Shown here: positions 1 to 64,000 of the stretch, one piece after another
How the letters are laid out: every line of letters starts with the position of its first letter
How positions within the stretch are numbered: the first letter of the stretch is position 1
Assembly: GCA_035650735.1 (NCBI GenBank)
Contig: DASRGZ010000056.1
Coordinates: 1-64,000, forward strand
Direction of reading: 5' to 3'
Source: Chthonomonadaceae bacterium
Lineage (GTDB): Bacteria > Armatimonadota > Chthonomonadetes > Chthonomonadales > Chthonomonadaceae
Length of the DNA stretch: 64,000 nucleotides
Translations under genes and position numbers: made by a program
The notes under the pieces: generated by a model
Told to the model about the DNA's origin: nothing
Seen by the model: only the letters and a program-made list of their open reading frames with translations
The model's database searches: none

Positions 1-1
1 C

Positions 2-751
2 GCGCTGACGGCGGCCCTGCGCGGCCATGAGGTACTCGTGCTGGAGAAGACGGATCGCGTCGGCGGGCAGGTCTGGCTGGGGGCCGCCTCCCCGCTGCGC
101 AAGCCCTGGGCGCGCATCGCGGAGTTCTACACGCGCCAGAGTCAGAAGGGCCTCTTTGGGGTGCGCCTGAACACCGAGGCGACGCCGGAGACGGTGCTGG
201 CGCTGGAGCCGGAGGTGGTCGTGATCGCGACCGGCTCGGAACCCAATCGCCTGGAAGTTCCCGACGGCCCGCCCGCGCTGACGGTCCATGAAGTGCTTAC
301 GGGCGCGGCAGATGGCGCCAGGCATATCGTCCTCTTCGACCGCGAGGCGTTCAGCCGTCCGCTGGTCGCGGCGGACTATCTCTCGGCACGCGGTATTCAG
401 GTAGATTTTGTCACCTCCCTGCCCAGAGTCTGCGGCAGCGTGGATCTGTACATGCTGGATGAGATGCTGGCGAACCTGAAGGAGCGGGGCGTGCGGTTCT
501 GGCCCCGGCAGGAGATCGTCGGCTGGGAGGAGCAGAAGCGCCTGCGCCTGCGGGACACCGAGACGGCGGAGGAGCAGGTTCTGGAAGGGGTAGACGCGCT
601 GGTTGGCACGGTGGGTTCGAAACCGGTGGCATCTCTGGCCTATGCGCTGCGGAAGGCCGTGCCGGAGCTATATGTCATCGGCGATGCCAACGTGCCGCAG
701 ACGGTACAGCACGCCACCTATCAGGGCGGGCGCATAGGACGGCTGTTATAG
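2..751 (+). CDS. FAD-dependent oxidoreductase, C-terminal part (NADH:flavin oxidoreductase/2,4-dienoyl-CoA-reductase-like); 5'-truncated by the window edge
   Basis: Frame open from nt 2 (ALTAALRGHEVLVLEK...VGGQ). VVIATGS and YVIGDA motifs are typical of the FAD/NAD domains of OYE-family multidomain enzymes. Confidence 0.8.
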   Translation, partial: ALTAALRGHEVLVLEKTDRVGGQVWLGAASPLRKPWARIAEFYTRQSQKGLFGVRLNTEATPETVLALEPEVVVIATGSEPNRLEVPDGPPALTVHEVLTGAADGARHIVLFDREAFSRPLVAADYLSARGIQVDFVTSLPRVCGSVDLYMLDEMLANLKERGVRFWPRQEIVGWEEQKRLRLRDTETAEEQVLEGVDALVGTVGSKPVASLAYALRKAVPELYVIGDANVPQTVQHATYQGGRIGRLL

Positions 752-1110
752 CCCTCACTCCCACACTCCCAACCCTTCTGGACCTAACCCCCCGGCCCCC
801 ACTGCTAGGGTCGGGGCTGCAATGGTTCGCCCCTCCGCCTAGCGACCCTACGAGGGAAGGGAGAGACCCAACCTGGGATGGTTGCGGCCCCCACTCTCTG
901 TCCCCCTCCCCCAACAACAGGGGAGGGGAGAGACCTCACCCCCAATTCCTCTCCTTGAGAAGGAGAGGGGAGAAGAGAAGCCGGGTCCCCCCCCCACTGC
1001 TAGGGTCGGAACTGCGCACGCTCGTTCCTCCGCCTAGCGACCCTAGCGAGGTACGAGCGAATAGGGAAGGGGGCCGGGGGGTTAGGCCCAGTAGGGTTGG
1101 GAGTGAGGGC
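751..1110. repeat. Composite nested palindromic repeat (CCCTCWCCCC/CCTAACCCC hairpin family with inserted GTAG-REP-like modules)
   Basis: Outer inverted repeat gccctcactccca...tgggagtgagggc and inner cctaaccccccggccccc...gggggccggggggttagg. Two copies of ccccactgctagggtcgg...cctccgcctagcgacccta. Confidence 0.9.
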
Positions 1111-1133
1111 CGCAGGGAAACAGGAAGATAAGC

Positions 1134-2417
1134 TTGAGTTCCACGCTACAAACCACGGAGAGTAAGCCTCGCGCGGGCACGTTTGCGGCGCTGCGGCACC
1201 GTAACTTCCGCCTGATGTGGTTTAGCCTGCTCGTTTCCAACAGCGGCACCTGGCTCCAGAGCGTGGCGCAGGATTACGTCGTCTACCGGCTGACGGGACG
1301 GGCGCTGGATCTGGGCTTTGTCAACGTCGTGCGCGCCCTGCCCCTGATCACCCTCTCCTTCTTCGGCGGCACCATCGCCGACCGGATGGATCGCCGCAAG
1401 CTGCTGCTGGCCACGCAGACGCTCTTTGCGCTGGCGGCGGCGGTGCTCGGCTTCCTGGTACAGACCCACGCGGTGCAGGTCTGGCACGTGGTCGTGCTCT
1501 CGTTCCTCAGCTCGGTGCTGCTGGCGGTGGACCAGCCGACGCGGCAGGCGCTCATCCCTCATCTGGTGCCCCGGAAAGACCTCGCCAACGCCATCGCCCT
1601 CAACTCCGTGACCTTTACGGGCGCGGCAGCCATCGGGCCGGCCATCGCCGGACCGCTGGTGGCCGCCGTCGGACTGCCCTGGGGCTTCTATCTCAATGCC
1701 CTCAGCTACGGCGCGGTCATCTGGGCGGTCTGGGCGCTACAGCTTCCGCCGGCCTCCCGACCGCGCCAGACGGAGCCGGTCGTGCAGGCGGTGCTCTCCG
1801 GCCTGCGCTACGTCGTTGCCTCTCCGGCCCTGCTGCTGCTGGTCAGCCTGCTGACGATGTTCAGCCTCTTCGCCGTGCCCTACCAGAACTTGCTGCCCGT
1901 GTTTGCCGCCAGAGTCTTTCATGGTGGGGTGGGCACGCTCGGCTATCTGCGCGCCGCGCCGGGAGCCGGCGCGCTCACGGGCGGGTTTCTGCTGGCCCAT
2001 CACGCGCATTTCCGCCGCAAAGGCTGGCTGGCGCTGGGCGGAGGCATGGGCTTTTGCCTGGCGCTGCTGGCGTTCTGCGCAATCCAATGGCTGCCGGGGG
2101 CGCTGCTGGCCTTGCTCCTGGCCGGCATCCTCTCCACCGTGTTCACTTCGACCGTGCAGACGCTCCTCCAGCACCTGGCCAGCGACGCGATGCGCGGGCG
2201 GGTAATGAGTTTGTTCACGGTCGCGGTGATCGGGATGTGGCCGCTGGGGACGCTGCCGCTCAGCTGGGCCGCCGACCGCCTGGGCGTGGCGGTGGCGACA
2301 GCGCTGGGCGCAGGAGTCGCCGGGCTCTATATGCTGGCGGTAGCCCTGCTGGCTCGCCGACGCGTGGAGCGGCTGCAAACGGAGGCGCTTCGCGACGAAG
2401 AGGCCGCTTCCACCTAA
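1134..2417 (+). CDS. MFS transporter (EntS/MFS_3-like)
   Basis: About 12 hydrophobic segments; FAALRHRNFRL N-terminus, GGTIADRMDRRK motif A and MRGRVMS. TTG start. Confidence 0.9.
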   Translation: MSSTLQTTESKPRAGTFAALRHRNFRLMWFSLLVSNSGTWLQSVAQDYVVYRLTGRALDLGFVNVVRALPLITLSFFGGTIADRMDRRKLLLATQTLFALAAAVLGFLVQTHAVQVWHVVVLSFLSSVLLAVDQPTRQALIPHLVPRKDLANAIALNSVTFTGAAAIGPAIAGPLVAAVGLPWGFYLNALSYGAVIWAVWALQLPPASRPRQTEPVVQAVLSGLRYVVASPALLLLVSLLTMFSLFAVPYQNLLPVFAARVFHGGVGTLGYLRAAPGAGALTGGFLLAHHAHFRRKGWLALGGGMGFCLALLAFCAIQWLPGALLALLLAGILSTVFTSTVQTLLQHLASDAMRGRVMSLFTVAVIGMWPLGTLPLSWAADRLGVAVATALGAGVAGLYMLAVALLARRRVERLQTEALRDEEAAST

Positions 2418-4006
2418 CGCGGCGCTGTCAGCCGTTCCAGCCAGGGGTAAGGCGTGTCCGCGACGACGTAATACCTATGGTGCAGCTGCTTCCAGGCAGG
2501 CGTGCCAATCGAAACCGGGCTGCTGTCCAGGTAGACGGGCACGCCCGCGCGCACCCAGTCAGCGATGCGATCCAGGGCTTCGTCGGCAGTATAGGGGCAG
2601 GCATCGTAGGCGCCGCCGCGCCGCAGGCCGGGGGCACGGTGGTCTTTAGGTGAACGGGCCGGCGGATCGAGCACGGCAACTCGCCGCGGCGTCACCAGTT
2701 TGGAGGCGTATTCCACGCCGCGCGTGCTGGGCACGACCTGCCGTTGCGTGCCCCGCAGCACCGTCGGCTCCAGGTAGACCGGATCAATGGCCGTGATGAT
2801 GACCGCGTTTTTGGGCAGCGCCTGCGCCATCGCCTCTGCGATCTCCCGGCGCAGCGGTTCCGGGTCCGTGCGCAGCCCCAGAGCGGCGAGGAGTGCCAGC
2901 GCGCCTACCAGTGCCGGCAGCAGCCAGACGCGCCGCTGGAAGGTCTCCGGAATCAGCGTGGCGAGGCCCGCCGCGCCCAGGACCCGCAGCAGCGAAAGCG
3001 CAATGAGATGAAAGCGCTGGCCCAGGGCGAAATAGAATAGATACAGCAGGCTCATCGGCACAGCCGCCAGCGCCAGAAAGATCAGGATGGGTCCCAGCTC
3101 CGCCTGGCGCTCCTTGCGGAAAATGGCAATGCCGATGGCCCCCAGCGCCAGCGAAACGAGAATGTCGGGCGCGCTGAGATCGTGCAGGTTCCTGGCGATG
3201 TAGGCGGGAGAAAACGTCAGGCCCAGATAGTCGTAGGGAACCGCGCACCAGTACTCGTAGCCGTTGCGCCGCCAGTCTCCAAAGGCGGACTGGTTGTAGA
3301 CCAGCGTGGCCGCCGTCAGCAGCGCGACGGGCAGCAGAAGCAGGGCCAGACGTGCGAGAGCCTGCTGCCTCTGCCGAACGGCCAGGCAGAGGAAGGGCGC
3401 CAGCAGCAGCGCGTTGGTATTGCGCAGCCCGACGGCAAGCGCGATCGCGATGCCGGCCAGCAGGTAGTCGCGGCGGGTAGGCTGCCGATAGATCCGCAGA
3501 AACATCCAGCAGGCGAACAGTCCGCACGCAGCCGCCGGAATGTCCATCATGATCTGGCGCGCGGCGTCCATGAAGACGATGGAGAAGACGACCGCGATGG
3601 CAGCCAGGCAGCCGCCCCACTCGCCCGCCAGGCGGTAGCCGAGAAGATAGGCGAGCAGCGCTAGGGCCACGGCAAATCCGAGCACCGCCAGGATGCCGAT
3701 GCCGAGCTCGCCGGGCGCGAGCGCATAGAGCGGAGCCAGAATCAGCACCGAAAACCAGGGCGGATAGCGTGGAGGGTGCACGACGCCGTTGATGACGATA
3801 TTATAGTGGCCCGTGAGGACAAACCGCTGCGCGGCCACGGCGTATTCGACCGAATCGGGAACGGTCTCCAGGTTGGAGGCGCTCCAGGGCGAGCGATAGC
3901 AAAATCCTATGACCAGCAGAACGACCAGTAGCGGCAGGAGATATCGCGCCCGCACGCGCGGCGTCGTCAGGAGGGTGGATTCTTCCAAGCGGAGAGACGT
4001 TTGCAT
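2414..4006 (-). CDS. Polytopic membrane glycosyltransferase, GT39/ArnT (PMT_2)-like
   Basis: PDSVEY and RYPPWFS loop motifs, many TM helices, C-terminal soluble domain. Start codon uncertain. Confidence 0.65.
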   Translation of the reverse strand: MQTSLRLEESTLLTTPRVRARYLLPLLVVLLVIGFCYRSPWSASNLETVPDSVEYAVAAQRFVLTGHYNIVINGVVHPPRYPPWFSVLILAPLYALAPGELGIGILAVLGFAVALALLAYLLGYRLAGEWGGCLAAIAVVFSIVFMDAARQIMMDIPAAACGLFACWMFLRIYRQPTRRDYLLAGIAIALAVGLRNTNALLLAPFLCLAVRQRQQALARLALLLLPVALLTAATLVYNQSAFGDWRRNGYEYWCAVPYDYLGLTFSPAYIARNLHDLSAPDILVSLALGAIGIAIFRKERQAELGPILIFLALAAVPMSLLYLFYFALGQRFHLIALSLLRVLGAAGLATLIPETFQRRVWLLPALVGALALLAALGLRTDPEPLRREIAEAMAQALPKNAVIITAIDPVYLEPTVLRGTQRQVVPSTRGVEYASKLVTPRRVAVLDPPARSPKDHRAPGLRRGGAYDACPYTADEALDRIADWVRAGVPVYLDSSPVSIGTPAWKQLHHRYYVVADTPYPWLERLTAPR

Positions 4007-4196
4007 AAGGAGAGTTCTTTATTCAACCGTGATTTTCATGCTGAGATTCGCGACGGTCCCGCCCATTCCCTGCCTGGCCTCCTCAGGCCCTGATGAGTTG
4101 TCGTCACTATACAGGATTTCAGAGCCTTCCGGTAGAATGATAGAGGACCGTCGCCGGTTTGCGGATGGAGAAGAATCACGGGAGGGAAAGCATAGG

Positions 4197-5138
4197 ATGT
4201 CGAAGATCGAAGGGCAGGAGGCACTAGAGGGCGCGGAGTTTCCTGAGGTGCGCGCCTGGGTTCAAAACGCGGAGGCGGGCTTTCCGCTGATTCCGTCGCC
4301 GGTCTATGCCACCGAACGCGGCACGCCCTATCTGCGCACCCCCGGCGTGGCTCTGCTCGCCAGGCCCTCCGTTGCCATCGGTAACATGGCCGACTTCCTG
4401 GGCGGCTTTAACCCGGAATTGCAGTTCCTGCAATATCTCGACGACCCGACGCCGCTGCCGCCCGCCGCACAGATATGCAAGACGGCAGGACAGCTCTGCT
4501 ACGCGTCCTTTGCTCCCAGGCGCACCCTGAACGCCGACGCGGCCCGTTACTTTCACAACATCAAAGAGTCCGGGCACGGCAGTGTCCTGGAGCACGCTAA
4601 TTTTACCTTTCTTTTTTATGGAATTTCCCGCAGTGTAACCCACGAGTTAATTCGCCATCGCCACATGAGCTACTCCCAGATTTCCCAGAGGTACGTGTCG
4701 GGGCGCGTGCTGCGGTTCGTGGAGAGACCAGAGTATGCGGCGGATTCGGAATTGCATGCCGCATTCGAGCGCCGAATTGACGCCGCCGCCGAGGAGTACA
4801 ACCGGATCGCGCGCCGCCTGCTGGAGCGGCAGAAGGCCGGCGCGGAGCTGCTCTCGGCGGAGGCGCGCACCGATCTGCGCAAAAAGGTGCAGCAGGCGGC
4901 GCGCTCCGTGCTGCCCAACGAGACCGAGGCGCCTATCGTCGTTACGGCCAATGCGCGCGCCTGGCGTCACTTCCTGGAGATGCGCGCCAACCCCCACGCC
5001 GAGATCGAGATACGCGCCCTGGCGTTCCGCGTCTATCTTTGCCTGGCCGCCGCCGAGCCGATTCTCTTCAACGACTATCGCATTGCCGCCCTGCCCGATG
5101 AAACCTTTGGCGTGGAAACCGATTTTCCGAAAGTGTAG
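4197..5138 (+). CDS. thyX: FAD-dependent thymidylate synthase
   Basis: GHGSVLEH, ELIRHRHMSYSQISQRY (RHRx7S motif), ARSVLP, HAEIEIR. ATG at 4197 follows a GGAGG RBS. Confidence 0.95.
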   Translation: MSKIEGQEALEGAEFPEVRAWVQNAEAGFPLIPSPVYATERGTPYLRTPGVALLARPSVAIGNMADFLGGFNPELQFLQYLDDPTPLPPAAQICKTAGQLCYASFAPRRTLNADAARYFHNIKESGHGSVLEHANFTFLFYGISRSVTHELIRHRHMSYSQISQRYVSGRVLRFVERPEYAADSELHAAFERRIDAAAEEYNRIARRLLERQKAGAELLSAEARTDLRKKVQQAARSVLPNETEAPIVVTANARAWRHFLEMRANPHAEIEIRALAFRVYLCLAAAEPILFNDYRIAALPDETFGVETDFPKV

Positions 5139-5174
5139 GCAAGCGCGCGGCAGCACCCCATGAAACCGTGGTTT

Positions 5175-5293
5175 AAGGAGGAAGGAGGAAGAAAAGCCCT
5201 GGTTCTATTCCCTCTTCTGCTTTCCTCCTTGCTAGAAAGGGATGCGGAATGCAGAAAAGCTCCTGCTCTTTTCATCCTTCTGCCTTCCTCCTT
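5175..5293. repeat. Inverted heptamer-array hairpin (GAAGGAK/MTCCTTC family)
   Basis: aaggaggaaggaggaagaaaa ... ttttcatccttctgccttcctcctt; same family at 20794, 27648 and 39567. Confidence 0.75.
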
Positions 5294-5401
5294 TCGAGAG
5301 TCAGCCACGCTTGATGATAGGGCTGCCGGGTGTGCGCTCCTGCGGCCGTAGAGGTAATTTTTTTCAAATCTATTTGCTATTGGTATAAAACCTGGTGCCT
5401 T

Positions 5402-5417
5402 TGGCATAGAACTTGCA
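5402..5417 (+). promoter_or_regulatory. Putative sigma-54 (-24/-12) promoter
   Basis: TGGCAT-AGAAC-TTGCA, with exact GG-N10-GC spacing, preceded by an AT-rich tract. Confidence 0.65.
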
Positions 5418-5744
5418 AGGAAGAATACCGGAGTTGAGCGTCCTCTCCCTGCTTGCCAGGATGGCATCTACCGCTCAGCCTGTCCTAAAATCCTGTTCCT
5501 TTTGCCAGAGATTGAGGACATAGGCGCGAAGCAAGACGTATAAGGGAGGGAGAGCGGACCCTTGAACTTGCTGCACCCCGGACTTTTCTGCCGACGGGCC
5601 CGCCCCAGGGGTGAACAAGGCGGCTCGCCCTGATGGGATGATAGGCGCTTTCTGCGTTGGTGACGTTTATACTCGTGTGTTGCTGGGTGCTCTGCTTCTA
5701 TCCACGCTGGCTGTAAACCGGCACGTCACAGAAAGGCAGTGTTG

Positions 5745-5969
5745 ATGTCTATTATGCGTCGTCTCTCCCAACCGATCTTCTGTATCGCCGGCCTCCATGA
5801 CGCGCCTCCTCCGCGCTCACCGCATGGGCCAATCGTCGCCATGTGCCCCTGTTGCGGCAAAGTTGTTTACTTCTACGGCCTGGCGGCCCACGGATTGAAC
5901 GTGCATCCGAGTCTGGCGCTGCCAAGCTTTCCGCGCGTGCTGGGCGTGCTGCCGCCCGCGCGCATGTAG
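5745..5969 (+). CDS. Small (74 aa) putative zinc-binding protein
   Basis: GAAAGG RBS 8 nt before ATG; C-x4-H (CIAGLH) and CPCCGK. Confidence 0.55.
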   Translation: MSIMRRLSQPIFCIAGLHDAPPPRSPHGPIVAMCPCCGKVVYFYGLAAHGLNVHPSLALPSFPRVLGVLPPARM

Positions 5970-6195
5970 TGGTGCGGGCCAGGGCATTGAGCGCTGTGGT
6001 CAGTGCGGACTGCCGCCCGCGCATGTAGCGGCGCGCTCTGGCTGCGGGACTTAGATGGAAACATTATCCTGCTGGCCGCGCGCATGGAGCGGCGCATTGC
6101 CAGCCGCCGCTGTTTCCGCGCTTTCCTGGCGCATCCTATGAAGTGTAGCGCCCGGCTCGAAGACCGGGCGAGGATCGAAACAAACGGATCGTCGT

Positions 6196-7356
6196 ATGCA
6201 ATTGAGCTCCCTGGAGGCGAGCGGCATGCCGCTCGCCTCGTCGTCGCTGTCCAGTCCCCTCGGCGCTCCCCTGCGCCTGGCGATTGTCGGAGGCACCCAG
6301 GCGCGCGCCCGGTATACAGACGCCCTGACCGGCCTGCCGGCGTTGCAGGTCGTGGCGCTGGCCGACCCCGATAAACGCATGGCCCGCGCCTGGGCGCGCC
6401 AGTTCGGGGGCCATCCACAGGTCTGGGAGAATCTGGAGACCCTGCTCGCCGACGCCCCCGAACTCGATGCTGTGCTCATCGCCTCGCCGCCCCAGGAGCG
6501 CACCGCCCATATCGCCGCCGTCGCCCGCGCCCGCAAAGCCATTCTTTGCGAGATCCCGGCGGCCCTGCGCCTTACGGAAACCGATGCGGCCTTGCGCGCT
6601 GCCGCCGAGAACGGAGTTCTGCTCATGCCGGTTCTGCCCAGGCGCTTTGATGCCCATCTGCAACCGCTGGCGCGCTATGCGGAGGCGGGGACGCTGGGAA
6701 CGCTGCGGCAGGCCCGATGTGACTGGACGTTCCCGGCCTCCGGCGCGGAAGCCGGTGAGGGCGGATGGCATCTTCTGTTGCAGCAGGCGGCCTGCCAGAC
6801 GGCGGACCTATGCCGCTGGTGGCTCGGCGATGCGCTGACGGTCAGCGCCGATATTGAGATTCCGCGCCGGCGCGCGCCGGGCCAGCGCCAAGCGCCGGCG
6901 CTGGCCAATATCATCGTCACCCATGAGCGCGGGCAATCGGTGCATCATCTGGCCTGCGTCGCCTCGACCCTCTCCAGCGAACGCTATAAGCTCATCGGCG
7001 CGCAGGGCCATCTGGAGCTGAGTTTCGGCGCCGGCGCTCCCGCTGCCTATGGGACGATCCCGGCGCTTACCCTGCATCGGCCCGGCCAGCGCCCGGAACC
7101 TATCGCAGCCGACGCCGGGGAAGCCTCCGGCGTCGAGGCCATGTCCCTCTGTTACCGACGCCTACTGGCCCATTTTGTAGAGTGCATCCAGACCGGCTGC
7201 GCTCCCCTGGTGCGAGGCGCCGATGCCCGCGCCGCCCTCGAAATCCTCCAGGCCGCCTATCTCTCCGCGCAGGAAGGCCATAAAGTCTCGCTGCCGCTGC
7301 GCCGTGCCGCCGACAATCGGGCTCTCGGCCCGGCTCCCCCCGATCCCGCCGCCTGA
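6196..7356 (+). CDS. Gfo/Idh/MocA-family protein with degenerate catalytic motifs
   Basis: RLAIVG, DAVLIASPP, CEIP (EKP expected), PRRFD and C-terminal ALEILQAAYLSAQEG. Confidence 0.8.
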   Translation: MQLSSLEASGMPLASSSLSSPLGAPLRLAIVGGTQARARYTDALTGLPALQVVALADPDKRMARAWARQFGGHPQVWENLETLLADAPELDAVLIASPPQERTAHIAAVARARKAILCEIPAALRLTETDAALRAAAENGVLLMPVLPRRFDAHLQPLARYAEAGTLGTLRQARCDWTFPASGAEAGEGGWHLLLQQAACQTADLCRWWLGDALTVSADIEIPRRRAPGQRQAPALANIIVTHERGQSVHHLACVASTLSSERYKLIGAQGHLELSFGAGAPAAYGTIPALTLHRPGQRPEPIAADAGEASGVEAMSLCYRRLLAHFVECIQTGCAPLVRGADARAALEILQAAYLSAQEGHKVSLPLRRAADNRALGPAPPDPAA

Positions 7357-7631
7357 AAACCCAACAAACCGCTTAACGCTCTTAATAACACCTCGCATAG
7401 CCTTTTCTTTCCAGAGGAACAAGGGAGGTATTGTCAAGCGCTACTGCGCGAGAAAGTTGCGAGAGCACGCTCTCTTTCCAGAGGAACAAGCAAGATCTTA
7501 ATCAGGCACTCTTAGCGTTGGCGGGTGGTTCATTTTTGCCGGAAACGCCCGATAATGGGTAAGGGTCTGCCGGTGTCCGTAGATCGCCCATGCCATGCGA
7601 GTCTTGTTTCCATCTGGAATGAAGTGTTGCT

Positions 7632-9890
7632 ATGCCGCCCTCCGCTGCCCATGCTGCCGCGCATCCGACGAAGCCGACGGGACAGACTCCCGCCGGTGTG
7701 GCCTTCAACGGCACCTCGTTGAGTGTGGACTATGCCGCCTACCTGGCCCAGCATGATCTGGTCTATCTGACGCCGCCGCTGCAGGGCGAGCAGGCCATGC
7801 CCATTGGCGATGGCGATCTGGGCGCGATGGTCTGGACGCCCGGCCCGCTGCGGATGCAGTTGCAGAAGAACGACCTCTGGGTCGATCCGCCCGCGCACAT
7901 CACGGCCCGTTCCCCTGGCCCGGCTGCTCTCTGGCGGCAGGTCTCGGCGGGGCAGGTCTCCTTGCATTGCACGCCCACGCCTTTAGAGGACCCGACCCGC
8001 TTTGAGCAGCGGCTCTCCCTCTATACGGGCGTGATTAACCTTCAGGCCGACGCGCGGGAGGGCTCCTGCCAGATAACCGCCTTCGCGGCGGCAACGGCGG
8101 GCGTGCTGGTGGTGCATTACCAGGACCAATCGCTGCGCAATGCAGCGCGCTGGGTGGAGGTCTCGCTCTGGCGGGACGCGCAGGTGTTCGCGCTGGGGGA
8201 GACCATCGGCATCCTGCAGGCCCTGCCGGATCGCCGCTACACGCTGGTCGCCTGTATTGCAGGCAAGCGCGCCACCGCCCGGATGCAGGACAGGCACACC
8301 GCACGGCTGGAGATCGAGCCGTTCCGATCCGGCAGCTTCACGCTCTACCTTGCCATCGCCACCAACCACCGCAACGGCGATCCGATCACCGTTGCCAAGA
8401 CGCGCCTGCAGGACGCGCTCAACAAGGGCTATGAGGCGCTGCTGCGCGAACACAAGCAGCATTGGGCGCTGTTCTGGCAGAAGTCATTTCTGCGCCTGAG
8501 CAGTCCCGGCGACGACCCGCTGCCGGGCTATCTGGAAAATCTCTGGTATCTGACGCTCTATCAGTTAGCCGCCTGCTCGCGCGGCTATGACGCGCCGCTG
8601 CCCAACGGCGCGACCTGGCTGCACGGCGGCGACGCCCGGTCCGGGCCGGCCCTCTACGAAGGCCCGGCGCTGCGCCAGATGGCCGCTCCCCTGCTCCCCG
8701 CCAACCACCTGGAGTTGACCGTGCCCTACATCGAGACCCATTACCGCTTGCTGCCCGACCTGGCGGCGCAGACCGGGCGGCAATTCGGCGTGTCGGGCGC
8801 GCGCTTCCCCATACAGTTCAATCGCTTCGGGGATTCGTTTGACGCTCCGGCGGAAGGAGAAGAGGGGCGCGCGGCGTCCTCCGGGCAGATCGAAGCTGTG
8901 TCTGAAGGGGCCGCCGCGTCTGCCGTCTCCACGCCGACAGAGGCGCTGCCGGCCCTCCGCCCGCACGCCGCCATGCCCTCGGACACCGATTCTCTGGGAG
9001 ATGGGCTGGCTATGGCGCTGTTTGTGTGGGAGGCATGGCGTCATGCGCCCGATCCGATGTTTCTGCGGGAGCGCGCCTATCCGCTGCTGCGCGCCTGCAC
9101 CAACTTTGCCCTGGAGTATACTAACGCTCACCCAGAAGCACTGGCTGCGCCACAGGCGCGGGCGCAATTGGCCGCTGCCTTGCGGGCGCTGATCTGGGCC
9201 AGCAACTTTCTGGACGAGGACGCCGACCAGCGCCCGGATTGGGAAGCGGGCTGGAGGGTGCTGGCCGAAACGGCCCCGCCTTATCGCACAGAATGCCTGC
9301 AACCGTTCGGCCTTCTCTCGCCCGATGAGGCCGCGCCCTGCCTGCAATCCTGGCTGTCCCAAACGCCTCAGTTGGCACAGGGCTTCTTCGCGCCCGATGG
9401 GCATACGCCCGACTTGCAGCGGTCGGGACAGCTTTGCGCGGGCCTGGCTTCCTTGCTGTTGCGGGAGGAGAATCTGCCGATGGAGCTTGGGGAAATCGAA
9501 GAGAATCCAGGTGGCCTTTTGCGCGCGTTTCCGGCGCTGCCGCCCGGCTGGAGCGCTGCCTTCCGGCTGGCAGCGCCCGGTGGCTTTCGCGTCTGCGCGG
9601 AGGCCAACGAGGGCCGGGTCAGCTATGTGGCCGTGCATAGCCTGCTGGGGGGGATATGCCGCATCGCCAATCCCTGGGGGGCCGGCCAACCGACGCTGAT
9701 CCGCGACGGACGCGCGGTTGTTATGGAAACTTCCGAGCCGATCCTGGCTTTTGAGACGAAGCGCAGCGGCGTCTACGTGATCGAGCCTGCCGGCTCCCCA
9801 TTGGGACGATCCATGCGAATGCGGCTGACAGGACGGCGCAACGATAGCCCGAAGCGCCTCGACGACCGGATGCTAGGGCTGGACAAATAG
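7632..9890 (+). CDS. GH95-like glycoside hydrolase homologue (divergent)
   Basis: MPIGDGDLGAMVW, HKQHWALFWQKSF, FLRERAYPLL, and LRAFPALPPGW...F.L.A.GGF.V C-terminal domain. Confidence 0.7.
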   Translation: MPPSAAHAAAHPTKPTGQTPAGVAFNGTSLSVDYAAYLAQHDLVYLTPPLQGEQAMPIGDGDLGAMVWTPGPLRMQLQKNDLWVDPPAHITARSPGPAALWRQVSAGQVSLHCTPTPLEDPTRFEQRLSLYTGVINLQADAREGSCQITAFAAATAGVLVVHYQDQSLRNAARWVEVSLWRDAQVFALGETIGILQALPDRRYTLVACIAGKRATARMQDRHTARLEIEPFRSGSFTLYLAIATNHRNGDPITVAKTRLQDALNKGYEALLREHKQHWALFWQKSFLRLSSPGDDPLPGYLENLWYLTLYQLAACSRGYDAPLPNGATWLHGGDARSGPALYEGPALRQMAAPLLPANHLELTVPYIETHYRLLPDLAAQTGRQFGVSGARFPIQFNRFGDSFDAPAEGEEGRAASSGQIEAVSEGAAASAVSTPTEALPALRPHAAMPSDTDSLGDGLAMALFVWEAWRHAPDPMFLRERAYPLLRACTNFALEYTNAHPEALAAPQARAQLAAALRALIWASNFLDEDADQRPDWEAGWRVLAETAPPYRTECLQPFGLLSPDEAAPCLQSWLSQTPQLAQGFFAPDGHTPDLQRSGQLCAGLASLLLREENLPMELGEIEENPGGLLRAFPALPPGWSAAFRLAAPGGFRVCAEANEGRVSYVAVHSLLGGICRIANPWGAGQPTLIRDGRAVVMETSEPILAFETKRSGVYVIEPAGSPLGRSMRMRLTGRRNDSPKRLDDRMLGLDK

Positions 9891-10826
9891 TCAGTCTATG
9901 CCGTCCTGAGTCGCCTTGTACTCTTCGACGGCCTTGCAGGTGCGCAGCCAGACATTGTTGGGCGGGTTCTCGTAGCCTTTCCAGGCGTAGGGGTCGGTTC
10001 CGGCCACTGGAATGATGCAGCGGCGGTCGGCGTTGGCCGGACGCTCGCCCTCCTTCAGGCTCCAGGGCAGCAGCGACCAGGCGTTCATGTAGTGATTGAC
10101 CAGGACGCGCCGGTAGATATTGCTGCGGTTCTTGCGGGAGCGGTGGAGCAGGTAGCCGTTAAAGAACACGACCGTGCCCGTTTTCACCTCCACCGGAACC
10201 TCTGCTGATTCGTCGAACCCGTAGCTTTCCTGGGCGAAGTCGAACTCTTCCGGGTTGTTATGGTCGCGCTGCGGGTAGAGATAGCCCATGCGATGCGAGC
10301 CGGGAAGCACCCACAGGCAGCCGTTCTCGAGGGTGGCGTCGTCCATCGCGATCCAGCCTCCGATCAGAGAGCGGTCGCGCGTCGGGATATAGATCTCGTC
10401 CTGGTGCCACGCCTGCCCCTGGAAGCCGGGCGGCTTGACGAAGAGCATGGACTGCATGCACTTGACGCTGCCATCCCAATAGGGCAGGTGCGCCGCCGTG
10501 ATCTGGCTGAGCACGCCGCAGATAAGCGGGTGCCGGACGTACTTCTCCATCACCGGGCTGATGTAGTGCGGCTGGTGGATGCAGAGGATGCCGCGCAGCA
10601 CCTCGTCGTCGGTGAGGTCTTGCGGCAGCGGCTGCAAGGTCTCGCAAGGGTAGCCCCCGCGCGCTATAGTCACGGTGTCCCGGCGTAGCTCCTCGATCTC
10701 CTCCGGCCCGACCAGATCGGGCACGACCAGATACCCGTTCTCGACAAAGAACTGTACCTGTTCCTCGGAGACGACTTTCGGGACATCTACGCGCGCCTCT
10801 GTGCATGGGCTTGCCATCATAGTCAT
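9891..10826 (-). CDS. Phytanoyl-CoA dioxygenase (PhyH)-family 2OG-Fe(II) enzyme
   Basis: WHQD, NGCLWVLPGSH, LLHRSRKNRS; GGAGA RBS. Confidence 0.9.
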   Translation of the reverse strand: MTMMASPCTEARVDVPKVVSEEQVQFFVENGYLVVPDLVGPEEIEELRRDTVTIARGGYPCETLQPLPQDLTDDEVLRGILCIHQPHYISPVMEKYVRHPLICGVLSQITAAHLPYWDGSVKCMQSMLFVKPPGFQGQAWHQDEIYIPTRDRSLIGGWIAMDDATLENGCLWVLPGSHRMGYLYPQRDHNNPEEFDFAQESYGFDESAEVPVEVKTGTVVFFNGYLLHRSRKNRSNIYRRVLVNHYMNAWSLLPWSLKEGERPANADRRCIIPVAGTDPYAWKGYENPPNNVWLRTCKAVEEYKATQDGID

Positions 10827-10931
10827 GATTCGATTTCTCCTGTATTCCTAGATACTCCCAGCCGTGCAACTCCCTCTCAAGCGGAGTGTCACCGATAGGA
10901 AGCGCCAACACCGTTGGGAGGGATTATCTAA

Positions 10932-11032
10932 CTCAAGTTGCTACCTTGCCTCTTCGAGAAGGCAAACGGTGATGCAAAAGCCGGTTTCCAGAGCGATTCT
11001 CTCTCAAACGTGTTCCTAGGTAGCAACTTGGG
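10932..11032. mobile_element. 101-bp MITE, copy 1 (IS4-family ISPepr1-like ends)
   Basis: TIRs CYCAAGTTGCTACCT; perfect 8-bp flanking duplication TTATCTAA; identical inverted copy at 29343-29443. Confidence 0.9.
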
Positions 11033-11233
11033 TTATCTAATCTTGAATGCGCCGCACCTAGAGCGTGGGATGCACTTGGGTCCTCTTGAGGAGATAGGCC
11101 AGCCGCTCATTAGAGGCTTGGTGCTCGCTTTTTAGCGAGCCCAAAGCGGTCATCAGCCTCCAAGTCCTCTCTCGAAGCAGGCAAAAAAGGGCATAACACC
11201 CTCTACGGACGCGGCGGCCTTTTCGCGGATTGG

Positions 11234-12481
11234 CTACACCCGGTCCGCAAGAGAACGTCTCTCTTCGCTATCGGCGACGACCGCCCTCTGGAGGCTTTCC
11301 GGCGTCTCCGGGGCCGCGTCGGGGAAGGCGACCTCCTGGAAGGTGCGTGTGGCGGCGGATTCTTTGGCCTTCAGGCACATCAGCACGCTGAGCAGCCCCG
11401 CGCTCAAAGGCGAAACCGACTTCCGTTCGCCGCGCACCACACGCACGAAGTTATCGGCTAACACCGTATCGCCGCCGCCGTGCGATAGCGACGAGGTCTG
11501 CATCTTAATCGTCTCCACGCGCGGCGTATGATGCATGAAGACCTTGACCTCATCGGTGTACCAGTCGAACTCCACCGTGCCCTTGTAGCCTAGCAGCGTC
11601 GCGCCGCGCTTCCCAGCCCCTTTGCGCGCAAAGAAGTTCTGGCTGTAGTTGACGTGCATCCCCGTCTCATACTGGATGATGGCGCTGCCGGAATCCTCGT
11701 TGCCCGTGTCAGTAGCGAAGGCGCACAGCAGCCCGGTATCCTGTACTCGGTCACGCTCGCCTTTGGAGAAGTGATAGTGGAACGGGCTTTCCAGGCAGGT
11801 ATCGTGCTCGGTACAGTCGTCGCAGCGGAGGCCGGCGGGATGGCTGCCCTTCATGATCTGCTTGGAGGTCATCGCGCATATCCAGCGCGGCTGAATGCCG
11901 ATCAGGTAGTTGATGTAATCAAAATCGTGGGTCGCCTTTTGCAGAAAGAGGCCCTGCGTCTCGTTCTCGTCCCGATACCAGCCCTGGTAATAGACCCAGC
12001 CGTAGGGGACATTGTTCCATGCCTGGACATGCTCGACCGTGCCGATCTTGGCCGAGTCGATGATCTCTTTCGCCAACTGCACCAGCGGAGTCACGCGCAA
12101 GGGGAACGAGACGACGACCTCGCTGGTGCTCCTAGCAGCGGCGGCGCGCAGGGCCAGCAGGTCGTGCATATTGGTAGCGATGGGCTTTTCGAGGAAGAGC
12201 GGCAGGTTCCGCTGCAACACCTTGATCGCCATGCGGGCGTGCAGCGAGCAGCGCGTCCCGATCATCACCCCGTCGAGCTTTTCGGTATCCAGCATCGCCT
12301 CCGGGTCGGTGTAGAAGGCCACTTTAGAGTCATCCTGCCCGCGATCCCGCATCCGCTTACGGATTTCGTCGTTGCGCACGTCCGTGATCGCGACGATCTC
12401 CGTCCCCTGGCGGAGCCGCTGCATCAACTCGATCACGCCCTGTATCCGCCCGCCATAACCGATGACGCCGATTCTTAGCAT
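11234..12481 (-). CDS. Gfo/Idh/MocA-family oxidoreductase
   Basis: RIGVIGYGGR, LFLEKP, KATHDFD, HGGGD. Confidence 0.9.
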   Translation of the reverse strand: MLRIGVIGYGGRIQGVIELMQRLRQGTEIVAITDVRNDEIRKRMRDRGQDDSKVAFYTDPEAMLDTEKLDGVMIGTRCSLHARMAIKVLQRNLPLFLEKPIATNMHDLLALRAAAARSTSEVVVSFPLRVTPLVQLAKEIIDSAKIGTVEHVQAWNNVPYGWVYYQGWYRDENETQGLFLQKATHDFDYINYLIGIQPRWICAMTSKQIMKGSHPAGLRCDDCTEHDTCLESPFHYHFSKGERDRVQDTGLLCAFATDTGNEDSGSAIIQYETGMHVNYSQNFFARKGAGKRGATLLGYKGTVEFDWYTDEVKVFMHHTPRVETIKMQTSSLSHGGGDTVLADNFVRVVRGERKSVSPLSAGLLSVLMCLKAKESAATRTFQEVAFPDAAPETPESLQRAVVADSEERRSLADRV

Positions 12482-12560
12482 AAGATTTAGCCTCTTTCTA
12501 TAAAGATAACCTCTAAAGATGATGTGGAAGCATATGAGACAGGCGCTCCGGCTGCCGGCA

Positions 12561-13325
12561 CTACCTAGCCCCGGAAAGGGGAAATGGTTGAGCGCGTTCG
12601 CCGAAATGCTTCTCCCTGTCCTCGCCGCGCACCAGGACGGCGTGCCAGGTCTTGCCCATCGAGTTCAGGGCGACAGGCCGTACCGAAGTGGGAACGTACC
12701 GCAGCGTCAGGCCGCAGCGCCGCCGATGGGAGCGATTGGGCAGGCTGCCGTGAATGAGCGCCCCGTCGTGAATGGAGACCTCTCCGGCGCGCAGAATGAG
12801 GTCGGTGGCGCGGTTTTCCTCTTCCGGCGTGACCGGTACCTCTTGATTGATGCTCAGGAGGTTGCCCTGCGCCTGCGCTTTGCCATGCTCCCGGACGCCA
12901 CCGCAATGCGTTCCCGGCAACACGCGCATACAGCCGTTCTCGCAGTCGCTATCGTCCACGGCGTACCAGACGGTGAGCGCAGAGGGCGGTTCCAGTCCCC
13001 AATAGGTCACGTCCTGGTGCCAGGCGACAAATTTGGCGTCCTGCCCGTACTTGCAGAAGAAGTGGGTGGCAAGCAGCAGGATATTCGGACCGATCAGGCT
13101 CTCCACGCAGTCCAGGACTTCCGGGCGCGTCGCCAACTCCCAGATGAAAGGCTGGTCGAAGTGGCGGTCCAGCAGCCCGATCTGCGCCTTCTCGCGTCCT
13201 TCCCTGGCCTCCAGCTCGTCGAAGAGAGCGCGGTAGCGCGCGGCCTCCGCCTCCTCCACAACGCGGATACCGGAAAGAAACCCTTCGCGTTGATAGGCCT
13301 GTATCTGTTGTTCCGTCAGCAGCAT
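12561..13325 (-). CDS. PhyH-family dioxygenase
   Basis: AWHQD, NGCMRVLPGTH, IHGSLPNRS; GGAGG RBS. Confidence 0.9.
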   Translation of the reverse strand: MLLTEQQIQAYQREGFLSGIRVVEEAEAARYRALFDELEAREGREKAQIGLLDRHFDQPFIWELATRPEVLDCVESLIGPNILLLATHFFCKYGQDAKFVAWHQDVTYWGLEPPSALTVWYAVDDSDCENGCMRVLPGTHCGGVREHGKAQAQGNLLSINQEVPVTPEEENRATDLILRAGEVSIHDGALIHGSLPNRSHRRRCGLTLRYVPTSVRPVALNSMGKTWHAVLVRGEDREKHFGERAQPFPLSGAR

Positions 13326-13376
13326 TGTAAATTCTCCTCCCAGCGTATCTCCCTACCAGCGTTCCTTCCGTTCTGG

Positions 13377-13488
13377 GTAGCGGGCGAATAAATTCGCTGT
13401 AACAAAGGCACGAAGTCGGCCTTCGCTGACTCCACCCCAACCCGCGCAGGCGGGTTTTGGGCTTTTGTTGTTGCGGCTTGAGCCGCCC
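13377..13488. repeat. GTAG-type REP-like palindrome cluster
   Basis: gtagcgggcgaataaattcgc, agtcggccttcgctgact, aacccgcgcaggcgggtt and gcggcttgagccgc hairpins. Confidence 0.6.
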
Positions 13489-13694
13489 GAAAGGAAAACG
13501 TCTTGCTCTTACACTTCGTGTTTGGTGAGTTCGACACCGGCACCCCCATTCCTGCTTCTTCTGTGGCGGCGCCCGTCAAATCCGCTTCGGAGACAAAGTG
13601 GGCAGGAAAACGCCGCCCGCATGAGAATAGAGAGCTAGACTTTCTAAGGCCTCCATGTTGCGACGAAACCGAGCGCAGGAGGATGTTGCAAACG

Positions 13695-14417
13695 ATGGAC
13701 CAGGAGATGTATCGGCGCTATGCCGCCAACGGCTACCATGTCGAGCGCGGCGTGTTTACCGCAGAAGAAGTCGGGCAGATGCTTGCGCACTACATGGCGA
13801 TGCGCGCTGAAGGTCCGCATCCCGGCGACTCGGCAGGCGTACCGGCCCATAGCCGCCCAGACGCGCCCGATCCCTGGAAGCAGTACCCACGCATGATCCA
13901 GATGCACCACTGGGACGCGCTCACCCGCCAGTGGATGTCCGATCCTCGCCTGACGGATGTGGTCGCCGCACTGATGGGCCAGCGTCCGAAGCTCATTCAA
14001 ACGATGGTCTACTTCAAGCCGCCCGGCGGGCGCGGGCAGAGCTTTCATCAAGACAACATCTACCTGCGGACTACGCCACTGCTGGCCGCCTGGGTCGCAT
14101 TGGATCGGGCGGACGCGGAGAACGGCGCGATGGAGATGGTGCGCGGCAGCCATCTGCTCGGCTTGCTGCCCCTCCGGGAAGCGGATACCGATATTTCCGT
14201 GACCGAGATCGAAACGGTGATTCCTTCCTACCTGCCGCGCGACCTGATGGCGCTGGAACCGGGCGATGCCGTTCTCTTCGGCGGCCTGACGATTCACGGC
14301 TCGCTGCCTAACCGCTCCCGCGACCGTTTTCGCCGCGCCTTCATCTGCCACTACGCGGGCGCAGAAGCCTATCCTATCGTCGCGCCTTCGCTGTCTCTGG
14401 ATGCCGAGGCAAAGTAG
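13695..14417 (+). CDS. PhyH-family dioxygenase
   Basis: FHQDN, NGAMEMVRGSH, IHGSLPNRS. Start is 13683-13695, after an AGGAGG RBS. Confidence 0.88.
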   Translation: MDQEMYRRYAANGYHVERGVFTAEEVGQMLAHYMAMRAEGPHPGDSAGVPAHSRPDAPDPWKQYPRMIQMHHWDALTRQWMSDPRLTDVVAALMGQRPKLIQTMVYFKPPGGRGQSFHQDNIYLRTTPLLAAWVALDRADAENGAMEMVRGSHLLGLLPLREADTDISVTEIETVIPSYLPRDLMALEPGDAVLFGGLTIHGSLPNRSRDRFRRAFICHYAGAEAYPIVAPSLSLDAEAK

Positions 14418-14521
14418 CGCGATTTCCTTATGGCGGTCGAGTCCTATCGGCAGCGCAAAACGCTGCTCTGGGACGCGGAGAAAGAAAAGGTTATGCGTGG
14501 ATGAGGAGAAGGTGAACCGAG

Positions 14522-15529
14522 TTGGCCTCACTGCATGATCATCCTGCCGAGCGGCAGCGCGGTCTGGACCACAGGTTCTTTCATCTGGTGCGCTGGGAGA
14601 TGCGCCTGCTGCATGGGCGCAGGCGGGTCGCCGGATGGATCGCGCTGGGCCTGATCGGCGCGGCATCCGCTGTTGTCATCTGGTGGGCCGCCAGCCAGCC
14701 GGAGGAGGTTCCGGAGAAGGTCTCGGACCTGGCGCGGATGGCGCACTTCGATATGATTGCCGTTCTGCTTACCACACCGATACGTGACGATGTCGCCAAT
14801 CTCGCTCAGATGACCTTCGGCTACTCCCTGTTGCGCTTCGCGGCCTATGCGCTCATTGCCTTCTGCAAGGTGACCCTGCCGGCAATAGCGGCTGGCTCCA
14901 TCGCCAGTGACCGGCGGGCCGGGCGGCTGCAAGACCTCCAGATGACTCCCATGACGGCGACCGCGCTCTATCTGGCGACGGCGCTGGCGGCAGCCCTACC
15001 CTATCTGCTGCTCGGCACAACACTGCTGGCGCTGTTCCTCGGCGTGGTCGTGGGCGAGTTCGTCCCCGTCAGCGAAGCAGGGCGGCTATTCCTGGAAGCG
15101 GAAGGACAGGTGCTCATGACGGCGTTCGTGGCGATCACCTGCTCGGCGCTCTTCGGCTCACCCTGGGTCGCCCGCATCGCCGCCTATTTTCTGCTCTGGC
15201 TGGCGCTGCCGCTCGTCTGGCTTGGCATCCTGGAGGCAATCCTGGCGGGCAGCTTCTGGGGAATACAAATCAGCAATGAATACCGAATGAGTCCGGGCAA
15301 GGAGGGATTCGGGGCATTCGTTGCAGCGCAGGCCCTTTTCACCGGCATCGTCTGTCTGCTGGCGGTGTTTCTCGGCGTGGCGCGCTTGCAGCCGCACGGA
15401 TTTCGGAACTGGATGCGTACCGGCTTCCAGAATCTCCTGGGTGGGATGGCCGGTGCATTCACACGGTTGCGGAGCGTGATAGGAAGGGAGACGCGCGATG
15501 CACGTCATGCTGGTAGGCCCGGAGTTTGA
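14522..15529 (+). CDS. ABC-2-type permease-like membrane protein
   Basis: About 6 TM segments; SIASDRRAGRLQDLQMTP resembles the ABC-2 permease cytoplasmic motif. Overlaps the next gene. Confidence 0.6.
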   Translation: MASLHDHPAERQRGLDHRFFHLVRWEMRLLHGRRRVAGWIALGLIGAASAVVIWWAASQPEEVPEKVSDLARMAHFDMIAVLLTTPIRDDVANLAQMTFGYSLLRFAAYALIAFCKVTLPAIAAGSIASDRRAGRLQDLQMTPMTATALYLATALAAALPYLLLGTTLLALFLGVVVGEFVPVSEAGRLFLEAEGQVLMTAFVAITCSALFGSPWVARIAAYFLLWLALPLVWLGILEAILAGSFWGIQISNEYRMSPGKEGFGAFVAAQALFTGIVCLLAVFLGVARLQPHGFRNWMRTGFQNLLGGMAGAFTRLRSVIGRETRDARHAGRPGV

Positions 15530-17675
15530 GGAGAACCTTTCGCTGCGCTATCTGGCGGCGGCGTTACGGCAGGCCGGGCATACCGCCGGCCTGGCCCGCT
15601 TCGACTCGCCGGAGTATGCCGAAGGCGTGGTACAGCAGGTCTTGCGCACGAATCCAGGGCTGGTCGGCCTCTCGATGGTGTTTCAGGTGCGGGCGCGGGA
15701 GTTCTACGCGCTGGCGCGGGCGCTGCGTCAGGCGGGTTATACGGGGCACATCACGGCGGGCGGTCACTTCGCCACCTTTGTCTGTGAACCCATGCTCAAG
15801 GAGGTGCCGGAACTGGATTCGATTGTCCGACAGGAGGGCGAGGAGACCCTGGTGGAGCTGGTGGAGGCGATTGAGCGCGGGGCAAGTCTTGACGAGCTGG
15901 CCCGGATTCCCGGCATGGCAGTGCGCGATGCAGATGGCGCGGTCGTGCTGGCCCCGCCGCGCCATCAGGCCCGGCATCTGGATACGCTCCCCTTCCCCAT
16001 CCGGGACGCCGTTCCTGAGCGGCATCTAGGCGTGCCGACCGCCTATCTGGTCGGCAGCCGGGGCTGCTACGCCGACTGTGAATACTGCTGCATCTTCGCC
16101 TGGCACGAGGCGGCAGTCGGCAAACGCTACCGGATGCGCACGGTCGCCAACATCGCCGACGAGATGGCCTGGCTCTATCACGAGCGCGGCGTTCGCTTCT
16201 TCGTCTTCCACGACGACAACTTCTTCCTGCCGACCGCCGCCGGCAGCCGCAAGCGATTCGAGGCGCTGCATGCCGAAATACGCCAGCGCGGACTGAACGA
16301 CATCGGCCTGATGCTCAAGCTGCGTCCCAACGACTGCGACCACGAGAACCTGCTGATCTTGAAAGACATCGGCCTGCTGCGGGCGTTCGTCGGCATCGAG
16401 AACGCCAGCCAGCGGCAACTGCGCACCCTGGGCCGCGATTCGACGGTCGAGGATGTGCAGGCGTGCCTGCGAATGCTGCGCGAACTGGACATCTACGCCA
16501 CGTACAACATCCTCCTGTTCGACCCCTACACCACGCTGGACGATGTCGCTCTCAATCTCCGTTTCCTCCGGCAGAACCTGTTCACTCCTTTCAACTGGTG
16601 CAAGGTCGAGCCGTATGCCGGAACGGAGCTGGAGAAGCGGTACGCCCGCGAAGGGCGGCTGCGCGGCGACTACCTGGGCTGGGATTACGCGATGGACGAT
16701 CCGCGCGCCCGCCTGCTCTACGACCTGCTGCTGCCCGCCTTCTACTACCGCAACTACGACTACTACGGCCTGGCGAACCTGAACATCGGCCTGGGCTATC
16801 ACCGCCAACTGCTCAAGCACTTCTACCCCGACGGCTGCACGCCCGACCTCTGCGATCGGGTGCAGGCGCTTATCGAGACCATCAACGCCAACACGCTCGA
16901 CTTACTGGAGCGGGCCACTCTGTTCGCGCGCGACGTGGATCTAGCGAACCGGGCCGAGATCGAACGCTTCGGCGAGCAGCTTAAACGCGATTCCTTCCAT
17001 GGGCAGCACCGATTGAGCGCCCGGATAGAGAGCGTCCTGCGCGAGATCGAACAGGCGGCAGGCGTGCGTCAGGAAGCGCGGGTACATTCCCCGGTCGCCT
17101 TCGTGCCGCTGAGACCTACCCCCCTGGCCCGCCGCAGCCTCCTGGGAGTCTTAGCGAGTGGACTGTTGTGGCTGCTCGCCGGATGCCGCCATGTTCCGTC
17201 AGGCCAGCCGCCACAGGCGCCCCAGAATCCAACTCCGCCTTCTGGCATACCTGCGGTCAAAATCACCACGCCGCAGGGCGTGCTGCGTGTGGCCCCGGGC
17301 TCCCCGGAGACGGTCGCCGCCTGGGAACACTTCACGCTGGAGGCCGTCCTGCTGCCGGAGGAGGCGCAGGTCCTCGGCGAGCCGCGCGTGACCGCCAGCG
17401 GTGGCGAGATAAAGCGCGTGCAGGCCGAGCCGGGCAGCCGCATGTTACGCATCGAGTACCGGCCCGGCGGAGGCAGCCGCCGCCTTGACCCGAACGAGAC
17501 CGTCTCGGTGGCGTGGACGGTACGCGGCCCGGAGGGCGATACCGTTATCCTGACGCGGGCGTTTGTGCATGTCAATGAGGACGGCAGTTACAGCTTCGGC
17601 TACGAGACGCCGCGCCCGACCATCGCGGAGATGGCCGCGCCGCCCATCTATCGCGGGCCCAAGCCGGGGAGTTGA
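15498..17675 (+). CDS. Cobalamin-binding radical SAM protein with C-terminal Tat-lipoprotein-like extension
   Basis: B12 domain (LVGLS, ITAGGHFAT, RQEGE), SRGCYADCEYC, FHDDNF, VGIEN; residues ~545-563 read RRSLLGVLASGLLWLLAGC. Confidence 0.9.
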   Translation: MHVMLVGPEFEENLSLRYLAAALRQAGHTAGLARFDSPEYAEGVVQQVLRTNPGLVGLSMVFQVRAREFYALARALRQAGYTGHITAGGHFATFVCEPMLKEVPELDSIVRQEGEETLVELVEAIERGASLDELARIPGMAVRDADGAVVLAPPRHQARHLDTLPFPIRDAVPERHLGVPTAYLVGSRGCYADCEYCCIFAWHEAAVGKRYRMRTVANIADEMAWLYHERGVRFFVFHDDNFFLPTAAGSRKRFEALHAEIRQRGLNDIGLMLKLRPNDCDHENLLILKDIGLLRAFVGIENASQRQLRTLGRDSTVEDVQACLRMLRELDIYATYNILLFDPYTTLDDVALNLRFLRQNLFTPFNWCKVEPYAGTELEKRYAREGRLRGDYLGWDYAMDDPRARLLYDLLLPAFYYRNYDYYGLANLNIGLGYHRQLLKHFYPDGCTPDLCDRVQALIETINANTLDLLERATLFARDVDLANRAEIERFGEQLKRDSFHGQHRLSARIESVLREIEQAAGVRQEARVHSPVAFVPLRPTPLARRSLLGVLASGLLWLLAGCRHVPSGQPPQAPQNPTPPSGIPAVKITTPQGVLRVAPGSPETVAAWEHFTLEAVLLPEEAQVLGEPRVTASGGEIKRVQAEPGSRMLRIEYRPGGGSRRLDPNETVSVAWTVRGPEGDTVILTRAFVHVNEDGSYSFGYETPRPTIAEMAAPPIYRGPKPGS

Positions 17676-19741
17676 TGCCCATGCGCTCCCGTATGCGCCT
17701 TCTCTGGATACTGGGCTTGGTGGCCGTCCTTGCGGCCATAGGCGCGGTCTTCGCCTATTACGAGCGGACGCGCCCCCATCTGGCCGAGCGCAACCAGGCT
17801 GAGCGCGCTGCACAGGTCGCCGGGCAGATCAGGTCCCTGAGCAGTGAGGAAGGCCTGACTCCCGCGCCTACGCCCCCTGTAGAGAAGCTGGGGCCGCGCG
17901 CGACGATCGCGATGGCGCGCGAGTTCCTGCTCGACTACCCGACGGCCTCGGCGACACAGGTACGTATGCCTCTGGCGCTGGCGGTGGCCGCCTTACATGA
18001 CCCGGACATGGCGCTGGTCGGCAGCGAAGTGGAGCAGGCTGCCGCCGATATTCTAACGCATCTTGGCCCCAACCGGCCTCCGACGCAGCAGGATTTTGTC
18101 AGGGCAGGCTTTCCCTCCCAACTGCAATGGACTCCCGCTCTCTATCTTACCGATGTGGATGGCGATGGAAGCGCGGACGTGGTGTTTGTCTGTCCGGGGG
18201 AGCGGGAACAGAGTGTCTGCTGCCTGTTCCGCCACACGCCGCGCGGTTGGATCAGGCATCGCATCGGTCTGGGTCTTCCCGTGCTGGGCCTGTGGGTCTT
18301 CGACATTACTCCGAACGGCCCGAAGGCACTCCTACTTGCCAGCCTGGCCGACAATAGCTATGATCCGAATCTATTCGTGGATGTCTTCGCCTGGCAGAAC
18401 GGGCGGCTCAACAGCGTGCTCTCCACCAGAATCGAGCACGGCTTCCAGCTAGACCATAAGGATGTAGACGGCGATGGATCGCAGGAAATCCGCCTCTTCG
18501 GCAGCAAGGGCGGGATAAGATACAACGAGAAAGCGCGTCAGACGGAAATCTACAAATGGCACGGCAGCGAGTACGTTTTGTCTAAGGTGGAAGACGCTCC
18601 GGCGCGCTGGACCGGCTTTGACCGGCTGGCCGAAGGGAAGCGTCTGCTGGCGGCCTATCAGCTGCCGGAAGCGATCCAGACTCTGCTCACGGCCACACGC
18701 TGGAAGTCTGTCAAACGGGGCAACTACGACGAATTTAGCGATTATGGCGGTCGTCAGGAGGCATGGTACTACCTGGGACTGTGCTATGCCCTGACGGGAA
18801 ATCATGCCGGGGCGGTCGCAGCCATGAACGAGGTAAAGCGGCAAGGCCAGGCAGGAAGTGAAATCCTGAACGCCTGGGCGCAGAAATTCCTCGCAGCCTG
18901 TCTGCATCCCGGCGACCTGCCTCAAGCCCTGGAAACCATCGGCCAGGTATTTCGGTCGCTCGAATTGGCGCTGCATACCAGCCGCCCGAGCATAACACCC
19001 CGCGACCTCCTTGCCGCCGCAGGCATCACGCCCGACGCTTATCAGGAGACAGACCTGACCGGCGACGGCACGACGGAAGGGCTGGCGCGATTCCACTGGC
19101 AGGGCGGGAGCGCCGTCGTTGCCTTGCAGCGGAATGGGCAGGGCGTGCCGCCCTGGACGCTCTGGGTGCTGGCCTATGCCCTGACGGACAAGCCACCCGA
19201 TCAGTTCTATCCCCAGGAAGCCGAAGACTGGTTCTACCTGCCGCAAGCTCCCGCGCTCTCGCTCTACCCGGTCGCAAGCACGGTCAATCTGAGCGGCGTC
19301 CGACCACGCGCCGGAACAATGCCCCAAGTCGCCATCACGTACCGGCAGGGCAACACGCAGGCCGAGGGGATCGTGGCGTGGCAGGGAGGACGTTTCGTCG
19401 CCGTGCAGCCCGTGCCGAAGCCGAACGAGAACCTGGAAGTTGAGCTGGCCCGCATCGAAACGGCGCTGTTCGAGCGCCGAGATTATCCGGAGGTTCTCGA
19501 CCAACTGGCCGCCTTTGAAGGCCGCGTGCGCGGCTCCTCGCTGCCTACAGAGGACAAAACCGACCTGCTGTTGGAAGCCTTCTATCACGAGGCGCTGTGC
19601 TATCGCAAGCTGGGCCAGTCGCGCCGAGCCAGCGTGACCTATGCGGCGCTCTGGCGCGGCTATCCGGACAGCGATTGGGCAAAATTGGCGAAACGTTGGC
19701 TAGCGTTCACAAGGGGCAGGGAAACCGCGCCCGGAAAGTGA
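17675..19741 (+). CDS. Membrane-anchored exported protein with FG-GAP/VCBS-like loops and TPR-like repeats
   Basis: N-terminal TM; DVDGDG twice and DLTGDG; EAWYYLGLCY and C-terminal YPDSDWA TPR-like segments; TGATG coupling to the rSAM gene. Confidence 0.7.
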   Translation: MPMRSRMRLLWILGLVAVLAAIGAVFAYYERTRPHLAERNQAERAAQVAGQIRSLSSEEGLTPAPTPPVEKLGPRATIAMAREFLLDYPTASATQVRMPLALAVAALHDPDMALVGSEVEQAAADILTHLGPNRPPTQQDFVRAGFPSQLQWTPALYLTDVDGDGSADVVFVCPGEREQSVCCLFRHTPRGWIRHRIGLGLPVLGLWVFDITPNGPKALLLASLADNSYDPNLFVDVFAWQNGRLNSVLSTRIEHGFQLDHKDVDGDGSQEIRLFGSKGGIRYNEKARQTEIYKWHGSEYVLSKVEDAPARWTGFDRLAEGKRLLAAYQLPEAIQTLLTATRWKSVKRGNYDEFSDYGGRQEAWYYLGLCYALTGNHAGAVAAMNEVKRQGQAGSEILNAWAQKFLAACLHPGDLPQALETIGQVFRSLELALHTSRPSITPRDLLAAAGITPDAYQETDLTGDGTTEGLARFHWQGGSAVVALQRNGQGVPPWTLWVLAYALTDKPPDQFYPQEAEDWFYLPQAPALSLYPVASTVNLSGVRPRAGTMPQVAITYRQGNTQAEGIVAWQGGRFVAVQPVPKPNENLEVELARIETALFERRDYPEVLDQLAAFEGRVRGSSLPTEDKTDLLLEAFYHEALCYRKLGQSRRASVTYAALWRGYPDSDWAKLAKRWLAFTRGRETAPGK

Positions 19742-19786
19742 ACAGTCCGGCAGAGGCAGGAACCATTACAGCAACGGAGGGAAGCG

Positions 19787-20809
19787 ATGGCGTGGAAGGT
19801 GCTGGTGACGGCACGGGCGTTCTGGGTGAGCGGGCAGGCGGCGCAGAAGGCGCTGGAGACGGCAGGATGCCAGGTGGCGCGTTCGCCGCAGGCGGGGCCG
19901 CTGCCGGAACCGGAACTGATCTCGCTCTTGCAGGGGTGCCAGGCGGTCATCGCGTCGAGCGATCCCTACACGGCCCGCGTCTTCGCCGCCTGCTCGGACT
20001 TGAAGATCGTCTCACGTTGCGGAGTCGGCATCGACTCGGTGGATTTGAGAGCCGCGACGGAGGCGGGCGTGGTCGTCACCAACACGCCCGGCGCCATGAC
20101 CGACGCCGTCGCCGACTACACGTTCGGCCTGCTCCTGGCCCTGGCGCGCAAGATCGTGGAGGGCGAACGGCTGATGCGCTCCGGCGGCTGGGGAGAATAT
20201 CCCGGCGTGCTGGTCTATGGCAAGACGCTGGGCCTGGTCGGGATGGGCCAGATCGGGCAGGGCGTCGCCCGCCGCGCCGCCGGTTTCGGTATGCGGATTC
20301 TAGCTTACGATCCGCCGCTGGCGCAGGCGGCCTCCGGCGCGGAGGGACTATCGGGCGGGCTTCCCGCCGTGACTTTCGTGGAACTCGACGACCTGCTAGC
20401 GCAGAGCGATTTCGTCTCCGTCCATGCGCCCTCCACGCCGGAGACACAGAGCCTCTTCAACGCATCCCGCTTTGCCCGCATGAAGCCGACCGCCTACTTC
20501 ATCAACACGGCGCGCGGCGCGCTGGTAGACGAGGAGGCGCTGCTGGCCGCGTTGGAGACAGGGCAGATCGCGGGCGCAGGCATAGACGTCTACCGCCAGG
20601 AGCCGCTGCCCCCAGATCATCCTTTGCGCCGCGCGCCCAACTGCTTGCTGACGCCGCATAACGCCTTCAACGCTGTCGAGTCGGTGACGGCTATGAGCTT
20701 GATTTCCGCCGAGAACATCTTAGCGCTTCTGCAAGGCAGCCGCCCGGCCTTTGTCTGCAATCCCGCTGTCTGGAACTCGCCCACGCTACGGATAAAGGAT
20801 GAAGGATGA
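19787..20809 (+). CDS. D-3-phosphoglycerate dehydrogenase-like D-2-hydroxyacid dehydrogenase
   Basis: RCGVGIDSVD, GLVGMGQIG, INTARG, LTPH. Confidence 0.9.
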   Translation: MAWKVLVTARAFWVSGQAAQKALETAGCQVARSPQAGPLPEPELISLLQGCQAVIASSDPYTARVFAACSDLKIVSRCGVGIDSVDLRAATEAGVVVTNTPGAMTDAVADYTFGLLLALARKIVEGERLMRSGGWGEYPGVLVYGKTLGLVGMGQIGQGVARRAAGFGMRILAYDPPLAQAASGAEGLSGGLPAVTFVELDDLLAQSDFVSVHAPSTPETQSLFNASRFARMKPTAYFINTARGALVDEEALLAALETGQIAGAGIDVYRQEPLPPDHPLRRAPNCLLTPHNAFNAVESVTAMSLISAENILALLQGSRPAFVCNPAVWNSPTLRIKDEG

Positions 20810-20913
20810 AGGCGGAAGGATGAAAAGAACGAGGCTTTTCTTCATGCTTTATCCCTGCCCAGCAAGGAGGAAGGCGGTAGAGAGCAAAGGTTTTTCTTCA
20901 TCCTTCATCCTTT
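20794..20913. repeat. Inverted GATGAAG heptamer-array hairpin overlapping a stop codon
   Basis: aaaggatgaaggatgaaggcggaaggatgaa ... ttcatccttcatccttt. Confidence 0.85.
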
Positions 20914-20932
20914 CCCTAAAGGAGAACCGCCC

Positions 20933-21733
<801 letters not shown>

Positions 21734-21746
21734 GAACCACCAACCT

Positions 21747-22751
21747 ATGACCCCTCTCGAAAACAAGTGGATGAGAGCGTATATTACCCGGCAACTGCCG
21801 GAGGAGGCGCTGCAAATCGCCCGGTCGTCGGCGGAGATTGAGGTGTGGCAAGGCGAATTGCCGCCTCCCCGCGAGGTCTTGTTGGAGAAGGCGGCGGACT
21901 CGGATGGACTGCTCTGCCTGCTGACTGACCGGATTGATGCCGAACTGCTGGATCACGCCCCGAAACTGCGGGTCGTCAGCCAGATGGCGGTCGGGTTCGA
22001 TAATATTGATGTGGCCGCCTGCACCGCACGCGGCATCCCGGTCGGCAACACGCCCGGCGTCCTGACGGAGACGACCGCCGACCTGGCGTTTGCCCTGCTG
22101 CTGGCTACCGCCCGCCGGCTCGTCGAGGCCGACCGCTTCCTCCACTCCGGCCAGTGGCAGACCTGGTCGCCCATGCTGCTGACCGGCCCGGATGTGCATC
22201 ATGCGACCCTCGGCCTGGTGGGCATGGGACGCATCGGCTACGAGGTCGCGCGGCGGGCCACTGGCTTTCAGATGCCCCTCCTCTACACCGGCCCCCGCCG
22301 CAGCGAGGTTGCCGAACGCGATTTCGGCGCGCGCCATGTTGACCTGGAGACGCTGCTGGCGGAGAGCGATTTCGTTTCGCTCCACACCCCCCTGACGCCG
22401 CAGACCTATCATCTCATCGGCGCGGCGGAACTGGCCCGCATGAAGCCGACTGCCATCCTCATCAACACGGCGCGCGGGCCGGTGGTCGATCAGGCGGCGC
22501 TGGTGGAGGCGCTGCGCGAGCGGCGCATCGCAGCGGCAGGGCTGGATGTGTTCGAGGCGGAGCCGCTGCCCCTCGACTCTCCCCTGCTGCAACTGGATAA
22601 CGTAGTGCTCCTGCCCCACATCGGCTCGGCCTCCATCGCCACGCGCACTCGGATGGCCGTGCTCGCCGCCGAGAACCTGGTGGCTGGACTGCAAGGCCGT
22701 CCACTGCCCCACCCCGTCAATCCCGACGTTATCCCCCGGTACAAACCATAA
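21747..22751 (+). CDS. Glyoxylate reductase / D-glycerate dehydrogenase
   Basis: AVGFDNID, NTPGVLTETTADL, GMGRIG, LPHIGSA. Alternative start at 21771. Confidence 0.9.
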   Translation: MTPLENKWMRAYITRQLPEEALQIARSSAEIEVWQGELPPPREVLLEKAADSDGLLCLLTDRIDAELLDHAPKLRVVSQMAVGFDNIDVAACTARGIPVGNTPGVLTETTADLAFALLLATARRLVEADRFLHSGQWQTWSPMLLTGPDVHHATLGLVGMGRIGYEVARRATGFQMPLLYTGPRRSEVAERDFGARHVDLETLLAESDFVSLHTPLTPQTYHLIGAAELARMKPTAILINTARGPVVDQAALVEALRERRIAAAGLDVFEAEPLPLDSPLLQLDNVVLLPHIGSASIATRTRMAVLAAENLVAGLQGRPLPHPVNPDVIPRYKP

Positions 22752-22845
22752 GAGCGATCAGGCCCACTGACAATCCTGCCCGTGTGCCTTATCCGGCTTA
22801 ATCATCTGGATTATCTGCGGGAATGCGTCGCCCTCTCCTGGCTCA

Positions 22846-22954
22846 CCTAACCCCCCGTCCCCCTTCCCTACTCGCTCGTTCCTCGCTAGGGAAGGGGGTG
22901 ACCCGGCTTCTGCTCTCCCCTCTCCCTCTAAAGGAGAGGGTCCGAGGTGAGGGC
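22846..22954. repeat. Two-hairpin palindromic repeat (near-minimal form of the composite family)
   Basis: cctaaccccccgtcccccttccct-loop-agggaaggggg...cccggcttctgctctcccctctcc-loop-ggagaggg...gtgagggc. Confidence 0.9.
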
Positions 22955-22971
22955 AATTTTCAAATTAGTCC

Positions 22972-23019
22972 TAATCCTGTAAATCCTGAGAAATCCTGTT
23001 AATCCTGTTAATCCTGTTG
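22972..23019. repeat. AATCCTGTT 9-mer tandem array
   Basis: taatcctgtaaatcctgagaaatcctgttaatcctgttaatcctgttg; near-identical at 44469-44508. Confidence 0.9.
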
Positions 23020-23997
23020 AAGGATTTCCAAACCGAGGCGGGCGGCGCAGTCGGCCAGGAGCTCGCGTTCCCAGGCAGGCCGCGTCGGGCTGTTCGGGTG
23101 CGTGCGGTCGGTGGGGATATGACCCTGCATATGGAGGAAGATGGCGGCGGAGTGCTTATAGGCTGGAACGGGAGCGCGGAAGGCGACGTTGCCCAGGTGC
23201 TGGAGCGCGTCCGAGAGCGTAAAATAGGCCGGATCGCCCGTCTCCCAGGCGCGGTCACGCGCGGCGAACTTCTCCGGGCAGAAGGTCGCCAGACCCAGCA
23301 GGTAGTCGCTGCCGACCTCAATCATGCTGATGCCCAGGTCGTTGCCGGTGTAGATTTTAAACTCAGGGCGGAGCGCGTCGCGCCGTTCCAGGCGGCGCAG
23401 TTCCGTCAGGCGGTCGAGGGAGGAGTGCTTGGCCCCGACGAGCGTGGGGATCTCCAGCATCCGGGCGAACGTCTCGTCGTCCCAGATCTCGCCGTTGGGC
23501 GCGAACATCCGGCCCAACTCGAAGGCCAGAACCTGCGGCACGTCGGCGCTAATCTGCCGGTAAACTTCGGCTTTCTCGCGCGGGGCTTTGCCGTGCAGGC
23601 GGGCCGTCTGGAAGATAATTGGCGTGCCGCCGTAGCGCAAAATCTGATCGATCTCGCGCCTGTAGAGCGAGACGATATCGCCCTCGCGCCCCTCGATGAA
23701 CGCGCCGGCGACGAAGGGCACGCCAGGGCCGAGCGCGGCGCGGGTGATCTCCAGCACGCGCCGTTTCTCTTCGTCGGTCAGCAGGTTGGCGTAGCCCGTA
23801 TCCATGTTCACCGCGTTTTGCAGCCCGGCGGCGTGCGTGCGCCGCAGGTGCGCGGCAAACGCCTCCTCCGCGATCTGGCCCTGCGCATCAAAAGGCAGCA
23901 ACGCGGCGGCGATGCCCGTCACCTTGCGGCGCGGACGGATACGGCGCAGATAAGTTTCCAATTCCGAGTTGGGGTTGGGTGTGTTGATGGTTTTCAT
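23008..23997 (-). CDS. Dihydrodipicolinate synthase (DapA)-family protein
   Basis: AALLPF, NMDTGY, GAKHSS (Schiff-base Lys), YTGND. Confidence 0.75.
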   Translation of the reverse strand: MKTINTPNPNSELETYLRRIRPRRKVTGIAAALLPFDAQGQIAEEAFAAHLRRTHAAGLQNAVNMDTGYANLLTDEEKRRVLEITRAALGPGVPFVAGAFIEGREGDIVSLYRREIDQILRYGGTPIIFQTARLHGKAPREKAEVYRQISADVPQVLAFELGRMFAPNGEIWDDETFARMLEIPTLVGAKHSSLDRLTELRRLERRDALRPEFKIYTGNDLGISMIEVGSDYLLGLATFCPEKFAARDRAWETGDPAYFTLSDALQHLGNVAFRAPVPAYKHSAAIFLHMQGHIPTDRTHPNSPTRPAWERELLADCAARLGLEILQQD

Positions 23998-24039
23998 GCC
24001 ACCTTATTCGCGCTTTATAGCAGCTTTCCCTGCCCGCTA

Positions 24040-25230
24040 TCATACGTCCGTCCCTTCTATCTCTTCCTCCGCTTCCGGCAATTCCGCATCTACGGACAAA
24101 TCTTCCGGAGATACGCCAATCAAGAAATCTTGAATTCGGATGTCAGCCAGGGCGCTCTCTAGGAAACCTTCGATCTGAGCGTCGGGCATCGTTTGCAGTT
24201 CATGCTTGAATCCAAGCTGATGGCCCAGGCGCTGCGCAAGATCGCGGGGCCAATACCGCATACTCATCTGAATGATCTCTGCCCCAATGCGCTTTGCGGC
24301 TTCCTCCGTCTTTCCGGTTTTAGGAAGGCGATCTATAATGATAAAGGTTGTCGAATGATGCGCGCCTCCGGCTAATTCTATCTCGCGAGCGTAGCGCGAT
24401 AACTTATCTTTCGATATTTCGGGATTTCCGGGACCAATGAAACCAATATCGAAACGCGCTAACTTGCCGGGTTGCAGTAGAAGAGTTGCATCGCTCTCTC
24501 GTTCATTAGAACTATCTGCCAACCAGAATACCTTATGCGTTCTTGTGTTCGTTCTTGGATCTACTCGCCGAAAGCCAAGCACGGCAAGCACCGAACCGAG
24601 TACCAATCTTTCAAACAGCTTGCCATAAATGGATTTGTCGGAGCCTCGGAGTGTAAGAGTCAAACTGCCTATCGCCGTTGTCAGGCGCGTGATACCTTCC
24701 CAATCTAATTTTGCACGACGGCCATCCGGTGATTCGACAAAGCCCAACGTCAACTGGAGGTCGCCTATCTCGGTCTGGCATTGTACTGCCGCTTCCCGAA
24801 CAGCGGTTTCAAAGTCGGTAAGGTAGTCCTGAACGTCGGGGTTATTTCTCAGAACGTTCTGAACCGATTTACCGGTCAGGCCGAGGAGCCATTGGGCAGG
24901 CCAGATACTTGCGTTATCGTTCCTGTTTGCCGTTTTAATCTGCTCGACCGCCATGGCGGACAGGCGGCTTGTAAAGTCCTCAAAATGGAGGCAGCCCTGA
25001 GCAAACAGGGCTGCCATGGCCCCGCTCGCCTGCGCGATACGCCTGCGCGTAAGCGGTTCCGTCTGTGTGCGAACGTTTTCGCCCATCATCACGCCAAGAA
25101 CCACGCGACGTGCGGCCTCTACACCGATACGCTCCAAGAACTCTTTGCCGCCGCCCGTGAGTAAGAGGCGGCTATTTTGCGGAAAGAGGTCGTTGAGCGT
25201 GAGCGGATGGGACGGGGAACTCTCAGACAT
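24040..25230 (-). CDS. CfrBI-family type II restriction endonuclease
   Basis: [51 protein letters not shown]; overlaps the MTase stop codon. Confidence 0.75.
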
Positions 25231-26440
25231 CGTAGGTTTCTTGGGTCTCGAAAAGCCGGAGGACCGGCGGCGCCGGAGGGCAGTTGATATAAAGGATGTC
25301 TTCAGCCGCTTTCCCCAGCCAGGAAGGAGCCGCTTCCTGAATCATCCGGATATAGTCGGGGTTAATTTCAAAAAGCACGAAGCGCCTTCCAAGCTGGGAA
25401 GCGGCGGCCCCGACAGTGCCCGAACCCGCAAAGGGGTCCATGATAACATCCCCTTTGAAGGAGTAGTATTGGATCACTTTCTGGGCCAGTTCAAGGGGAA
25501 AGGCCGCAGGATGGGCAGAGTTCGTATTCGGCTGAATGCGCCAGACGTTCGTGCGTTCGTAGTCATCGCCAATTTTGGAGGCGGCAATGACATCCGGTTC
25601 AGGGTGGTTACGAATGTGCCAATCAATCAACAGATCGGTTCTTTTGCGATAGACCAGCACATATTCGGTGACAGGGACGGCCTTATATTGGAGGGGATTC
25701 CGGTCGGCGGCAAAGCGGCGTCCCCGCCCGGTCGCCCAACCCGCTCCTTCTGGCTTCACCCAGATAATGTCGTCAATAAAATCGTAACCCTCTTCGATAA
25801 AAATGCGGTGCAGGTCAAAAGGAACGGCAATACGTTTGGAGGACTGGTTTCTGCTGGCGCGACGCAATAGAACTGGAGCGGTATTGATCACGAAAAAGCG
25901 GCCCTCGTTCAAGACACGGTGCGCACGCTTGATAACTTGCCGCATCTTAAAAAGATACTGCTCATACTGTTCATAATCACTGTATTCAGGGCGTGCATTG
26001 AAATAAGGAGGCGAGGTAAAGATAAGATCTACCGAGGCGGCAGGCATTTCCTCAATTAGCTCTACACAGTCTCCCTGCCCGACCGTGTTCCTGAGGGAAG
26101 AGATCGGATAGTCTGCCTTCTGGTGTCGCTTTTTATTGGCCTGAACTTCATCTTTCTTCAGGAGGCGGGCTTCCAGCATTTCCGGCTTGGTCGTCTTCTC
26201 ATGAAGAATAGCGGTGGTGTAGGCATCAATAACCACTTCTCCAATCTTGGTCGTTCCGTCTTCCTTACAGAGGGGAACACGCCATACATGATAGCGGTCG
26301 TCAATCTCCGGTAGGCCGAACCGAATAACCTGACAGAGTTCTATTTCATAGAGCCAATCGGCGGCTATTTTCTTTGCCTGGGCGACGGTTGTGACTAGAT
26401 ATTTTCTTGACTCAGCAACAAGGGGCTTGTTACGCGGCAC
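25223..26440 (-). CDS. N4-cytosine (beta-class) DNA methyltransferase
   Basis: FTSPPY before HPAAFP and [11 protein letters not shown] start at 26440, 8 nt after AAGGAGG. Confidence 0.92.
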
Positions 26441-26546
26441 AGTACCTTCCTCCTTAGAAGTACTTTGCATTACGCGGCAAGCCCCTCTTTTTCCTGCCAA
26501 TTTTCTATTTTTACACGCCCGTTTGCTGACTGCAAGCAGCAAGGAT

Positions 26547-27605
26547 TTAGAGCAGCCTTCCCTGCCCGCCGTTATCGTCTTTCTGGTTCGGGCGGTAGGG
26601 CAGGCCCAGGTGCTCGCAGGCCAGGCGCGTCACCGAGCGGCCCCGGTTGGTCCGGTTCAGGAAGCCGATTTGCAGCAGGTACGGCTCGACCATGTCCTCG
26701 ATGGTGTCCCGCTCCTCGCCCAGCATGGCCGCCAGCGTCTCCAGTCCGACCGGGCCGCACTCATACTTTTCAATGATGGCGCGCAGATATCGGCGGTCCA
26801 GCTCATCCAGGCCGAGGTAGTCCACTTCCAGCATCTGCAATGCGGCGTCGGCGACCTCTTTGGTGATGATGCCGTTGGCGCGCACCTGGGCGTAGTCCCG
26901 CACGCGCTTGAGCATCCGGTTGGCGATACGGGGCGTGCCGCGCGAACGCCGGGCGATCTCCATCGCGCCCTCCGGCTCGGTCTTGACGCCCAGGATGTCG
27001 GCGGAGCGGCACACGATGGTATAGAGCTCGTCCACGCTATAGAGCTCAAAGCCGTGATGGATGCCGAAGCGGTCGCGCAAGGGCGAGGAGAGCATTCCCG
27101 CACGCGTCGTGGCCCCCACCAGCGTGAAGCGGGGCAGGTCCAGGCGCAGCGTGCGCGCGGAAGGCCCGCGCCCGATGACGATATCCAGCTTGAAATCCTC
27201 CATCGCCGGATAGAGGATCTCCTCGACGGTGCGGTTGAGGCGGTGAATTTCGTCAATGAAGAAGACACTGTTCTTCTCCAGACTGGTCAGGATCGCCGCC
27301 AGGTCGCCCGGCTTCTCGATGGCCGGCCCTGCCGTCGTGCGAATGGGAACGCCCATCTCGTTGGCGATCACGTTGCTCAGCGTCGTCTTGCCCAGGCCGG
27401 GCGGGCCGTAGAGCAAGACGTGATCCAGCGGCTCGCCGCGCGATTGGGCGGCCTCGATGGCGATGCTGAGGTTCTGCTTGATCTTGGGCTGGCCGATCAT
27501 CTCGCGCAGGAGCCTGGGCCGCAGGGAGAGTTCGCTGCTATCGTCTGGTATCTCTTCGGGCGACAGGATGCGCCCCTCGTCCTCGTCGCTTCCCCTTCGT
27601 GCCAT
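26547..27605 (-). CDS. ruvB: Holliday junction branch migration helicase RuvB
   Basis: [38 protein letters not shown]. Confidence 0.98.
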
Positions 27606-27647
27606 GAGACAAACCTTTCTGTGGGATAGGCGCGTCTCCGTGGTGTT

Positions 27648-27773
27648 AAGGAGGAAGGCGAAAGGAGGAAGGATGAAAGAGACCTTGCTCTTTTCCTCTT
27701 CTCGTCTTTCTCCTTGCTGGGAAGGAAGGAGACCTTGCTTTTTTCCTCCTTCCTCCTTCCGCCTTCATCCTTT
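27648..27773. repeat. Inverted heptamer-array hairpin in the ruvB 5' leader
   Basis: aaggaggaaggcgaaaggaggaaggatgaaa ... tttcctccttcctccttccgccttcatccttt. Confidence 0.8.
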
Positions 27774-27794
27774 GGAAACACGCTGCTAGCCCGT

Positions 27795-27823
27795 ATTATA
27801 GCACAGAAGTACGAATCTGTCTA
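27795..27823 (-). promoter_or_regulatory. Sigma-70 promoter for ruvB and probably the R-M genes
   Basis: Minus strand TAGACA-17 nt-TATAAT with extended -10 TG. Confidence 0.75.
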
Positions 27824-28059
27824 CTATACCGGCGTAAAAGGATGCGCAGGAACCCCACGCCGCGCGCTGGCAGGAGGGAAGAGTCAACAAAGAGCCATCG
27901 GGAGACTCAGAAGAGGGGCAACGTACTGCTCTTTCTCTACGAGGTGTCTTTCGATTTGCGATTGGGGCCTGTAGTGTGGGGAGACAAGGCCCTTCGGCCT
28001 GATGCGTAGGCCACTACCAGCCATAAGCCCATGAGAAAGAATACTGCCGTGCCGCGGGA

Positions 28060-28308
28060 TCACTGAGGCGTATCCACGCGTTCCGGCTCGAAAGGGTGTT
28101 GCCAGATCTCCACATGCAGACTATGAGGGGTATTGGCGGCGGCCCCATCGGGCTTGCGCGTTACCAGCCGCACCCAGCCGCTTATGGGAGCTACCACCAC
28201 CTCACGCGAGTCCACCGATAGCCCCAGCACCGCCCCCCGCTGTACGAATTCGCCATCCTTGTAGATCGCCCCATACACCGGGTGAACCTCCAAGCATAAT
28301 GGCACCAT
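28060..28308 (-). CDS. Small hypothetical protein, barrel-sandwich (biotinyl/lipoyl-like) pattern
   Basis: GGAGG RBS; KDGEFVQRGAVLG...VVAPISGWV. Confidence 0.6.
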   Translation of the reverse strand: MVPLCLEVHPVYGAIYKDGEFVQRGAVLGLSVDSREVVVAPISGWVRLVTRKPDGAAANTPHSLHVEIWQHPFEPERVDTPQ

Positions 28309-28569
28309 GACACGCCTCCCATTCTTACATCCAAAATGCTCTGACCCGCGCGTCGCAGCTTTGGTGGTCCGCTCACATTATTTTGGCCTTAGGCCAGAAC
28401 CCAGCGGGAAGATAAGGGAGCCAGAAGCCTACCAATCCATTTGGTCTTGACTCGCAGGCTCGAAAATTTGTTCCAATCAAGCTGAGCAATTGGCGCTCTT
28501 GCCGTCGTCAGGGGAAGGGAGCGATCCCTTCTGCCCTATCCGGGGCAGCCGGTGGGAAGCGGACGGCGC

Positions 28570-29322
28570 TTAAAGGCCCGTGGGATGGTCTAAGAAAAAG
28601 GTTTCCAGGCCAAAGCGCTCAGTCAAATGCTGGCCCAGCGCGCGCACGCCCACCGTCTCCGTCGCATAGTGCCCGGCATAGAGTACGTTCAGGCCGCGCT
28701 CCTCGGCCTCAAAGTAGGTGTAGTGCGGCCCCTCGCCGGTCAGGAACGTATCCAGGCCCCGGGCCGCCGCGCGCTCGATCCAGGTGCCGGCCCCGCCCGT
28801 GACGATGCCGACGCGCCGTACCGTCTCCGGCCCGGTCGCGATCACCAGAGGCGACACCCCCAATGCCTCCCGAACGCGCGCGACAAAGGCCTCGCGCGCC
28901 AGCTCCGTCTCCGCATAGACGCCTATCGGCACGCCCTCATGCTCGCCAAACGGCCCGGCCAGCTCCAGCCCCAGCAGACGCGCCAGGACATGGTTATTGC
29001 CCACCTCCGGGTGCGCGTCCAGGGGCGTGTGGCAGGAATAGAGCGCTATGTCGTTTTTGATCAGAGCGGCCAGGCGGCGGTAGTAGGGCCCGGTCACGGG
29101 CGCCTTCGGCCCCCAGAACAGGCCATGATGCACGATCATCATATCCGCCCTTTCGGTCGCGGCGCGCTCGATGGTGGCCAGGCAGGCATCCACAGCTACG
29201 GCCACACGGCGCACCTCGCGCCGGCCCTCCACTTGCAGCCCGTTATAAGCCTCCTTCCAGTCCGGCACCTCGCGCACGGCCAGATAGGTATCTAGATAGG
29301 CGACCAACTCCTGAGTTAACAT
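28570..29322 (-). CDS. Nif3-like dinuclear metal-centre protein (YbgI/DUF34)
   Basis: NGLQVEG, IVHHGLFW, HTPLDAH, AGHYATE. Confidence 0.95.
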   Translation of the reverse strand: MLTQELVAYLDTYLAVREVPDWKEAYNGLQVEGRREVRRVAVAVDACLATIERAATERADMMIVHHGLFWGPKAPVTGPYYRRLAALIKNDIALYSCHTPLDAHPEVGNNHVLARLLGLELAGPFGEHEGVPIGVYAETELAREAFVARVREALGVSPLVIATGPETVRRVGIVTGGAGTWIERAAARGLDTFLTGEGPHYTYFEAEERGLNVLYAGHYATETVGVRALGQHLTERFGLETFFLDHPTGL

Positions 29323-29342
29323 CTCTTTATTCTTTTATCTAA

Positions 29343-29443
29343 CCCAAGTTGCTACCTAGGAACACGTTTGAGAGAGAATCGCTCTGGAAACCGGCTTTTG
29401 CATCACCGTTTGCCTTCTCGAAGAGGCAAGGTAGCAACTTGAG
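29343..29443. mobile_element. 101-bp MITE, copy 2 (inverted)
   Basis: Exact reverse complement of 10932-11032; flanks TTATCTAA/TTATCTAG. Confidence 0.9.
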
Positions 29444-29772
29444 TTATCTAGTCTTTATTCCTATATCTAGCCGGAGCCGCCCGTCGCGCCGCAGCGGATG
29501 TCCGGCAGCCTCTCACACAAGTTCTTCCTGTGTCCCCCCTTCCCCCACAAGCGAAGGGGAACGAGGGTTAGGAAACCGAATGAAATCCACCGGCGGCAGA
29601 GCCGCACTTAACGGTGCGGCTCTGTCTCAACTCACACCCTGGCAAGGTGTTATTCAACCATCAGATTCGCGCGTAAACCTTTTTTTCCTGCTTGAGTACG
29701 ATATTTCAGTAGTATTTTGGTTGGATTTTTTCGGTTGTGCAATTGCCTGAATTGAAGTAAAAAAACGGCCCA

Positions 29773-29807
29773 AAGCGGTTGCAATCCGCTTGCCAGTATG
29801 CTATACT
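29773..29807 (+). promoter_or_regulatory. Sigma-70 promoter with palindrome over -35
   Basis: TTGCAA-17 nt-TATACT with TG extension; AAGCGG-N7-CCGCTT straddles -35. Confidence 0.7.
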
Positions 29808-29904
29808 TGCGCACGGTTCAATCGGGCAAGGAAGCAGGCACTCCCGCCGCTTTCGCCCATGATGGCAGGGCAACGCAGCCCGGCACGAGGAGTGAGGTTA
29901 AGGA

Positions 29905-30447
29905 ATGGCTGAAGACGAAACGCCAGGCTTTACCGTCGTGGATAAGCGCCACTCCACGCAGGCGGCGCAGGCGCAGCCAGCAACGGATGCATCGGCCTCT
30001 CCCTCCACATCTTCCGACATCCACGAAACAGACTCTTCCGCCCAGACGCGGAGCGCCTCGGAAAAGGCACCGCCCTCCGGCGCCAGTTCGCCGCCACCCC
30101 CAACCGGGGAGGCCGCGCCGGAACAGGCCCCCAGCGGCGAGTCCTTTCTGCCAGACCCGGCCACCCTGGTCGTCCTCGGGGCCATGCAGATGGACATACG
30201 CAGCCTGGTGGAAACCCTCCTGGCGGTGTTTGATGGGCATGCCTGGCGGGCGTTAGGATTACTGGCAAACCCCCAGACGGGAGAGGTTCAGACGGACCTC
30301 CCTAGCGCCCAACTGGCCATTGATTGCGTTCAGTTTCTGCTCAGCAAGATCGAGAACAGCCTGCCGGACGCCGAGCGGCGTGAAGCCCAGCGGCGGCTGA
30401 CCGATCTGCGCATGAACTACCTGGCGAAACGGAACGAGCCACGCTAA
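29905..30447 (+). CDS. DUF1844 domain protein
   Basis: GFTVVDKR N-terminus, disordered linker, LGLLANPQTGE...DL..A..AID...LRMNY. Confidence 0.8.
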   Translation: MAEDETPGFTVVDKRHSTQAAQAQPATDASASPSTSSDIHETDSSAQTRSASEKAPPSGASSPPPPTGEAAPEQAPSGESFLPDPATLVVLGAMQMDIRSLVETLLAVFDGHAWRALGLLANPQTGEVQTDLPSAQLAIDCVQFLLSKIENSLPDAERREAQRRLTDLRMNYLAKRNEPR

Positions 30448-30623
30448 GAGCGCCATCCGCCGATGGCGCCGGTCCATCGTTTCCTCAAGCAACCGCGTAA
30501 CGCCAAAGCGGCTCATTCACAAACCGGGGAACAGCAGGGAGGCATCGTCTGGTTCCCCTTAGTAGAGCGGCTAGCCAAAGCCGCCGATCTCTTTTGTGAA
30601 CCGGAGCTATAGGAGAGCATAGG

Positions 30624-31160
30624 ATGGCTATTCGGATCGGGCTGCCGCCCCCGCTATTATCACGTCTGCGGTTTCATTGGCATACTACCCACACGCAATG
30701 TTCCCATCAGGTGCGTTCCCTGCGCGCGTCCGCCAACCGCACGGCGGAGAAGGTTCGGGATCGGTGGCGGCACGCCTCGGAGCGCCTGGCGGCGCGTCTG
30801 AGCCCCCGCGCCCGCGCTCTGGCCCGGCAGCGTGCCCGACTGGCGTCGTTTGAGGAGAAGTACGAGGACCTGGTCGCCCTGCTCTGCTGGGCCGCCAAAG
30901 AAGGCGTGCAGCCGGACCATCAGCCCCGCTACGCCGCGCTGCGCGCCTGGATGCGCGCCCACTACCGTCCGCTGCGTCCGCACCTGCGTCCCTATTGGGC
31001 CGGAGAAGCCGATGCCGGGACACAGGATCCCTTTGAGGCGCTGTTTCTTTCGGCAAACCTGGAAGAGGTCATCAACGCGGCCACAGGCATCGAGAACCTC
31101 ATGCGAACCCGCTTTGCGCTCGAAGCCTATCACGATGCGCTAAACTTGCCTGACCGCTAG
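30624..31160 (+). CDS. Hypothetical protein
   Basis: AGGAG RBS, helical composition, downstream terminator. Confidence 0.65.
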   Translation: MAIRIGLPPPLLSRLRFHWHTTHTQCSHQVRSLRASANRTAEKVRDRWRHASERLAARLSPRARALARQRARLASFEEKYEDLVALLCWAAKEGVQPDHQPRYAALRAWMRAHYRPLRPHLRPYWAGEADAGTQDPFEALFLSANLEEVINAATGIENLMRTRFALEAYHDALNLPDR

Positions 31161-31186
31161 GATTAAGCTCCTCTTGTCGAAGCTAA

Positions 31187-31276
31187 GAGCCCCTAACAAA
31201 ACCTGGCTGTCAGGCTCTCCCCTCACCCTGGCCCTCTCCCTGCAAGGCAGAGGGAGAAATGTTATGTGAGACGCTC
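31187..31276. mobile_element. Short MITE with IS5-like GAG ends
   Basis: Imperfect TIRs gagcccctaacaaaac/gttatgtgagacgctc; TAA on both sides; carries a CCCTCACCC hairpin. Confidence 0.6.
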
Positions 31277-31306
31277 TAAGTAGCACAAATAGTGCGATTG
31301 ATCTGG

Positions 31307-31350
31307 CGAACGCCCTGCCGAATAAAACTTCCGCAGGGCGTTCGTTTTTT
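31307..31350 (+). terminator. Rho-independent terminator
   Basis: 12-bp stem cgaacgccctgc/gcagggcgttcg followed by T6. Confidence 0.85.
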
Positions 31351-31389
31351 GGTTCGGCCAGGGCTGCCTGCCTGCTGCGGCACTCTTTG

Positions 31390-31415
31390 GGAACCGACGA
31401 CCTATAACCTCCGTC
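31390..31415 (+). promoter_or_regulatory. Possible ECF-sigma promoter upstream of SDR
   Basis: GGAAC-17 nt-CGTC. Confidence 0.35.
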
Positions 31416-31573
31416 ATGTATTTATCGAATGCCAGTTGAAATGCATGCTCGACGGCACGGCCTGAAAGCGCAGAAGGCCAGAGGCGAGCGCCGCACTTTA
31501 ACCGTGGCTGGAGAGTGAGCGTCTGAGGGGCAACCGCATTGGAAGGCGGGGCTATCGCGAGAGGAGAAGAGCG

Positions 31574-32635
31574 ATGCGAAAAGCGGACATGCAGAAATAC
31601 GCGCTGGCGGCGGCGGGCGTAGGCGCCTGGTTGGCCGTGCGCGCTCTCCTACGGAACCGCCGCGCCTACGACCTGCACGGCCGGACGGTGCTCATCACCG
31701 GCGGCTCCCGAGGATTGGGCCTGCTGCTGGCACGCGAGTTCGCGCGCGAGGGAGCGCGCATTGCCCTCTGCGCGCGCGACATGGAAGAGCTGGAGCGGGC
31801 CCGCAAAGAGCTGGAGCAGAACGGCGCGGAGGTGTTCGCCGCACCCTGCGATCTCACCGACCGCAACCAGGTGGAAATGTGGGTGCGCGCCGTCCGTGAT
31901 CGTTTCGGCTCCGTAGATGTGCTGGTCAACAACGCGGGCATTATCCAGGTCGGTCCGATGGAGGAGATGCTATTGGAGGATTATGAAGCGGCGATGCAGA
32001 TCCACTTCTGGGCTACGGTCTACACGACGCTGGCCGTCCTGCCGGAGATGCGGCAGCGGGGATCCGGGCGCATCGTCAATATCACTTCCATCGGCGGTAA
32101 GATCAGCCCGCCCCACCTGCTGCCCTACAACGCCAGCAAGTTCGCGCAGGTCGGGTTCTCGGAGGGATTGCGCGCCGAGCTGGCCAAAGATGGCGTCCTG
32201 GTGACGACCGTATGCCCGGGCCTGATGCGCACCGGCAGCCATGTCAACGCGACCTTCAAGGGCCAACACCGCACAGAGTACACGCTTTTTAGCCTGATTG
32301 CCGCGATGCCCGTGCTCTCCATGAACGCCGAAAAAGCCGCCCGTCAGATCGTGACCGCCTGCAAACGGGGAGACGCCGAAGTGGTTCTCACCCTCCCGGC
32401 CCAGGTCGGCGCCGCCGTGCACGGCCTCTTCCCCGGACTCACCGCCGACCTGCTCGGCGTCGTCAATCGACTCTTGCCCGGCCCGGGCGGCATCGGCACC
32501 GGGCACGCCAAAGGCAAAGATAGCCAAACGGCGCTCTCTCCCTCCTGGCTGACGGCCCATATTGATGCCGCCGCCCAGAGCAACAACGAACTCATCCGTC
32601 CCGGAGAGGCTGACGCCTCCCGGCATTCCGCCTGA
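31574..32635 (+). CDS. Short-chain dehydrogenase/reductase
   Basis: TGGSRGLG, NNAG, YNASK. Confidence 0.92.
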   Translation: MRKADMQKYALAAAGVGAWLAVRALLRNRRAYDLHGRTVLITGGSRGLGLLLAREFAREGARIALCARDMEELERARKELEQNGAEVFAAPCDLTDRNQVEMWVRAVRDRFGSVDVLVNNAGIIQVGPMEEMLLEDYEAAMQIHFWATVYTTLAVLPEMRQRGSGRIVNITSIGGKISPPHLLPYNASKFAQVGFSEGLRAELAKDGVLVTTVCPGLMRTGSHVNATFKGQHRTEYTLFSLIAAMPVLSMNAEKAARQIVTACKRGDAEVVLTLPAQVGAAVHGLFPGLTADLLGVVNRLLPGPGGIGTGHAKGKDSQTALSPSWLTAHIDAAAQSNNELIRPGEADASRHSA

Positions 32636-32884
32636 GTCGCCCTGCCGCCAAAGCGCGCAGCAACTCCCGCTCGGAGAATTACGAATTTGGATGGCAATTC
32701 TGCTTTGCTTTGTCTCGTACAAGGCAACAAGGGCAGGCTGGCTTTTTCCCGCCGTAAAAGTCGGAAGGACGGAGCAGAGTTTTGTTAGGCACCTGTCCTT
32801 TCCGGGGAGCAGACTGCCGCCTGGGGAGGCGGAAGGGCGGAGCAGAGTTTTGTCAGGCACTCTTTCTCTGAAGAGAGCGTTATT

Positions 32885-33358
32885 ATGAGTAAGGGAAAAC
32901 GGATTCTCATCGGCGCTGGCATCGCCCTGGTCATCGCCGCGGCGCTTTTCCTGGTCGGCTTCTTCATTGGACGCGGGCAAATGGCAGCGCAGCAGGCGCA
33001 GGCACAGCAGTTGCGAGCACAGGCACAGCAATTGCGGGCGCAGTTTGCCACGGCGGAAGCGCTCAGTCGGCTGCTTGTTGCGCGCGGTTGGGTTTATCGC
33101 GCCACCATTGACCTGGAGCAGCGCAATTTTGGCCTGGCCAACAGCGACCTCAGCCGCGCGACGGCGATCCTGCGCTCGGTGCAGCCAGCCCAGGCGGGCG
33201 TGGACCCGACGCAAATGCAACGGCTCGCGCAGGCCATTGCCGGCACGAACGTCCAGGTAGCCACGGACATCGGGAATCAACGCAGACAGATATTGGCGCT
33301 GGCAGACGGGCTCGATACTCTGCTGCCGCAGCAGGTTGCGCAGGCCGATGTCCGCTAA
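32885..33358 (+). CDS. Hypothetical membrane-anchored helical protein
   Basis: N-terminal TM then a QAQQLRA heptad repeat. Confidence 0.7.
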   Translation: MSKGKRILIGAGIALVIAAALFLVGFFIGRGQMAAQQAQAQQLRAQAQQLRAQFATAEALSRLLVARGWVYRATIDLEQRNFGLANSDLSRATAILRSVQPAQAGVDPTQMQRLAQAIAGTNVQVATDIGNQRRQILALADGLDTLLPQQVAQADVR

Positions 33359-33427
33359 GAGCGCCTGACAAATCCTCCCTTGCTCCTCTCGTAAAGAAAG
33401 GGCTATGCGGGGTTTTGCCAGGAGCTC
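33359..33427. mobile_element. Short MITE with IS5-like GAG ends, directly after a TAA stop
   Basis: gagcgcctgacaaatcc/ggttttgccaggagctc (14/17 complementary). Confidence 0.55.
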
Positions 33428-33499
33428 TCTTCAGGCAACGGCTGGCTGCCTGGAAACGAACCAGGGCAGCGTCTGCTGTCCTGAATCTGGAGGCGTATC

Positions 33500-34273
33500 G
33501 TGGTATCTTCTCCCAAACTTGGTATGCGTCTGGCCCGAACGCTAATCTTTGCGATAGACACTATACAGCGGCGGCGGCACCGCGTCTATGAATTTGAAAG
33601 CGATCCGCATTGCATCTTTCGGATCTCCCGCTGCCAGAGTCCCCAGGATCGGGTGCTCTCTGATGGGACTATAATCCATCGGGGCGACCCCATCCTGGAG
33701 TTTCACTTCTGGAATGAGCGCGTTCCGCGCATGGGCCCCGAAGGCCCCGATCTAACCTGGGGCCTGCGGTTTTGCCATGATTTCCGTTACTCGTTGCGCG
33801 CGCTGGCCGATTATATCCGCAACCGACCGGACATGGATGATATTGTCGCCATACGCGGCGAGTCCTCCTTCCCCTCCACGATGGGATGGCAGCGTTATAT
33901 TGACTTATGCAACCGATTGGGGTTTGATTTCAGCCCGTTACCGTCTACCGCACCCGCAGAACGCCTGGCCAGCTTCTTTACCCATCTGTATGTGTGGATC
34001 ATGATCTGGGCGCTCAGCCCGGCTAGCTTAAAGGGCCGCTCGGTGATCCGCGCCGAGCGCTGCGAGCTCTGGCTTTCCTGTGACGCGCTGCTGCGGCGCT
34101 ACGGCACGGAGACCGCACAGCGGCGCGCTCAGCATCTTGGGCCGACATTGCCCTCCGCAGAGCCGTCCTCTCACCAGGAGGAGATGGCCCTGCCGAATGG
34201 GGCGGGCGAGGACTCCGCGCGCCCCTCGCGCAGTGGCCTGCTGGCGTCTCTCTTCCGCACTCGCGCGCAATAG
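33500..34273 (+). CDS. YkoP-like protein
   Basis: LSDGT.I..GD.ILEFHFWNE...SLRALA...RLGF pattern. Confidence 0.7.
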   Translation: MVSSPKLGMRLARTLIFAIDTIQRRRHRVYEFESDPHCIFRISRCQSPQDRVLSDGTIIHRGDPILEFHFWNERVPRMGPEGPDLTWGLRFCHDFRYSLRALADYIRNRPDMDDIVAIRGESSFPSTMGWQRYIDLCNRLGFDFSPLPSTAPAERLASFFTHLYVWIMIWALSPASLKGRSVIRAERCELWLSCDALLRRYGTETAQRRAQHLGPTLPSAEPSSHQEEMALPNGAGEDSARPSRSGLLASLFRTRAQ

Positions 34274-34291
34274 TCTGATATCGGAAGAAGT

Positions 34292-34981
34292 ATGCACACT
34301 CCGCACGGTTTCTTAGACAGATTGCTGCACGCGCTCGTAACCGAGGCGCATCCTCTTGGCTGGTGGAGCTACGTGATCCTGGCGCTTATCGTGATGGTCG
34401 AAGGTCCTGTGGCTACGCTGGTGGGTGCGGGCGCGGCCTCCGCTGGCCTACTCAATCCTTTTATCGTCTTTTTCTCGGCGGCCATCGGAAACTTGACCGG
34501 CGATCTGCTCTGGTATTCGCTGGGACGCCTGGGCAAGGTAGAATGGCTGCTCCAGCACGGGCATCTGTTCGGCCTGAGCCGGGCCAAGATGCTCGACATG
34601 GAGCAGAAGCTGCGCCAGAACGTGCCCAAGATCGTCTTTGCCGCCAAGCTGACGCTGGTTTTCATGATCCCGGTGCTGGTCACGGCGGGCATGCTGCGCG
34701 TGCGCTTGCGCCGCTGGTTTCCCATTGATGCGGTGGCCGAAACCATCTGGACCGGGTCGCTGGTGGCGGCGGGGTACTTTTTGAGCGGCTATATTATCCG
34801 CCTGGAGCGCGGCCTTCAGATCGTAGCGGCGGCAGGCTTCGCCGTTTGTGTGATTGCGGGACTGCTCTTCCTCCGCCACTATGGAGCGCGCTGGGAGAAG
34901 ACTCATCGTTCGCTGCCGGAGGAGCCGCCCGCCGGGACGACTGCCCGGCAAGGTAACAAGCCGCTGCCGCATCGCCCCTGA
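34292..34981 (+). CDS. DedA/VTT-family membrane protein
   Basis: VEGP, GNLTGDLLWYSLGR, AG+..+..F motif. Confidence 0.85.
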   Translation: MHTPHGFLDRLLHALVTEAHPLGWWSYVILALIVMVEGPVATLVGAGAASAGLLNPFIVFFSAAIGNLTGDLLWYSLGRLGKVEWLLQHGHLFGLSRAKMLDMEQKLRQNVPKIVFAAKLTLVFMIPVLVTAGMLRVRLRRWFPIDAVAETIWTGSLVAAGYFLSGYIIRLERGLQIVAAAGFAVCVIAGLLFLRHYGARWEKTHRSLPEEPPAGTTARQGNKPLPHRP

Positions 34982-35004
34982 GAGAGCTTCAAGGGCGGAC
35001 AGTT

Positions 35005-35145
35005 AGCGACGGAATAGAATTCCTTCGCTGTAGGGCCCTCCGGGCCGTGTGTCCCTGCGGGACACGTCCCGGCTGCCAACAGGGAAAGTGTCCCGAAGGG
35101 ACACACAGCCGTAGGCTCTAGAGCGAAGGGTTTCTAACCCGTCGC
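35005..35145. repeat. REP-like palindrome cluster
   Basis: gcgacggaatagaattccttcgc, gtgtccc-N-gggacac twice, gcgaagggtttctaacccgtcgc. Confidence 0.65.
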
Positions 35146-35267
35146 AACAAAAGTGTCCGCCCCTGAATTGATAGAGCCACCGGTGGCGCCCGGCCTGATC
35201 TGTGCAGCCTCCTCCGGGGCTTGCTCTGACTTCTAGCGAGTAGCTCCAGGAGGCCAGGAGCGAGAAC

Positions 35268-36500
35268 GTGCGTATCGTCATCGCCACCCAAAACTACTTT
35301 CAGCCCAATAACGGCCAGGCAGTCTTCGTGGCGCACCTGGCGGAGGGATTGGCCTCCGACGGGCATCAGGTGCTGGTAATGACGCCCTCGGATCGCCGCC
35401 GCGCCTATACGACCACGCAAGGGCGTGTGCGCGTTGAGGCGATTACGGCCCTCTCCCTGGCGCCCTGGTATCCCGACGTCTATGTGACGTTCCGACCTCA
35501 GAAAGAAGTCGCACGCCTGCTGGAGAGCTTCGCGCCGGATATCGTGCATATCCAGGATCACTTTCCCCTCTGCCGGAGCGTGGTGCGCGCGGCCCGGCAG
35601 CGCCGCCTGCCCCTGATCGGCACCAACCACTTCCTGCCGGAGAACATTATTCCCTTCGTTCCCGTGCTCTCCCGCTCGGCCCGGTGCCGCCGATGGATGG
35701 AGCGGCTGCTCTGGCGTATGGTGCTGCGCGTTTTTGATAAGATGGGACTGGCTACAGCGCCGACCGAAACCGCCGCTGCCCTTTTGCGTCGGCAGGGGCT
35801 CGTGGTGCCGGTGTATGCCGTCTCCTGCGGCGTGGACCTGGACACCTACCGCCCCGACCCGAGCGTGGATCGCGCGGCCCTGCGTCGGCGCTACGGCCTT
35901 AGCCCGGATCGCCCCATCCTGTTCTTTGTCGGGCGTGTGGATCGGGAGAAGCGGCTGGACGTGCTGATCGAGGCCCTGCCGCAGTTGGAGCCTGCGGCGG
36001 CGCAGCTTGCGATAGCGGGCCGGGGGCGCGATCTGGCGGCGCTTCAGGCGCAGGCTCAGCGCCTGGGGCTGGCGGATCGCGTGGTATTTGTCGGCTTTGT
36101 GCCGGAGGCGGACCTGCCGGCCCTGCTCAATAGCGTGGATATCTTCGCCATGCCCAGCGAGGCGGAACTGCTGAGCCTCGCGACGCTAGAGGCGATGGCG
36201 ACCGGCCTGCCGGTGCTGGCGGCTAATGCCCGCGCCCTGCCGGAGCTGGTGGAGAACGGCGTCAACGGCTACTTGTTTCGCGCCGGGGATGCCGGAGACG
36301 CGGCCCGGCGCATCGATCAGCTTCTCTGCGAACAGCACCGCTGGGGCGCGATGGGCGCAGCCAGCCTGGCCAAAGCGCGCGCCCACAGCCTCCAGAATAC
36401 GATCCGCCGCTACGAAGAGCTCTACCACCAGACGCTGGCCCTGTCCGCTCCGGCTCTTGCTGCTAACGCGCCACTGGCAAATCCTCCTTCCTCGGCTTAG
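35268..36500 (+). CDS. GT4 glycosyltransferase (glycolipid synthase-like)
   Basis: FVGRVDREK, PSEAELLSLATLEAM (Ex7E). Confidence 0.9.
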   Translation: MRIVIATQNYFQPNNGQAVFVAHLAEGLASDGHQVLVMTPSDRRRAYTTTQGRVRVEAITALSLAPWYPDVYVTFRPQKEVARLLESFAPDIVHIQDHFPLCRSVVRAARQRRLPLIGTNHFLPENIIPFVPVLSRSARCRRWMERLLWRMVLRVFDKMGLATAPTETAAALLRRQGLVVPVYAVSCGVDLDTYRPDPSVDRAALRRRYGLSPDRPILFFVGRVDREKRLDVLIEALPQLEPAAAQLAIAGRGRDLAALQAQAQRLGLADRVVFVGFVPEADLPALLNSVDIFAMPSEAELLSLATLEAMATGLPVLAANARALPELVENGVNGYLFRAGDAGDAARRIDQLLCEQHRWGAMGAASLAKARAHSLQNTIRRYEELYHQTLALSAPALAANAPLANPPSSA

Positions 36501-36508
36501 CCCCCACC

Positions 36509-36537
36509 TTGACACACTGCCGAGCGGCGTCTATAAT
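36509..36537 (+). promoter_or_regulatory. Perfect-consensus sigma-70 promoter
   Basis: TTGACA-17 nt-TATAAT. Confidence 0.9.
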
Positions 36538-36769
36538 GAGAAGCAGCGCCCTCCTGTGAATTTGTCCACAGCGGTTGCCAGACGGGATACTTTCCTGCAT
36601 ACGGCACGTACTAACAGGTAGGATGCGCTTGATCGCCATTCCCATCTTGTGGGTTCTGCTGTAGGTCTCGCTGGCAAGCGAGCAAGCCGCGCACCGCGTT
36701 CCCGGCGCGCAAAGCCGGGTCCTGTCAGCGCCCATGACGACAACCGCCGTTCGAGAGGAGAATCCAAAC

Positions 36770-38098
36770 ATGAAACTGCACTCGACCCGAGCGCTGGGCG
36801 GAAAATGCGTCGGACTGGCTGCTGCCCTCGGCGGAAGTCTCGCCCTGGCGTTGCTGCCGACGATAGCGCAGGCCCAGATCAACCGTTCCCGGCTGCCCCA
36901 GCCCGCGCCGTCCGGCCCGTCCGCTACCATCAACGCGCCGCGCATCTATTCTCCCGGCCTCTATAACGACCTGTACGGCGCGCCCTCGCCCTTCTACAAC
37001 AATCGTGCCGGACGTTACGGCCTGAACAATGGCCAGCAGCCGCTCGATTTCAATTCGCTTTTCTCGCGCAACAGTCTGGGCGCGCGTGCCGACGTGCGGG
37101 TTCTCTACCCAAACCCCAACAACTCTCTGAGCGCGGCGGATCGGCTCAACTCCCGGCGATACCTGGATAACAGCCCGCTCCATCCGAACCCGCCCAACCA
37201 GCTCAACGATGTGCTGTACGGGGGTCGGCCCGGCGGCGTCCAGAACTACGAGCCCAACCAGCTTCATGATGTGCTCTATGGCGGGCGCGCGGTGCCGCCG
37301 GCCAACGCCACGAAGAGCTTCGACCGGTTCAACCGCTCCCTCGAAGGCTACCTGTATCGGAACGGCCTTATCGGGCGGGCCTGCGTGCACATCTACTACA
37401 ATTGGAGCAATGTCTACTTCCCGGATAATTGCGCCTGCTACCCGTACTACTATGAGACCTACGTGCCCGGCGTCACCATTCTCTCGCCCTACGCCTACTA
37501 CTATGGCATGTTCCCGCCCTACATCGGCCTGAACGCAGTCGCCTACACGCCGCCGCAGTATATCTACGTGCCGGTTCCGGTCTACAACAACCTGGGCCGC
37601 TATCAGGGCTGGCGCACCGACGACCTGGACGACTACTACCTCAACCGCGACCAGGACGAGTCCAAGAGCAAGCCGCAGGGAGAGGGCGATTATCGGATCG
37701 GCGAGGAGAAGCCCAAGACCGACCCCGCTCTGAATAAGGCTGTCGAGGACATCCGCAAAGCCTGGGAGACCGGCGACATCCAGATGCTTGCCAGGCACGT
37801 CCGCCGCGACTCGCGGATCGCGGTCTACTTGCGCGGTAAATACCAGTACTCGCTGGAGGCGGGCGATTACTTGGACATGACCCGCGATGCGCTCCGCACC
37901 AACGCGACCCTCAGCTTCACGCTGGACCGAGTCCAGCGCAAGGAAAATGGCGTCTATGCCGTCAGCGGGCGCCACGCCTATCGCAGCAAAGAGGGCTCCA
38001 AGCGCACTGTCTACGTCAGCTTCGTCCTGGAGAAGATGGACGACTCCTATATCATCACCCAGGTCGGCACCGCCCCGGATCTGGCTCAGGATCAGTGA
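36770..38098 (+). CDS. Secreted Tyr/Pro/Asn-rich protein with C-terminal NTF2-like domain
   Basis: GAGGAG RBS, signal peptide ending AQA, internal PNQLxDVLYGGR repeat. Confidence 0.75.
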   Translation: MKLHSTRALGGKCVGLAAALGGSLALALLPTIAQAQINRSRLPQPAPSGPSATINAPRIYSPGLYNDLYGAPSPFYNNRAGRYGLNNGQQPLDFNSLFSRNSLGARADVRVLYPNPNNSLSAADRLNSRRYLDNSPLHPNPPNQLNDVLYGGRPGGVQNYEPNQLHDVLYGGRAVPPANATKSFDRFNRSLEGYLYRNGLIGRACVHIYYNWSNVYFPDNCACYPYYYETYVPGVTILSPYAYYYGMFPPYIGLNAVAYTPPQYIYVPVPVYNNLGRYQGWRTDDLDDYYLNRDQDESKSKPQGEGDYRIGEEKPKTDPALNKAVEDIRKAWETGDIQMLARHVRRDSRIAVYLRGKYQYSLEAGDYLDMTRDALRTNATLSFTLDRVQRKENGVYAVSGRHAYRSKEGSKRTVYVSFVLEKMDDSYIITQVGTAPDLAQDQ

Positions 38099-38105
38099 TA
38101 GTATA

Positions 38106-38336
38106 GCCCTCACCCCCAACCCCTCGTGCAGGGTGTAGGGGATAGGGTGTAGGGGATAGGGTGTAGGGTGTAGGGGTGCCCTCACCCCCAACCCCTCTCC
38201 CGGCGCTGCGGGAGAGGGGAGAGGGGAAGCCGGGTCCCCCCCTTCCCTGTGAGCGTAGCGAACGCAATAGGGTCGCGAGGCGGAGGGCCCAACCATAGCA
38301 GGCCCTACCCTTGCAGTAGGGGCCGGGGGGTTAGGA
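38106..38336. repeat. Composite palindromic repeat with G-rich heptamer tandem
   Basis: gccctcacccccaacccctc twice, (TAGGGTG/TAGGGGA)n at 38130-38177, then the family core ending ggggttagg. Confidence 0.9.
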
Positions 38337-38350
38337 GGGCTGAGTTGCAA

Positions 38351-38389
38351 GAGCGCCTCCCTTTTCCGTAGGGAGGCGCTCATTTTATT
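38351..38389. terminator. Terminator between convergent genes
   Basis: gagcgcctccc/gggaggcgctc stem followed by attttatt. Confidence 0.7.
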
Positions 38390-38428
38390 GGCTCTTGTTA
38401 TCGCCAGGGGAACGAGGCAAGGCCCGAT

Positions 38429-39361
38429 TCAGGCACCGGCAATCTCTCCGCCTGTCTCCATGATCACCGCACCGGACACGTAGGAGCTATCCCGGCAGGC
38501 CAGGAAGACGTAGGCGGGCGCCATCTCGGCGGGCTGGGCCGCGCGCTTCATGGGCGTGTCCTGTCCAAACTTACTGACATGCTCGGGGGGGAAGGAGGAC
38601 GGAATCAGCGGCGTCCAGACGGGGCCGGGCGCCACGGCGTTGACGCGAATGCCCTTCGGCGTTAGCTCCTCGGCCAGCGACTTTGTGAAGTTGACGATGG
38701 CCCCTTTCGTGGCGGCATAGTCCATCAGCTTAGGCGAGGGCTTGAACGCCTGAATGGAGGCCGTGTTGACGATGGCCGCTCCCTGTTTCAGGTGCGGCAG
38801 CGCAGCCTTGGCCATGAAGAAATAGCCGAAGATGTTGGAGCGGAAGGTCAGTTCCAGTTGCTCGGCGCTGATCTCTTCCAGTCCCCTCGTCACATACTGC
38901 TCGGCGGCGTTGTTGACCAGGACATCCAGGTGACCGAACTCCTGCACCGTGCGCTCGACGGCCTGTCGGCAGAAGTTCTCGTCGCCGACATCGCCCGCAA
39001 TCGTGATGCAGCGCCGGCCATACTGCTCGACTTTGCGCCGGGCCTCCTCCGCATCCTGATGCTCGTTCAGGTAGACAACGGCGACGTCGGCCCCCTCCTT
39101 GGCGAAAGCGATGGCGACCGCGCGCCCGATGCCGCTGTCGCCGCCGGTAACGATGGCGACCTTGTCCATCAGCTTGCCTGCCGCCCTGTATTCAGGATCA
39201 TCCTCCAGGGGCCTGGGCTGCATCTCGGCCTGGATGCCGGGCTGACGCTCCTGATGCTGGGGCGGAAACGCCTGCTGCTGTTGCCGTCCCTGATGCTGCT
39301 CTTGCTGCTGCCCCTGCTGCGTTTGCTGCTGTTGTCCCTGCTGTTGCTGCGATTGTGCCAT
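38429..39361 (-). CDS. SDR oxidoreductase, YdaD/YhdF general-stress type, Gln-rich N-terminus
   Basis: TGGDSGIGRAVA, NNAAEQ, YAATKGA, PGPVWTPL. Confidence 0.92.
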   Translation of the reverse strand: MAQSQQQQGQQQQTQQGQQQEQHQGRQQQQAFPPQHQERQPGIQAEMQPRPLEDDPEYRAAGKLMDKVAIVTGGDSGIGRAVAIAFAKEGADVAVVYLNEHQDAEEARRKVEQYGRRCITIAGDVGDENFCRQAVERTVQEFGHLDVLVNNAAEQYVTRGLEEISAEQLELTFRSNIFGYFFMAKAALPHLKQGAAIVNTASIQAFKPSPKLMDYAATKGAIVNFTKSLAEELTPKGIRVNAVAPGPVWTPLIPSSFPPEHVSKFGQDTPMKRAAQPAEMAPAYVFLACRDSSYVSGAVIMETGGEIAGA

Positions 39362-39616
39362 GCGCGTTCTTCCCTCCTGAGATTCGATCTCCTATCCGGC
39401 TTATGGCCATGCCCCTGCCGCAAGGGCAGGCCGGACCTCGACTTGCCGTAGACGTCCTTAATAGCGCGTAGCGGTCGAAAAAAACATCGAACTCAAGGCG
39501 GAGTTTCCGGTAGATCTTTGGGAAGAGGCGCGCAGCGCTCGAAAGATCAGGGCAAGAGCATTCTCCTTTCATCCTTCCGCCTTCCCCCTTGGTGGGAGGC
39601 CGGCAGTGGCCGAAGG

Positions 39617-42292
39617 TCAGGGCAACATCACCCAGATCATCCTCTGGAAATCCCCCCGGTTATCGGGAGCGGTGTTCCAACTGCCCGAGAAGGAGAGAGG
39701 GATGGGCGCCCGAACGGGCGCTGCCGAAGCCGGGAAAGTCAGGGTGATCGTCTGGGATTCGCCAACCAGCAGCATTCCCAACGCTTGCGGCAGGCTGGGG
39801 CTGGTGGGCTGCGCCGCTCCCAAGTGGACGGTATTTAAGCTGAGCCCTTCGGCGCGGCGGTTGCCCGAGTTGGTGAACGTGAGATCGAGGGCATAGCCGC
39901 CATTGTTCAGTCGCCGAATATTGCCGGCAGAGACATCTATGGCCGCGCGGTTGAGCCCCAGGCGGCCATACACCGTCAGGCTATTGCCTGTGCCGACAAA
40001 GACCTTGCCATTGGCTATCGTCGGCACCGAGAACTTGACCGCAGAGCCAGAAGGCACATCGCGTCCCCCGAAAGCCTGGTAGGAATTATAGAGCTCACGT
40101 CCGAGATTGGCGGCGTCGTAAGCGTGGAGGATGGACGGCCCGCCATACCAGTAGGCGTCGGTTTGCAGGGCCCAGACGATGCCGTTGTTCTCGCCGTTGG
40201 CGGAGATGCTGGGAGTGGTGCTGGGATAGTAATCAAAGCTCAGGGGCGCCTCGGACACCTGCGCGAACCGGGTTGTGGTCAGGGAGGGCGCGTTATAGCG
40301 CCAGGTCAGAATGTCCTGCGTGGCGGTGCGCGTGCCGGTGCTGGCGGTGAAGCCGGCGTAGGCTATGTTCTCGCCCAGGGTGCCGGGAATATCCACGGCG
40401 TAGGACTGCGTGGCGGCAGCGCCCGTGCTGAGATCGCGGATGCGGAGCTGGAGCGTGACGCCGTCGTAGCTCATATAGACGCGGAAGGTATGGCCGCTGT
40501 GCAGATCGAGGCCGGTGCTGTCGAGGCTGTCGGCAGGAGTCGTCGGGGGCACGCCGTTGAGATAGAGGCCGATGGAGTTATTCCCTTCGCCCGCCGTATC
40601 GTTGAGGTCAAACTTGATGGCGACGCTGTTGCCCAGGCCGCCGTAGCCGAGGCTGCCGCCGCCGTCCCCGAGCGCGTGCGGATCCGCGCCCTGGAGCGTG
40701 AAGGTGAAGCCCTCGCCGCCGGGCAGGGTGCCTTCGGTCAGCCGGAAGGTGAACTGGGTCTGGAACTGGGTGACGGCCACCGGAGTATTGGCGAAGCAGC
40801 TTCCCCGCTCATTGACCCTGCCATCGGTCAGGTGCAGGCGGAAGCCATCCACGAAGGCGCTGCCGTTGAGGGTCAGATTGGGCGCCCCGCCAAAGCCTCC
40901 GAAGAAATGGCCGTCGTAGTAGAGGTTGACGGTGCGAATGGTGAGAAACTGGAAGGCTTTGAGCGTGTCACCGATGCCCCAGTAGTAGATCGTGTTGTTG
41001 AAATAGGCCGGCATCCCCCAGACGCCGCCGATCACCCCGCCCAGCTCCTGAACGATGTTATCGCTGTTGGGATGGAACTGCCCCATCCGGTCGCGGTCAA
41101 TGATATAGATTTTGCCCTCTTTGCCCGCCTGCACCAGCAGGTGGGGATGCGGGCCGGGCTGGTCGGGCAGCAGCAGGACGCCGCCGGAGCCTAGATCGGC
41201 GTCGGTGCGGTTGAGGTAATCCTGGTTGAGCGGCGTGAAGTAGTCGGCGACCGCCAGGCTCCCTCCAGGCAGTGTCCGGAGCCGGACGATGCTGTCGCCG
41301 TAGTCTATGCCGCCTGTGGCCGCGTCGAAAGAGCCGTTGCCCGTCGCGAAGTACATGTTGCCCTGATCGTCGGCGGCCAGGCCGGCGCCTCCCTGCCAGA
41401 TGCCGCCCGCGCCGATGGGGTAGCCGCTTGGGTCGGTCAGGCCGTTGGGGGTAGCGTTGAAGATGGCGACCTGCTGGAGGGTGCGGGCGTCGTAGCCCAG
41501 GATCCAGCCGTGGTAGGGGGTAATGTCGCCGTGCGAGCCCCAGGCGATATAGACGACGCCATTGAGGAGCAGCAGCGCCGCCCGCTGATTTTCCAGCTTT
41601 GAATAAAAGGGAACGTTGCCCTGGCCGTCGTTGCCGTCGCCGATGCCGGGCACAGAGGCCGTGATGAGCACCGGGCTGCCGGGCTTCTCCTGACCGGTAT
41701 GGATGTCGAGCGCGTGCAGGCGCTGGGGATAGAGAGTGGAGCCGAGCGGGCCGGGCTCGCGGGTTTTCACCACGACATAAAGCGTGCCGCTGTTTGCGTC
41801 AATGACGGGCGTGCCGGTGATGCCTATCTCGGGCACGATGTCCCAGGAGCCGATCTCGTCGTTGGGAATGCTGGTGACGCCCGCATTGGGATTCAGGAAG
41901 CTGACGTGCCAGAGTGGGTCGGCGTTGGCGCCCGTATTATCGTCGGCGTCGAAGGCGTAGACGCTATCGTGCTCGGTGGCCAGGAAGACGACGTTGTGCC
42001 GGCCTTTGCCCGGAACGGTCACGTTAGACAGGTAGAGCGGCTGGGCATAGACGTAGCCGTCCACGGGATAGGCAAATAGTTTGCCGAAACGGGTGAAGCG
42101 GACGTTGTCGGGCGTCAGGAGGGTTTCCTTGAGGTTCTGTCCGGTGCGGGCGTTGTCGTTGTGGTAGGTAGTCACATTGACCTGGGCGCGCGCTGGCGGC
42201 GCGATCTGCACGAGCCCGGCGAGAGCGGCAAAGAGGGCAACCGCCCGAACAAGCCGAACAAGACAGCGAAAGTAGCTAATCGAGCGCTGCAT
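39617..42292 (-). CDS. Secreted PQQ-like beta-propeller protein with inserted L-type lectin domain
   Basis: Signal peptide, VTTYHNDNARTG, DADLGSGG, AVKFSVPTIANGKVFV; lectin motifs GEGFTF, VAIKFD, YAGFTASTG. Confidence 0.75.
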   Translation of the reverse strand: MQRSISYFRCLVRLVRAVALFAALAGLVQIAPPARAQVNVTTYHNDNARTGQNLKETLLTPDNVRFTRFGKLFAYPVDGYVYAQPLYLSNVTVPGKGRHNVVFLATEHDSVYAFDADDNTGANADPLWHVSFLNPNAGVTSIPNDEIGSWDIVPEIGITGTPVIDANSGTLYVVVKTREPGPLGSTLYPQRLHALDIHTGQEKPGSPVLITASVPGIGDGNDGQGNVPFYSKLENQRAALLLLNGVVYIAWGSHGDITPYHGWILGYDARTLQQVAIFNATPNGLTDPSGYPIGAGGIWQGGAGLAADDQGNMYFATGNGSFDAATGGIDYGDSIVRLRTLPGGSLAVADYFTPLNQDYLNRTDADLGSGGVLLLPDQPGPHPHLLVQAGKEGKIYIIDRDRMGQFHPNSDNIVQELGGVIGGVWGMPAYFNNTIYYWGIGDTLKAFQFLTIRTVNLYYDGHFFGGFGGAPNLTLNGSAFVDGFRLHLTDGRVNERGSCFANTPVAVTQFQTQFTFRLTEGTLPGGEGFTFTLQGADPHALGDGGGSLGYGGLGNSVAIKFDLNDTAGEGNNSIGLYLNGVPPTTPADSLDSTGLDLHSGHTFRVYMSYDGVTLQLRIRDLSTGAAATQSYAVDIPGTLGENIAYAGFTASTGTRTATQDILTWRYNAPSLTTTRFAQVSEAPLSFDYYPSTTPSISANGENNGIVWALQTDAYWYGGPSILHAYDAANLGRELYNSYQAFGGRDVPSGSAVKFSVPTIANGKVFVGTGNSLTVYGRLGLNRAAIDVSAGNIRRLNNGGYALDLTFTNSGNRRAEGLSLNTVHLGAAQPTSPSLPQALGMLLVGESQTITLTFPASAAPVRAPIPLSFSGSWNTAPDNRGDFQRMIWVMLP

Positions 42293-42602
42293 ATACGTAG
42301 TCCTCCTTCAGGGTTGGCAAGCGGGGATAGTCTTCCTTAGATGTAAACGGCTCGGGTCGGTCGAGGCGCCGCTCTGTCGGAAAGCGAGACAGCAGACGGT
42401 GGTTCTGTACGGCAGTATTATAATTCAACCCGCCTGACCGCTGTTCCCTGCTGGATTTTCGATTTCCCGCAAAATTCCTAGCCGCTGCCCTAGAATTCTC
42501 CGGTTCCTTAGGGAAGAATGACATCCCCGAAGAGGCAGGAACCGGGAGGAAGGAGGGCGAAAGGGAACACAGAGACAACAGAACTTCGAGGAGGCGCCAG
42601 GC

Positions 42603-43436
42603 ATGGTGGAGATCGCGCAGAAACAGGACGTTCTGCTGGCCGACGTAGCCCGCACCGAGACACCGCCGGGGTGCGGCGCATTCTGGTGGCTGGGCCAGCA
42701 TACATTCATCGTCAAGGCGGGCGGCCATGTATTTTATCTCGATCCCTGGTTTGCGCCCTGGGAATCGCGGCAGACGCGCACGCTTTTGCTGCCGGAGAGC
42801 CCCCATCGGGTGGATTTTGCCCTGGTCTCGCACGGCCACGAGGACCATCTCTGCCCGGAGTCGCTGCGCGGGATCGCGCAGGCGTCGCCGGAGACGCTCT
42901 TTATCTGCCCGCGCACGGAGGCGCAGCGTATGCTTACCGAGGCCGGCATCCCGGAATCGCGCCTGCGGCCTTTGAACGCGGGCGAGACGCTGGAGCACCA
43001 GGGCGTGCGGATCACGGCCATCAAGAGCAAGCACGAGACCTTCGACGAGCGTCCGCAGCTAGGCTTTCCCTATCTCGGCTACGTCGTCGAGGCGGGCGGG
43101 GTGACGTTCTATCACGCGGGCGACACGATCCTCTACGATGGGCTGCTCGGCACGCTGCAGCGCTGGCCGCACTTCGACGCGCTGTTCCTGCCCATCAACG
43201 GGCGGGATGCCGAGCGCTACCTGCGCGGCTGTCTGGGCAACTTTACCTTCCAGGAGGCGGCGGAACTGGCGGGCGAGTTGCGCCCCGGCCTGGCCGTTCC
43301 CTCCCATTACGATATGTTCATTGGCAACCAGGAAGACCCATCTAAGTTCGTGCGCTTCCTGGAGGCCAAATTTCCCGGCGTCCGCTCCTGGGTCGGCAAG
43401 GCGGGCGAGCGGGTCTGGATAGGGCGGTGCGCCTAG
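42603..43436 (+). CDS. MBL-fold metallo-hydrolase (UlaG-like)
   Basis: WWLGQ, SHGHEDH, YHAGDT, LPING, PSHYDMF. Confidence 0.9.
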   Translation: MVEIAQKQDVLLADVARTETPPGCGAFWWLGQHTFIVKAGGHVFYLDPWFAPWESRQTRTLLLPESPHRVDFALVSHGHEDHLCPESLRGIAQASPETLFICPRTEAQRMLTEAGIPESRLRPLNAGETLEHQGVRITAIKSKHETFDERPQLGFPYLGYVVEAGGVTFYHAGDTILYDGLLGTLQRWPHFDALFLPINGRDAERYLRGCLGNFTFQEAAELAGELRPGLAVPSHYDMFIGNQEDPSKFVRFLEAKFPGVRSWVGKAGERVWIGRCA

Positions 43437-44347
43437 CGGCCATCCTCAACCCGAAAGCGGGCGGGTGGGCGCGGCTCCAGGACGCGCAGGACCGGCAGGA
43501 CCCGGCGGCTGCCGTGGCGCGCTGGCTGGCGCCGGAGGCCCCGGAGAGCGTCTGGACGCGGGAGACGCGCGCTCCCGGCGATGGGGCGCGGCTGGCCTGC
43601 GAGGCGCTAGCGCAAGGGTATGAGACGCTGGTGGCCGTCGGCGGGGATGGGACGATCAACGCCATAGTGCAGGGCGTGCAGAGCGCGCAGGCTGCCGATC
43701 AGGTGCGTCTGGGCCTGCTGCCGATGGGCACCGCCAACGTGCTGGCGCGCGTGCTGGAGGTGCCTCTGGAGGACCCGCAGGCCGCCGCGCGGATTATCCG
43801 GGCCGGTCAGGAGCGGCGCATAGACCTGGGGCGGATGGGAGAGCGCTGGTTTGTGCTGGTCGCCGGCATCGGCTTCGACGGCGCGGTGACACAGGCGGTG
43901 AACCTGGGGCTCAAAGAGCGTATTGGGGAGTGGGCGTATGTGCTGGCGGCGGCGCGGGCGGCGCTCTCCTTCCCGCGCTGCCGGGTGACGCTGACGCTGG
44001 ACGGCGCCACGCCGCAGGAGTTTGACGCCTACCTGGTTCTGGTCGCCAACGGCGGGCGCTACGCGGGGCAGTTCCTCTTGAGTCCGGAGGTTTCGCCGAG
44101 CGACGGCCTGCTGGACGTGTTTGTATGCCTGCATCGCCGCCCGCTGGCGCGCGCCGTCGCCGCCGATGCGCTGGCACTGACGCGCGGCCATCTCGACCGA
44201 GCGCCGGGAGTGCGCCGCTTCCGCGCCCGGCACATCGTCCTGGAAACCGATTGCCCGTTGCCCGTCGAACTGGATGGCGATGCCGCCGGCCAGACGCCGG
44301 CCATCATCGAGGTCGTGCCGAATGTCCTGCGCGTCCTCGTCCCTTAA
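43427..44347 (+). CDS. Diacylglycerol-kinase-family lipid kinase
   Basis: NPKAG, GGDGT, PMGTAN, GIGFDG, ELDGD. Confidence 0.92.
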   Translation: MRLAAILNPKAGGWARLQDAQDRQDPAAAVARWLAPEAPESVWTRETRAPGDGARLACEALAQGYETLVAVGGDGTINAIVQGVQSAQAADQVRLGLLPMGTANVLARVLEVPLEDPQAAARIIRAGQERRIDLGRMGERWFVLVAGIGFDGAVTQAVNLGLKERIGEWAYVLAAARAALSFPRCRVTLTLDGATPQEFDAYLVLVANGGRYAGQFLLSPEVSPSDGLLDVFVCLHRRPLARAVAADALALTRGHLDRAPGVRRFRARHIVLETDCPLPVELDGDAAGQTPAIIEVVPNVLRVLVP

Positions 44348-44354
44348 AATACCT

Positions 44355-44508
44355 CAACAGGATGAACAGGATGAGACAGGATTAAACAGGGTTTCTAAAA
44401 CACAGATAACCAGCCGAGTTCTCTTCCTCTGGACTTCAAGCTGACTGGGAGGCTTCTGCCTTTTGCCTTAATCCTGATAAATCCTGAGAAATCCTGTTAA
44501 TCCTGTTG
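44355..44508. repeat. Inverted 9-mer arrays (AACAGGATK / AATCCTGTT)
   Basis: Arms 44355-44392 and 44469-44508 lie between convergent genes. Confidence 0.9.
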
Positions 44509-45456
44509 AAAACGGCTTTTCAGGGCCGCAAAGCCGGTATTGACGGCTTCGACGAGGCGGGCGTGCAGCGCCGGGTTCGAGGCGGCAAGGAGGGAGCCAA
44601 AGTTGGCTTCGCTGGTATCGAGCAGCTTCCAGTCGGAGAGGTCACGGCCCCAGGCGTCGGTGACGATGCAGCCCGCTTCCTGCGCGATGAGCGCCGCGCC
44701 GGCCACATCGTAGCCGTAGAGGCTCAAAAGCCGTCCTCCGCCATAGGTGCGGAAGCGTTTGCGGGTCTGGGGAAACTCGCGCATCAGGCGGGTGCGCACA
44801 TCCACCACGCCCGCTAACTGGCCCGTTACCAGGCGAGTCAGCTCATAGGCGCTGCTGTTGAGGATAAAGAGGCCGCCGCGCACCGTCGTCGGGTTCGCCA
44901 GATCGCGCAGCGCCGCAAAGATCAGCTCTAGGGGCGCGCCGACGACCTCCACCGTCCAGGCCATGTCGGCTATCTCGGTCGTGGGCATGAGGAAGGGCGT
45001 GACGGCGCTGCCCGCCGCGTCCGCGATCTGAAGGCCGCCGTCGCGCTCTGCCGAGAAGGTGAGATTGCCCTTGATCTCGGCGATGCCCGCATAGCGCACA
45101 TCGGCCAAGGTCGGCTCCGGCGTGTAGTCGGCCCAGGCGATCGAGACGACGCACGCCTCGAAGCCCGCCACGGCGCCGCGCGTGCCGTCTATCGGGTCAA
45201 TGATGAGGATGCCCTCCGGCTCACGGTCGGGGTATGGGCGCACCAGGCCGCGATCCTCGGAGTAATAGGCTACGTTCAGGCCGTGTTCGCGGATAAACTC
45301 TTCGACGGCAGCCTCGGCGATGTCGTCAATATCGAAGGTGGCGTCGCCGCTGGAGGCCACGCCGGTCACTTTGCGCGCCCGCCACGCGCCCAGATGCGGG
45401 AAGACGCTGGCTTTGACGTGGGCAGCGAGCGCGCGAATCGTCTCTTGTGGGTTCAA
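44497..45456 (-). CDS. Inositol monophosphatase/FBPase-family protein
   Basis: YSED, IIDPIDGT, YDVAG...EAG; TTG start after GGAG. Confidence 0.85.
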   Translation of the reverse strand: MNPQETIRALAAHVKASVFPHLGAWRARKVTGVASSGDATFDIDDIAEAAVEEFIREHGLNVAYYSEDRGLVRPYPDREPEGILIIDPIDGTRGAVAGFEACVVSIAWADYTPEPTLADVRYAGIAEIKGNLTFSAERDGGLQIADAAGSAVTPFLMPTTEIADMAWTVEVVGAPLELIFAALRDLANPTTVRGGLFILNSSAYELTRLVTGQLAGVVDVRTRLMREFPQTRKRFRTYGGGRLLSLYGYDVAGAALIAQEAGCIVTDAWGRDLSDWKLLDTSEANFGSLLAASNPALHARLVEAVNTGFAALKSRFQQD

Positions 45457-45589
45457 TGGCTTCTCCGTCCGAGGGAATGGAAACGTCCCATGATAGCAGA
45501 GCGGGCGGAAAGGCGTCAAGCGGGGAACCCCCTGCTTTCGTTTCCGGGCTTGCCAGGAAAGTGAGCATCAACGCAAAGGAGAACTGGGC

Positions 45590-46852
45590 ATGGAATCGCG
45601 TTACGATTATGTGCTGGTCGGCGGCGGGCTGGCCTGTGTCTGGGCCGCGCAGACGATCCGCGAGCATGACAAGCAGGGCAAGATCGTTATCATTGGCGGA
45701 GAGCCCCATCCTCCCTACGACCGCCCGCCGCTCTCCAAGAACTTCCTGACCAACGACGAGATGAGCGTGGACGACCCTTACAGCAAGTTCGACGATTTTT
45801 ACCCCAAGAACCAGATCGAGCTGCATACAAAGACGCAGGTAACGAAAATAGACCGCAACGCGCGCACGGTGACTCTGGCCGACGGCACGACGTTTCAATA
45901 CGAGAAGCTGCTGATCGCCACGGGCGCGCGGCCTCGGTCGCTGAACGTGCCGGGGATGAACCGGATCGGCGTGTTCCTGTTGCGCACCATTGAGGATGCG
46001 CTCCAGATACGCACGGCGCTGCGGGGAAGCCAACGGGCCGTCATCGTCGGCGCCGGGTATCTGGGCATGGAGGTGGCCGCCAGCGCCCGCGAGCGCGGCC
46101 TGGATGTCACGGTCGTCGAGCCGCAGGGCCATCCCTGGGCCAAATTTGCCAGCGAAAAGCTGGGACGGTGGATACAGAGCTACTATGAGCGGAACGGCAT
46201 CAAGTTCCTGCTCCACGATGAGGCCGTCGCGTTTGAGGGGGATGGCGAGAGCGGGCCGGTGCATATAGTCCGCACCAAGAGCGGGCAGCAGTTGCCAACC
46301 GATCTGGTGGTGGTAGGCGTGGGCGTGGAGCTCAACAACGAGCTGGCGCGCGAGGCCGGGCTGGAGATCGGCGACCGGGGCGGAATCAAGGTCAACGAGT
46401 TCTTGCAGACCGCCGACCCGCATATCTGGGCGGCGGGCGACGTGGCGCTGTTCAAGGACATCGCGCTCAACAAGGAATGGCACGCCGAGCACTTCCTGAA
46501 CGCCAAATGGCAGGGCCAGGCCGTAGGGGCGATCATGGCCGGGCAGAACCAGCCCTACAATCAGATACCCTATTTCTTCTCCGATTTCCTGGACCTGCAC
46601 ATGATCCTGCGCGGCGATCCGCAGGGCGGGAAGAACTCTATCTTCACCGGGGACACGCAGGCCGCCGAGTTCACCGAGCTTTACTACGATGATACCGGAC
46701 GGTTGCGGATGGGCGTCTCCATCAGCCATGACGAGAAGAAACTGGACGGCATCTCGGATACGCTGGAGCGCCTGATTCGCGCCGGGGTCAACGTCCAGGG
46801 CCGTGAGGGGGCGATCCAGACGCCCGACTTCGACCTCAATTCCCTGACCTAA
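45590..46852 (+). CDS. FAD/NAD(P)-dependent ferredoxin-reductase-like oxidoreductase
   Basis: VGGGLA, PYDRPPLSK, IATGA, GAGYLGME, WAAGD, PYFFSD. Confidence 0.9.
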   Translation: MESRYDYVLVGGGLACVWAAQTIREHDKQGKIVIIGGEPHPPYDRPPLSKNFLTNDEMSVDDPYSKFDDFYPKNQIELHTKTQVTKIDRNARTVTLADGTTFQYEKLLIATGARPRSLNVPGMNRIGVFLLRTIEDALQIRTALRGSQRAVIVGAGYLGMEVAASARERGLDVTVVEPQGHPWAKFASEKLGRWIQSYYERNGIKFLLHDEAVAFEGDGESGPVHIVRTKSGQQLPTDLVVVGVGVELNNELAREAGLEIGDRGGIKVNEFLQTADPHIWAAGDVALFKDIALNKEWHAEHFLNAKWQGQAVGAIMAGQNQPYNQIPYFFSDFLDLHMILRGDPQGGKNSIFTGDTQAAEFTELYYDDTGRLRMGVSISHDEKKLDGISDTLERLIRAGVNVQGREGAIQTPDFDLNSLT

Positions 46853-47083
46853 CCCCCCGGCCCCCTTCCCTACTCGCTCGTACCTCGCTAAGGAAGGGGG
46901 GACCCGGCTTCTGCTCTCCCCTCTCCCACAGCGTGGATCGCCAGGCGGAAGGCTGTCGCGAGGCGGAGCGCTGTCGCGAGGCGGAGGCGCGAACTATTGC
47001 AGCGCCGACCCTGGCAGTCCATTGTAGGCCCGACCCTGGCAGTAGGGGGACAGGGGGTGAGGGCCACAAGCCGGGGGGTTAGG
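46848..47083. repeat. Composite nested palindromic repeat
   Basis: cctaaccccccgg...ccggggggttagg ends; internal modules shared with 60533-60813; contains the TAA of the upstream gene. Confidence 0.92.
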
Positions 47084-47118
47084 TTACAAGGAGGGGGGTA
47101 GACGAGATTTGTATAACG

Positions 47119-48012
47119 ATGATGCAAGCACTGCCGCAAGAGAAGGACGTCCTGGAAAAGCTGGTTGCGTGGGGAAACGCCCAGCCATCGATCCGCGCCA
47201 TGATACTCACCAGTTCGTTGGCGCGGCCCGATGGGCCGGTGGATCTTCTCTCCGATTATGACCTCATTTTCGCCACTACCGAGGCCGAGCGTTTCGCGCG
47301 CGACGATGCCTGGGTATTCGACTACGGCGAACCGATGGTGCGCTGGGGCGATCAGGGCGAGATGTACGGCCTGACCACCTATTTCCGGGGCGTGGTCTAC
47401 CAGGACTACATCAAGATTGACTATAGCATCTGGCCCGATGCCCTGCTGGAACGGATTTCCGCCCAGGAAGCGCTGCCGGAGGAGCTGGATGCGGGATATC
47501 GAGTGCTGCTCGACAAGGACGGCAGGACGGCAACATGGAAGCCGCCCTCCTACAAAGCGTTCATCCCCGCCAGGCCGACGGAAGCCGAGTACCTGGCGGT
47601 GATCGAGGAGTTCTGGTGGAATGCCACCTACATCGCCAAGAGCTTCTGGCGGGATGAGCTTGTGTTCGCCAAATGGTGCCTGGACTGCGACACCAAGCAG
47701 ATATCCATGCTCCGGATGCTCGAATGGTGCTTCGAGATAGACCACAACTGGTCCGTCAGGCCCGGCGTCCTCGGTCGCCGCTTAAAGCGGCTGCTCTCGG
47801 CGGACATCTGGTCGGAACTGGCAAGCACCTACGTGGGGCCGGAGATCGAAGCCAATTGGGACGCGCTCTACCGCACGGCGGCGCTGTTCCGCCGCGTGGC
47901 GAAGGAGGTCGGGGACGCGCTCGGCTACACCTACCCGCAGGCATTGGACGACCGGGTGAGCGCCTACCTGAAGGCGGTTCAGGAACTGCCGCAAGGACCG
48001 GCTAAGCGTTGA
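47119..48012 (+). CDS. Aminoglycoside 6-adenylyltransferase (AadK/ANT(6))-family protein
   Basis: IRAMILTSS..., DLLSDYDL, KIDY, VLLDKD, EFWW. Confidence 0.85.
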   Translation: MMQALPQEKDVLEKLVAWGNAQPSIRAMILTSSLARPDGPVDLLSDYDLIFATTEAERFARDDAWVFDYGEPMVRWGDQGEMYGLTTYFRGVVYQDYIKIDYSIWPDALLERISAQEALPEELDAGYRVLLDKDGRTATWKPPSYKAFIPARPTEAEYLAVIEEFWWNATYIAKSFWRDELVFAKWCLDCDTKQISMLRMLEWCFEIDHNWSVRPGVLGRRLKRLLSADIWSELASTYVGPEIEANWDALYRTAALFRRVAKEVGDALGYTYPQALDDRVSAYLKAVQELPQGPAKR

Positions 48013-48084
48013 TCTGGCCAAGGACTTGTGCTGCTTCGAAGGGGCTTTTCCTGCTGCCGACGGCCTGCTCCCAACGGCCTTTAC

Positions 48085-48132
48085 GATTCAAGTGGCGACA
48101 AAGCCTACCCCTTTAGGGGCGGGAGTATGTCA
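48085..48132 (+). mobile_element. IS200/IS605-type end remnant (mini-element)
   Basis: Follows TTAC; ...caagtggcgacaaagcctacccctttaggggcgggagtatgtca resembles an IS605 subterminal hairpin and terminus. Confidence 0.5.
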
Positions 48133-48891
48133 GTCCAGCCCTAACTCTTTCCACGCCAGCGCATTCAGCGTATCCGGCTCAATGGTCACGTCCGGGAGCG
48201 TGCTCACGAAGGACTCGATCCGCTGCATCTCCGTTTCGGCAAAGCGGCTCAGGTCGGCATCCGGCGCGCCCATGCCGAGCGCGCCGCCGCGCTTCCGGTG
48301 CAATAACTCGGACAGCTTCGCTCGAAAATCGTTTGGGATTTCGATGCCGTCCAGGGTTTCCTGAAGCAAGGTTGGCGGCGGGCTGGAGCGCTGCTCCATT
48401 CAGAGGATGCACAGGAGCGGGCGCAGGACATAGAGGTACTTTTTCGCATTGACCTCCGACCTGCCCGCAATGTAGAGCTTATAATTGTTCCTCGCCATGC
48501 TGAGGTAGTGATAGGTCATGCGGCGGGGCGAAGCGTGCGCCCGCGCCAGGGCGCGCAGGCTGGCCGCCAGAGCGCCCTGCTCCCGGTAGATGATCGGGGA
48601 GAACAGCCACTCCAGCAAGGGCGGATTGGAGCTGCGGAATAGTTTGAGCGCTTTGAAAACATCCCAGCCGTTGACATCCAGGGCCTCGGTAATCGGCAGC
48701 TCGATGACATCGCGCGGAGGGTCTATGCGCAGATAGTCCTTGAGCGGGCGCATGTAGAGGAAGCGTACATCGTAGTCGCTGTCCACAGACGCAAAGCCCC
48801 ACGCGCGGCTTCCCGACTCCACCGCGTACAGTATCCGGACGCCGCGCTCTACCTCAATGGCTTCCAATGTAGCCTGTATCCGCTCGATCAT
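48130..48891 (-). pseudogene. YcgL/DNA-pol-beta-like nucleotidyltransferase interrupted by an in-frame TGA (48400-48402)
   Basis: ESGSRAWGFASVDSDYDVRF, SNPPLLEWL, KKYLYVLRPLL; the two ORFs abut in frame (CIL*MEQ). Confidence 0.8.
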
Positions 48892-49171
48892 TACTCCTCC
48901 GGCGCGCTCGCTACGCCTTCCATCTTGCCCCAGGCACGCCATGACACCTAACGCGCACTTTGCCTGATGGAAAAGGGAAATGAGGAGATCAGGGCGATGA
49001 AAAAAGCCACCCACATCTCCTCATTTCCTCCTCTAGACTATAGCCCGAACTGCATACTACGTCCTACAGATCCCCTACGGAAGCTGGCCGGTATGGCGCA
49101 ACAGGGTGGCCAGGTCAAAGGAGGTGCGCTGCTTTTTGACCTTGCCGTTCTGGATTGGGACTCTCCTCCGT

Positions 49172-49927
49172 TTACATACCAGCCTGGGTGATGCGCCCGC
49201 CGGTCACCGGCAAGTACGCGCCCGTGATGTAGCCCGCCAGGTCGCTCAGGAAGAAGGCGCAGGCGTTGCCGATCTCGTCGGCGCTGCCGTGCCGCCGCAG
49301 CGGGAGCGACTTGGCGAAGTTCTTCGATCCCTCGGAGGCCGTGTCCACCTTTTCGTCGGCCATCCAGCCGGGTGCGACCATGTTGACCGTAATATTCTCC
49401 GGCCCCAACTCACAGGCCAGCGAGCGCGACAAGCCCACCATCGCCCCCTTGCCCGCCATATAGACCGACCACTCCGCCGGGGCCATGTTCCATAGCTCCG
49501 TCACGATGTTGACGATGCGCCCGCCGCCCTGATCTTTCATCACCGGACGCACGGCGTTGATCATGTTGACCACCGCCCGGCACCCATAGTCGAACGCATC
49601 CGAGAAGTCTTCCAATGTCGCGGCGGAGAGCGTGCCGTGCTGGCGCCCTGCAATCGCATTATTTACCACGCCGTCGAGTCGCCCAAACGCCTGGACGACC
49701 GCCTGCACCATAGCCTGCACCGCCGCCGCATCGCGCACGTCTGCCGCAAACGCCTGCGCCGTACCGCCCTTCTCGCAAATTTCGGCCACGACCCGTTCTG
49801 CCTTGTCCTTACTATGCGCGTAGTTGACCGCTACCGTCGCGCCCTCGCGCGCCAGCACCCGCGCGATTGCCGCGCCGATGCCGCGTCCCGCCCCCGTTAC
49901 CAACACGACTTTACCCGTCAAAAGCAT
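49172..49927 (-). CDS. SDR oxidoreductase (FabG-like)
   Basis: TGAGRGIG, NNA, YMAGK; GGAGG RBS. Confidence 0.9.
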   Translation of the reverse strand: MLLTGKVVLVTGAGRGIGAAIARVLAREGATVAVNYAHSKDKAERVVAEICEKGGTAQAFAADVRDAAAVQAMVQAVVQAFGRLDGVVNNAIAGRQHGTLSAATLEDFSDAFDYGCRAVVNMINAVRPVMKDQGGGRIVNIVTELWNMAPAEWSVYMAGKGAMVGLSRSLACELGPENITVNMVAPGWMADEKVDTASEGSKNFAKSLPLRRHGSADEIGNACAFFLSDLAGYITGAYLPVTGGRITQAGM

Positions 49928-50103
49928 CATCCCACCTCCCGTTTGATTTTGCACTACATAGCAGTTTTTGTAGATTGTCCTTCCGTTTTCCTGCTGTAGG
50001 ATAGCCCCGGCGAGCGTGGGCGCGGTACAACTTATAAAAGCTGGTGGGAGGCGAGGAGAGCTTCATCCGGCATGGAGGTCGGAGGCGTGACCTGCACCGA
50101 GTT

Positions 50104-52185
50104 TCACAGCGCGAAGACGAACTTGAGCATGACGCGCTTGACGAAGCTCTTGGCGTTGGGGTCGCCGATGATAAAGTAGGTATCCATGCCGCCGCGCCCG
50201 GAGTTGCGGTAGGAGACAAAGAAGTTCGTGCCGCCGTTCTCGATTACCAGGCGTCCGCCCCAAGCGCGGTAGGGGCTGAGCTCATAATTGAACGTCAGGA
50301 TATGCTGCTGCGTCACGCCCTGGTAGTTCTCGATAAAGGAGCCGATGGAGATGTCCAGCTTCTTGAAGAGGCGGATGTTAAACGAAGGGCCAAACGAGGT
50401 ATAGGGCAGGTTGGCCTGCTGGCCTGTGGTAAAGGACAGATCCCACCGCCGAAACCGGTTCGAGACATTGCCGCCAATGTTGAACCCATAGATGAAATCC
50501 GTATCGTTGTCGAACTTGCCGCCCTCCACATGGAAGCCGATGCGATAGTCGTTACGGGTCTCAAAATTGACGCCCAGGCTGGCGCGGCGGCGGAACGGCC
50601 TGCCGTCCATATGCTCGTCAAAGAGCGGGTTGAAGAACAAGTTGAAGCGCCGGAACGGGCCGTGCTGCCACTGCGCGCCCCAGAAGGTATAGCTTGACCA
50701 GCCCCGGTAATCCGTGAAGCTGATAAACCCAAGCCGATCCAAGAAGTTGGGGGCCACATGCAGATATCGGATCGTCGTGAAGAAATTCTTATCTTCCAGG
50801 TTGATCGCGCTCGTCCAGGCTATGCCTCCAGCGCCGGGGCCTCCGGTCAGCGCCATCTCTCCATCCGTCGACCATTTCCCCTTGCGCGAGTGCGCCGCCA
50901 GCACGCCGACCGTGTTATCCTCTCCCGGAGCGCCCCGCTGCAACAGCATCAGGTTGGCGCCGGTCGTCGGCCCGAACTCCCGCCGCAGGTGCGCGACCCA
51001 ATTCATCTCATGCCCGACCGAGATCGTCCCCAGCATCCCCAGCGTCGTCTGCGGCGTGAGCTTGCCGTAGAGCTTCATGCCGGTATCCAACTGCTGGATG
51101 CGCCCGGACTCGAAAAACGATCCGATGGCATAGTCCTCGCCAAGCGTCAGGTAGTCGCTCCCCTCCAGGAAGAACGGGCGCTTATCCGGCACGTAGCGTT
51201 CGCTGCGCGTGAATCCGACGCTCTCCACCGCGCCTTCGACGGTGGCAAAATCCGGGTTGATGGTCGCCACAGAGGTCAGTTCCGGGGTCGGCTGGTAGCG
51301 CAGGTCCACCCCGGAACGGAACTGGCTGCGTCCCCCGGTCGCCTGCCCGCTCGGCATCAGATAGGGCAGGGCTGAGAAGCGGGGCCTCCATGCTTGCGTC
51401 GGCGGCGTCACGCCCTGCCAGAGCCCTTCCCGGTCGGTCCAGAACTGCGCGCCCAGGTTGCTCCAGTAGGCGTTAATCTTGGTACACTGCTGCCGACGGC
51501 AGAAGTTGACGCCCATCGTGATGGGGCCGCTGCTGCGCGGATAGGAGAGAATGGCCCAGGGAATGCGCATCTCCACCGTCCAGCCGTCGGGTGTGCGCCG
51601 GGCGGCGGCATCCCAATCCCCCTGCCACTCCAGCTTGCCCGCGCGCCCGCCGCCAAGCCGCGTGTTCCGCGTTCCGAGCGGGTTGACCGTAAAGGTGGAG
51701 TAGTCCTCCCACTTATAGGTCAGAAATGGATCGAGGATCAACTGTACGTTATCATCATTATTGAGTTCGGCATCACGCACCGTCTCCCGCGCGGCGATCT
51801 CGTTGGGGCGGCTATCGTGGCAGCGGAAGGCCGCGTAGATATAATCTTTGTCGTAGAGCAGGTAGGCTTCCGTCTGGTCGGGGGCAGGCTTGTCGGTCTG
51901 CGGATCGTAGAAGGTTCCGGCTTTGGCGGCGCGCTGCCAGACGGGATCGGAGAGGTCGCCATCAATGGTCGGGGGCTTGGCTTCGGCAGGCATCCGCACG
52001 GCCGGCAACGGGCGGTGCGCCGAGACATCCTGTGTTGGCTGCGCCAGTGTCGGCAGAGCCAGCGCCAACAGCCCGGCGAGGCTCAGCCCCTCCAGGAACC
52101 TGCGCAGGAGCGGGGAAAGTCCGGGAACGGAGGGGTGCGGTCTGCCCCCACAAACGGAAGACAGCGCAGGATGCAGTATCAGCAT
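50104..52185 (-). CDS. CBM9-like / DUF5916 outer-membrane protein
   Basis: PTIDGDLSDPVW, WTVEMRIPW, TINPDF, DKRPFFLEG; beta-barrel-like C-terminus. Confidence 0.75.
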   Translation of the reverse strand: MLILHPALSSVCGGRPHPSVPGLSPLLRRFLEGLSLAGLLALALPTLAQPTQDVSAHRPLPAVRMPAEAKPPTIDGDLSDPVWQRAAKAGTFYDPQTDKPAPDQTEAYLLYDKDYIYAAFRCHDSRPNEIAARETVRDAELNNDDNVQLILDPFLTYKWEDYSTFTVNPLGTRNTRLGGGRAGKLEWQGDWDAAARRTPDGWTVEMRIPWAILSYPRSSGPITMGVNFCRRQQCTKINAYWSNLGAQFWTDREGLWQGVTPPTQAWRPRFSALPYLMPSGQATGGRSQFRSGVDLRYQPTPELTSVATINPDFATVEGAVESVGFTRSERYVPDKRPFFLEGSDYLTLGEDYAIGSFFESGRIQQLDTGMKLYGKLTPQTTLGMLGTISVGHEMNWVAHLRREFGPTTGANLMLLQRGAPGEDNTVGVLAAHSRKGKWSTDGEMALTGGPGAGGIAWTSAINLEDKNFFTTIRYLHVAPNFLDRLGFISFTDYRGWSSYTFWGAQWQHGPFRRFNLFFNPLFDEHMDGRPFRRRASLGVNFETRNDYRIGFHVEGGKFDNDTDFIYGFNIGGNVSNRFRRWDLSFTTGQQANLPYTSFGPSFNIRLFKKLDISIGSFIENYQGVTQQHILTFNYELSPYRAWGGRLVIENGGTNFFVSYRNSGRGGMDTYFIIGDPNAKSFVKRVMLKFVFAL

Positions 52186-52257
52186 CGGTCTTGCTTCTCC
52201 TGGCACTGCGGGACAACAACCCCGCAAAATCATCACGCCCAATAGCCTGCGGCGCCG

Positions 52258-52950
52258 CTAGGCTATCTCTTTATCGTCGCCAGCTGGCTCAACAGGAACC
52301 GGCTGGCTCAACAGGAAATTGTACCTTATCATAAACCTCGGAGAGAAGCAGCGTGCAATCAATCGAGGCGATGTAGACCCTGGACTCCAGGCCGCTGGCG
52401 GTAGATAGCAACCATTGGTTGTCAGATTTCTTTATAAAGACCTGCTGGAGCGGCCTCTGAGCGAGGTAGATAGCAACCATTGGTTGTCAGATTGCCTGGT
52501 ATAATGCTCGATGCGCAGCTCATCCTGGGAGATTAAAAGATAATCGGTCAGGGAATCGATCTTTCGGTAGTTGGCAAACTTCTTGCCTCGATCAAAGGCT
52601 TCTGTAGAGGGGGAGAGCACTTCGACGATGGCCATGGGGTTGAGAAGCACATCCCGGCGCTCATCAGGAAAGCGCATCGTGGCGCACACAACGGAAACGT
52701 CTGGATGGGCGTACAGCCCCGTTGAGCTTGTCCTGACCTTCATATCGCTCGAAAACACCCAGCAGGGCTTCCCTTTCAACTGCAATGCGATTACCGCGGT
52801 GCCATTCACCGTAATGGTACTATGCTCTGGGCCGCCTCCTGACATGGCGTAAATCTGGCCATCCAGGTACTCGCTTTTAAATTCCGAACTGCGCTCTAAC
52901 TCCAGGTACTCTTCCGGCGTATAGCGCGTTTTTTTGGCCTGCGTAACCAT
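52258..52950 (-). pseudogene. Uma2 (DUF820) endonuclease, frameshifted by two duplications
   Basis: YTPEEYL, KSEYLDG, PDVSVVC, VEVLSPST..DRG.K; 65-nt insertion at 52400-52493 and 19-nt duplication at 52283-52317. Confidence 0.88.
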
Positions 52951-53146
52951 TGCGTTGCCTCCCTCGCCAATCGCACCTACCATTGTACCACGCTGTCGGG
53001 CACAAGCCAGATCATGCCTCCTTCGAAATGCGTTGGGACTTTCACGCCGACACATTATGACCACTCCGGGGCACCCAAAGTTACAGGAAAAGGCCGCGCA
53101 AAAAAGGACTCTGACCGCGCCAGGCTCCTTCCGTCCTCTCTTCTCT

Positions 53147-53317
53147 CCCCTCATCCCCGGCCCTTCTCCCTCCAAGGGAGAAGGGAGAGGAGAAGCCAGG
53201 GTTTGCCTCTGTCTGCGTAGGTAGAACGTTCCGCCCACGCAGGTAGGCGAGACTCTCTGCCTGCGCAGGCAGGCAGCGGGCCGCAGGCCCCACAGCGGCA
53301 GGGTTTAGCCTGCCGGG
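53147..53317. repeat. Palindromic repeat cluster (CCCTC hairpin plus REP-like module)
   Basis: ccctcatccccggccccttctccc-gggagaaggg; 53257-53317 matches 60545-60605 inverted at 53/61 nt. Confidence 0.8.
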
Positions 53318-53415
53318 CGCATTAGTCGGCAGGAACCTTCCGGGGTGCGGTGGAACTTTACGGCGCGAATAGCTATCTCTGCTCAACTCACCATCCGGGA
53401 GGAGAGGACGCCGCC

Positions 53416-56400
53416 ATGCTCAAGCATCCCGAACTGACACGCCAGCGCATAGAAGCCTTCCTGAAGGAAACGCTGCGGTCTCGTCTGTGGCACACGCAGG
53501 TTCCCCTGGAGGCAGCCGTCTATCGGCCCCAGGGCGACCCGCGCGACTACCGCGATCTGCGGATCGCTCCGGCGGAGGCGGCCCGGTATGAATACACGCC
53601 GGTTCAGCCTGGCTTTGCCTGGGGGCCGGTCTGGTCGGATGCCTGGTTCCGGTTTACCGGCGCGGTGCCCGCCGAATGGAAGGGCAAGAAAGTCGTCGCC
53701 CGGCTGGATACCGGCGCCGAGTCCATCGTCTGGGACGGCGACAATCCCCTACAGGGCATAGACGGCCAGCATGGCGAGATACTGCTGTTGGAGCGGGCGC
53801 AAGGCGGGGAGCCGGTAACGCTGACCGTCCAGGCGACGGGCATGAACCCCAGCATCAGCGTGCATGGCAAGCCCAGAGAGCCGGCTTCGACGCCATTTAC
53901 CTTCCGCTATGCCAACCTTGCCGTCTATGATGAGGAGCTGATCGGCCTCTATCTGGATGTCAACGTTGCCTTCGGCGTGATGAACGAGCAGCCGCCGGAC
54001 AGCCCTCGCTTCGGCCAGCTTCTCTATGCGCTGAATGAGACCATCAACCTCTACGATGCCGACGACCCGGCCACCATCCCGGCGGCCCGCCAGCGCCTCG
54101 CCCAAACCTACGACAAGCCCGCCGTCCCCTCCGCACACCATATCAGCGCCATCGGCCACGCCCATATTGATACGGCCTGGCTCTGGCCGCTGGAGCGCAC
54201 GCAATACAAGTGCCTCCATACCTTCGCCACCGCTACCCGCTACATGGATCAGTACCCGGAGTATAAATTCCTCTGCTCGCAGGCCGCGCAGTACGCATGG
54301 GTCAAGCAGATGGCCCCCAGGCTCTACGCACGCATCAAGGAGAAGATCCAGAGCGGGCAGTGGGAGGTCACGGGCAGCATGTGGGTGGAGGCTGACTGCA
54401 ATCTGAGCGGCGGCGAAAGTCTGGTGCGGCAAATCCTACATGGTAAGAACTTCTTCAAGGACGAGTTCGGCATCGAAACGCAAGACCTGTGGCTGCCGGA
54501 CGTGTTCGGCTACGCCGCCGCCCTGCCGCAGATACTCAAGAAGGCGCGCATTGACTACTTCCTGACGCAGAAGATCTCCTGGAACCAGATCAACAAGTTT
54601 CCGCATCACACATTCTACTGGCAGGGCATTGACGGCACGCGCATCTTCACTCACTTCCCGCCCGCTGACACCTACAACGCCGCCATGACACCCCAGGAGC
54701 TGGCCTACAACGTGCGTAATTTCCGCGAGCACGACCGGGCGACCCGGTCGCTCTACGTCTTCGGCTACGGCGATGGCGGCGGTGGCCCGACGGTGGAGAT
54801 GCTGGAGAACGCGCGCCGCCTGCGCAACGTCGAGGGAATGCCGACCGTTGAGATTGAAAAGTCCTCCGAGTTTTTCAAGAAGGCGGAGGCGGACGCTAAA
54901 GACCTGCCGATCTGGGTCGGGGAGCTTTACCTGGAGCTGCATCGCGGCACCTATACCACGCAGGCCCGCAACAAGCAGGGCAACCGCAGGAGTGAGTTCC
55001 TGCTGCGCGACGCCGAGTTCCTGAGCGTGGTCAGCCCAAGCGGCCTAACCTCCTATCCGCTGGACGAGCTCGACCGCGCCTGGAAAACGACGCTGCTCAA
55101 CCAGTTCCACGATATTCTTCCTGGCTCCAGCGTGAACGAGGTCTATCGGGATAGCGCGCAGGACTACGCCGAGATCGCGCGCGCCGCCAGCGAGATCATC
55201 GCTGGCGCAACCCAGTCGCTTGCCGATCAGATCGGCACGCTCAGCATGCGGCGGCCCCTTCTGGTCATCAGCAATCTGAGCTATTTCGCCAACGAGGCCA
55301 TCGAGGTTCCGCTGCGGGAGGGAGAGGAACCGGCGGCGGCGGTCGGGCCGGACGGCACGGCCATGCCGGTGCAGGTGAACGAGGCAGAGGGCGGGCGCAC
55401 CGCCCTCTTCGTTGCCAAGAACCTGCCGCTGCACGGCTACGCGGTCTGGGATCTGAGCGCGACGAGCGTGCCGCCACAGGACATCGAGGATACGGTCACG
55501 GTTTCCGAGACGCACTTAGAAAATGGGGCCGTGCGCGTGGAGTTCGAGGCCAGAACGGGCCTGATCACCCGCATCCTGGATAAAGACAGCGAGCGCGAGG
55601 TTCTCAGCGAGACGTATGCGCGCGATCAGAACGGCAATCCGGTGGGCGAGCCCGTCGTGAGCGCCTGCGCCAACCAGTTCCAGCTTTTTGAAGATAAGCC
55701 GCTGTTCTGGGACGCCTGGGACATTGACGTCTACGCCTTCGAAAAGCACCGGATTGTTACGGAACTCGATTCGGTGGAGGTCATCGAGAACGGTCCAGTC
55801 CGGGGAGCTATCCGGTTCGCCCGCACCTTGCCCGGAGGCCGCTCCCGGATCACGCAGACAGTGCGCCTGACCGCAGGCAGCGCCCGCCTGGATTTCGTGA
55901 CGGAGGTGGACTGGCATGAGTCGGAGAAGATGCTCAAGGTCGCCTTCCCGGTCGCCGTCAACAGCCCTCGCGCCACCTATGAGATCCAGTACGGCCATGT
56001 GGAACGGCCCACGCACTACAACACCAGTTGGGATCTGGCTCGCTTTGAGGTCTGCGCGCAGAAGTGGGTGGATCTGAGCGAAGGCGATTACGGCGTGGCG
56101 CTCCTCAACAACTGCAAGTACGGCCACGACGTACACGGCAACGTGCTGCGCCTGACACTGCTGCGCTCTCCCAAAGCCCCCGACCCGGAGGCGGACATGG
56201 GCCGGCACACCTTCACCTATGCCCTGCTGCCTCACGGCGGCGACTTCCGCGAGGGCGAGGTCGTCGAGAACGCCTATGCCCTCAACAGCCCGCCGACCGT
56301 CCGCGCCATCACGGGCAACAAGGCCGGGCCGCTGCCCCTGGAGCGCTCGTTCTTCGAGGTAGATAACGCTGCAGTCTTCATCGAGGCGATCAAGCGGGCG

Positions 56401-56604
56401 GAGAAAGAAGAGGCGATCATCGTCCGGCTCTATGAAGCGCACAACACGCGCGGCCTGGTCACCCTGACGACGACGCTGCCGGTGAAGCGGGCCTTCCTGG
56501 CCGACCTGATGGAGACCAACCTCGCGGAGTTGCCGCTTTCGGGGGGAGAGGTCGTCCTGCCCATCCTGCCATTCGAGATCCTGACGGTGAAGTTCTTGCT
56601 TTAA
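53416..56604 (+). CDS. GH38 alpha-mannosidase
   Basis: GHAHIDTAWLW, WLPDVFGY, GYGDGGGGP, ELHRGTYT, NQFHDILPGS. Confidence 0.95.
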   Translation: MLKHPELTRQRIEAFLKETLRSRLWHTQVPLEAAVYRPQGDPRDYRDLRIAPAEAARYEYTPVQPGFAWGPVWSDAWFRFTGAVPAEWKGKKVVARLDTGAESIVWDGDNPLQGIDGQHGEILLLERAQGGEPVTLTVQATGMNPSISVHGKPREPASTPFTFRYANLAVYDEELIGLYLDVNVAFGVMNEQPPDSPRFGQLLYALNETINLYDADDPATIPAARQRLAQTYDKPAVPSAHHISAIGHAHIDTAWLWPLERTQYKCLHTFATATRYMDQYPEYKFLCSQAAQYAWVKQMAPRLYARIKEKIQSGQWEVTGSMWVEADCNLSGGESLVRQILHGKNFFKDEFGIETQDLWLPDVFGYAAALPQILKKARIDYFLTQKISWNQINKFPHHTFYWQGIDGTRIFTHFPPADTYNAAMTPQELAYNVRNFREHDRATRSLYVFGYGDGGGGPTVEMLENARRLRNVEGMPTVEIEKSSEFFKKAEADAKDLPIWVGELYLELHRGTYTTQARNKQGNRRSEFLLRDAEFLSVVSPSGLTSYPLDELDRAWKTTLLNQFHDILPGSSVNEVYRDSAQDYAEIARAASEIIAGATQSLADQIGTLSMRRPLLVISNLSYFANEAIEVPLREGEEPAAAVGPDGTAMPVQVNEAEGGRTALFVAKNLPLHGYAVWDLSATSVPPQDIEDTVTVSETHLENGAVRVEFEARTGLITRILDKDSEREVLSETYARDQNGNPVGEPVVSACANQFQLFEDKPLFWDAWDIDVYAFEKHRIVTELDSVEVIENGPVRGAIRFARTLPGGRSRITQTVRLTAGSARLDFVTEVDWHESEKMLKVAFPVAVNSPRATYEIQYGHVERPTHYNTSWDLARFEVCAQKWVDLSEGDYGVALLNNCKYGHDVHGNVLRLTLLRSPKAPDPEADMGRHTFTYALLPHGGDFREGEVVENAYALNSPPTVRAITGNKAGPLPLERSFFEVDNAAVFIEAIKRAEKEEAIIVRLYEAHNTRGLVTLTTTLPVKRAFLADLMETNLAELPLSGGEVVLPILPFEILTVKFLL

Positions 56605-56611
56605 TACATCT

Positions 56612-57562
56612 ATGCCCGTTCATATACAATCCCTGCAATATCAGGATTACCCGGCATCGGTACGCCTCCTCAATACGGCCTGCCCGGAGCGCACCGAGAC
56701 GGCAGAGGCATGGCAGCGCGCCGACGAGCAAGGATCGGAGACGCACCGCATTCCCCGGCGCTACGCAGCAGTGGATACGGAAGAGCAGACTGTCCTCGGC
56801 TATGCGTCTATCTGGCCTGTGCGCTTTCCGAAATTCAGGATGGACCTGGCTGTGGCCGCAGAGAAGCGCAGGCAGGGGATCGGCAGCCTGCTCTTCCAGC
56901 GCTTGCTGGAGGATCTGGAAGCTTTGGGAGCGGCGACCGTTCAGGCCAGAGCCAGGGAGGACAGAACGGAAGCCCTGGCGTTTCTGAACCGACGAGGCTT
57001 TGTAGAGACGCAGAGGATGCGTGAGTTGCGCCTGGATCTGAGGACAGCGGATCTATCGCTCCTCCTGCCGGTTATCGAAGCCCTGAAGCAGCGCGGCGTC
57101 GAGTTTGTCACGCTGGCCCAGGAACGCGAACGTACCGGGGACTATATGCGCAAACTCCATGATCTCCAGCAGGCGGCGGTTCCGACCTGGCCCGATCCCG
57201 ATCCGAGTCCCGATCCACCGTCCTGGTCGTATGAAGATTCCGTACGCTTTTTCCAGGGGACGCAGGCTCTTCCCGATGCCTTCTATATTGCCAGGCTGGG
57301 GGAGCAGTACCTTGGCTATAGCGGTCTTGCCACCAGGGAGGACAGGCCCGATTGCCTCGACTCGGCGGGGACGGCGGTGCACCCCAATTATCGCAGACAA
57401 GGTATCGCCCTCGCCCTCAAAACTCTGGGGCTGCTCTATGCCAGGCAGCATGGCTATCCGGCTATCGCCACACGGAGCGCCAACCCGGCAATGATCGCGC
57501 TCAACGAGAAGCTAGGCTTTCGGCGTGGGGCAAGCGAGGTGAGATTAGTGAAGCAGTTATAG
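56612..57562 (+). CDS. Tandem GNAT acetyltransferase
   Basis: Two RRQGI acetyl-CoA motifs; AMIALNEKLGF. Confidence 0.9.
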   Translation: MPVHIQSLQYQDYPASVRLLNTACPERTETAEAWQRADEQGSETHRIPRRYAAVDTEEQTVLGYASIWPVRFPKFRMDLAVAAEKRRQGIGSLLFQRLLEDLEALGAATVQARAREDRTEALAFLNRRGFVETQRMRELRLDLRTADLSLLLPVIEALKQRGVEFVTLAQERERTGDYMRKLHDLQQAAVPTWPDPDPSPDPPSWSYEDSVRFFQGTQALPDAFYIARLGEQYLGYSGLATREDRPDCLDSAGTAVHPNYRRQGIALALKTLGLLYARQHGYPAIATRSANPAMIALNEKLGFRRGASEVRLVKQL

Positions 57563-57572
57563 AGTGAGGTCT

Positions 57573-57617
57573 TCCCCCTCTCCCGCAGCGTAGGAGAGGG
57601 GGACAGGGGGTGAGGGC
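57573..57617. repeat. Single-hairpin CCCTCACCCC repeat
   Basis: Near-identical inverted copy at 58403-58446. Confidence 0.85.
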
Positions 57618-57642
57618 CATAGGGTCGGGGACGTCAGGTAAA

Positions 57643-58260
57643 CTAACGCTTGAGTGCGTCGTAGCGCTTGCCGACCTCGTCCCAGTTGACGACGTTCCAC
57701 CAGGCGGCAAGATAGTCCGGACGGCGATTCTGGTACTTCAGGTAGTAGGCATGCTCCCACACATCCACGCCGAGGATGGGATTCTTGCCTTCCATCAGCG
57801 GATTATCCTGATTGGCCGTGCTGATGACCGAGAGGTTGCCGTTGTTATCGGCGACGAGCCAGGCCCAGCCGCTGCCGAAGCGTTTTGCGCCCGCATCGTT
57901 GACCTGCTTTTTCAGGGTTTCGACATCGCCGAAGGTGGAATTAATGGCCTGGGCGAGCGCGCCGGTCGGCGTCTGGCTGCCGCCAGGCCGCATGATCTCC
58001 CAGAACATCGTGTGGTTGATATGGCCGCCTCCATTGTTGCGGACTGCGGTGCGGATGTTCTCCGGCACAGCGTTGAGGTTGGAGACAATCTCCTCGATGC
58101 TCTTGTTAAAAAACTCCGGCGCCTCCTTCAGAGCCGCGTTCAGATTATTGACGTAGGCTGCGTGGTGCTTATCGTGATGCAGATGCATCGTCTCCTCATC
58201 AATCGTCGGCTCCAGTGCATTGTACGGATAGGGCAGCGGTGGCAGAGTAAATTCTGGCAT
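57643..58260 (-). CDS. sodA: Superoxide dismutase (Mn-type signature)
   Basis: [32 protein letters not shown]. Confidence 0.95.
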
Positions 58261-58402
58261 TGCGAGGTTCTCCTTCCTGGGATAGATTGACGGGGCGTAT
58301 TCGTCGCCCTCGCACAATTAACAGTTTACCGCACAGAGCGCGGTTTTTCTGCCTGTACAAAAGAGCAGGAGCGTGAATCAGAGCGAAGCTGATTTGAAAA
58401 TC

Positions 58403-58446
58403 GCCCTCACCCCCTTCCCCTCTCCTACGCTGCGGGAGAGGGGAGA
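58403..58446. repeat. Single-hairpin CCCTCACCCC repeat
   Basis: gccctcacccccttcccctctcctacgctgcgggagaggggg. Confidence 0.85.
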
Positions 58447-58570
58447 GGCATTGTCCTGCGAGAGGGTGACCCGAAGGGGCATGGAAGGCTGTTGTGAATG
58501 GAGCGCCGATTTTTGGCGGTGGAGAAGAAGGAGCGCCCTGAGCTTGGATCGCACTGGAAAGAACAGTATC

Positions 58571-59641
58571 ATGGAGAGGTTGGAGTCCCGGCAGGCAGCG
58601 CTCGCCGATCTGTTAGCGGCGGCCCCCTATGCGGCGCTTCCCTATCTGGCGGTAGAGAAATGGCTGTCCCCGGCAGTATCTATCCCGTTCTTCCTGGGCA
58701 TGACGGGCGGCGTGGCGCGCACGGCAGCGGATACGCCGTCGCTGAGTGATCTGAGGGCGATGCTGCTTCCCGGCCTGGCCGCGCTGGGCCTGCGCGCAGA
58801 GTTGCGCCCGCTGCCCGAGGAAGACGCCGCACTGCGCCGCTGCCTGAACGAACGCCTGCGGCATACTGCCCTCGTGCTTGTCTACGCCTTTCCCGGCGAG
58901 CCGGAAATCGTTTCCTCAGAACAGGCAAGCAGTCCCGAACAGGAGGCGGCGGTGTCTGCCGATACCGGGGATGGGGAGCGGAAAGCCACGCGGCAGGCGC
59001 TGCTAGTGGCGATAGAGACCGGGGGAGAGTTTGTCGTCCGGGCCGACACGCAAGGACAGGAGATCTGGGAAACCGCCGCCGGGTTTCGCGGAGCCTTCAC
59101 GCACTGGCTCCGGGTGACGCGGGCGCAGACCAGGGGCAGCCGCCGCGCCAACGTGCGCGCCGCACTGCTGCGCTGGCTCGCCTTTTCGGATGCCTATCCC
59201 GACCGGATACTCACGTCGGAAGCCGGGGATGCGGCGCTGCGAGCGTATGCCGCCGCGTTTTTGCGCGAGATCATCGGCAGGCAGCGCCGCCCGTTTGCAA
59301 CGCGCCTGCGGTGGGCAGCGGATGCCTTTGATCAGGCTCGCTCAGAGGCGTACATCCAGACGGCGCTCTATTATATACGGTTAGCGGTTTTGCTGGATCT
59401 GCGGCTGCCGGCTGTCATGCAGGGCGCGCTGCTCGCGCCGCCTGTCAGGCCCCTGAACGATATCGAGCGCCGGGAGCTTATCTATCTGGCGCGCGCCGGA
59501 ACCCGCGACATCAAGGCGCTGGCGACGAGACGCCTGACCTACGAGCGCCACCATGGGGATGTGTGCAGTACGCTGCAACAGCTTGCCCATGACGCCGATG
59601 CCTGGGTGCGCGCCGCCGCGCTCTCCGCAACAACAGGCTAA
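58571..59641 (+). CDS. Hypothetical protein with C-terminal HEAT-like repeat
   Basis: LQQLAHDADAWVRAAA; upstream in-frame sequence is repeat-derived, so the start was moved to 58571. Confidence 0.6.
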   Translation: MERLESRQAALADLLAAAPYAALPYLAVEKWLSPAVSIPFFLGMTGGVARTAADTPSLSDLRAMLLPGLAALGLRAELRPLPEEDAALRRCLNERLRHTALVLVYAFPGEPEIVSSEQASSPEQEAAVSADTGDGERKATRQALLVAIETGGEFVVRADTQGQEIWETAAGFRGAFTHWLRVTRAQTRGSRRANVRAALLRWLAFSDAYPDRILTSEAGDAALRAYAAAFLREIIGRQRRPFATRLRWAADAFDQARSEAYIQTALYYIRLAVLLDLRLPAVMQGALLAPPVRPLNDIERRELIYLARAGTRDIKALATRRLTYERHHGDVCSTLQQLAHDADAWVRAAALSATTG

Positions 59642-59709
59642 TTTTGTGCCTGTTCCCCGCTTGTCCAGGATTCTATCTACTTAGCAACCTGGCCCCCTAC
59701 TGCAATGGG

Positions 59710-61653
59710 CTAACTTTGCGCCTGTTTCCAACTTGCATCTATCAGGGCAGCATAAGCGGCGTTATAACCGGGCGCGCCGAACACGCAGCCGCCGGGATGC
59801 GCGCCGGAGCCGCAGAGATAAAGGCCCGCGAGCGGCGTGCGGCCCTCCGCGAAGCCGCGTATCGGGCGCGCGTCCCAGAGATTGGGAGGCAGCAGATCGC
59901 CGTGAAAGATATGGCCCCCGGTCAGGCCGAAGCGAGCCTCCAGGTCGCGCGGCGTGAGCACCTGACGGTGAAGGATCGAGCCGGGGACGTTGGGCGCATA
60001 GCGGCCTACGATCTCGATCACACGGTCGGCAAACTTTGCGCGCTCGTCATCCCAATTCAGGCCAGGCGCAAGATTATAGGGGAAATACTGGACGAAGAGC
60101 GAGAGAATATGCTTGCCGGGCGGCGTCAGGCTGGAATCGGTAGCCGTCTGCAGATAAATCTCGATCATTGGCTCGGTAGAAGGATAGCCCTTCCGGGCCT
60201 CCTCCCAGGCGCGCTCCAAATAGTCCATATCCGGGCAGATATGGATAGTGCCCAGGTGCTCCGGGCCGGGCAGGCTGCGGTCTGCACGGGCCAGGAGACA
60301 GCTAAACTCCGGCAGTTCCGACACAGCCAGGTTGATCTTGGCCGACGCGCCGCCCTGCCGGACCAGCGCCTGCCAGGGGGGATCGCTCCCTGCCGCCTCT
60401 ATCGGAAAGCTCTCGCCGACCAACCGGACGAACGTACGGTAGGGATCAGCATTGGAGAGGACAACCGGCGCATATATCTCCTCCCCACTCTCCAGCGCAA
60501 CGCCGACGACCCGGCCCACTTCCTGGGTGTGACCTAACCCCCTTCCCGGCAGGCTAAACCCTGCCACTGTGGGGTCTATGGCCCGCTGCCCACCTGCGTG
60601 GGCAGTGGCAAACCCCGACTTCTGCTCTCCCCTCTCCCTCAGCGTGGATCGCAAGGCGGAGGGCTGTCGCAAGGCAGAGCCGCGAGCCGTTGAGCGGCGT
60701 CCCTTGCAGTCCGTTGAGGCCCGACCCTGGCAGTAGGGGGACAGGGGGGGAGGGCCACTCCCCTCTCCTTTAGAAGGAGAGGGGACGGGGGTGAGGTCTT
60801 CTGAGGTGAGGGCAGGTTGTTCCACCAGCACGCGCCCGACCGGCGCGCCGAGACGTATCTGGCCGCCGTAGTCCTGCAGGGAGCGCGCCAGCGCCTGTGT
60901 GATGCGGCCCATGCCACCCCGCACATAGCCCCACGCGCCGCGCCGCCCCAGAATGTTCCCCAGGTAATGATGCAGCAGGACGTAGGCTGTGCCCGGCGTG
61001 GAGGGACCGCCATACGTGCCGATGAGGCCATCGGTGGCAAGGACGGCCTTCAGCCGCTCGTTCTGGAACCGGGCGTCCAGCAGATCGCGAACGCTGCCCT
61101 CCAGGAAGGCGGTATAGAGGTCCTCCCTGCCGCGCGCTGCGAACGCCTCGCGTAGCTGCTCCGGATCGGGCGGTGGAGAGGCCAGCCAGAGCTCGATATC
61201 CGCATTGGGCGGCGGGGATAGCAGCCAGGGTTCAATAACCTCCGCTGCCAACTCCACATCCGCCTCAAACCGGAAATAAGCCTCCACGTCGGCAGGCGTC
61301 TCCCGACAGAACTGCTCTAACGCGGCGCGCGTGCGTCCGGCATCCGGGTACAGGAACAGGTAACGGCCATCGAGATACGGCGCAAATCCGGAAGTCTCCC
61401 GTGGATAGACTTCCAGCCCATATTTCTCCAGCTCCAGGTCCCGCACGATCTCGGGCCGCAGCAGACTGCAAAGATAGGCCGCCGTCGAAACCTGATAGCC
61501 AGGCCAGACTTCTTCCGTCACGCACGCGCCGCCGACGATCTCCCGCCGCTCCAGCACGAGAACGCGCCAGCCTGCCCGCGCCAGATACCCAGCGGCGATC
61601 AGCCCGTTATGCCCGGCCCCGATGACGATGGCGTCATAATCCCAGGAAGTCAC
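59710..61653 (-). CDS. Phytoene desaturase-family FAD-dependent oxidoreductase with ~100-aa repeat-derived insert
   Basis: IGAGHNGL, GGACVTEE, GGMG, TPRDLE, GGHIFHG, GSGAHPGG. Confidence 0.9.
   Translation of the reverse strand: MTSWDYDAIVIGAGHNGLIAAGYLARAGWRVLVLERREIVGGACVTEEVWPGYQVSTAAYLCSLLRPEIVRDLELEKYGLEVYPRETSGFAPYLDGRYLFLYPDAGRTRAALEQFCRETPADVEAYFRFEADVELAAEVIEPWLLSPPPNADIELWLASPPPDPEQLREAFAARGREDLYTAFLEGSVRDLLDARFQNERLKAVLATDGLIGTYGGPSTPGTAYVLLHHYLGNILGRRGAWGYVRGGMGRITQALARSLQDYGGQIRLGAPVGRVLVEQPALTSEDLTPVPSPSKGEGSGPPPLSPYCQGRASTDCKGRRSTARGSALRQPSALRSTLRERGEQKSGFATAHAGGQRAIDPTVAGFSLPGRGLGHTQEVGRVVGVALESGEEIYAPVVLSNADPYRTFVRLVGESFPIEAAGSDPPWQALVRQGGASAKINLAVSELPEFSCLLARADRSLPGPEHLGTIHICPDMDYLERAWEEARKGYPSTEPMIEIYLQTATDSSLTPPGKHILSLFVQYFPYNLAPGLNWDDERAKFADRVIEIVGRYAPNVPGSILHRQVLTPRDLEARFGLTGGHIFHGDLLPPNLWDARPIRGFAEGRTPLAGLYLCGSGAHPGGCVFGAPGYNAAYAALIDASWKQAQS
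60533..60813. repeat. Composite palindromic repeat inside a coding sequence
   Basis: Shares modules with 46908-47067, 53257-53317 and 22846-22954. Confidence 0.92.
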
Positions 61654-61678
61654 TTTTATCTCTCCCGAAAACTAACCA

Positions 61679-61744
61679 GACAAGAACGACGGGATGAGCG
61701 GGGCTACATAGATAGAAACCCTGCTCATCCCGTTTTATCCTGTC
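61679..61744. repeat. Degenerate inverted 9-mer hairpin
   Basis: acgggatgagcggg ... cctgctcatcccgt. Confidence 0.65.
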
Positions 61745-61762
61745 AGAGAACCGATGCGCTCG

Positions 61763-64000
61763 TTAGTGCTGTGAGGTGGAGGTTCTATAGAACTGCGGCG
61801 CAAGCGTCTGATAGAACAGGTCGGTAGTGCCCGCGCGCGTGCTCGTCCAGAACACCCACAGCTTGTCGCTGAACGGATCCTTGAATGCCGAGACCTGGCC
61901 TTCGTTGACCGCCGAGTCGGTGGGCATAATGACCTCCGGCGTGGTCTCATCCGTGTAGGGCCGGTTCGGCTCATTGGGCTGGGCCGCGACGCTGACCTCA
62001 TCGCCCCAGGCCACCCGATAGGTCAGGTCGCCGGAATCCACCGACTGCCCGTTCTGGTCCGCCGCGTACTGGATATGGATGACGTTGCCCTCATCCTGCT
62101 CCGTGAAGTAGATGCGGCCCCGCACCCAATCCACTTCATACGGCCCGATGGGGCGTCCAAGCTGCGCGTCCGGCTGGATGGTGAACTGTGGAATCACCGG
62201 ATTGCCGTTGTTGTCCTTGCCCAGGTGGAACGGACGCGGCAGGCGCACCAGGAGCCGCATCGCCTTGTAGTAGATGGCGGAGGGCACGGTGCCGTTCGGG
62301 TCGCTCTTGCGATAGAGCGTCCAGAAGCGATCCACCGGCGGATTGCCGACCGTCACCGGTGGCGCGCTCAGCTGCGTGCGCGGATTGAACCCGCGATCCA
62401 GGATGGCGATTGGGTTCTGGTTGTCGCCGGGCGCGGTCGTCGCCGGACGCGGGCGGAAGGCCGGGTCGTTGAAGGCGAAATTGCCGTAGCCGCGCGTCCT
62501 TATGATGTTTGTCTCGTCGCGGGTCGCGTTCAGCCGCATCACCTGCGGGATGTAGCTGGCGAGCACGATATCGTTGCGTCCCGGCGGCACGTTCGGGAAG
62601 CTGACCGTGCCGGAGCGGCTATCCACGACGATCTGGCCGCCGAGCTTGGAGTTGTAGTAGACCAGGCCGGAAGCCTGATCGAACCGGCCAAGCTGGGGCC
62701 GGTTATCGGGCCGCAGGTTCAGATCGATCCGCTGTGCCGGGTCGCCGTTCTTGAGCAGAGTCAGCACGACCGTGCCCTGTTGATAGTCCAGATACCAGGC
62801 CGCATCGCGCGCTGCCCAGGTCGTAGTGGAACCCACGCGGGTCAATGTCTCTTCCTCTACCGCCGGCAACTGCATCACATACAGCCCACCGACCGGCAGA
62901 TCCTCCGGGTGATTCGGGCGCGGCGGCGTCCGGTTGATGCCGTAGCGCGTCAGCAGCACCTCGACGGTCTGGCGGTTCTTGAGCACGCCCGTGTAGACGA
63001 TGTCAATGGCGTCTACCTGGATGAACTGGCCGCTGGTCGGATCGCGCACGACGACGCGGCGGTAGACCGGGTACGGGTCACTCTGCCACACCAGCGCGCC
63101 GGGCGTGGGCAGTTTAGTATCCTGGCTCCAGCCGGTAGGCGCAAAGGCGCTGTTGACATCGGCAGCGACGTTGACGTTATAGTAAAGGGTCGTCTGCGAC
63201 TGGTTGCCGGCGTGCCAGAAGAGATAGAGCATCTTCTGCGCCGAGGCGCCGTTGGCGGCATCCAGCTTGACCAATAGCGGCTTGGGACTCAGCTTGGTCA
63301 GCGCCGGATCGTTCAGGAACGATAGGATCGGGCCGGTCGGCGTCCCGGTAGCATCCAGAGCCGTCCAGAAGGTGCGCGAGTCCTGCTGCTCTCGCTGCTG
63401 GCTGCGCGCCTTATCTACATTGCCCTGGAAGAACAGGTACGCCTCTGGGTCTTGCGTGCCGTCGGAATGGACGGCGACGGCTACCTGCGGGCTGGCATAC
63501 CGGACCGTCTGCGGGATGGGATTTCCCGGCAGATAGGGAACGCCGTTATTCGTCGGGGCCGACGGGAATAGGTCCGCTAGGTTCGCGGGTTGGCCGTTGT
63601 TATAGCCCGGGAAGAGGGTCGTCGGCGACCACCACTGCGCCTGGTTGAGGGCTCCGGGCACGGCGAACCGGTAATCCAGGAAGGAGAAGCCGTTGCCGAC
63701 CGTGTTCACCAGGCCGGGCAGGCGGCTGAAGGCCAGGCTCCAGGGTGCCTCGGGCAGGATGGCCCCCGTATTCGGATCCCGGTTGGTCGCCCAGAAGAGA
63801 CTGATGTTGGGTGCGTTCGGGTCCGGATTCCGGTAGGCCGTCGGCAGCAGATCGGCGCTCAGCGGCAGCGTGCCGAGCGGGTCCACCTCACCCAGAGTAC
63901 CTTTGGTGACGCCGCCGGTCAGGCGGGCCTCCCGCACCCGCACCTTCAGCGTGAACGTCGGGTCGGCGTAGGCTTCCACCGGGAAGCCGGTGTTCGGGTC
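61763..64000 (-). CDS. Large beta-rich hypothetical (probably exported) protein, 5'-truncated by the window edge
   Basis: Frame open to nt 64000; propeller-like motifs (ISLFWATNR, LWVFWTSTR..TDLFY), YEVDWVRGRIYF. Confidence 0.75.
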   Translation of the reverse strand, partial: DPNTGFPVEAYADPTFTLKVRVREARLTGGVTKGTLGEVDPLGTLPLSADLLPTAYRNPDPNAPNISLFWATNRDPNTGAILPEAPWSLAFSRLPGLVNTVGNGFSFLDYRFAVPGALNQAQWWSPTTLFPGYNNGQPANLADLFPSAPTNNGVPYLPGNPIPQTVRYASPQVAVAVHSDGTQDPEAYLFFQGNVDKARSQQREQQDSRTFWTALDATGTPTGPILSFLNDPALTKLSPKPLLVKLDAANGASAQKMLYLFWHAGNQSQTTLYYNVNVAADVNSAFAPTGWSQDTKLPTPGALVWQSDPYPVYRRVVVRDPTSGQFIQVDAIDIVYTGVLKNRQTVEVLLTRYGINRTPPRPNHPEDLPVGGLYVMQLPAVEEETLTRVGSTTTWAARDAAWYLDYQQGTVVLTLLKNGDPAQRIDLNLRPDNRPQLGRFDQASGLVYYNSKLGGQIVVDSRSGTVSFPNVPPGRNDIVLASYIPQVMRLNATRDETNIIRTRGYGNFAFNDPAFRPRPATTAPGDNQNPIAILDRGFNPRTQLSAPPVTVGNPPVDRFWTLYRKSDPNGTVPSAIYYKAMRLLVRLPRPFHLGKDNNGNPVIPQFTIQPDAQLGRPIGPYEVDWVRGRIYFTEQDEGNVIHIQYAADQNGQSVDSGDLTYRVAWGDEVSVAAQPNEPNRPYTDETTPEVIMPTDSAVNEGQVSAFKDPFSDKLWVFWTSTRAGTTDLFYQTLAPQFYRTSTSQH

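Follow-up and report, generated by a model that had tools for sequence, protein, structure and literature searches.

A gene joining a cobalamin-dependent radical SAM enzyme to an internal signal and a lipoprotein cargo that is probably its own substrate

Within the window, the 64,000-nucleotide stretch of DNA that was analysed as a whole, a single gene joins a B12-dependent radical SAM enzyme, an internal signal peptide and a lipoprotein cargo, and this fusion is real. In many other bacteria the lipoprotein is encoded as the next gene, which on sequence grounds makes it probably the enzyme's own substrate. The reading we favour, with some reserve and from sequence and modelling, is that the enzyme would modify its own cargo, probably by C-methylation, after which the product would be exported, lipidated and released by LspA. 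Self-modification of this kind was at the heart of the original prediction, whose interpretation is partly supported, and it would fit the conserved fusion, the existence of split forms and the conservation of the tail motif, which exceeds that of the rest of the cargo. For class B radical SAM enzymes a substrate is usually not known; here an enzyme and its likely substrate share one gene (Table 1).

Table 1. Features of the locus, with positions in the window
Feature	Position	Strand	Basis
ABC-2-type permease-like membrane protein (335 aa), accessory	14522..15529	+	Atlas features and structure match PF12679-type clusters; 5 hydrophobic segments
Fused gene: B12-dependent radical SAM enzyme, internal signal and lipoprotein cargo (725 aa)	15498..17675	+	Pfam, translation, homologue alignment, AlphaFold
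Cobalamin-binding domain, aa 12-122	15531..15863	+	Pfam PF02310 above cut-off
Radical SAM barrel, aa 187-345, C190-x3-C194-x2-C197	16056..16532	+	Pfam PF04055
Enzyme C-terminal helical domain, ~aa 402-521	16701..17060	+	AlphaFold secondary structure
Internal signal peptide: RRSLL, h-region, lipobox LAGC with Cys563 (aa 545-563)	17130..17186	+	Sequence, homologue alignment, hydrophobicity
Cargo Pro-rich linker, aa 564-592	17187..17273	+	Translation, AlphaFold
Cargo all-beta domain, aa 593-701	17274..17600	+	AlphaFold; no Pfam or NCBIfam match
Putative modified motif PTIAEMAAPP, aa 707-716 (E711, M712)	17616..17645	+	EMAAPP in 14/14 beta-domain forms; family variants
Membrane-anchored protein with TPRs and FG-GAP-like repeats (689 aa), accessory	17672..19741	+	Pfam; L060/L065 homologues

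The fused gene and its neighbours

As had been predicted, the enzyme runs without a stop codon into the signal and lipobox, at exactly the positions proposed (RRSLL from residue 545, LAGC at residues 560-563). The B12/radical-SAM core occupies residues 1-521, with an N-terminal cobalamin-binding domain (58.6 bits against a cut-off of 32.1) and a barrel (50.1 against 29.5) whose cluster motif, CYADCEYC, begins at residue 190, the arrangement of class B enzymes. The sole hydrophobic 19-mer to reach threshold in the whole protein begins at residue 548, and LAGC is the commonest lipobox among the N-terminal signal-like ORFs of the genome (25/165). In the AlphaFold model of the whole fused protein the core is ordered to residue 521, residues 524-589 are of low confidence and contain a helix at 548-560, and a beta domain is followed by a low-confidence tail, pLDDT being below 50 in both signal and tail. 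The beta-rich domain had been foreseen, although at about 110 residues it is shorter than the 130 or so proposed, and the suggested docking of the tail in the barrel is not seen in this model. Whole-model fold searches were filled by the enzyme part, while the Atlas gave one unnamed lead for the beta domain at 0.76.

An alignment of 21 homologues shows R546, G562 and C563 to be invariant, with EMAAPP near the C-terminus of every beta-domain form, and both the lipobox cysteine and EMAAPP are kept in 13/13 full-length close homologues (57-73% identity). These data bear on whether chance read-through or an assembly error has joined two genes, for which it could be said that the fused gene was not found in 40 relatives (the best match, E 8.5e-22, being at paralogue level), nor the cargo in 300 genomes of the phylum, apart from four weak matches that fall in the signal and linker. 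We regard an artefact as highly improbable: fused homologues number hundreds, where an artefact would have close homologues ending near residue 520, and their conservation rules out chance read-through; and in each of the four sequencing runs compared (11 were listed) a single contig crosses the junction gap-free and with identical letters, showing neither stop nor indel, although these runs may be the window's own source.

The predicted permease/radical SAM/TPR operon holds for the beta-domain subclade only, to which the permease and TPR genes are linked; they do not flank the rest of the family. The upstream ORF overlaps the fused gene by 32 nt, and its description as an ABC-2-like permease is borne out by Atlas features and structure but not by any significant Pfam match; no ATPase gene lies beside it. 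Its homologues are found upstream in L059, L060 and L065 and are absent from L061 and L062. The downstream gene is coupled through TGATG and encodes a protein with one N-terminal TM segment and a TPR_6 match above cut-off, as expected, whereas the FG-GAP matches fall below. It shares 47% and 36% identity with the downstream genes of L060 and L065 respectively and has no homologue in L061 or L062. The exported product probably works with both co-encoded proteins in this subclade. A promoter scan yielded no more than chance would (1 match against 0.9 expected); terminator-like matches numbered 9 against 4.4 expected, none lying between the ends of the three genes.

Split pairs and the acid-centred motif

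The enzyme family is large and has no name in NCBIfam. None of the 23 named B12 radical SAM families there (BchE, HpnR, HpnJ, ApyD, ArsL, CUAEP and the MgmA type included) reaches its cut-off; the best match, BchE, scores 126 against 481 bits, the hopanoid enzymes HpnR and HpnJ are likewise among the best matches and far below cut-off, and three homologues behave in the same way. Fold comparison gives a tie at the top between a protein methylase, MgmA (Z 22.2, rmsd 4.0, 378 aligned), and the non-methylases OxsB (Z 22.4) and AprD4 (Z 22.0), at an identity to solved structures of at most ~21%.

Homologues carry the cargo both as a fusion and as an adjacent gene, the two outcomes that the original prediction had set out to distinguish. 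Among 89 scorable family loci, 52 have a downstream gene of its own for a protein bearing an Asp-Pro motif and 12 have the motif fused, so that it is fused or in the next ORF at 64/89 loci, compared with 0/35 distant B12 radical SAM enzymes and 19/1023 other ORFs; the strict motif test failed at the other 25. In 22 of the 52 split pairs the genes overlap by 4 nt, and 30 of the 52 downstream proteins have a lipobox by our own heuristic proxy, which is not SignalP; lipoprotein and SPase I signals both occur among split partners, some but not all of which have YG ahead of the motif. The motif itself varies (DPLPP, EMAPxP, EYAAPP, VVDPLPPP), its constant feature being one Asp or Glu; the 'AEMA' tail first proposed as the target is therefore conserved as a tail motif but not as AEMA as such. 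Many family cargos consist of a signal and up to seven motif copies with no folded domain and in this look like multi-core precursors. In a second clade a Glu motif is present in 98/117 tails, against 70/2340 shuffles, and 88 of the 98 have the lipobox proxy.

That second clade has the consensus H-M-C-E-M, in which His, Cys and Met abound. This might suggest that the motif is not modified but serves as an arm that binds a metal or a different substrate, or as a tag for sorting, the enzyme's target lying elsewhere. NCBIfam also holds B12 radical SAM enzymes named for Cys-containing tails (ArsL RCCLKC and CUAEP/CCAEP, below cut-off here), which we take to be binding arms. Yet His and Cys are absent from VVDPLPPP and from the TIAEMAAPP of this protein, a motif behind an export signal would be separated from the enzyme after export, and motif type tracks two barrel positions (as a lead only), and we consider this explanation quite unlikely.

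A six-frame scan of the genome found this tail to be the only AEMAAPP-like C-terminal match; 16 loose motif matches among 2226 signal-like ORFs included no trans substrate with a tail like this one, and the five matches to a stand-alone cargo among proteins below 398 aa each proved to be either the sequence of the window itself or an apparent fragment. Fused and short forms have interchanged 11 times on the wider tree, at least six of these switches being forced; the first tree had hinted at fusion as the ancestral state, but with 11 changes the wider tree gives no direction. A leader-like element, E-x-L-P-x-P, closes the enzyme in 13 split pairs and opens the partner in 27, never both; its docking is unsupported, the tail of one such enzyme having pLDDT below 50 (AlphaFold) and the element being unplaced in the complex model.

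A proposed course of modification and export

By homology, residues 1-521 form a class B cobalamin radical SAM enzyme, which needs SAM, [4Fe-4S] and cobalamin and hence works in the cytoplasm. A search of the genome (97.6% complete) did not find CobS, which would leave salvage as the source of cobamide. The signal begins with a basic, amphipathic stretch that may bind the outer face of the B12 domain as a RiPP leader would, holding the cargo and perhaps masking the export signal. This step is drawn from a complex model of a relative's split pair (L036), not of this fused protein, in which the helix of the signal n-region docks on that face like a leader. The model scores 0.87 and the best of three controls 0.00; that mark is reached by 116/157 solved and 2/215 mismatched pairs, a yardstick only roughly applicable since both alignments and ligands were of our own making. 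At least 28% of contacts are common to the runs, the pLDDT of the partner is at least 46, and the Asp-Pro motif is not placed confidently. Mapped to the fused protein, the docking surface is partly conserved (acidic E68, D/E102 and GDY 390-392 are common, 67-75 variable). On this model the n-region arginines may serve in binding the enzyme, and if the reading holds, one and the same signal peptide could act in export and as the leader that the enzyme binds.

The barrel would then act on the acid-centred I-A-E711-M712-A-A-P-P, in cis or across a dimer. Glu711 would be the likeliest site, anchored by the family-specific K274 (present in 119/120 family rows and outside the four commonest residues at that position in 30 outgroup rows), and the following residue, Met here and Pro in Asp-type motifs, the second candidate. 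Given the motif as substrate, C-methylation seems the most likely chemistry, on a somewhat better than even footing; in RiPPs, Pro, Val and Met are among the residues that class B enzymes methylate (PMC11285071). Residues M272 and T335 track motif type (Asp versus Glu) in the barrel, as a lead only: the motif-versus-pocket rule fits 81/82 rows but was set post hoc, after the data were seen, only three independent pairs bear on it (two in the same direction, none opposite, p 0.5), and position 272 is fifth by mutual information with motif type. T335 as a marker of Glu motifs was abandoned: strong in the first set, the signal broke down in the clade that followed, where of 98 rows 59 have T, 23 C and 12 S.

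Export would follow through the internal signal. TatC, LspA and Lgt are all encoded in the genome, the signal has RR at the n/h boundary (ARRSLL), and use of Tat, itself a prediction, is plausible in this subclade because RR is combined with a folded domain. The twin arginine is specific to this subclade: RR-x-x-hydrophobic occurs in 23/25 proteins of this clade and 37/213 other fused homologues, so that the twin-arginine signal originally proposed stands for the clade but is not conserved family-wide. Lgt would diacylglycerylate Cys563 and LspA would cut, yielding a lipoprotein of 163 aa, while the enzyme would stay behind in the cell, attached to what is left of the signal.

Alternatively, with the modification unchanged, the cargo could be released ahead of export, either because a cytoplasmic protease cuts the Arg/Pro linker or because translation starts internally (such as at GTG, V523), the signal then being N-terminal in use. 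The linker is disordered and variable, a 203-aa database gene call on a 3.1-kb contig begins at the V523 codon, and the split forms indicate that the cargo works with an N-terminal signal. Nonetheless, at the loci of this clade none of the in-frame start codons has an SD-like sequence ahead of it, six fused loci (L022, L023, L028, L100, L129 and L135) have no in-frame ATG, GTG or TTG between core end and h-region, a Met falls there in only 27/84 fused proteins, and no protease gene recurs among neighbour families. The start-codon survey leaves an internal start unsupported as a general explanation, with GTG at V523 still a candidate for this gene, and release by either route appears rather unlikely.

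A tethered enzyme was the alternative offered at the outset. In this reading the signal would be an uncleaved anchor, as in FecR, the enzyme would act on a different substrate, for instance a lipid or metabolite, and the outer domain would serve as sensor or scaffold. Such a topology is known for class V Tat substrates (PMC13673990), the sub-cut-off matches to BchE, HpnR and HpnJ would suit it, and the permease and TPR neighbours suggest an envelope complex. However, the cysteine after the h-region is invariant in this clade and present in 84/87 fused proteins, the loci share no recurrent gene of a lipid or metabolite pathway, and where the two are split it is the partner that retains signal and motif, the enzyme being without an anchor; we judge tethering unlikely.

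Returning to modification of the enzyme's own cargo, a wider version seems to us possible rather than probable. The family would be a widespread, so far undescribed class of self-modifying pre-lipoproteins in which the helix of the signal n-region is gripped as leader and export lock, the Asp/Glu motif receives a new modification at carbon from a barrel tuned at 272/335 to Asp or Glu types, and the housekeeping lipoprotein pathway cuts the enzyme off; the subclade would add a further Tat class, with a cleaved, lipidated RR signal inside the chain behind a 520-residue cytoplasmic enzyme. Should self-modification of the cargo hold, RiPP-lipoprotein logic would reach from MNIOs to B12 radical SAM enzymes, an unknown modification would exist on surface proteins of many lineages, and Lgt, LspA and here perhaps Tat would process a signal some 545 residues from the N-terminus.

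Relation to known systems and distribution

The class B enzymes MgmA (9ccb), OxsB (5ul2), TsrM (6wte), CysS (9n1b), TokK (7kdx), BotRMT1-3 and PoyB/C share the B12-binding domain, CxxxCxxC barrel and C-terminal domain seen here, and MgmA, the BotRMTs and PoyB/C methylate residues in polypeptides. We know of no class B radical SAM enzyme fused to an exported substrate. Bacteroidetes radical SAM/lipoprotein pairs (TIGR04133/TIGR04134) also join an enzyme to a short-motif partner, but neither model matched in NCBIfam searches of the enzyme and its homologues. Spliceotide enzymes, which again have such a partner, are SPASM-type and have no B12 domain. In PlpX and RhaX (PMC11414181) a leader helix binds and activates the enzyme, which acts at XYG; the conserved EMAAPP of this cargo contains no XYG.

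Closest, together with the fused borosins, are DAG-RiPPs, RiPP-lipoprotein hybrids (DybA/DybH, MelA) in which a cytoplasmic enzyme modifies a short conserved precursor motif before lipidation, the precursors bearing a lipoprotein or SPase I signal and ranging from peptides to proteins of 30-40 kDa (PMC13056109). Here too there is a lipoprotein signal by the heuristic (LAGC after the h-region, Cys in 21/21), if an internal one, and a short conserved motif co-encoded with a putative modifying enzyme. DAG-RiPPs rely on a separately encoded MNIO that acts on CPxCGxG, with an N-terminal signal, whereas here we find a B12 radical SAM enzyme, an acid-centred motif and, in most forms found, a fused arrangement with the signal some 545 residues into the chain; the words 'radical', 'cobalamin' and 'fused' are absent from the paper's main text. 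Borosins (types I-III, OphMA, and split forms) have a methyltransferase fused N-terminally to its substrate, with self-modification and then cleavage (PMC11285071), and fused and split architectures coexist here as well, the tail being the presumed substrate. As described there, borosins use a non-radical SAM-dependent backbone N-methyltransferase, their small peptides are freed by dedicated proteases, and they have no lipoprotein signal, B12 or Fe-S cluster; the protein described here has no borosin-type backbone alpha-N-methyltransferase domain, its Pfam matches being B12-binding and Radical_SAM only and its folds those of class B enzymes.

Of the five Tat substrate classes set out in PMC13673990, class V (FecR) has a folded cytoplasmic domain, an internal RR signal and an exported C-terminal domain and is uncleaved, while class II (Tat lipoproteins) has an N-terminal RR signal with a lipobox. 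Our protein would combine the internal position of the former with the RR and lipobox of the latter, and an internal cleaved lipobox lies outside all five.

No published description of this system was found in a search of mainly open-access papers; the DAG-RiPP supplements could list other enzyme families. Record titles of the family include the lineages Myxococcota, Gemmatimonadota, Acidobacteria, Planctomycetota and Fibrobacter, and one split pair (L035) is present in a cultured strain, Labilithrix luteola DSM 27648.

Architecture of the fused gene

The fusion described by the original prediction, a B12-dependent radical SAM enzyme running without a stop into a twin-arginine and lipobox segment, is borne out by translation: ORF 15498-17675 encodes an uninterrupted 725-aa protein, which also matches 23 NCBIfam families, every one below cut-off. 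In the AlphaFold model (alignment of 21 rows) the core is ordered up to aa 521, aa 524-589 are of low confidence with a helix at 548-560, and a beta domain (aa 593-701) is followed by a low-confidence tail. Across the enzyme/cargo junction a contig runs without difference in 4/4 sequencing runs examined (of 11 listed), these being possibly the window's own source.

Features of the window protein, the window and related loci
Feature	Sequence	Position	Basis
B12-binding domain	window protein	aa 12-122	Pfam, above cut-off
Radical_SAM domain	window protein	aa 187-345	Pfam, above cut-off
RRSLL	window protein	aa 545	
LAGC	window protein	aa 560-563	
PTIAEMAAPP, C-terminal tail	window protein	aa 707	
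Three PhyH-family dioxygenase genes in 4.5 kb, both strands, just upstream of permease	window	9891-14417	
CfrBI-type restriction endonuclease (PF09516) and N6/N4 DNA methylase (PF01555), - strand, lower GC	window	24040-26542	
Four other B12-radical SAM genes	genome G000, contig C182	44799-56501	
GH18-family gene between permease and enzyme	locus L059	589-1731	
Apparent frameshift, enzyme split at about aa 280	locus L065	3859-6154	
Apparent frameshift directly after first cargo motif	locus L023	7167-11597	
Family member, then partner starting PPPEPAH	locus L113	8001-9791	
Family member, then partner starting PPPEPAH	locus L123	333-2111	
Family member, then partner starting PPPEPAH	locus L125	3-1652	

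Conservation of fused and split forms

Sequence comparison shows that the fusion of enzyme to cargo is conserved. The best 120 of 1353 matches to the window protein include 13 full-length homologues at 57-73% identity, and 87 of the 116 scored proteins end in a tail with the motif, of Asp type in 71 and of Glu type in 16, the others stopping soon after the core (26/116) or falling elsewhere (3/116); by our own heuristic, an h-region and Cys are present in 84 of the 87. R546, G562 and C563 do not vary across 21 aligned close proteins, and EMAAPP lies close to the C-terminus in 14/14 beta-domain forms, while the 7 without this domain carry a signal and Pro-rich EMAPxP or DPxPP copies. A second-clade query added 119 proteins, 117 of them scored, in which the Glu motif (consensus H-M-C/A/F-E-M-A-P-x-P) occurs in 98, versus 70/2340 shuffled tails. 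New representatives at 50% identity have a signal-like segment in 73 of 80 long-tailed cases (44 more are short or partial). They extend the range of motifs to EYAAPP, EAAPPP and DPVPP, so that what stays constant is a single acidic residue with prolines after it. Distribution is patchy, since 40 relatives yielded no close homologue, and a search for the cargo in 300 genomes from the phylum gave nothing but weak matches to the signal region.

The original prediction had proposed looking for the signal and motif either as a conserved fusion or in an adjacent gene, and both arrangements occur. At least 36 loci from genomes, together with the best 80 of at least 328 from metagenomes, yielded 101 listed family ORFs, 12 unscorable and 89 scored, some of the latter being duplicates. 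The motif lies in the ORF beginning beside the enzyme stop codon in 52/89 and is fused in 12/89, two of these being the window's own sequence; 25/89 fail the strict pattern, of which several hold motif variants on inspection and another is only the front part of the broken enzyme gene in L065. Control frequencies were 0/35 for distant B12-radical SAM ORFs and 19/1023 for other ORFs. A 4-nt overlap of the partner with the stop codon occurs in 22 of the 52 split pairs; 30/52 partners pass a lipobox proxy, some others having an Ala-x-Ala type signal. The split forms mark the cargo out as the enzyme's dedicated partner. On a tree of 152 rows (95 fused, 43 short) form changes 11 times, at least 6 of them forced, versus 36 with shuffled labels; the tree gives no direction of change.

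Thirteen split pairs have an E-x-L-P-x-P element at the C-terminus of the enzyme and 27 have it at the N-terminus of the partner, never both (e.g., L068 versus L099), as if the gene boundary had moved around a shared element; neither AlphaFold of one enzyme nor the complex model gave structural support for its docking. The PPPEPAH partners, one of which ends in NPQPLPP, lack an obvious signal peptide and may be substrates of this enzyme family that stay in the cytoplasm. The two apparent frameshifts could be assembly errors.

The predicted permease/radical SAM/TPR operon is recovered in part: both genes flank the enzyme in L060 and L065, and L059, a close relative whose contig ends inside the enzyme gene, has the permease. 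Neither flanks the enzyme in L061 or L062, and these neighbours occur only in the beta-domain subclade. No other neighbour family recurs widely among the family loci listed, and the gene maps inspected for related loci show no PhyH-family genes.

A model for cargo binding and modification

The L036 enzyme, from a family locus with a separate partner, was modelled with that partner's first 63 residues, SAM and 4Fe-4S, using 28-row alignments in which the partners were selected for carrying both motifs. The complex scored 0.87 versus 0.00 for the best control, a mark reached in calibration by 116/157 solved and 2/215 mismatched pairs, which holds only roughly here; runs had at least 28% of contacts in common and partner pLDDT of at least 46. 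The solved structures found reach at most about 21% identity, and a remembered complex is therefore unlikely. The confident interface joins partner residues 20-38 (n-region and start of h-region) to enzyme residues 38-42, 69-77, 100-105 and 389-393; the Asp-Pro motif received no placement. The equivalent surface in the window protein is P38-E42, R67-A75, P98-V103 and G390-G394, and in most of 120 family rows positions 68 and 102 are acidic and 390-392 read GDY, the rest of the surface being variable. In spliceases, as PMC11414181 describes, a leader helix binds and activates the radical SAM enzyme. By analogy with the L036 partner n-region, the RRSLL helix of the window protein may bind its enzyme as a leader.

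K274, present in 119/120 family rows but outside the four most frequent residues in 30 outgroup rows, sits in a strand of the barrel, where it is in register with R276 and position 272 (AlphaFold, window protein), and could anchor the motif carboxylate. Position 272 is Val/Ile in all Asp-type groups and Met/Gln in two Glu-type clades. The rule that V/I/L at 272 with C/A/S at 335 denotes the Asp type fits 81/82 labelled rows of a diverse set (37/119 are unlabelled), but it was framed after the data were seen, only 3 independent pairs bear on it (2 in agreement, none opposed, p 0.5), and position 272 is outscored by four other columns in mutual information; we therefore treat it as a lead only.

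The nearest folds are in a tie: OxsB (Z 22.4, rmsd 5.2, 471 aligned), MgmA (Z 22.2, rmsd 4.0, 378 aligned) and AprD4 (Z 22.0, rmsd 3.4, 404 aligned). Residues methylated by class B RiPP enzymes include Phe, Val, Pro, Ile and Met (PMC11285071, PMC10849626). The putative chemistry on the cargo motif is most likely C-methylation. The system would work similarly to the DAG-RiPPs (PMC13056109), with a fusion of borosin type, but its enzyme differs from those that define the two groups. No published description of the system was found in the mostly open-access literature searched. The architecture is solid and surprising; its mechanism is what we infer.

Export, cobamide supply and other genes

The predicted Tat signal suits the window clade, where RR-x-x-hydrophobic occurs in 23/25 proteins, versus 37/213 others, which makes Tat a subclade trait at most. 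The genome has TatC, LspA and Lgt, and LAGC is the commonest lipobox in its signal-like ORFs (25/165). SD-like sequences in fused loci gave no support for an internal start, and six fused loci lack an in-frame start codon in the linker. CobS was not found in the genome, yet a methionine-synthase-type cap domain and other B12-radical SAM genes are present, which fits cobamide salvage. The G000 cluster of B12-radical SAM genes is distant from the window family, and similar clusters occur in genomes G001 and G019. The restriction-modification genes of the window form an ordinary insert; the adjoining ORF resembles ruvB.

Follow-up and report, generated by a model that had tools for sequence, protein, structure and literature searches.

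The analysis revealed a 100-codon insert, built of nested palindromic repeats, in the open reading frame of an FAD-dependent oxidoreductase. We consider it quite probable that this stack of non-coding repeats, situated in frame at a beta-turn, is translated as a tolerated loop of predicted disorder, and that the enzyme which carries it still works. The view that the host enzyme is functional and under selection had been put forward in a preliminary description of this DNA, and it is supported by the absence of changes at 163 strongly conserved positions, by the finding of five in-frame and no broken insertions of the repeat super-family in an orthologue-anchored census, and by a bias of the inserted peptides against hydrophobic residues.

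The process envisaged is as follows. Copies of the repeats would occasionally enter genes, and purging would eliminate those which break the frame, carry a stop codon, disturb the fold or give rise to a sticky peptide. Only in-frame, hydrophilic inserts at permissive loops would survive.

The insert and its host protein

The window (the whole stretch of 64,000 nucleotides that was analysed) corresponds to contig C56 of a 6.52 Mb draft assembly (63% G+C, 224 contigs, 97.6% complete). The closest named homologues of the oxidoreductase are labelled Chthonomonadaceae (Armatimonadota). A nearly identical sequence of the region 59700-61700 (0-1 differences over ~1.9 kb) is present in 2017 soil and 2024 mine metagenomes from three studies. 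The gene and its insert comprise the following features (unstranded where no strand is assigned):

59710..61653, minus strand: host gene, an FAD-dependent oxidoreductase of the phytoene-dehydrogenase-like (CrtI-fold) group; ORF of 647 aa whose AF2 model matches 4rep/4dgk
61159..61236, minus strand: older 39-nt tandem duplication (+13 aa, residues 140-165) in the oxidoreductase gene, separate from the repeat insert
60520..60819, minus strand: repeat-derived in-frame insert of 100 codons, residues 279-378 (from blastn repeats, homologue turn length, pLDDT and RNA fold)
60760..60797, plus strand: module T1, an intact BoxC/triplex-motif-type unit, read as DLTPVPSPSKGEG (from sequence; TM-like match at 60775)
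60614..60756, plus strand: module T2, a second TM-type unit, its purine arm split by the S stack (from comparison with the intact unit 57575-57619)
60646..60733, unstranded: module S, a small self-nesting hairpin repeat, copy within copy (224 module matches in the genome)
60545..60612, unstranded: module M1, a third repeat unit with an 8-bp palindrome, read as QRAIDPTVAGFSLP (186 module matches)
60530..60545, unstranded: inverted terminal arm pairing with the T1 end (from RNA fold and end-pair count)

The host protein possesses both an N-terminal GxGxxG dinucleotide motif and a CrtI-like fold, its AlphaFold2 model matching 4rep with E 9.5e-23 and a TM-score by target of 0.82. Its earlier assignment to the phytoene desaturase family holds for the fold and the phytoene-dehydrogenase-like group, but not for CrtI as defined by the curated TIGR02734 (phytoene desaturase) cut-off (91.8 vs 238.1 bits). 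The score against CrtO was also below the cut-off (234 vs 1000), and both values are lowered because the insert splits the alignment, which is one way in which repeat loops can confuse annotation. The tandem duplication falls where distant homologues run 11 aa longer.

Translation of the 101 codons at 60517-60819 is exactly as first written, free of stop codons and frameshifts, and the reading frame used is the only stop-free one of the six. The turn between two anchor residues comprises 16 aa in 86 of 120 homologues and 116 aa in the studied oxidoreductase, so that the net gain is exactly 100 aa (an alignment gap of ~95-100 aa had been predicted). A 4-nt direct repeat, GGAA (60820-60823 and 60520-60523), which may be due to chance, bounds the insert. 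Genome-wide blastn with the insert region produced 1,079 matches over 60531-60811 and no more than 3 per sampled position outside. The similarities to other parts of the window that had been pointed out were largely recovered: 60614-60758 matches 46903-47067 (reported as 46908-47067) with 80.6% identity, and 60545-60605 matches 53257-53317 in inverted orientation (86.9%). The resemblance of the insert ends to 22846-22954 is only partial, since 22916-22940 fits 60761-60785 and 22902-22928 fits an inner piece, 60614-60640.

The AlphaFold2 model (based on an 86-sequence alignment) has pLDDT of at least 90 at 428 of 647 residues, and confidence remains high in the strands on either side of the insert (E272-278 and E381-387). 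Residues 297-374 have pLDDT below 50, as expected for any stretch without alignment depth, so this value is not in itself proof of disorder. The oxidoreductase fold is thus predicted to be intact and the loop disordered. The two flanks of the insert adjoin each other in CrtI 4dgk, in a strand-turn-strand arrangement with which the site aligns, and the site is therefore a surface beta-turn, as had been supposed.

Insertions recur at this turn: among the 120 homologues, besides the 86 with the 16-aa turn, eight others hold unrelated inserts there (+69, +49, +47, +26, +23, +20, +17 and +14 aa). Two of these, in our reading, may contain peptide words like those of the TM unit. The +69-aa insert, in protein P0005, encodes a peptide resembling a different palindromic repeat. 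The +14-aa insert (L233) resembles a decayed purine arm plus third strand and may be repeat-derived, although it failed the TM test. In the orthologue of the same-genus genome G001 a related hairpin begins a few codons upstream of the site, at the point where the contig ends. Of close homologues in which the turn is long, a metagenome scan detected no more than two.

The genome contains 1,625 repeat loci, 1,078 of which form one super-family of co-occurring modules. The insert is nested and multi-module, as originally proposed, being composed of T1, T2, S and M1 together with the inverted terminal arm. T1 has a three-part architecture: a 10-bp pyrimidine/purine hairpin (60760-60784), a 3-nt loop and a mirror G-rich third strand (60788-60797). 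By this architecture, as read from the sequence, the main unit is of the BoxC/TM type. It departs from the strict TM(ECO) consensus (CCCTCNCCC-N3-6-GGGNGAGGG-N3-GGGNGAGGG), as T and A replace the inner C and G; strict matches number 5 genome-wide. There are 426 TM-like units in the genome, all within the super-family, and 0 in a shuffled genome. A conserved GTAG/CGTC tag at the hairpin foot was not found: although CGTC can be read on the coding strand of T1, the loop concerned is ACG in only 15 of 277 units.

The ends of the insert pair, i.e. the terminal inverted repeats characteristic of MITEs are present, and the genome carries 110 inverted end pairs at most 520 nt apart, with variable spacing. 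As for target-site duplication, another MITE feature, the 4-nt GGAA is found here and none was common to the 40 pairs examined of the 110. The consensus of the repeat ends is weak beyond the end motifs.

Other abundant families are also stacked at one site in the window (10848-11205 and 29339-29446; ~86 nt, 140 loci; ~115 nt, 74 loci; ~149 nt, 40 loci). Two intact TM-type units (57574-57619 and 58402-58458) bracket the gene 57643-58317, which we take, by eye, to encode an Fe/Mn superoxide dismutase.

In-frame copies elsewhere in the genome

Further in-frame copies, for which a search had been suggested, do exist. A codon-model scan identified 30 super-family loci that lie in an open frame and have flanks of coding character; removal of four short matches resembling ordinary coding sequence left 26, ten of them orthologue-confirmed. 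About 26 of the 1,078 super-family loci (2.4%), the studied insert included, therefore lie in frame within genes. The studied insert is less singular than had been implied: it is one of about 26, and not the largest.

The hosts include LigA, PurL, KdtA, PrmC, a UvrD/PcrA helicase, GlnE, RqcH/NFACT, HpnI, an M16 peptidase, and RND and ABC transporters, with ligA, purL, kdtA, prmC, glnE, rqcH and hpnI present in single copy. The largest insert seen (~149 aa) is that of kdtA/waaA (G000:C176:8919-9345), and purL contains one of ~71 aa. In LigA (G000:C104:13264-13500), a variable loop within the adenylation domain contains ~90 residues of repeat origin. LigA is an essential enzyme. A search of the 97.6% complete genome found no ATP-dependent ligase, and the insert-bearing LigA is therefore the sole ligase found. 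The genes ligA and kdtA are better test cases than the oxidoreductase, which is the least informative of the hosts because it is dispensable. The LigA loop holds the word QPSLGLF, similar to QPTLDF of a relative and reminiscent of a clamp-binding motif. In smc (G000:C59:53410-53453), a copy belonging to a different repeat family lies in frame; it is short and is read as RHGGTEDTQR.

The chance that a copy is in frame and stop-free under neutrality, estimated from intergenic copies, is 0.04-0.15 at these lengths. For an unbiased census, the flanks of 1,625 loci were mapped onto 2.4 of the 5.3 Mb of a relative (G022). Five super-family copies were found in frame and none broke a gene, whereas among the other families 0 copies lay in frame and 4 broke genes (Fisher p = 0.008). 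The latter, which break genes by a stop codon or frameshift (G000:C102:14958, C114:26236, C115:16632 and C182:14568), show that the census was able to detect broken genes. Three further apparent gene-breaking copies (C69, C79 and C82) were explained by shadow frames, antisense to the genes and running across their boundaries, and an apparent in-frame copy at C216:15486 was dropped, its net insert being zero. Ten “broken” cases found de novo were all operon junctions on inspection.

The peptides encoded by the inserts differ from those which intergenic copies could encode. In 12 of the 15 in-frame inserts that reach 120 nt or more, no other of the six frames is as low in hydrophobicity as the one in use, and the latter ranks first at 8 of the 9 loci offering another open frame (p = 0.002); when only the same strand is compared, it is first at 4 of 5 loci (p ~0.08). 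These frame statistics are partly non-independent, since the inserts share ancestry, and n is small. Compared with length-matched open frames of intergenic copies, the in-frame inserts have a lower mean hydrophobic fraction (0.149 vs 0.219; 0.209 and 0.201 in two strand-matched controls), a lower net charge (0.032 vs 0.092) and a higher Pro/Gly/Ser fraction (0.453 vs 0.357), with 0 of 20,000 resamples in each comparison. This composition points to inserts that are translated and filtered at the protein level. The tolerance rule so described (loop site, open frame, low hydrophobicity) is measurable, and for protein engineering the repeat loops indicate sites that are permissive to insertion.

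Selection on the host and alternative explanations

The alternative which survives best, and which we nevertheless regard as unlikely, is that the insertion crippled or knocked out a dispensable oxidoreductase whose frame is open by chance and which has not yet decayed. Only 14 of 40 relatives yielded a close match to the gene, so the oxidoreductase is dispensable at the level of the lineage, and a neutral gene could survive by chance. Moreover, the insert is large, lies within the FAD-binding domain and is of recent origin: it has 3 private changes over 276 columns and departs from the family consensus at 7 of 206 columns, and only ~0.6 nonsense changes are expected since insertion. Against this stand the prior for an in-frame, stop-free copy of the studied length (~0.037), the use of the least hydrophobic of the six frames, and the tolerance of +47 to +69 aa at the same turn in three other homologues. 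In the protein itself all strongly conserved residues are kept: there are 0 mismatches at the 163 columns conserved in at least 90% of 119 homologues (median of the others 3).

The dN/dS of the flanks, which had been recommended as a further check, is indeed low (0.07-0.19 against seven relatives). On the terminal branch it is 0.29 (a branch not flagged as long, in a tree obtained by quick search from 60 of the 120 homologues). These values mostly predate the young insertion, however, because dS to all relatives exceeds 1, and they speak for the history of the gene more than for the period since the repeat arrived. For the latter period, the private changes in the insert lead to an expectation of ~3.5 neutral changes at the conserved columns; none was seen (P(0) ~0.03), which, if repeats mutate at the genomic rate, as the test presumes, modestly favours constraint on the oxidoreductase.

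It is very improbable that the insert is removed or skipped, whether by RNA splicing, by ribosomal bypassing between two GAA codons or by protein splicing. The insert RNA folds better than shuffled sequences (z = -2.7), in nested hairpins with the two ends paired, and matching GAA codons lie on either side of it; yet no significant Rfam family was recognised (each of 7 covariance-model matches scored well under the gathering threshold, the best having E 0.2) and no stop codon follows the putative take-off codon. Inteins begin with Cys or Ser and end with His-Asn, followed by Cys, Ser or Thr. Such ends are absent here, where the insert opens with Q and closes with E-V, and there is no intein Pfam match. 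Removal would also leave both the stop-free inserts and their least-hydrophobic bias unexplained, and a filter acting on peptide chemistry is hard to reconcile with splicing out or skipping.

Recruitment of the insert peptide for a function (binding, localisation or regulation) is no more credible. The words DLTPxPSPxxGEG and PTAAGFSLP recur in several hosts, and the pooled pN/pS is 0.63; this ratio, however, does not differ from that of intergenic controls (p = 0.21), the hosts are unrelated and the frames differ. The seven consensus differences of the studied insert comprise 1 synonymous and 6 non-synonymous changes, and its peptide has a single match among 1.84 billion representatives. There is thus no sign of selection on its amino-acid sequence, and the peptide would appear to be a passenger. 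Across the inserts, the leading motif occurs in each of the three frames (8, 6 and 3 times), and purine arms are read as GEG (22 times), RG (12) and ERG (6). No significant preference of the first hairpin for the GEG frame was detected (p = 0.058), and the module spacing of intergenic copies showed no bias towards multiples of three (17, 22, 17).

The least probable explanation, that mis-assembly placed or reshuffled repeat DNA in the oxidoreductase gene, draws on the repeat-rich nature of the draft and on the fact that the whole insert lies within no contig of four runs, yet both junctions are bridged in public data. Logan contigs of all four runs (from three studies; one run is possibly the source) cross the junction at 60517 by at least 119 nt and that at 60819 by 50 nt, both with 0-1 mismatches. 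The bridging pieces cover 60520-60669 and 60770-60819, the inner length being that of the assembly, and no join skipping the insert (an empty allele) was found among the contigs of the four runs.

Known repeats, origin of the composite and candidate mobilisers

The preferred reading, a non-coding repeat stack translated as a tolerated loop, has precedents. Rickettsia palindromic elements (RPEs) in frame within genes were reportedly described by Ogata and colleagues in 2000 and 2002 and by Abergel and colleagues in 2006. The super-family studied here behaves in an RPE-like manner, as had been proposed, being found both between genes and in frame in unrelated conserved genes. According to two reviews, RPEs are palindromic non-coding repeats which are intergenic as well as in frame in unrelated conserved proteins; they are single units of ~105-150 bp encoding a conserved peptide, and nearly half are located in genes (PMC10969869, PMC2229807). 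An RPE-bearing guanylate kinase is reported to be expressed and active (PMC2229807). In contrast, the inserts described here are nested composites of at least three unit types, up to ~450 nt long, read in several frames and with 2.4% of loci in genes. They lack the single conserved peptide in one frame that is a feature of RPEs and are by description set apart from them.

For Opitutus terrae, Thauera and others, Di Nocera et al. 2013 (PMC3733652) describe GTAG/CGTC REPs which form in-frame dimers or clusters encoding 43-82 aa, including cases in DNA ligase and UvrD helicases. Small palindrome clusters in frame within genes, these two hosts among them, are thus common to both systems. The present repeats differ in having no conserved GTAG/CGTC tag, in their larger inserts (100 and ~149 aa) and in their Russian-doll nesting, and the accessible part of PMC3733652 contains no test of selection on frame or peptide. 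By analogy, the insert would work like an RPE or an intragenic REP cluster, yet it is a member of neither family.

The BoxC/PIT/TM(ECO) repeat consists of a C-rich stem, a short loop, a G-rich stem, a 3-nt loop and a second G-rich mirror strand. In E. coli MG1655, according to Holder et al. 2015 (PMC4666352), it is always found between genes and shows no link with mobile elements. The three-part architecture, the inverted pairs and the hundreds of copies are shared with the TM-like units of this genome. The latter differ in that T1 has a compensated T-A pair in its 10-bp stem, and in that these units occur in frame within genes, host other repeats and, in relatives, flank DUF559 genes. A literature search (with subscription journals and supplements outside its scope) found no report that places BoxC-type repeats next to DUF559 or, in frame, within genes.

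In-frame repeats are among the few documented bacterial routes from non-coding DNA to new peptide sequence. Here a repeat type described as intergenic is found in genes, including that of the sole DNA ligase found. The locus adds size and nesting and, taken with the other in-frame copies, a filter on frame and peptide that can be measured; the size range given in the available text of PMC3733652 (to 82 aa) is extended to 100-149 aa.

The preliminary description held that the stack grew within the oxidoreductase gene while keeping the frame. This may be so, but the same nested core and module order also occur between genes: the T2-S core is found there at 88-95% identity, and the full T1-S-T2-M1 order is present at an intergenic locus on contig C66. 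Moreover, the kdtA insert shares its first ~180 nt, almost exactly, with that of the oxidoreductase. The oxidoreductase insert may therefore have been pre-assembled or copied in, and on these sequence comparisons we lean slightly towards a composite that arrived or was copied as a block. Stepwise nesting inside the oxidoreductase gene is a real possibility too, because in other homologues this turn holds shorter inserts, and because the modules are nested.

The likeliest candidate for mobilising BoxC-type ends, judged from gene neighbourhoods, is a small DUF559 nuclease (PF04480). Twenty short loci of relatives were considered (from 30, after omission of 10 weak or long-frame matches). A TM-like unit lies within 250 nt of 13 of the 20, and on both sides in 5; for random positions, with one repeat-poor genome as the control, the values are 0.8% and 0%. 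One stand-alone DUF559 gene (G007:C58:1240-1563, L219) is bracketed by units 86% identical to T1, and another (G001:C584:583-897, L210), also bracketed by TM-type units, has a flank 98% identical to 22845-22900 of the window. Searches of the studied genome itself yielded no stand-alone DUF559 gene, its only PF04480 match being in a 1,561-aa frame, and none of 43 candidates proved to be a repeated small gene between neighbouring repeat copies.

A wider proposal can be offered only tentatively: BoxC/triplex repeats might be non-autonomous partners of DUF559 which serve as landing pads for other repeats and so build loops of 50-150 residues in essential enzymes such as DNA ligase, Kdo transferase and PurL, in the least hydrophobic frame only. 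If true, the landing-pad reading would make this genome a natural, quantifiable experiment in the birth of disordered protein from selfish DNA.

A RAYT was also considered as mobiliser of the insert's modules; the two RAYT loci tested had no blastn match to the insert. The Y1 transposase family (PF01797) is represented by 3 matches, one of them flanked by a sub-family which co-occurs with the super-family. Two RAYT-like Y1 genes (C166:80092-80433, L201, and C166:12640-12873, L202) are each flanked on both sides by a palindromic family of their own, and the second of them appears to be frameshifted.
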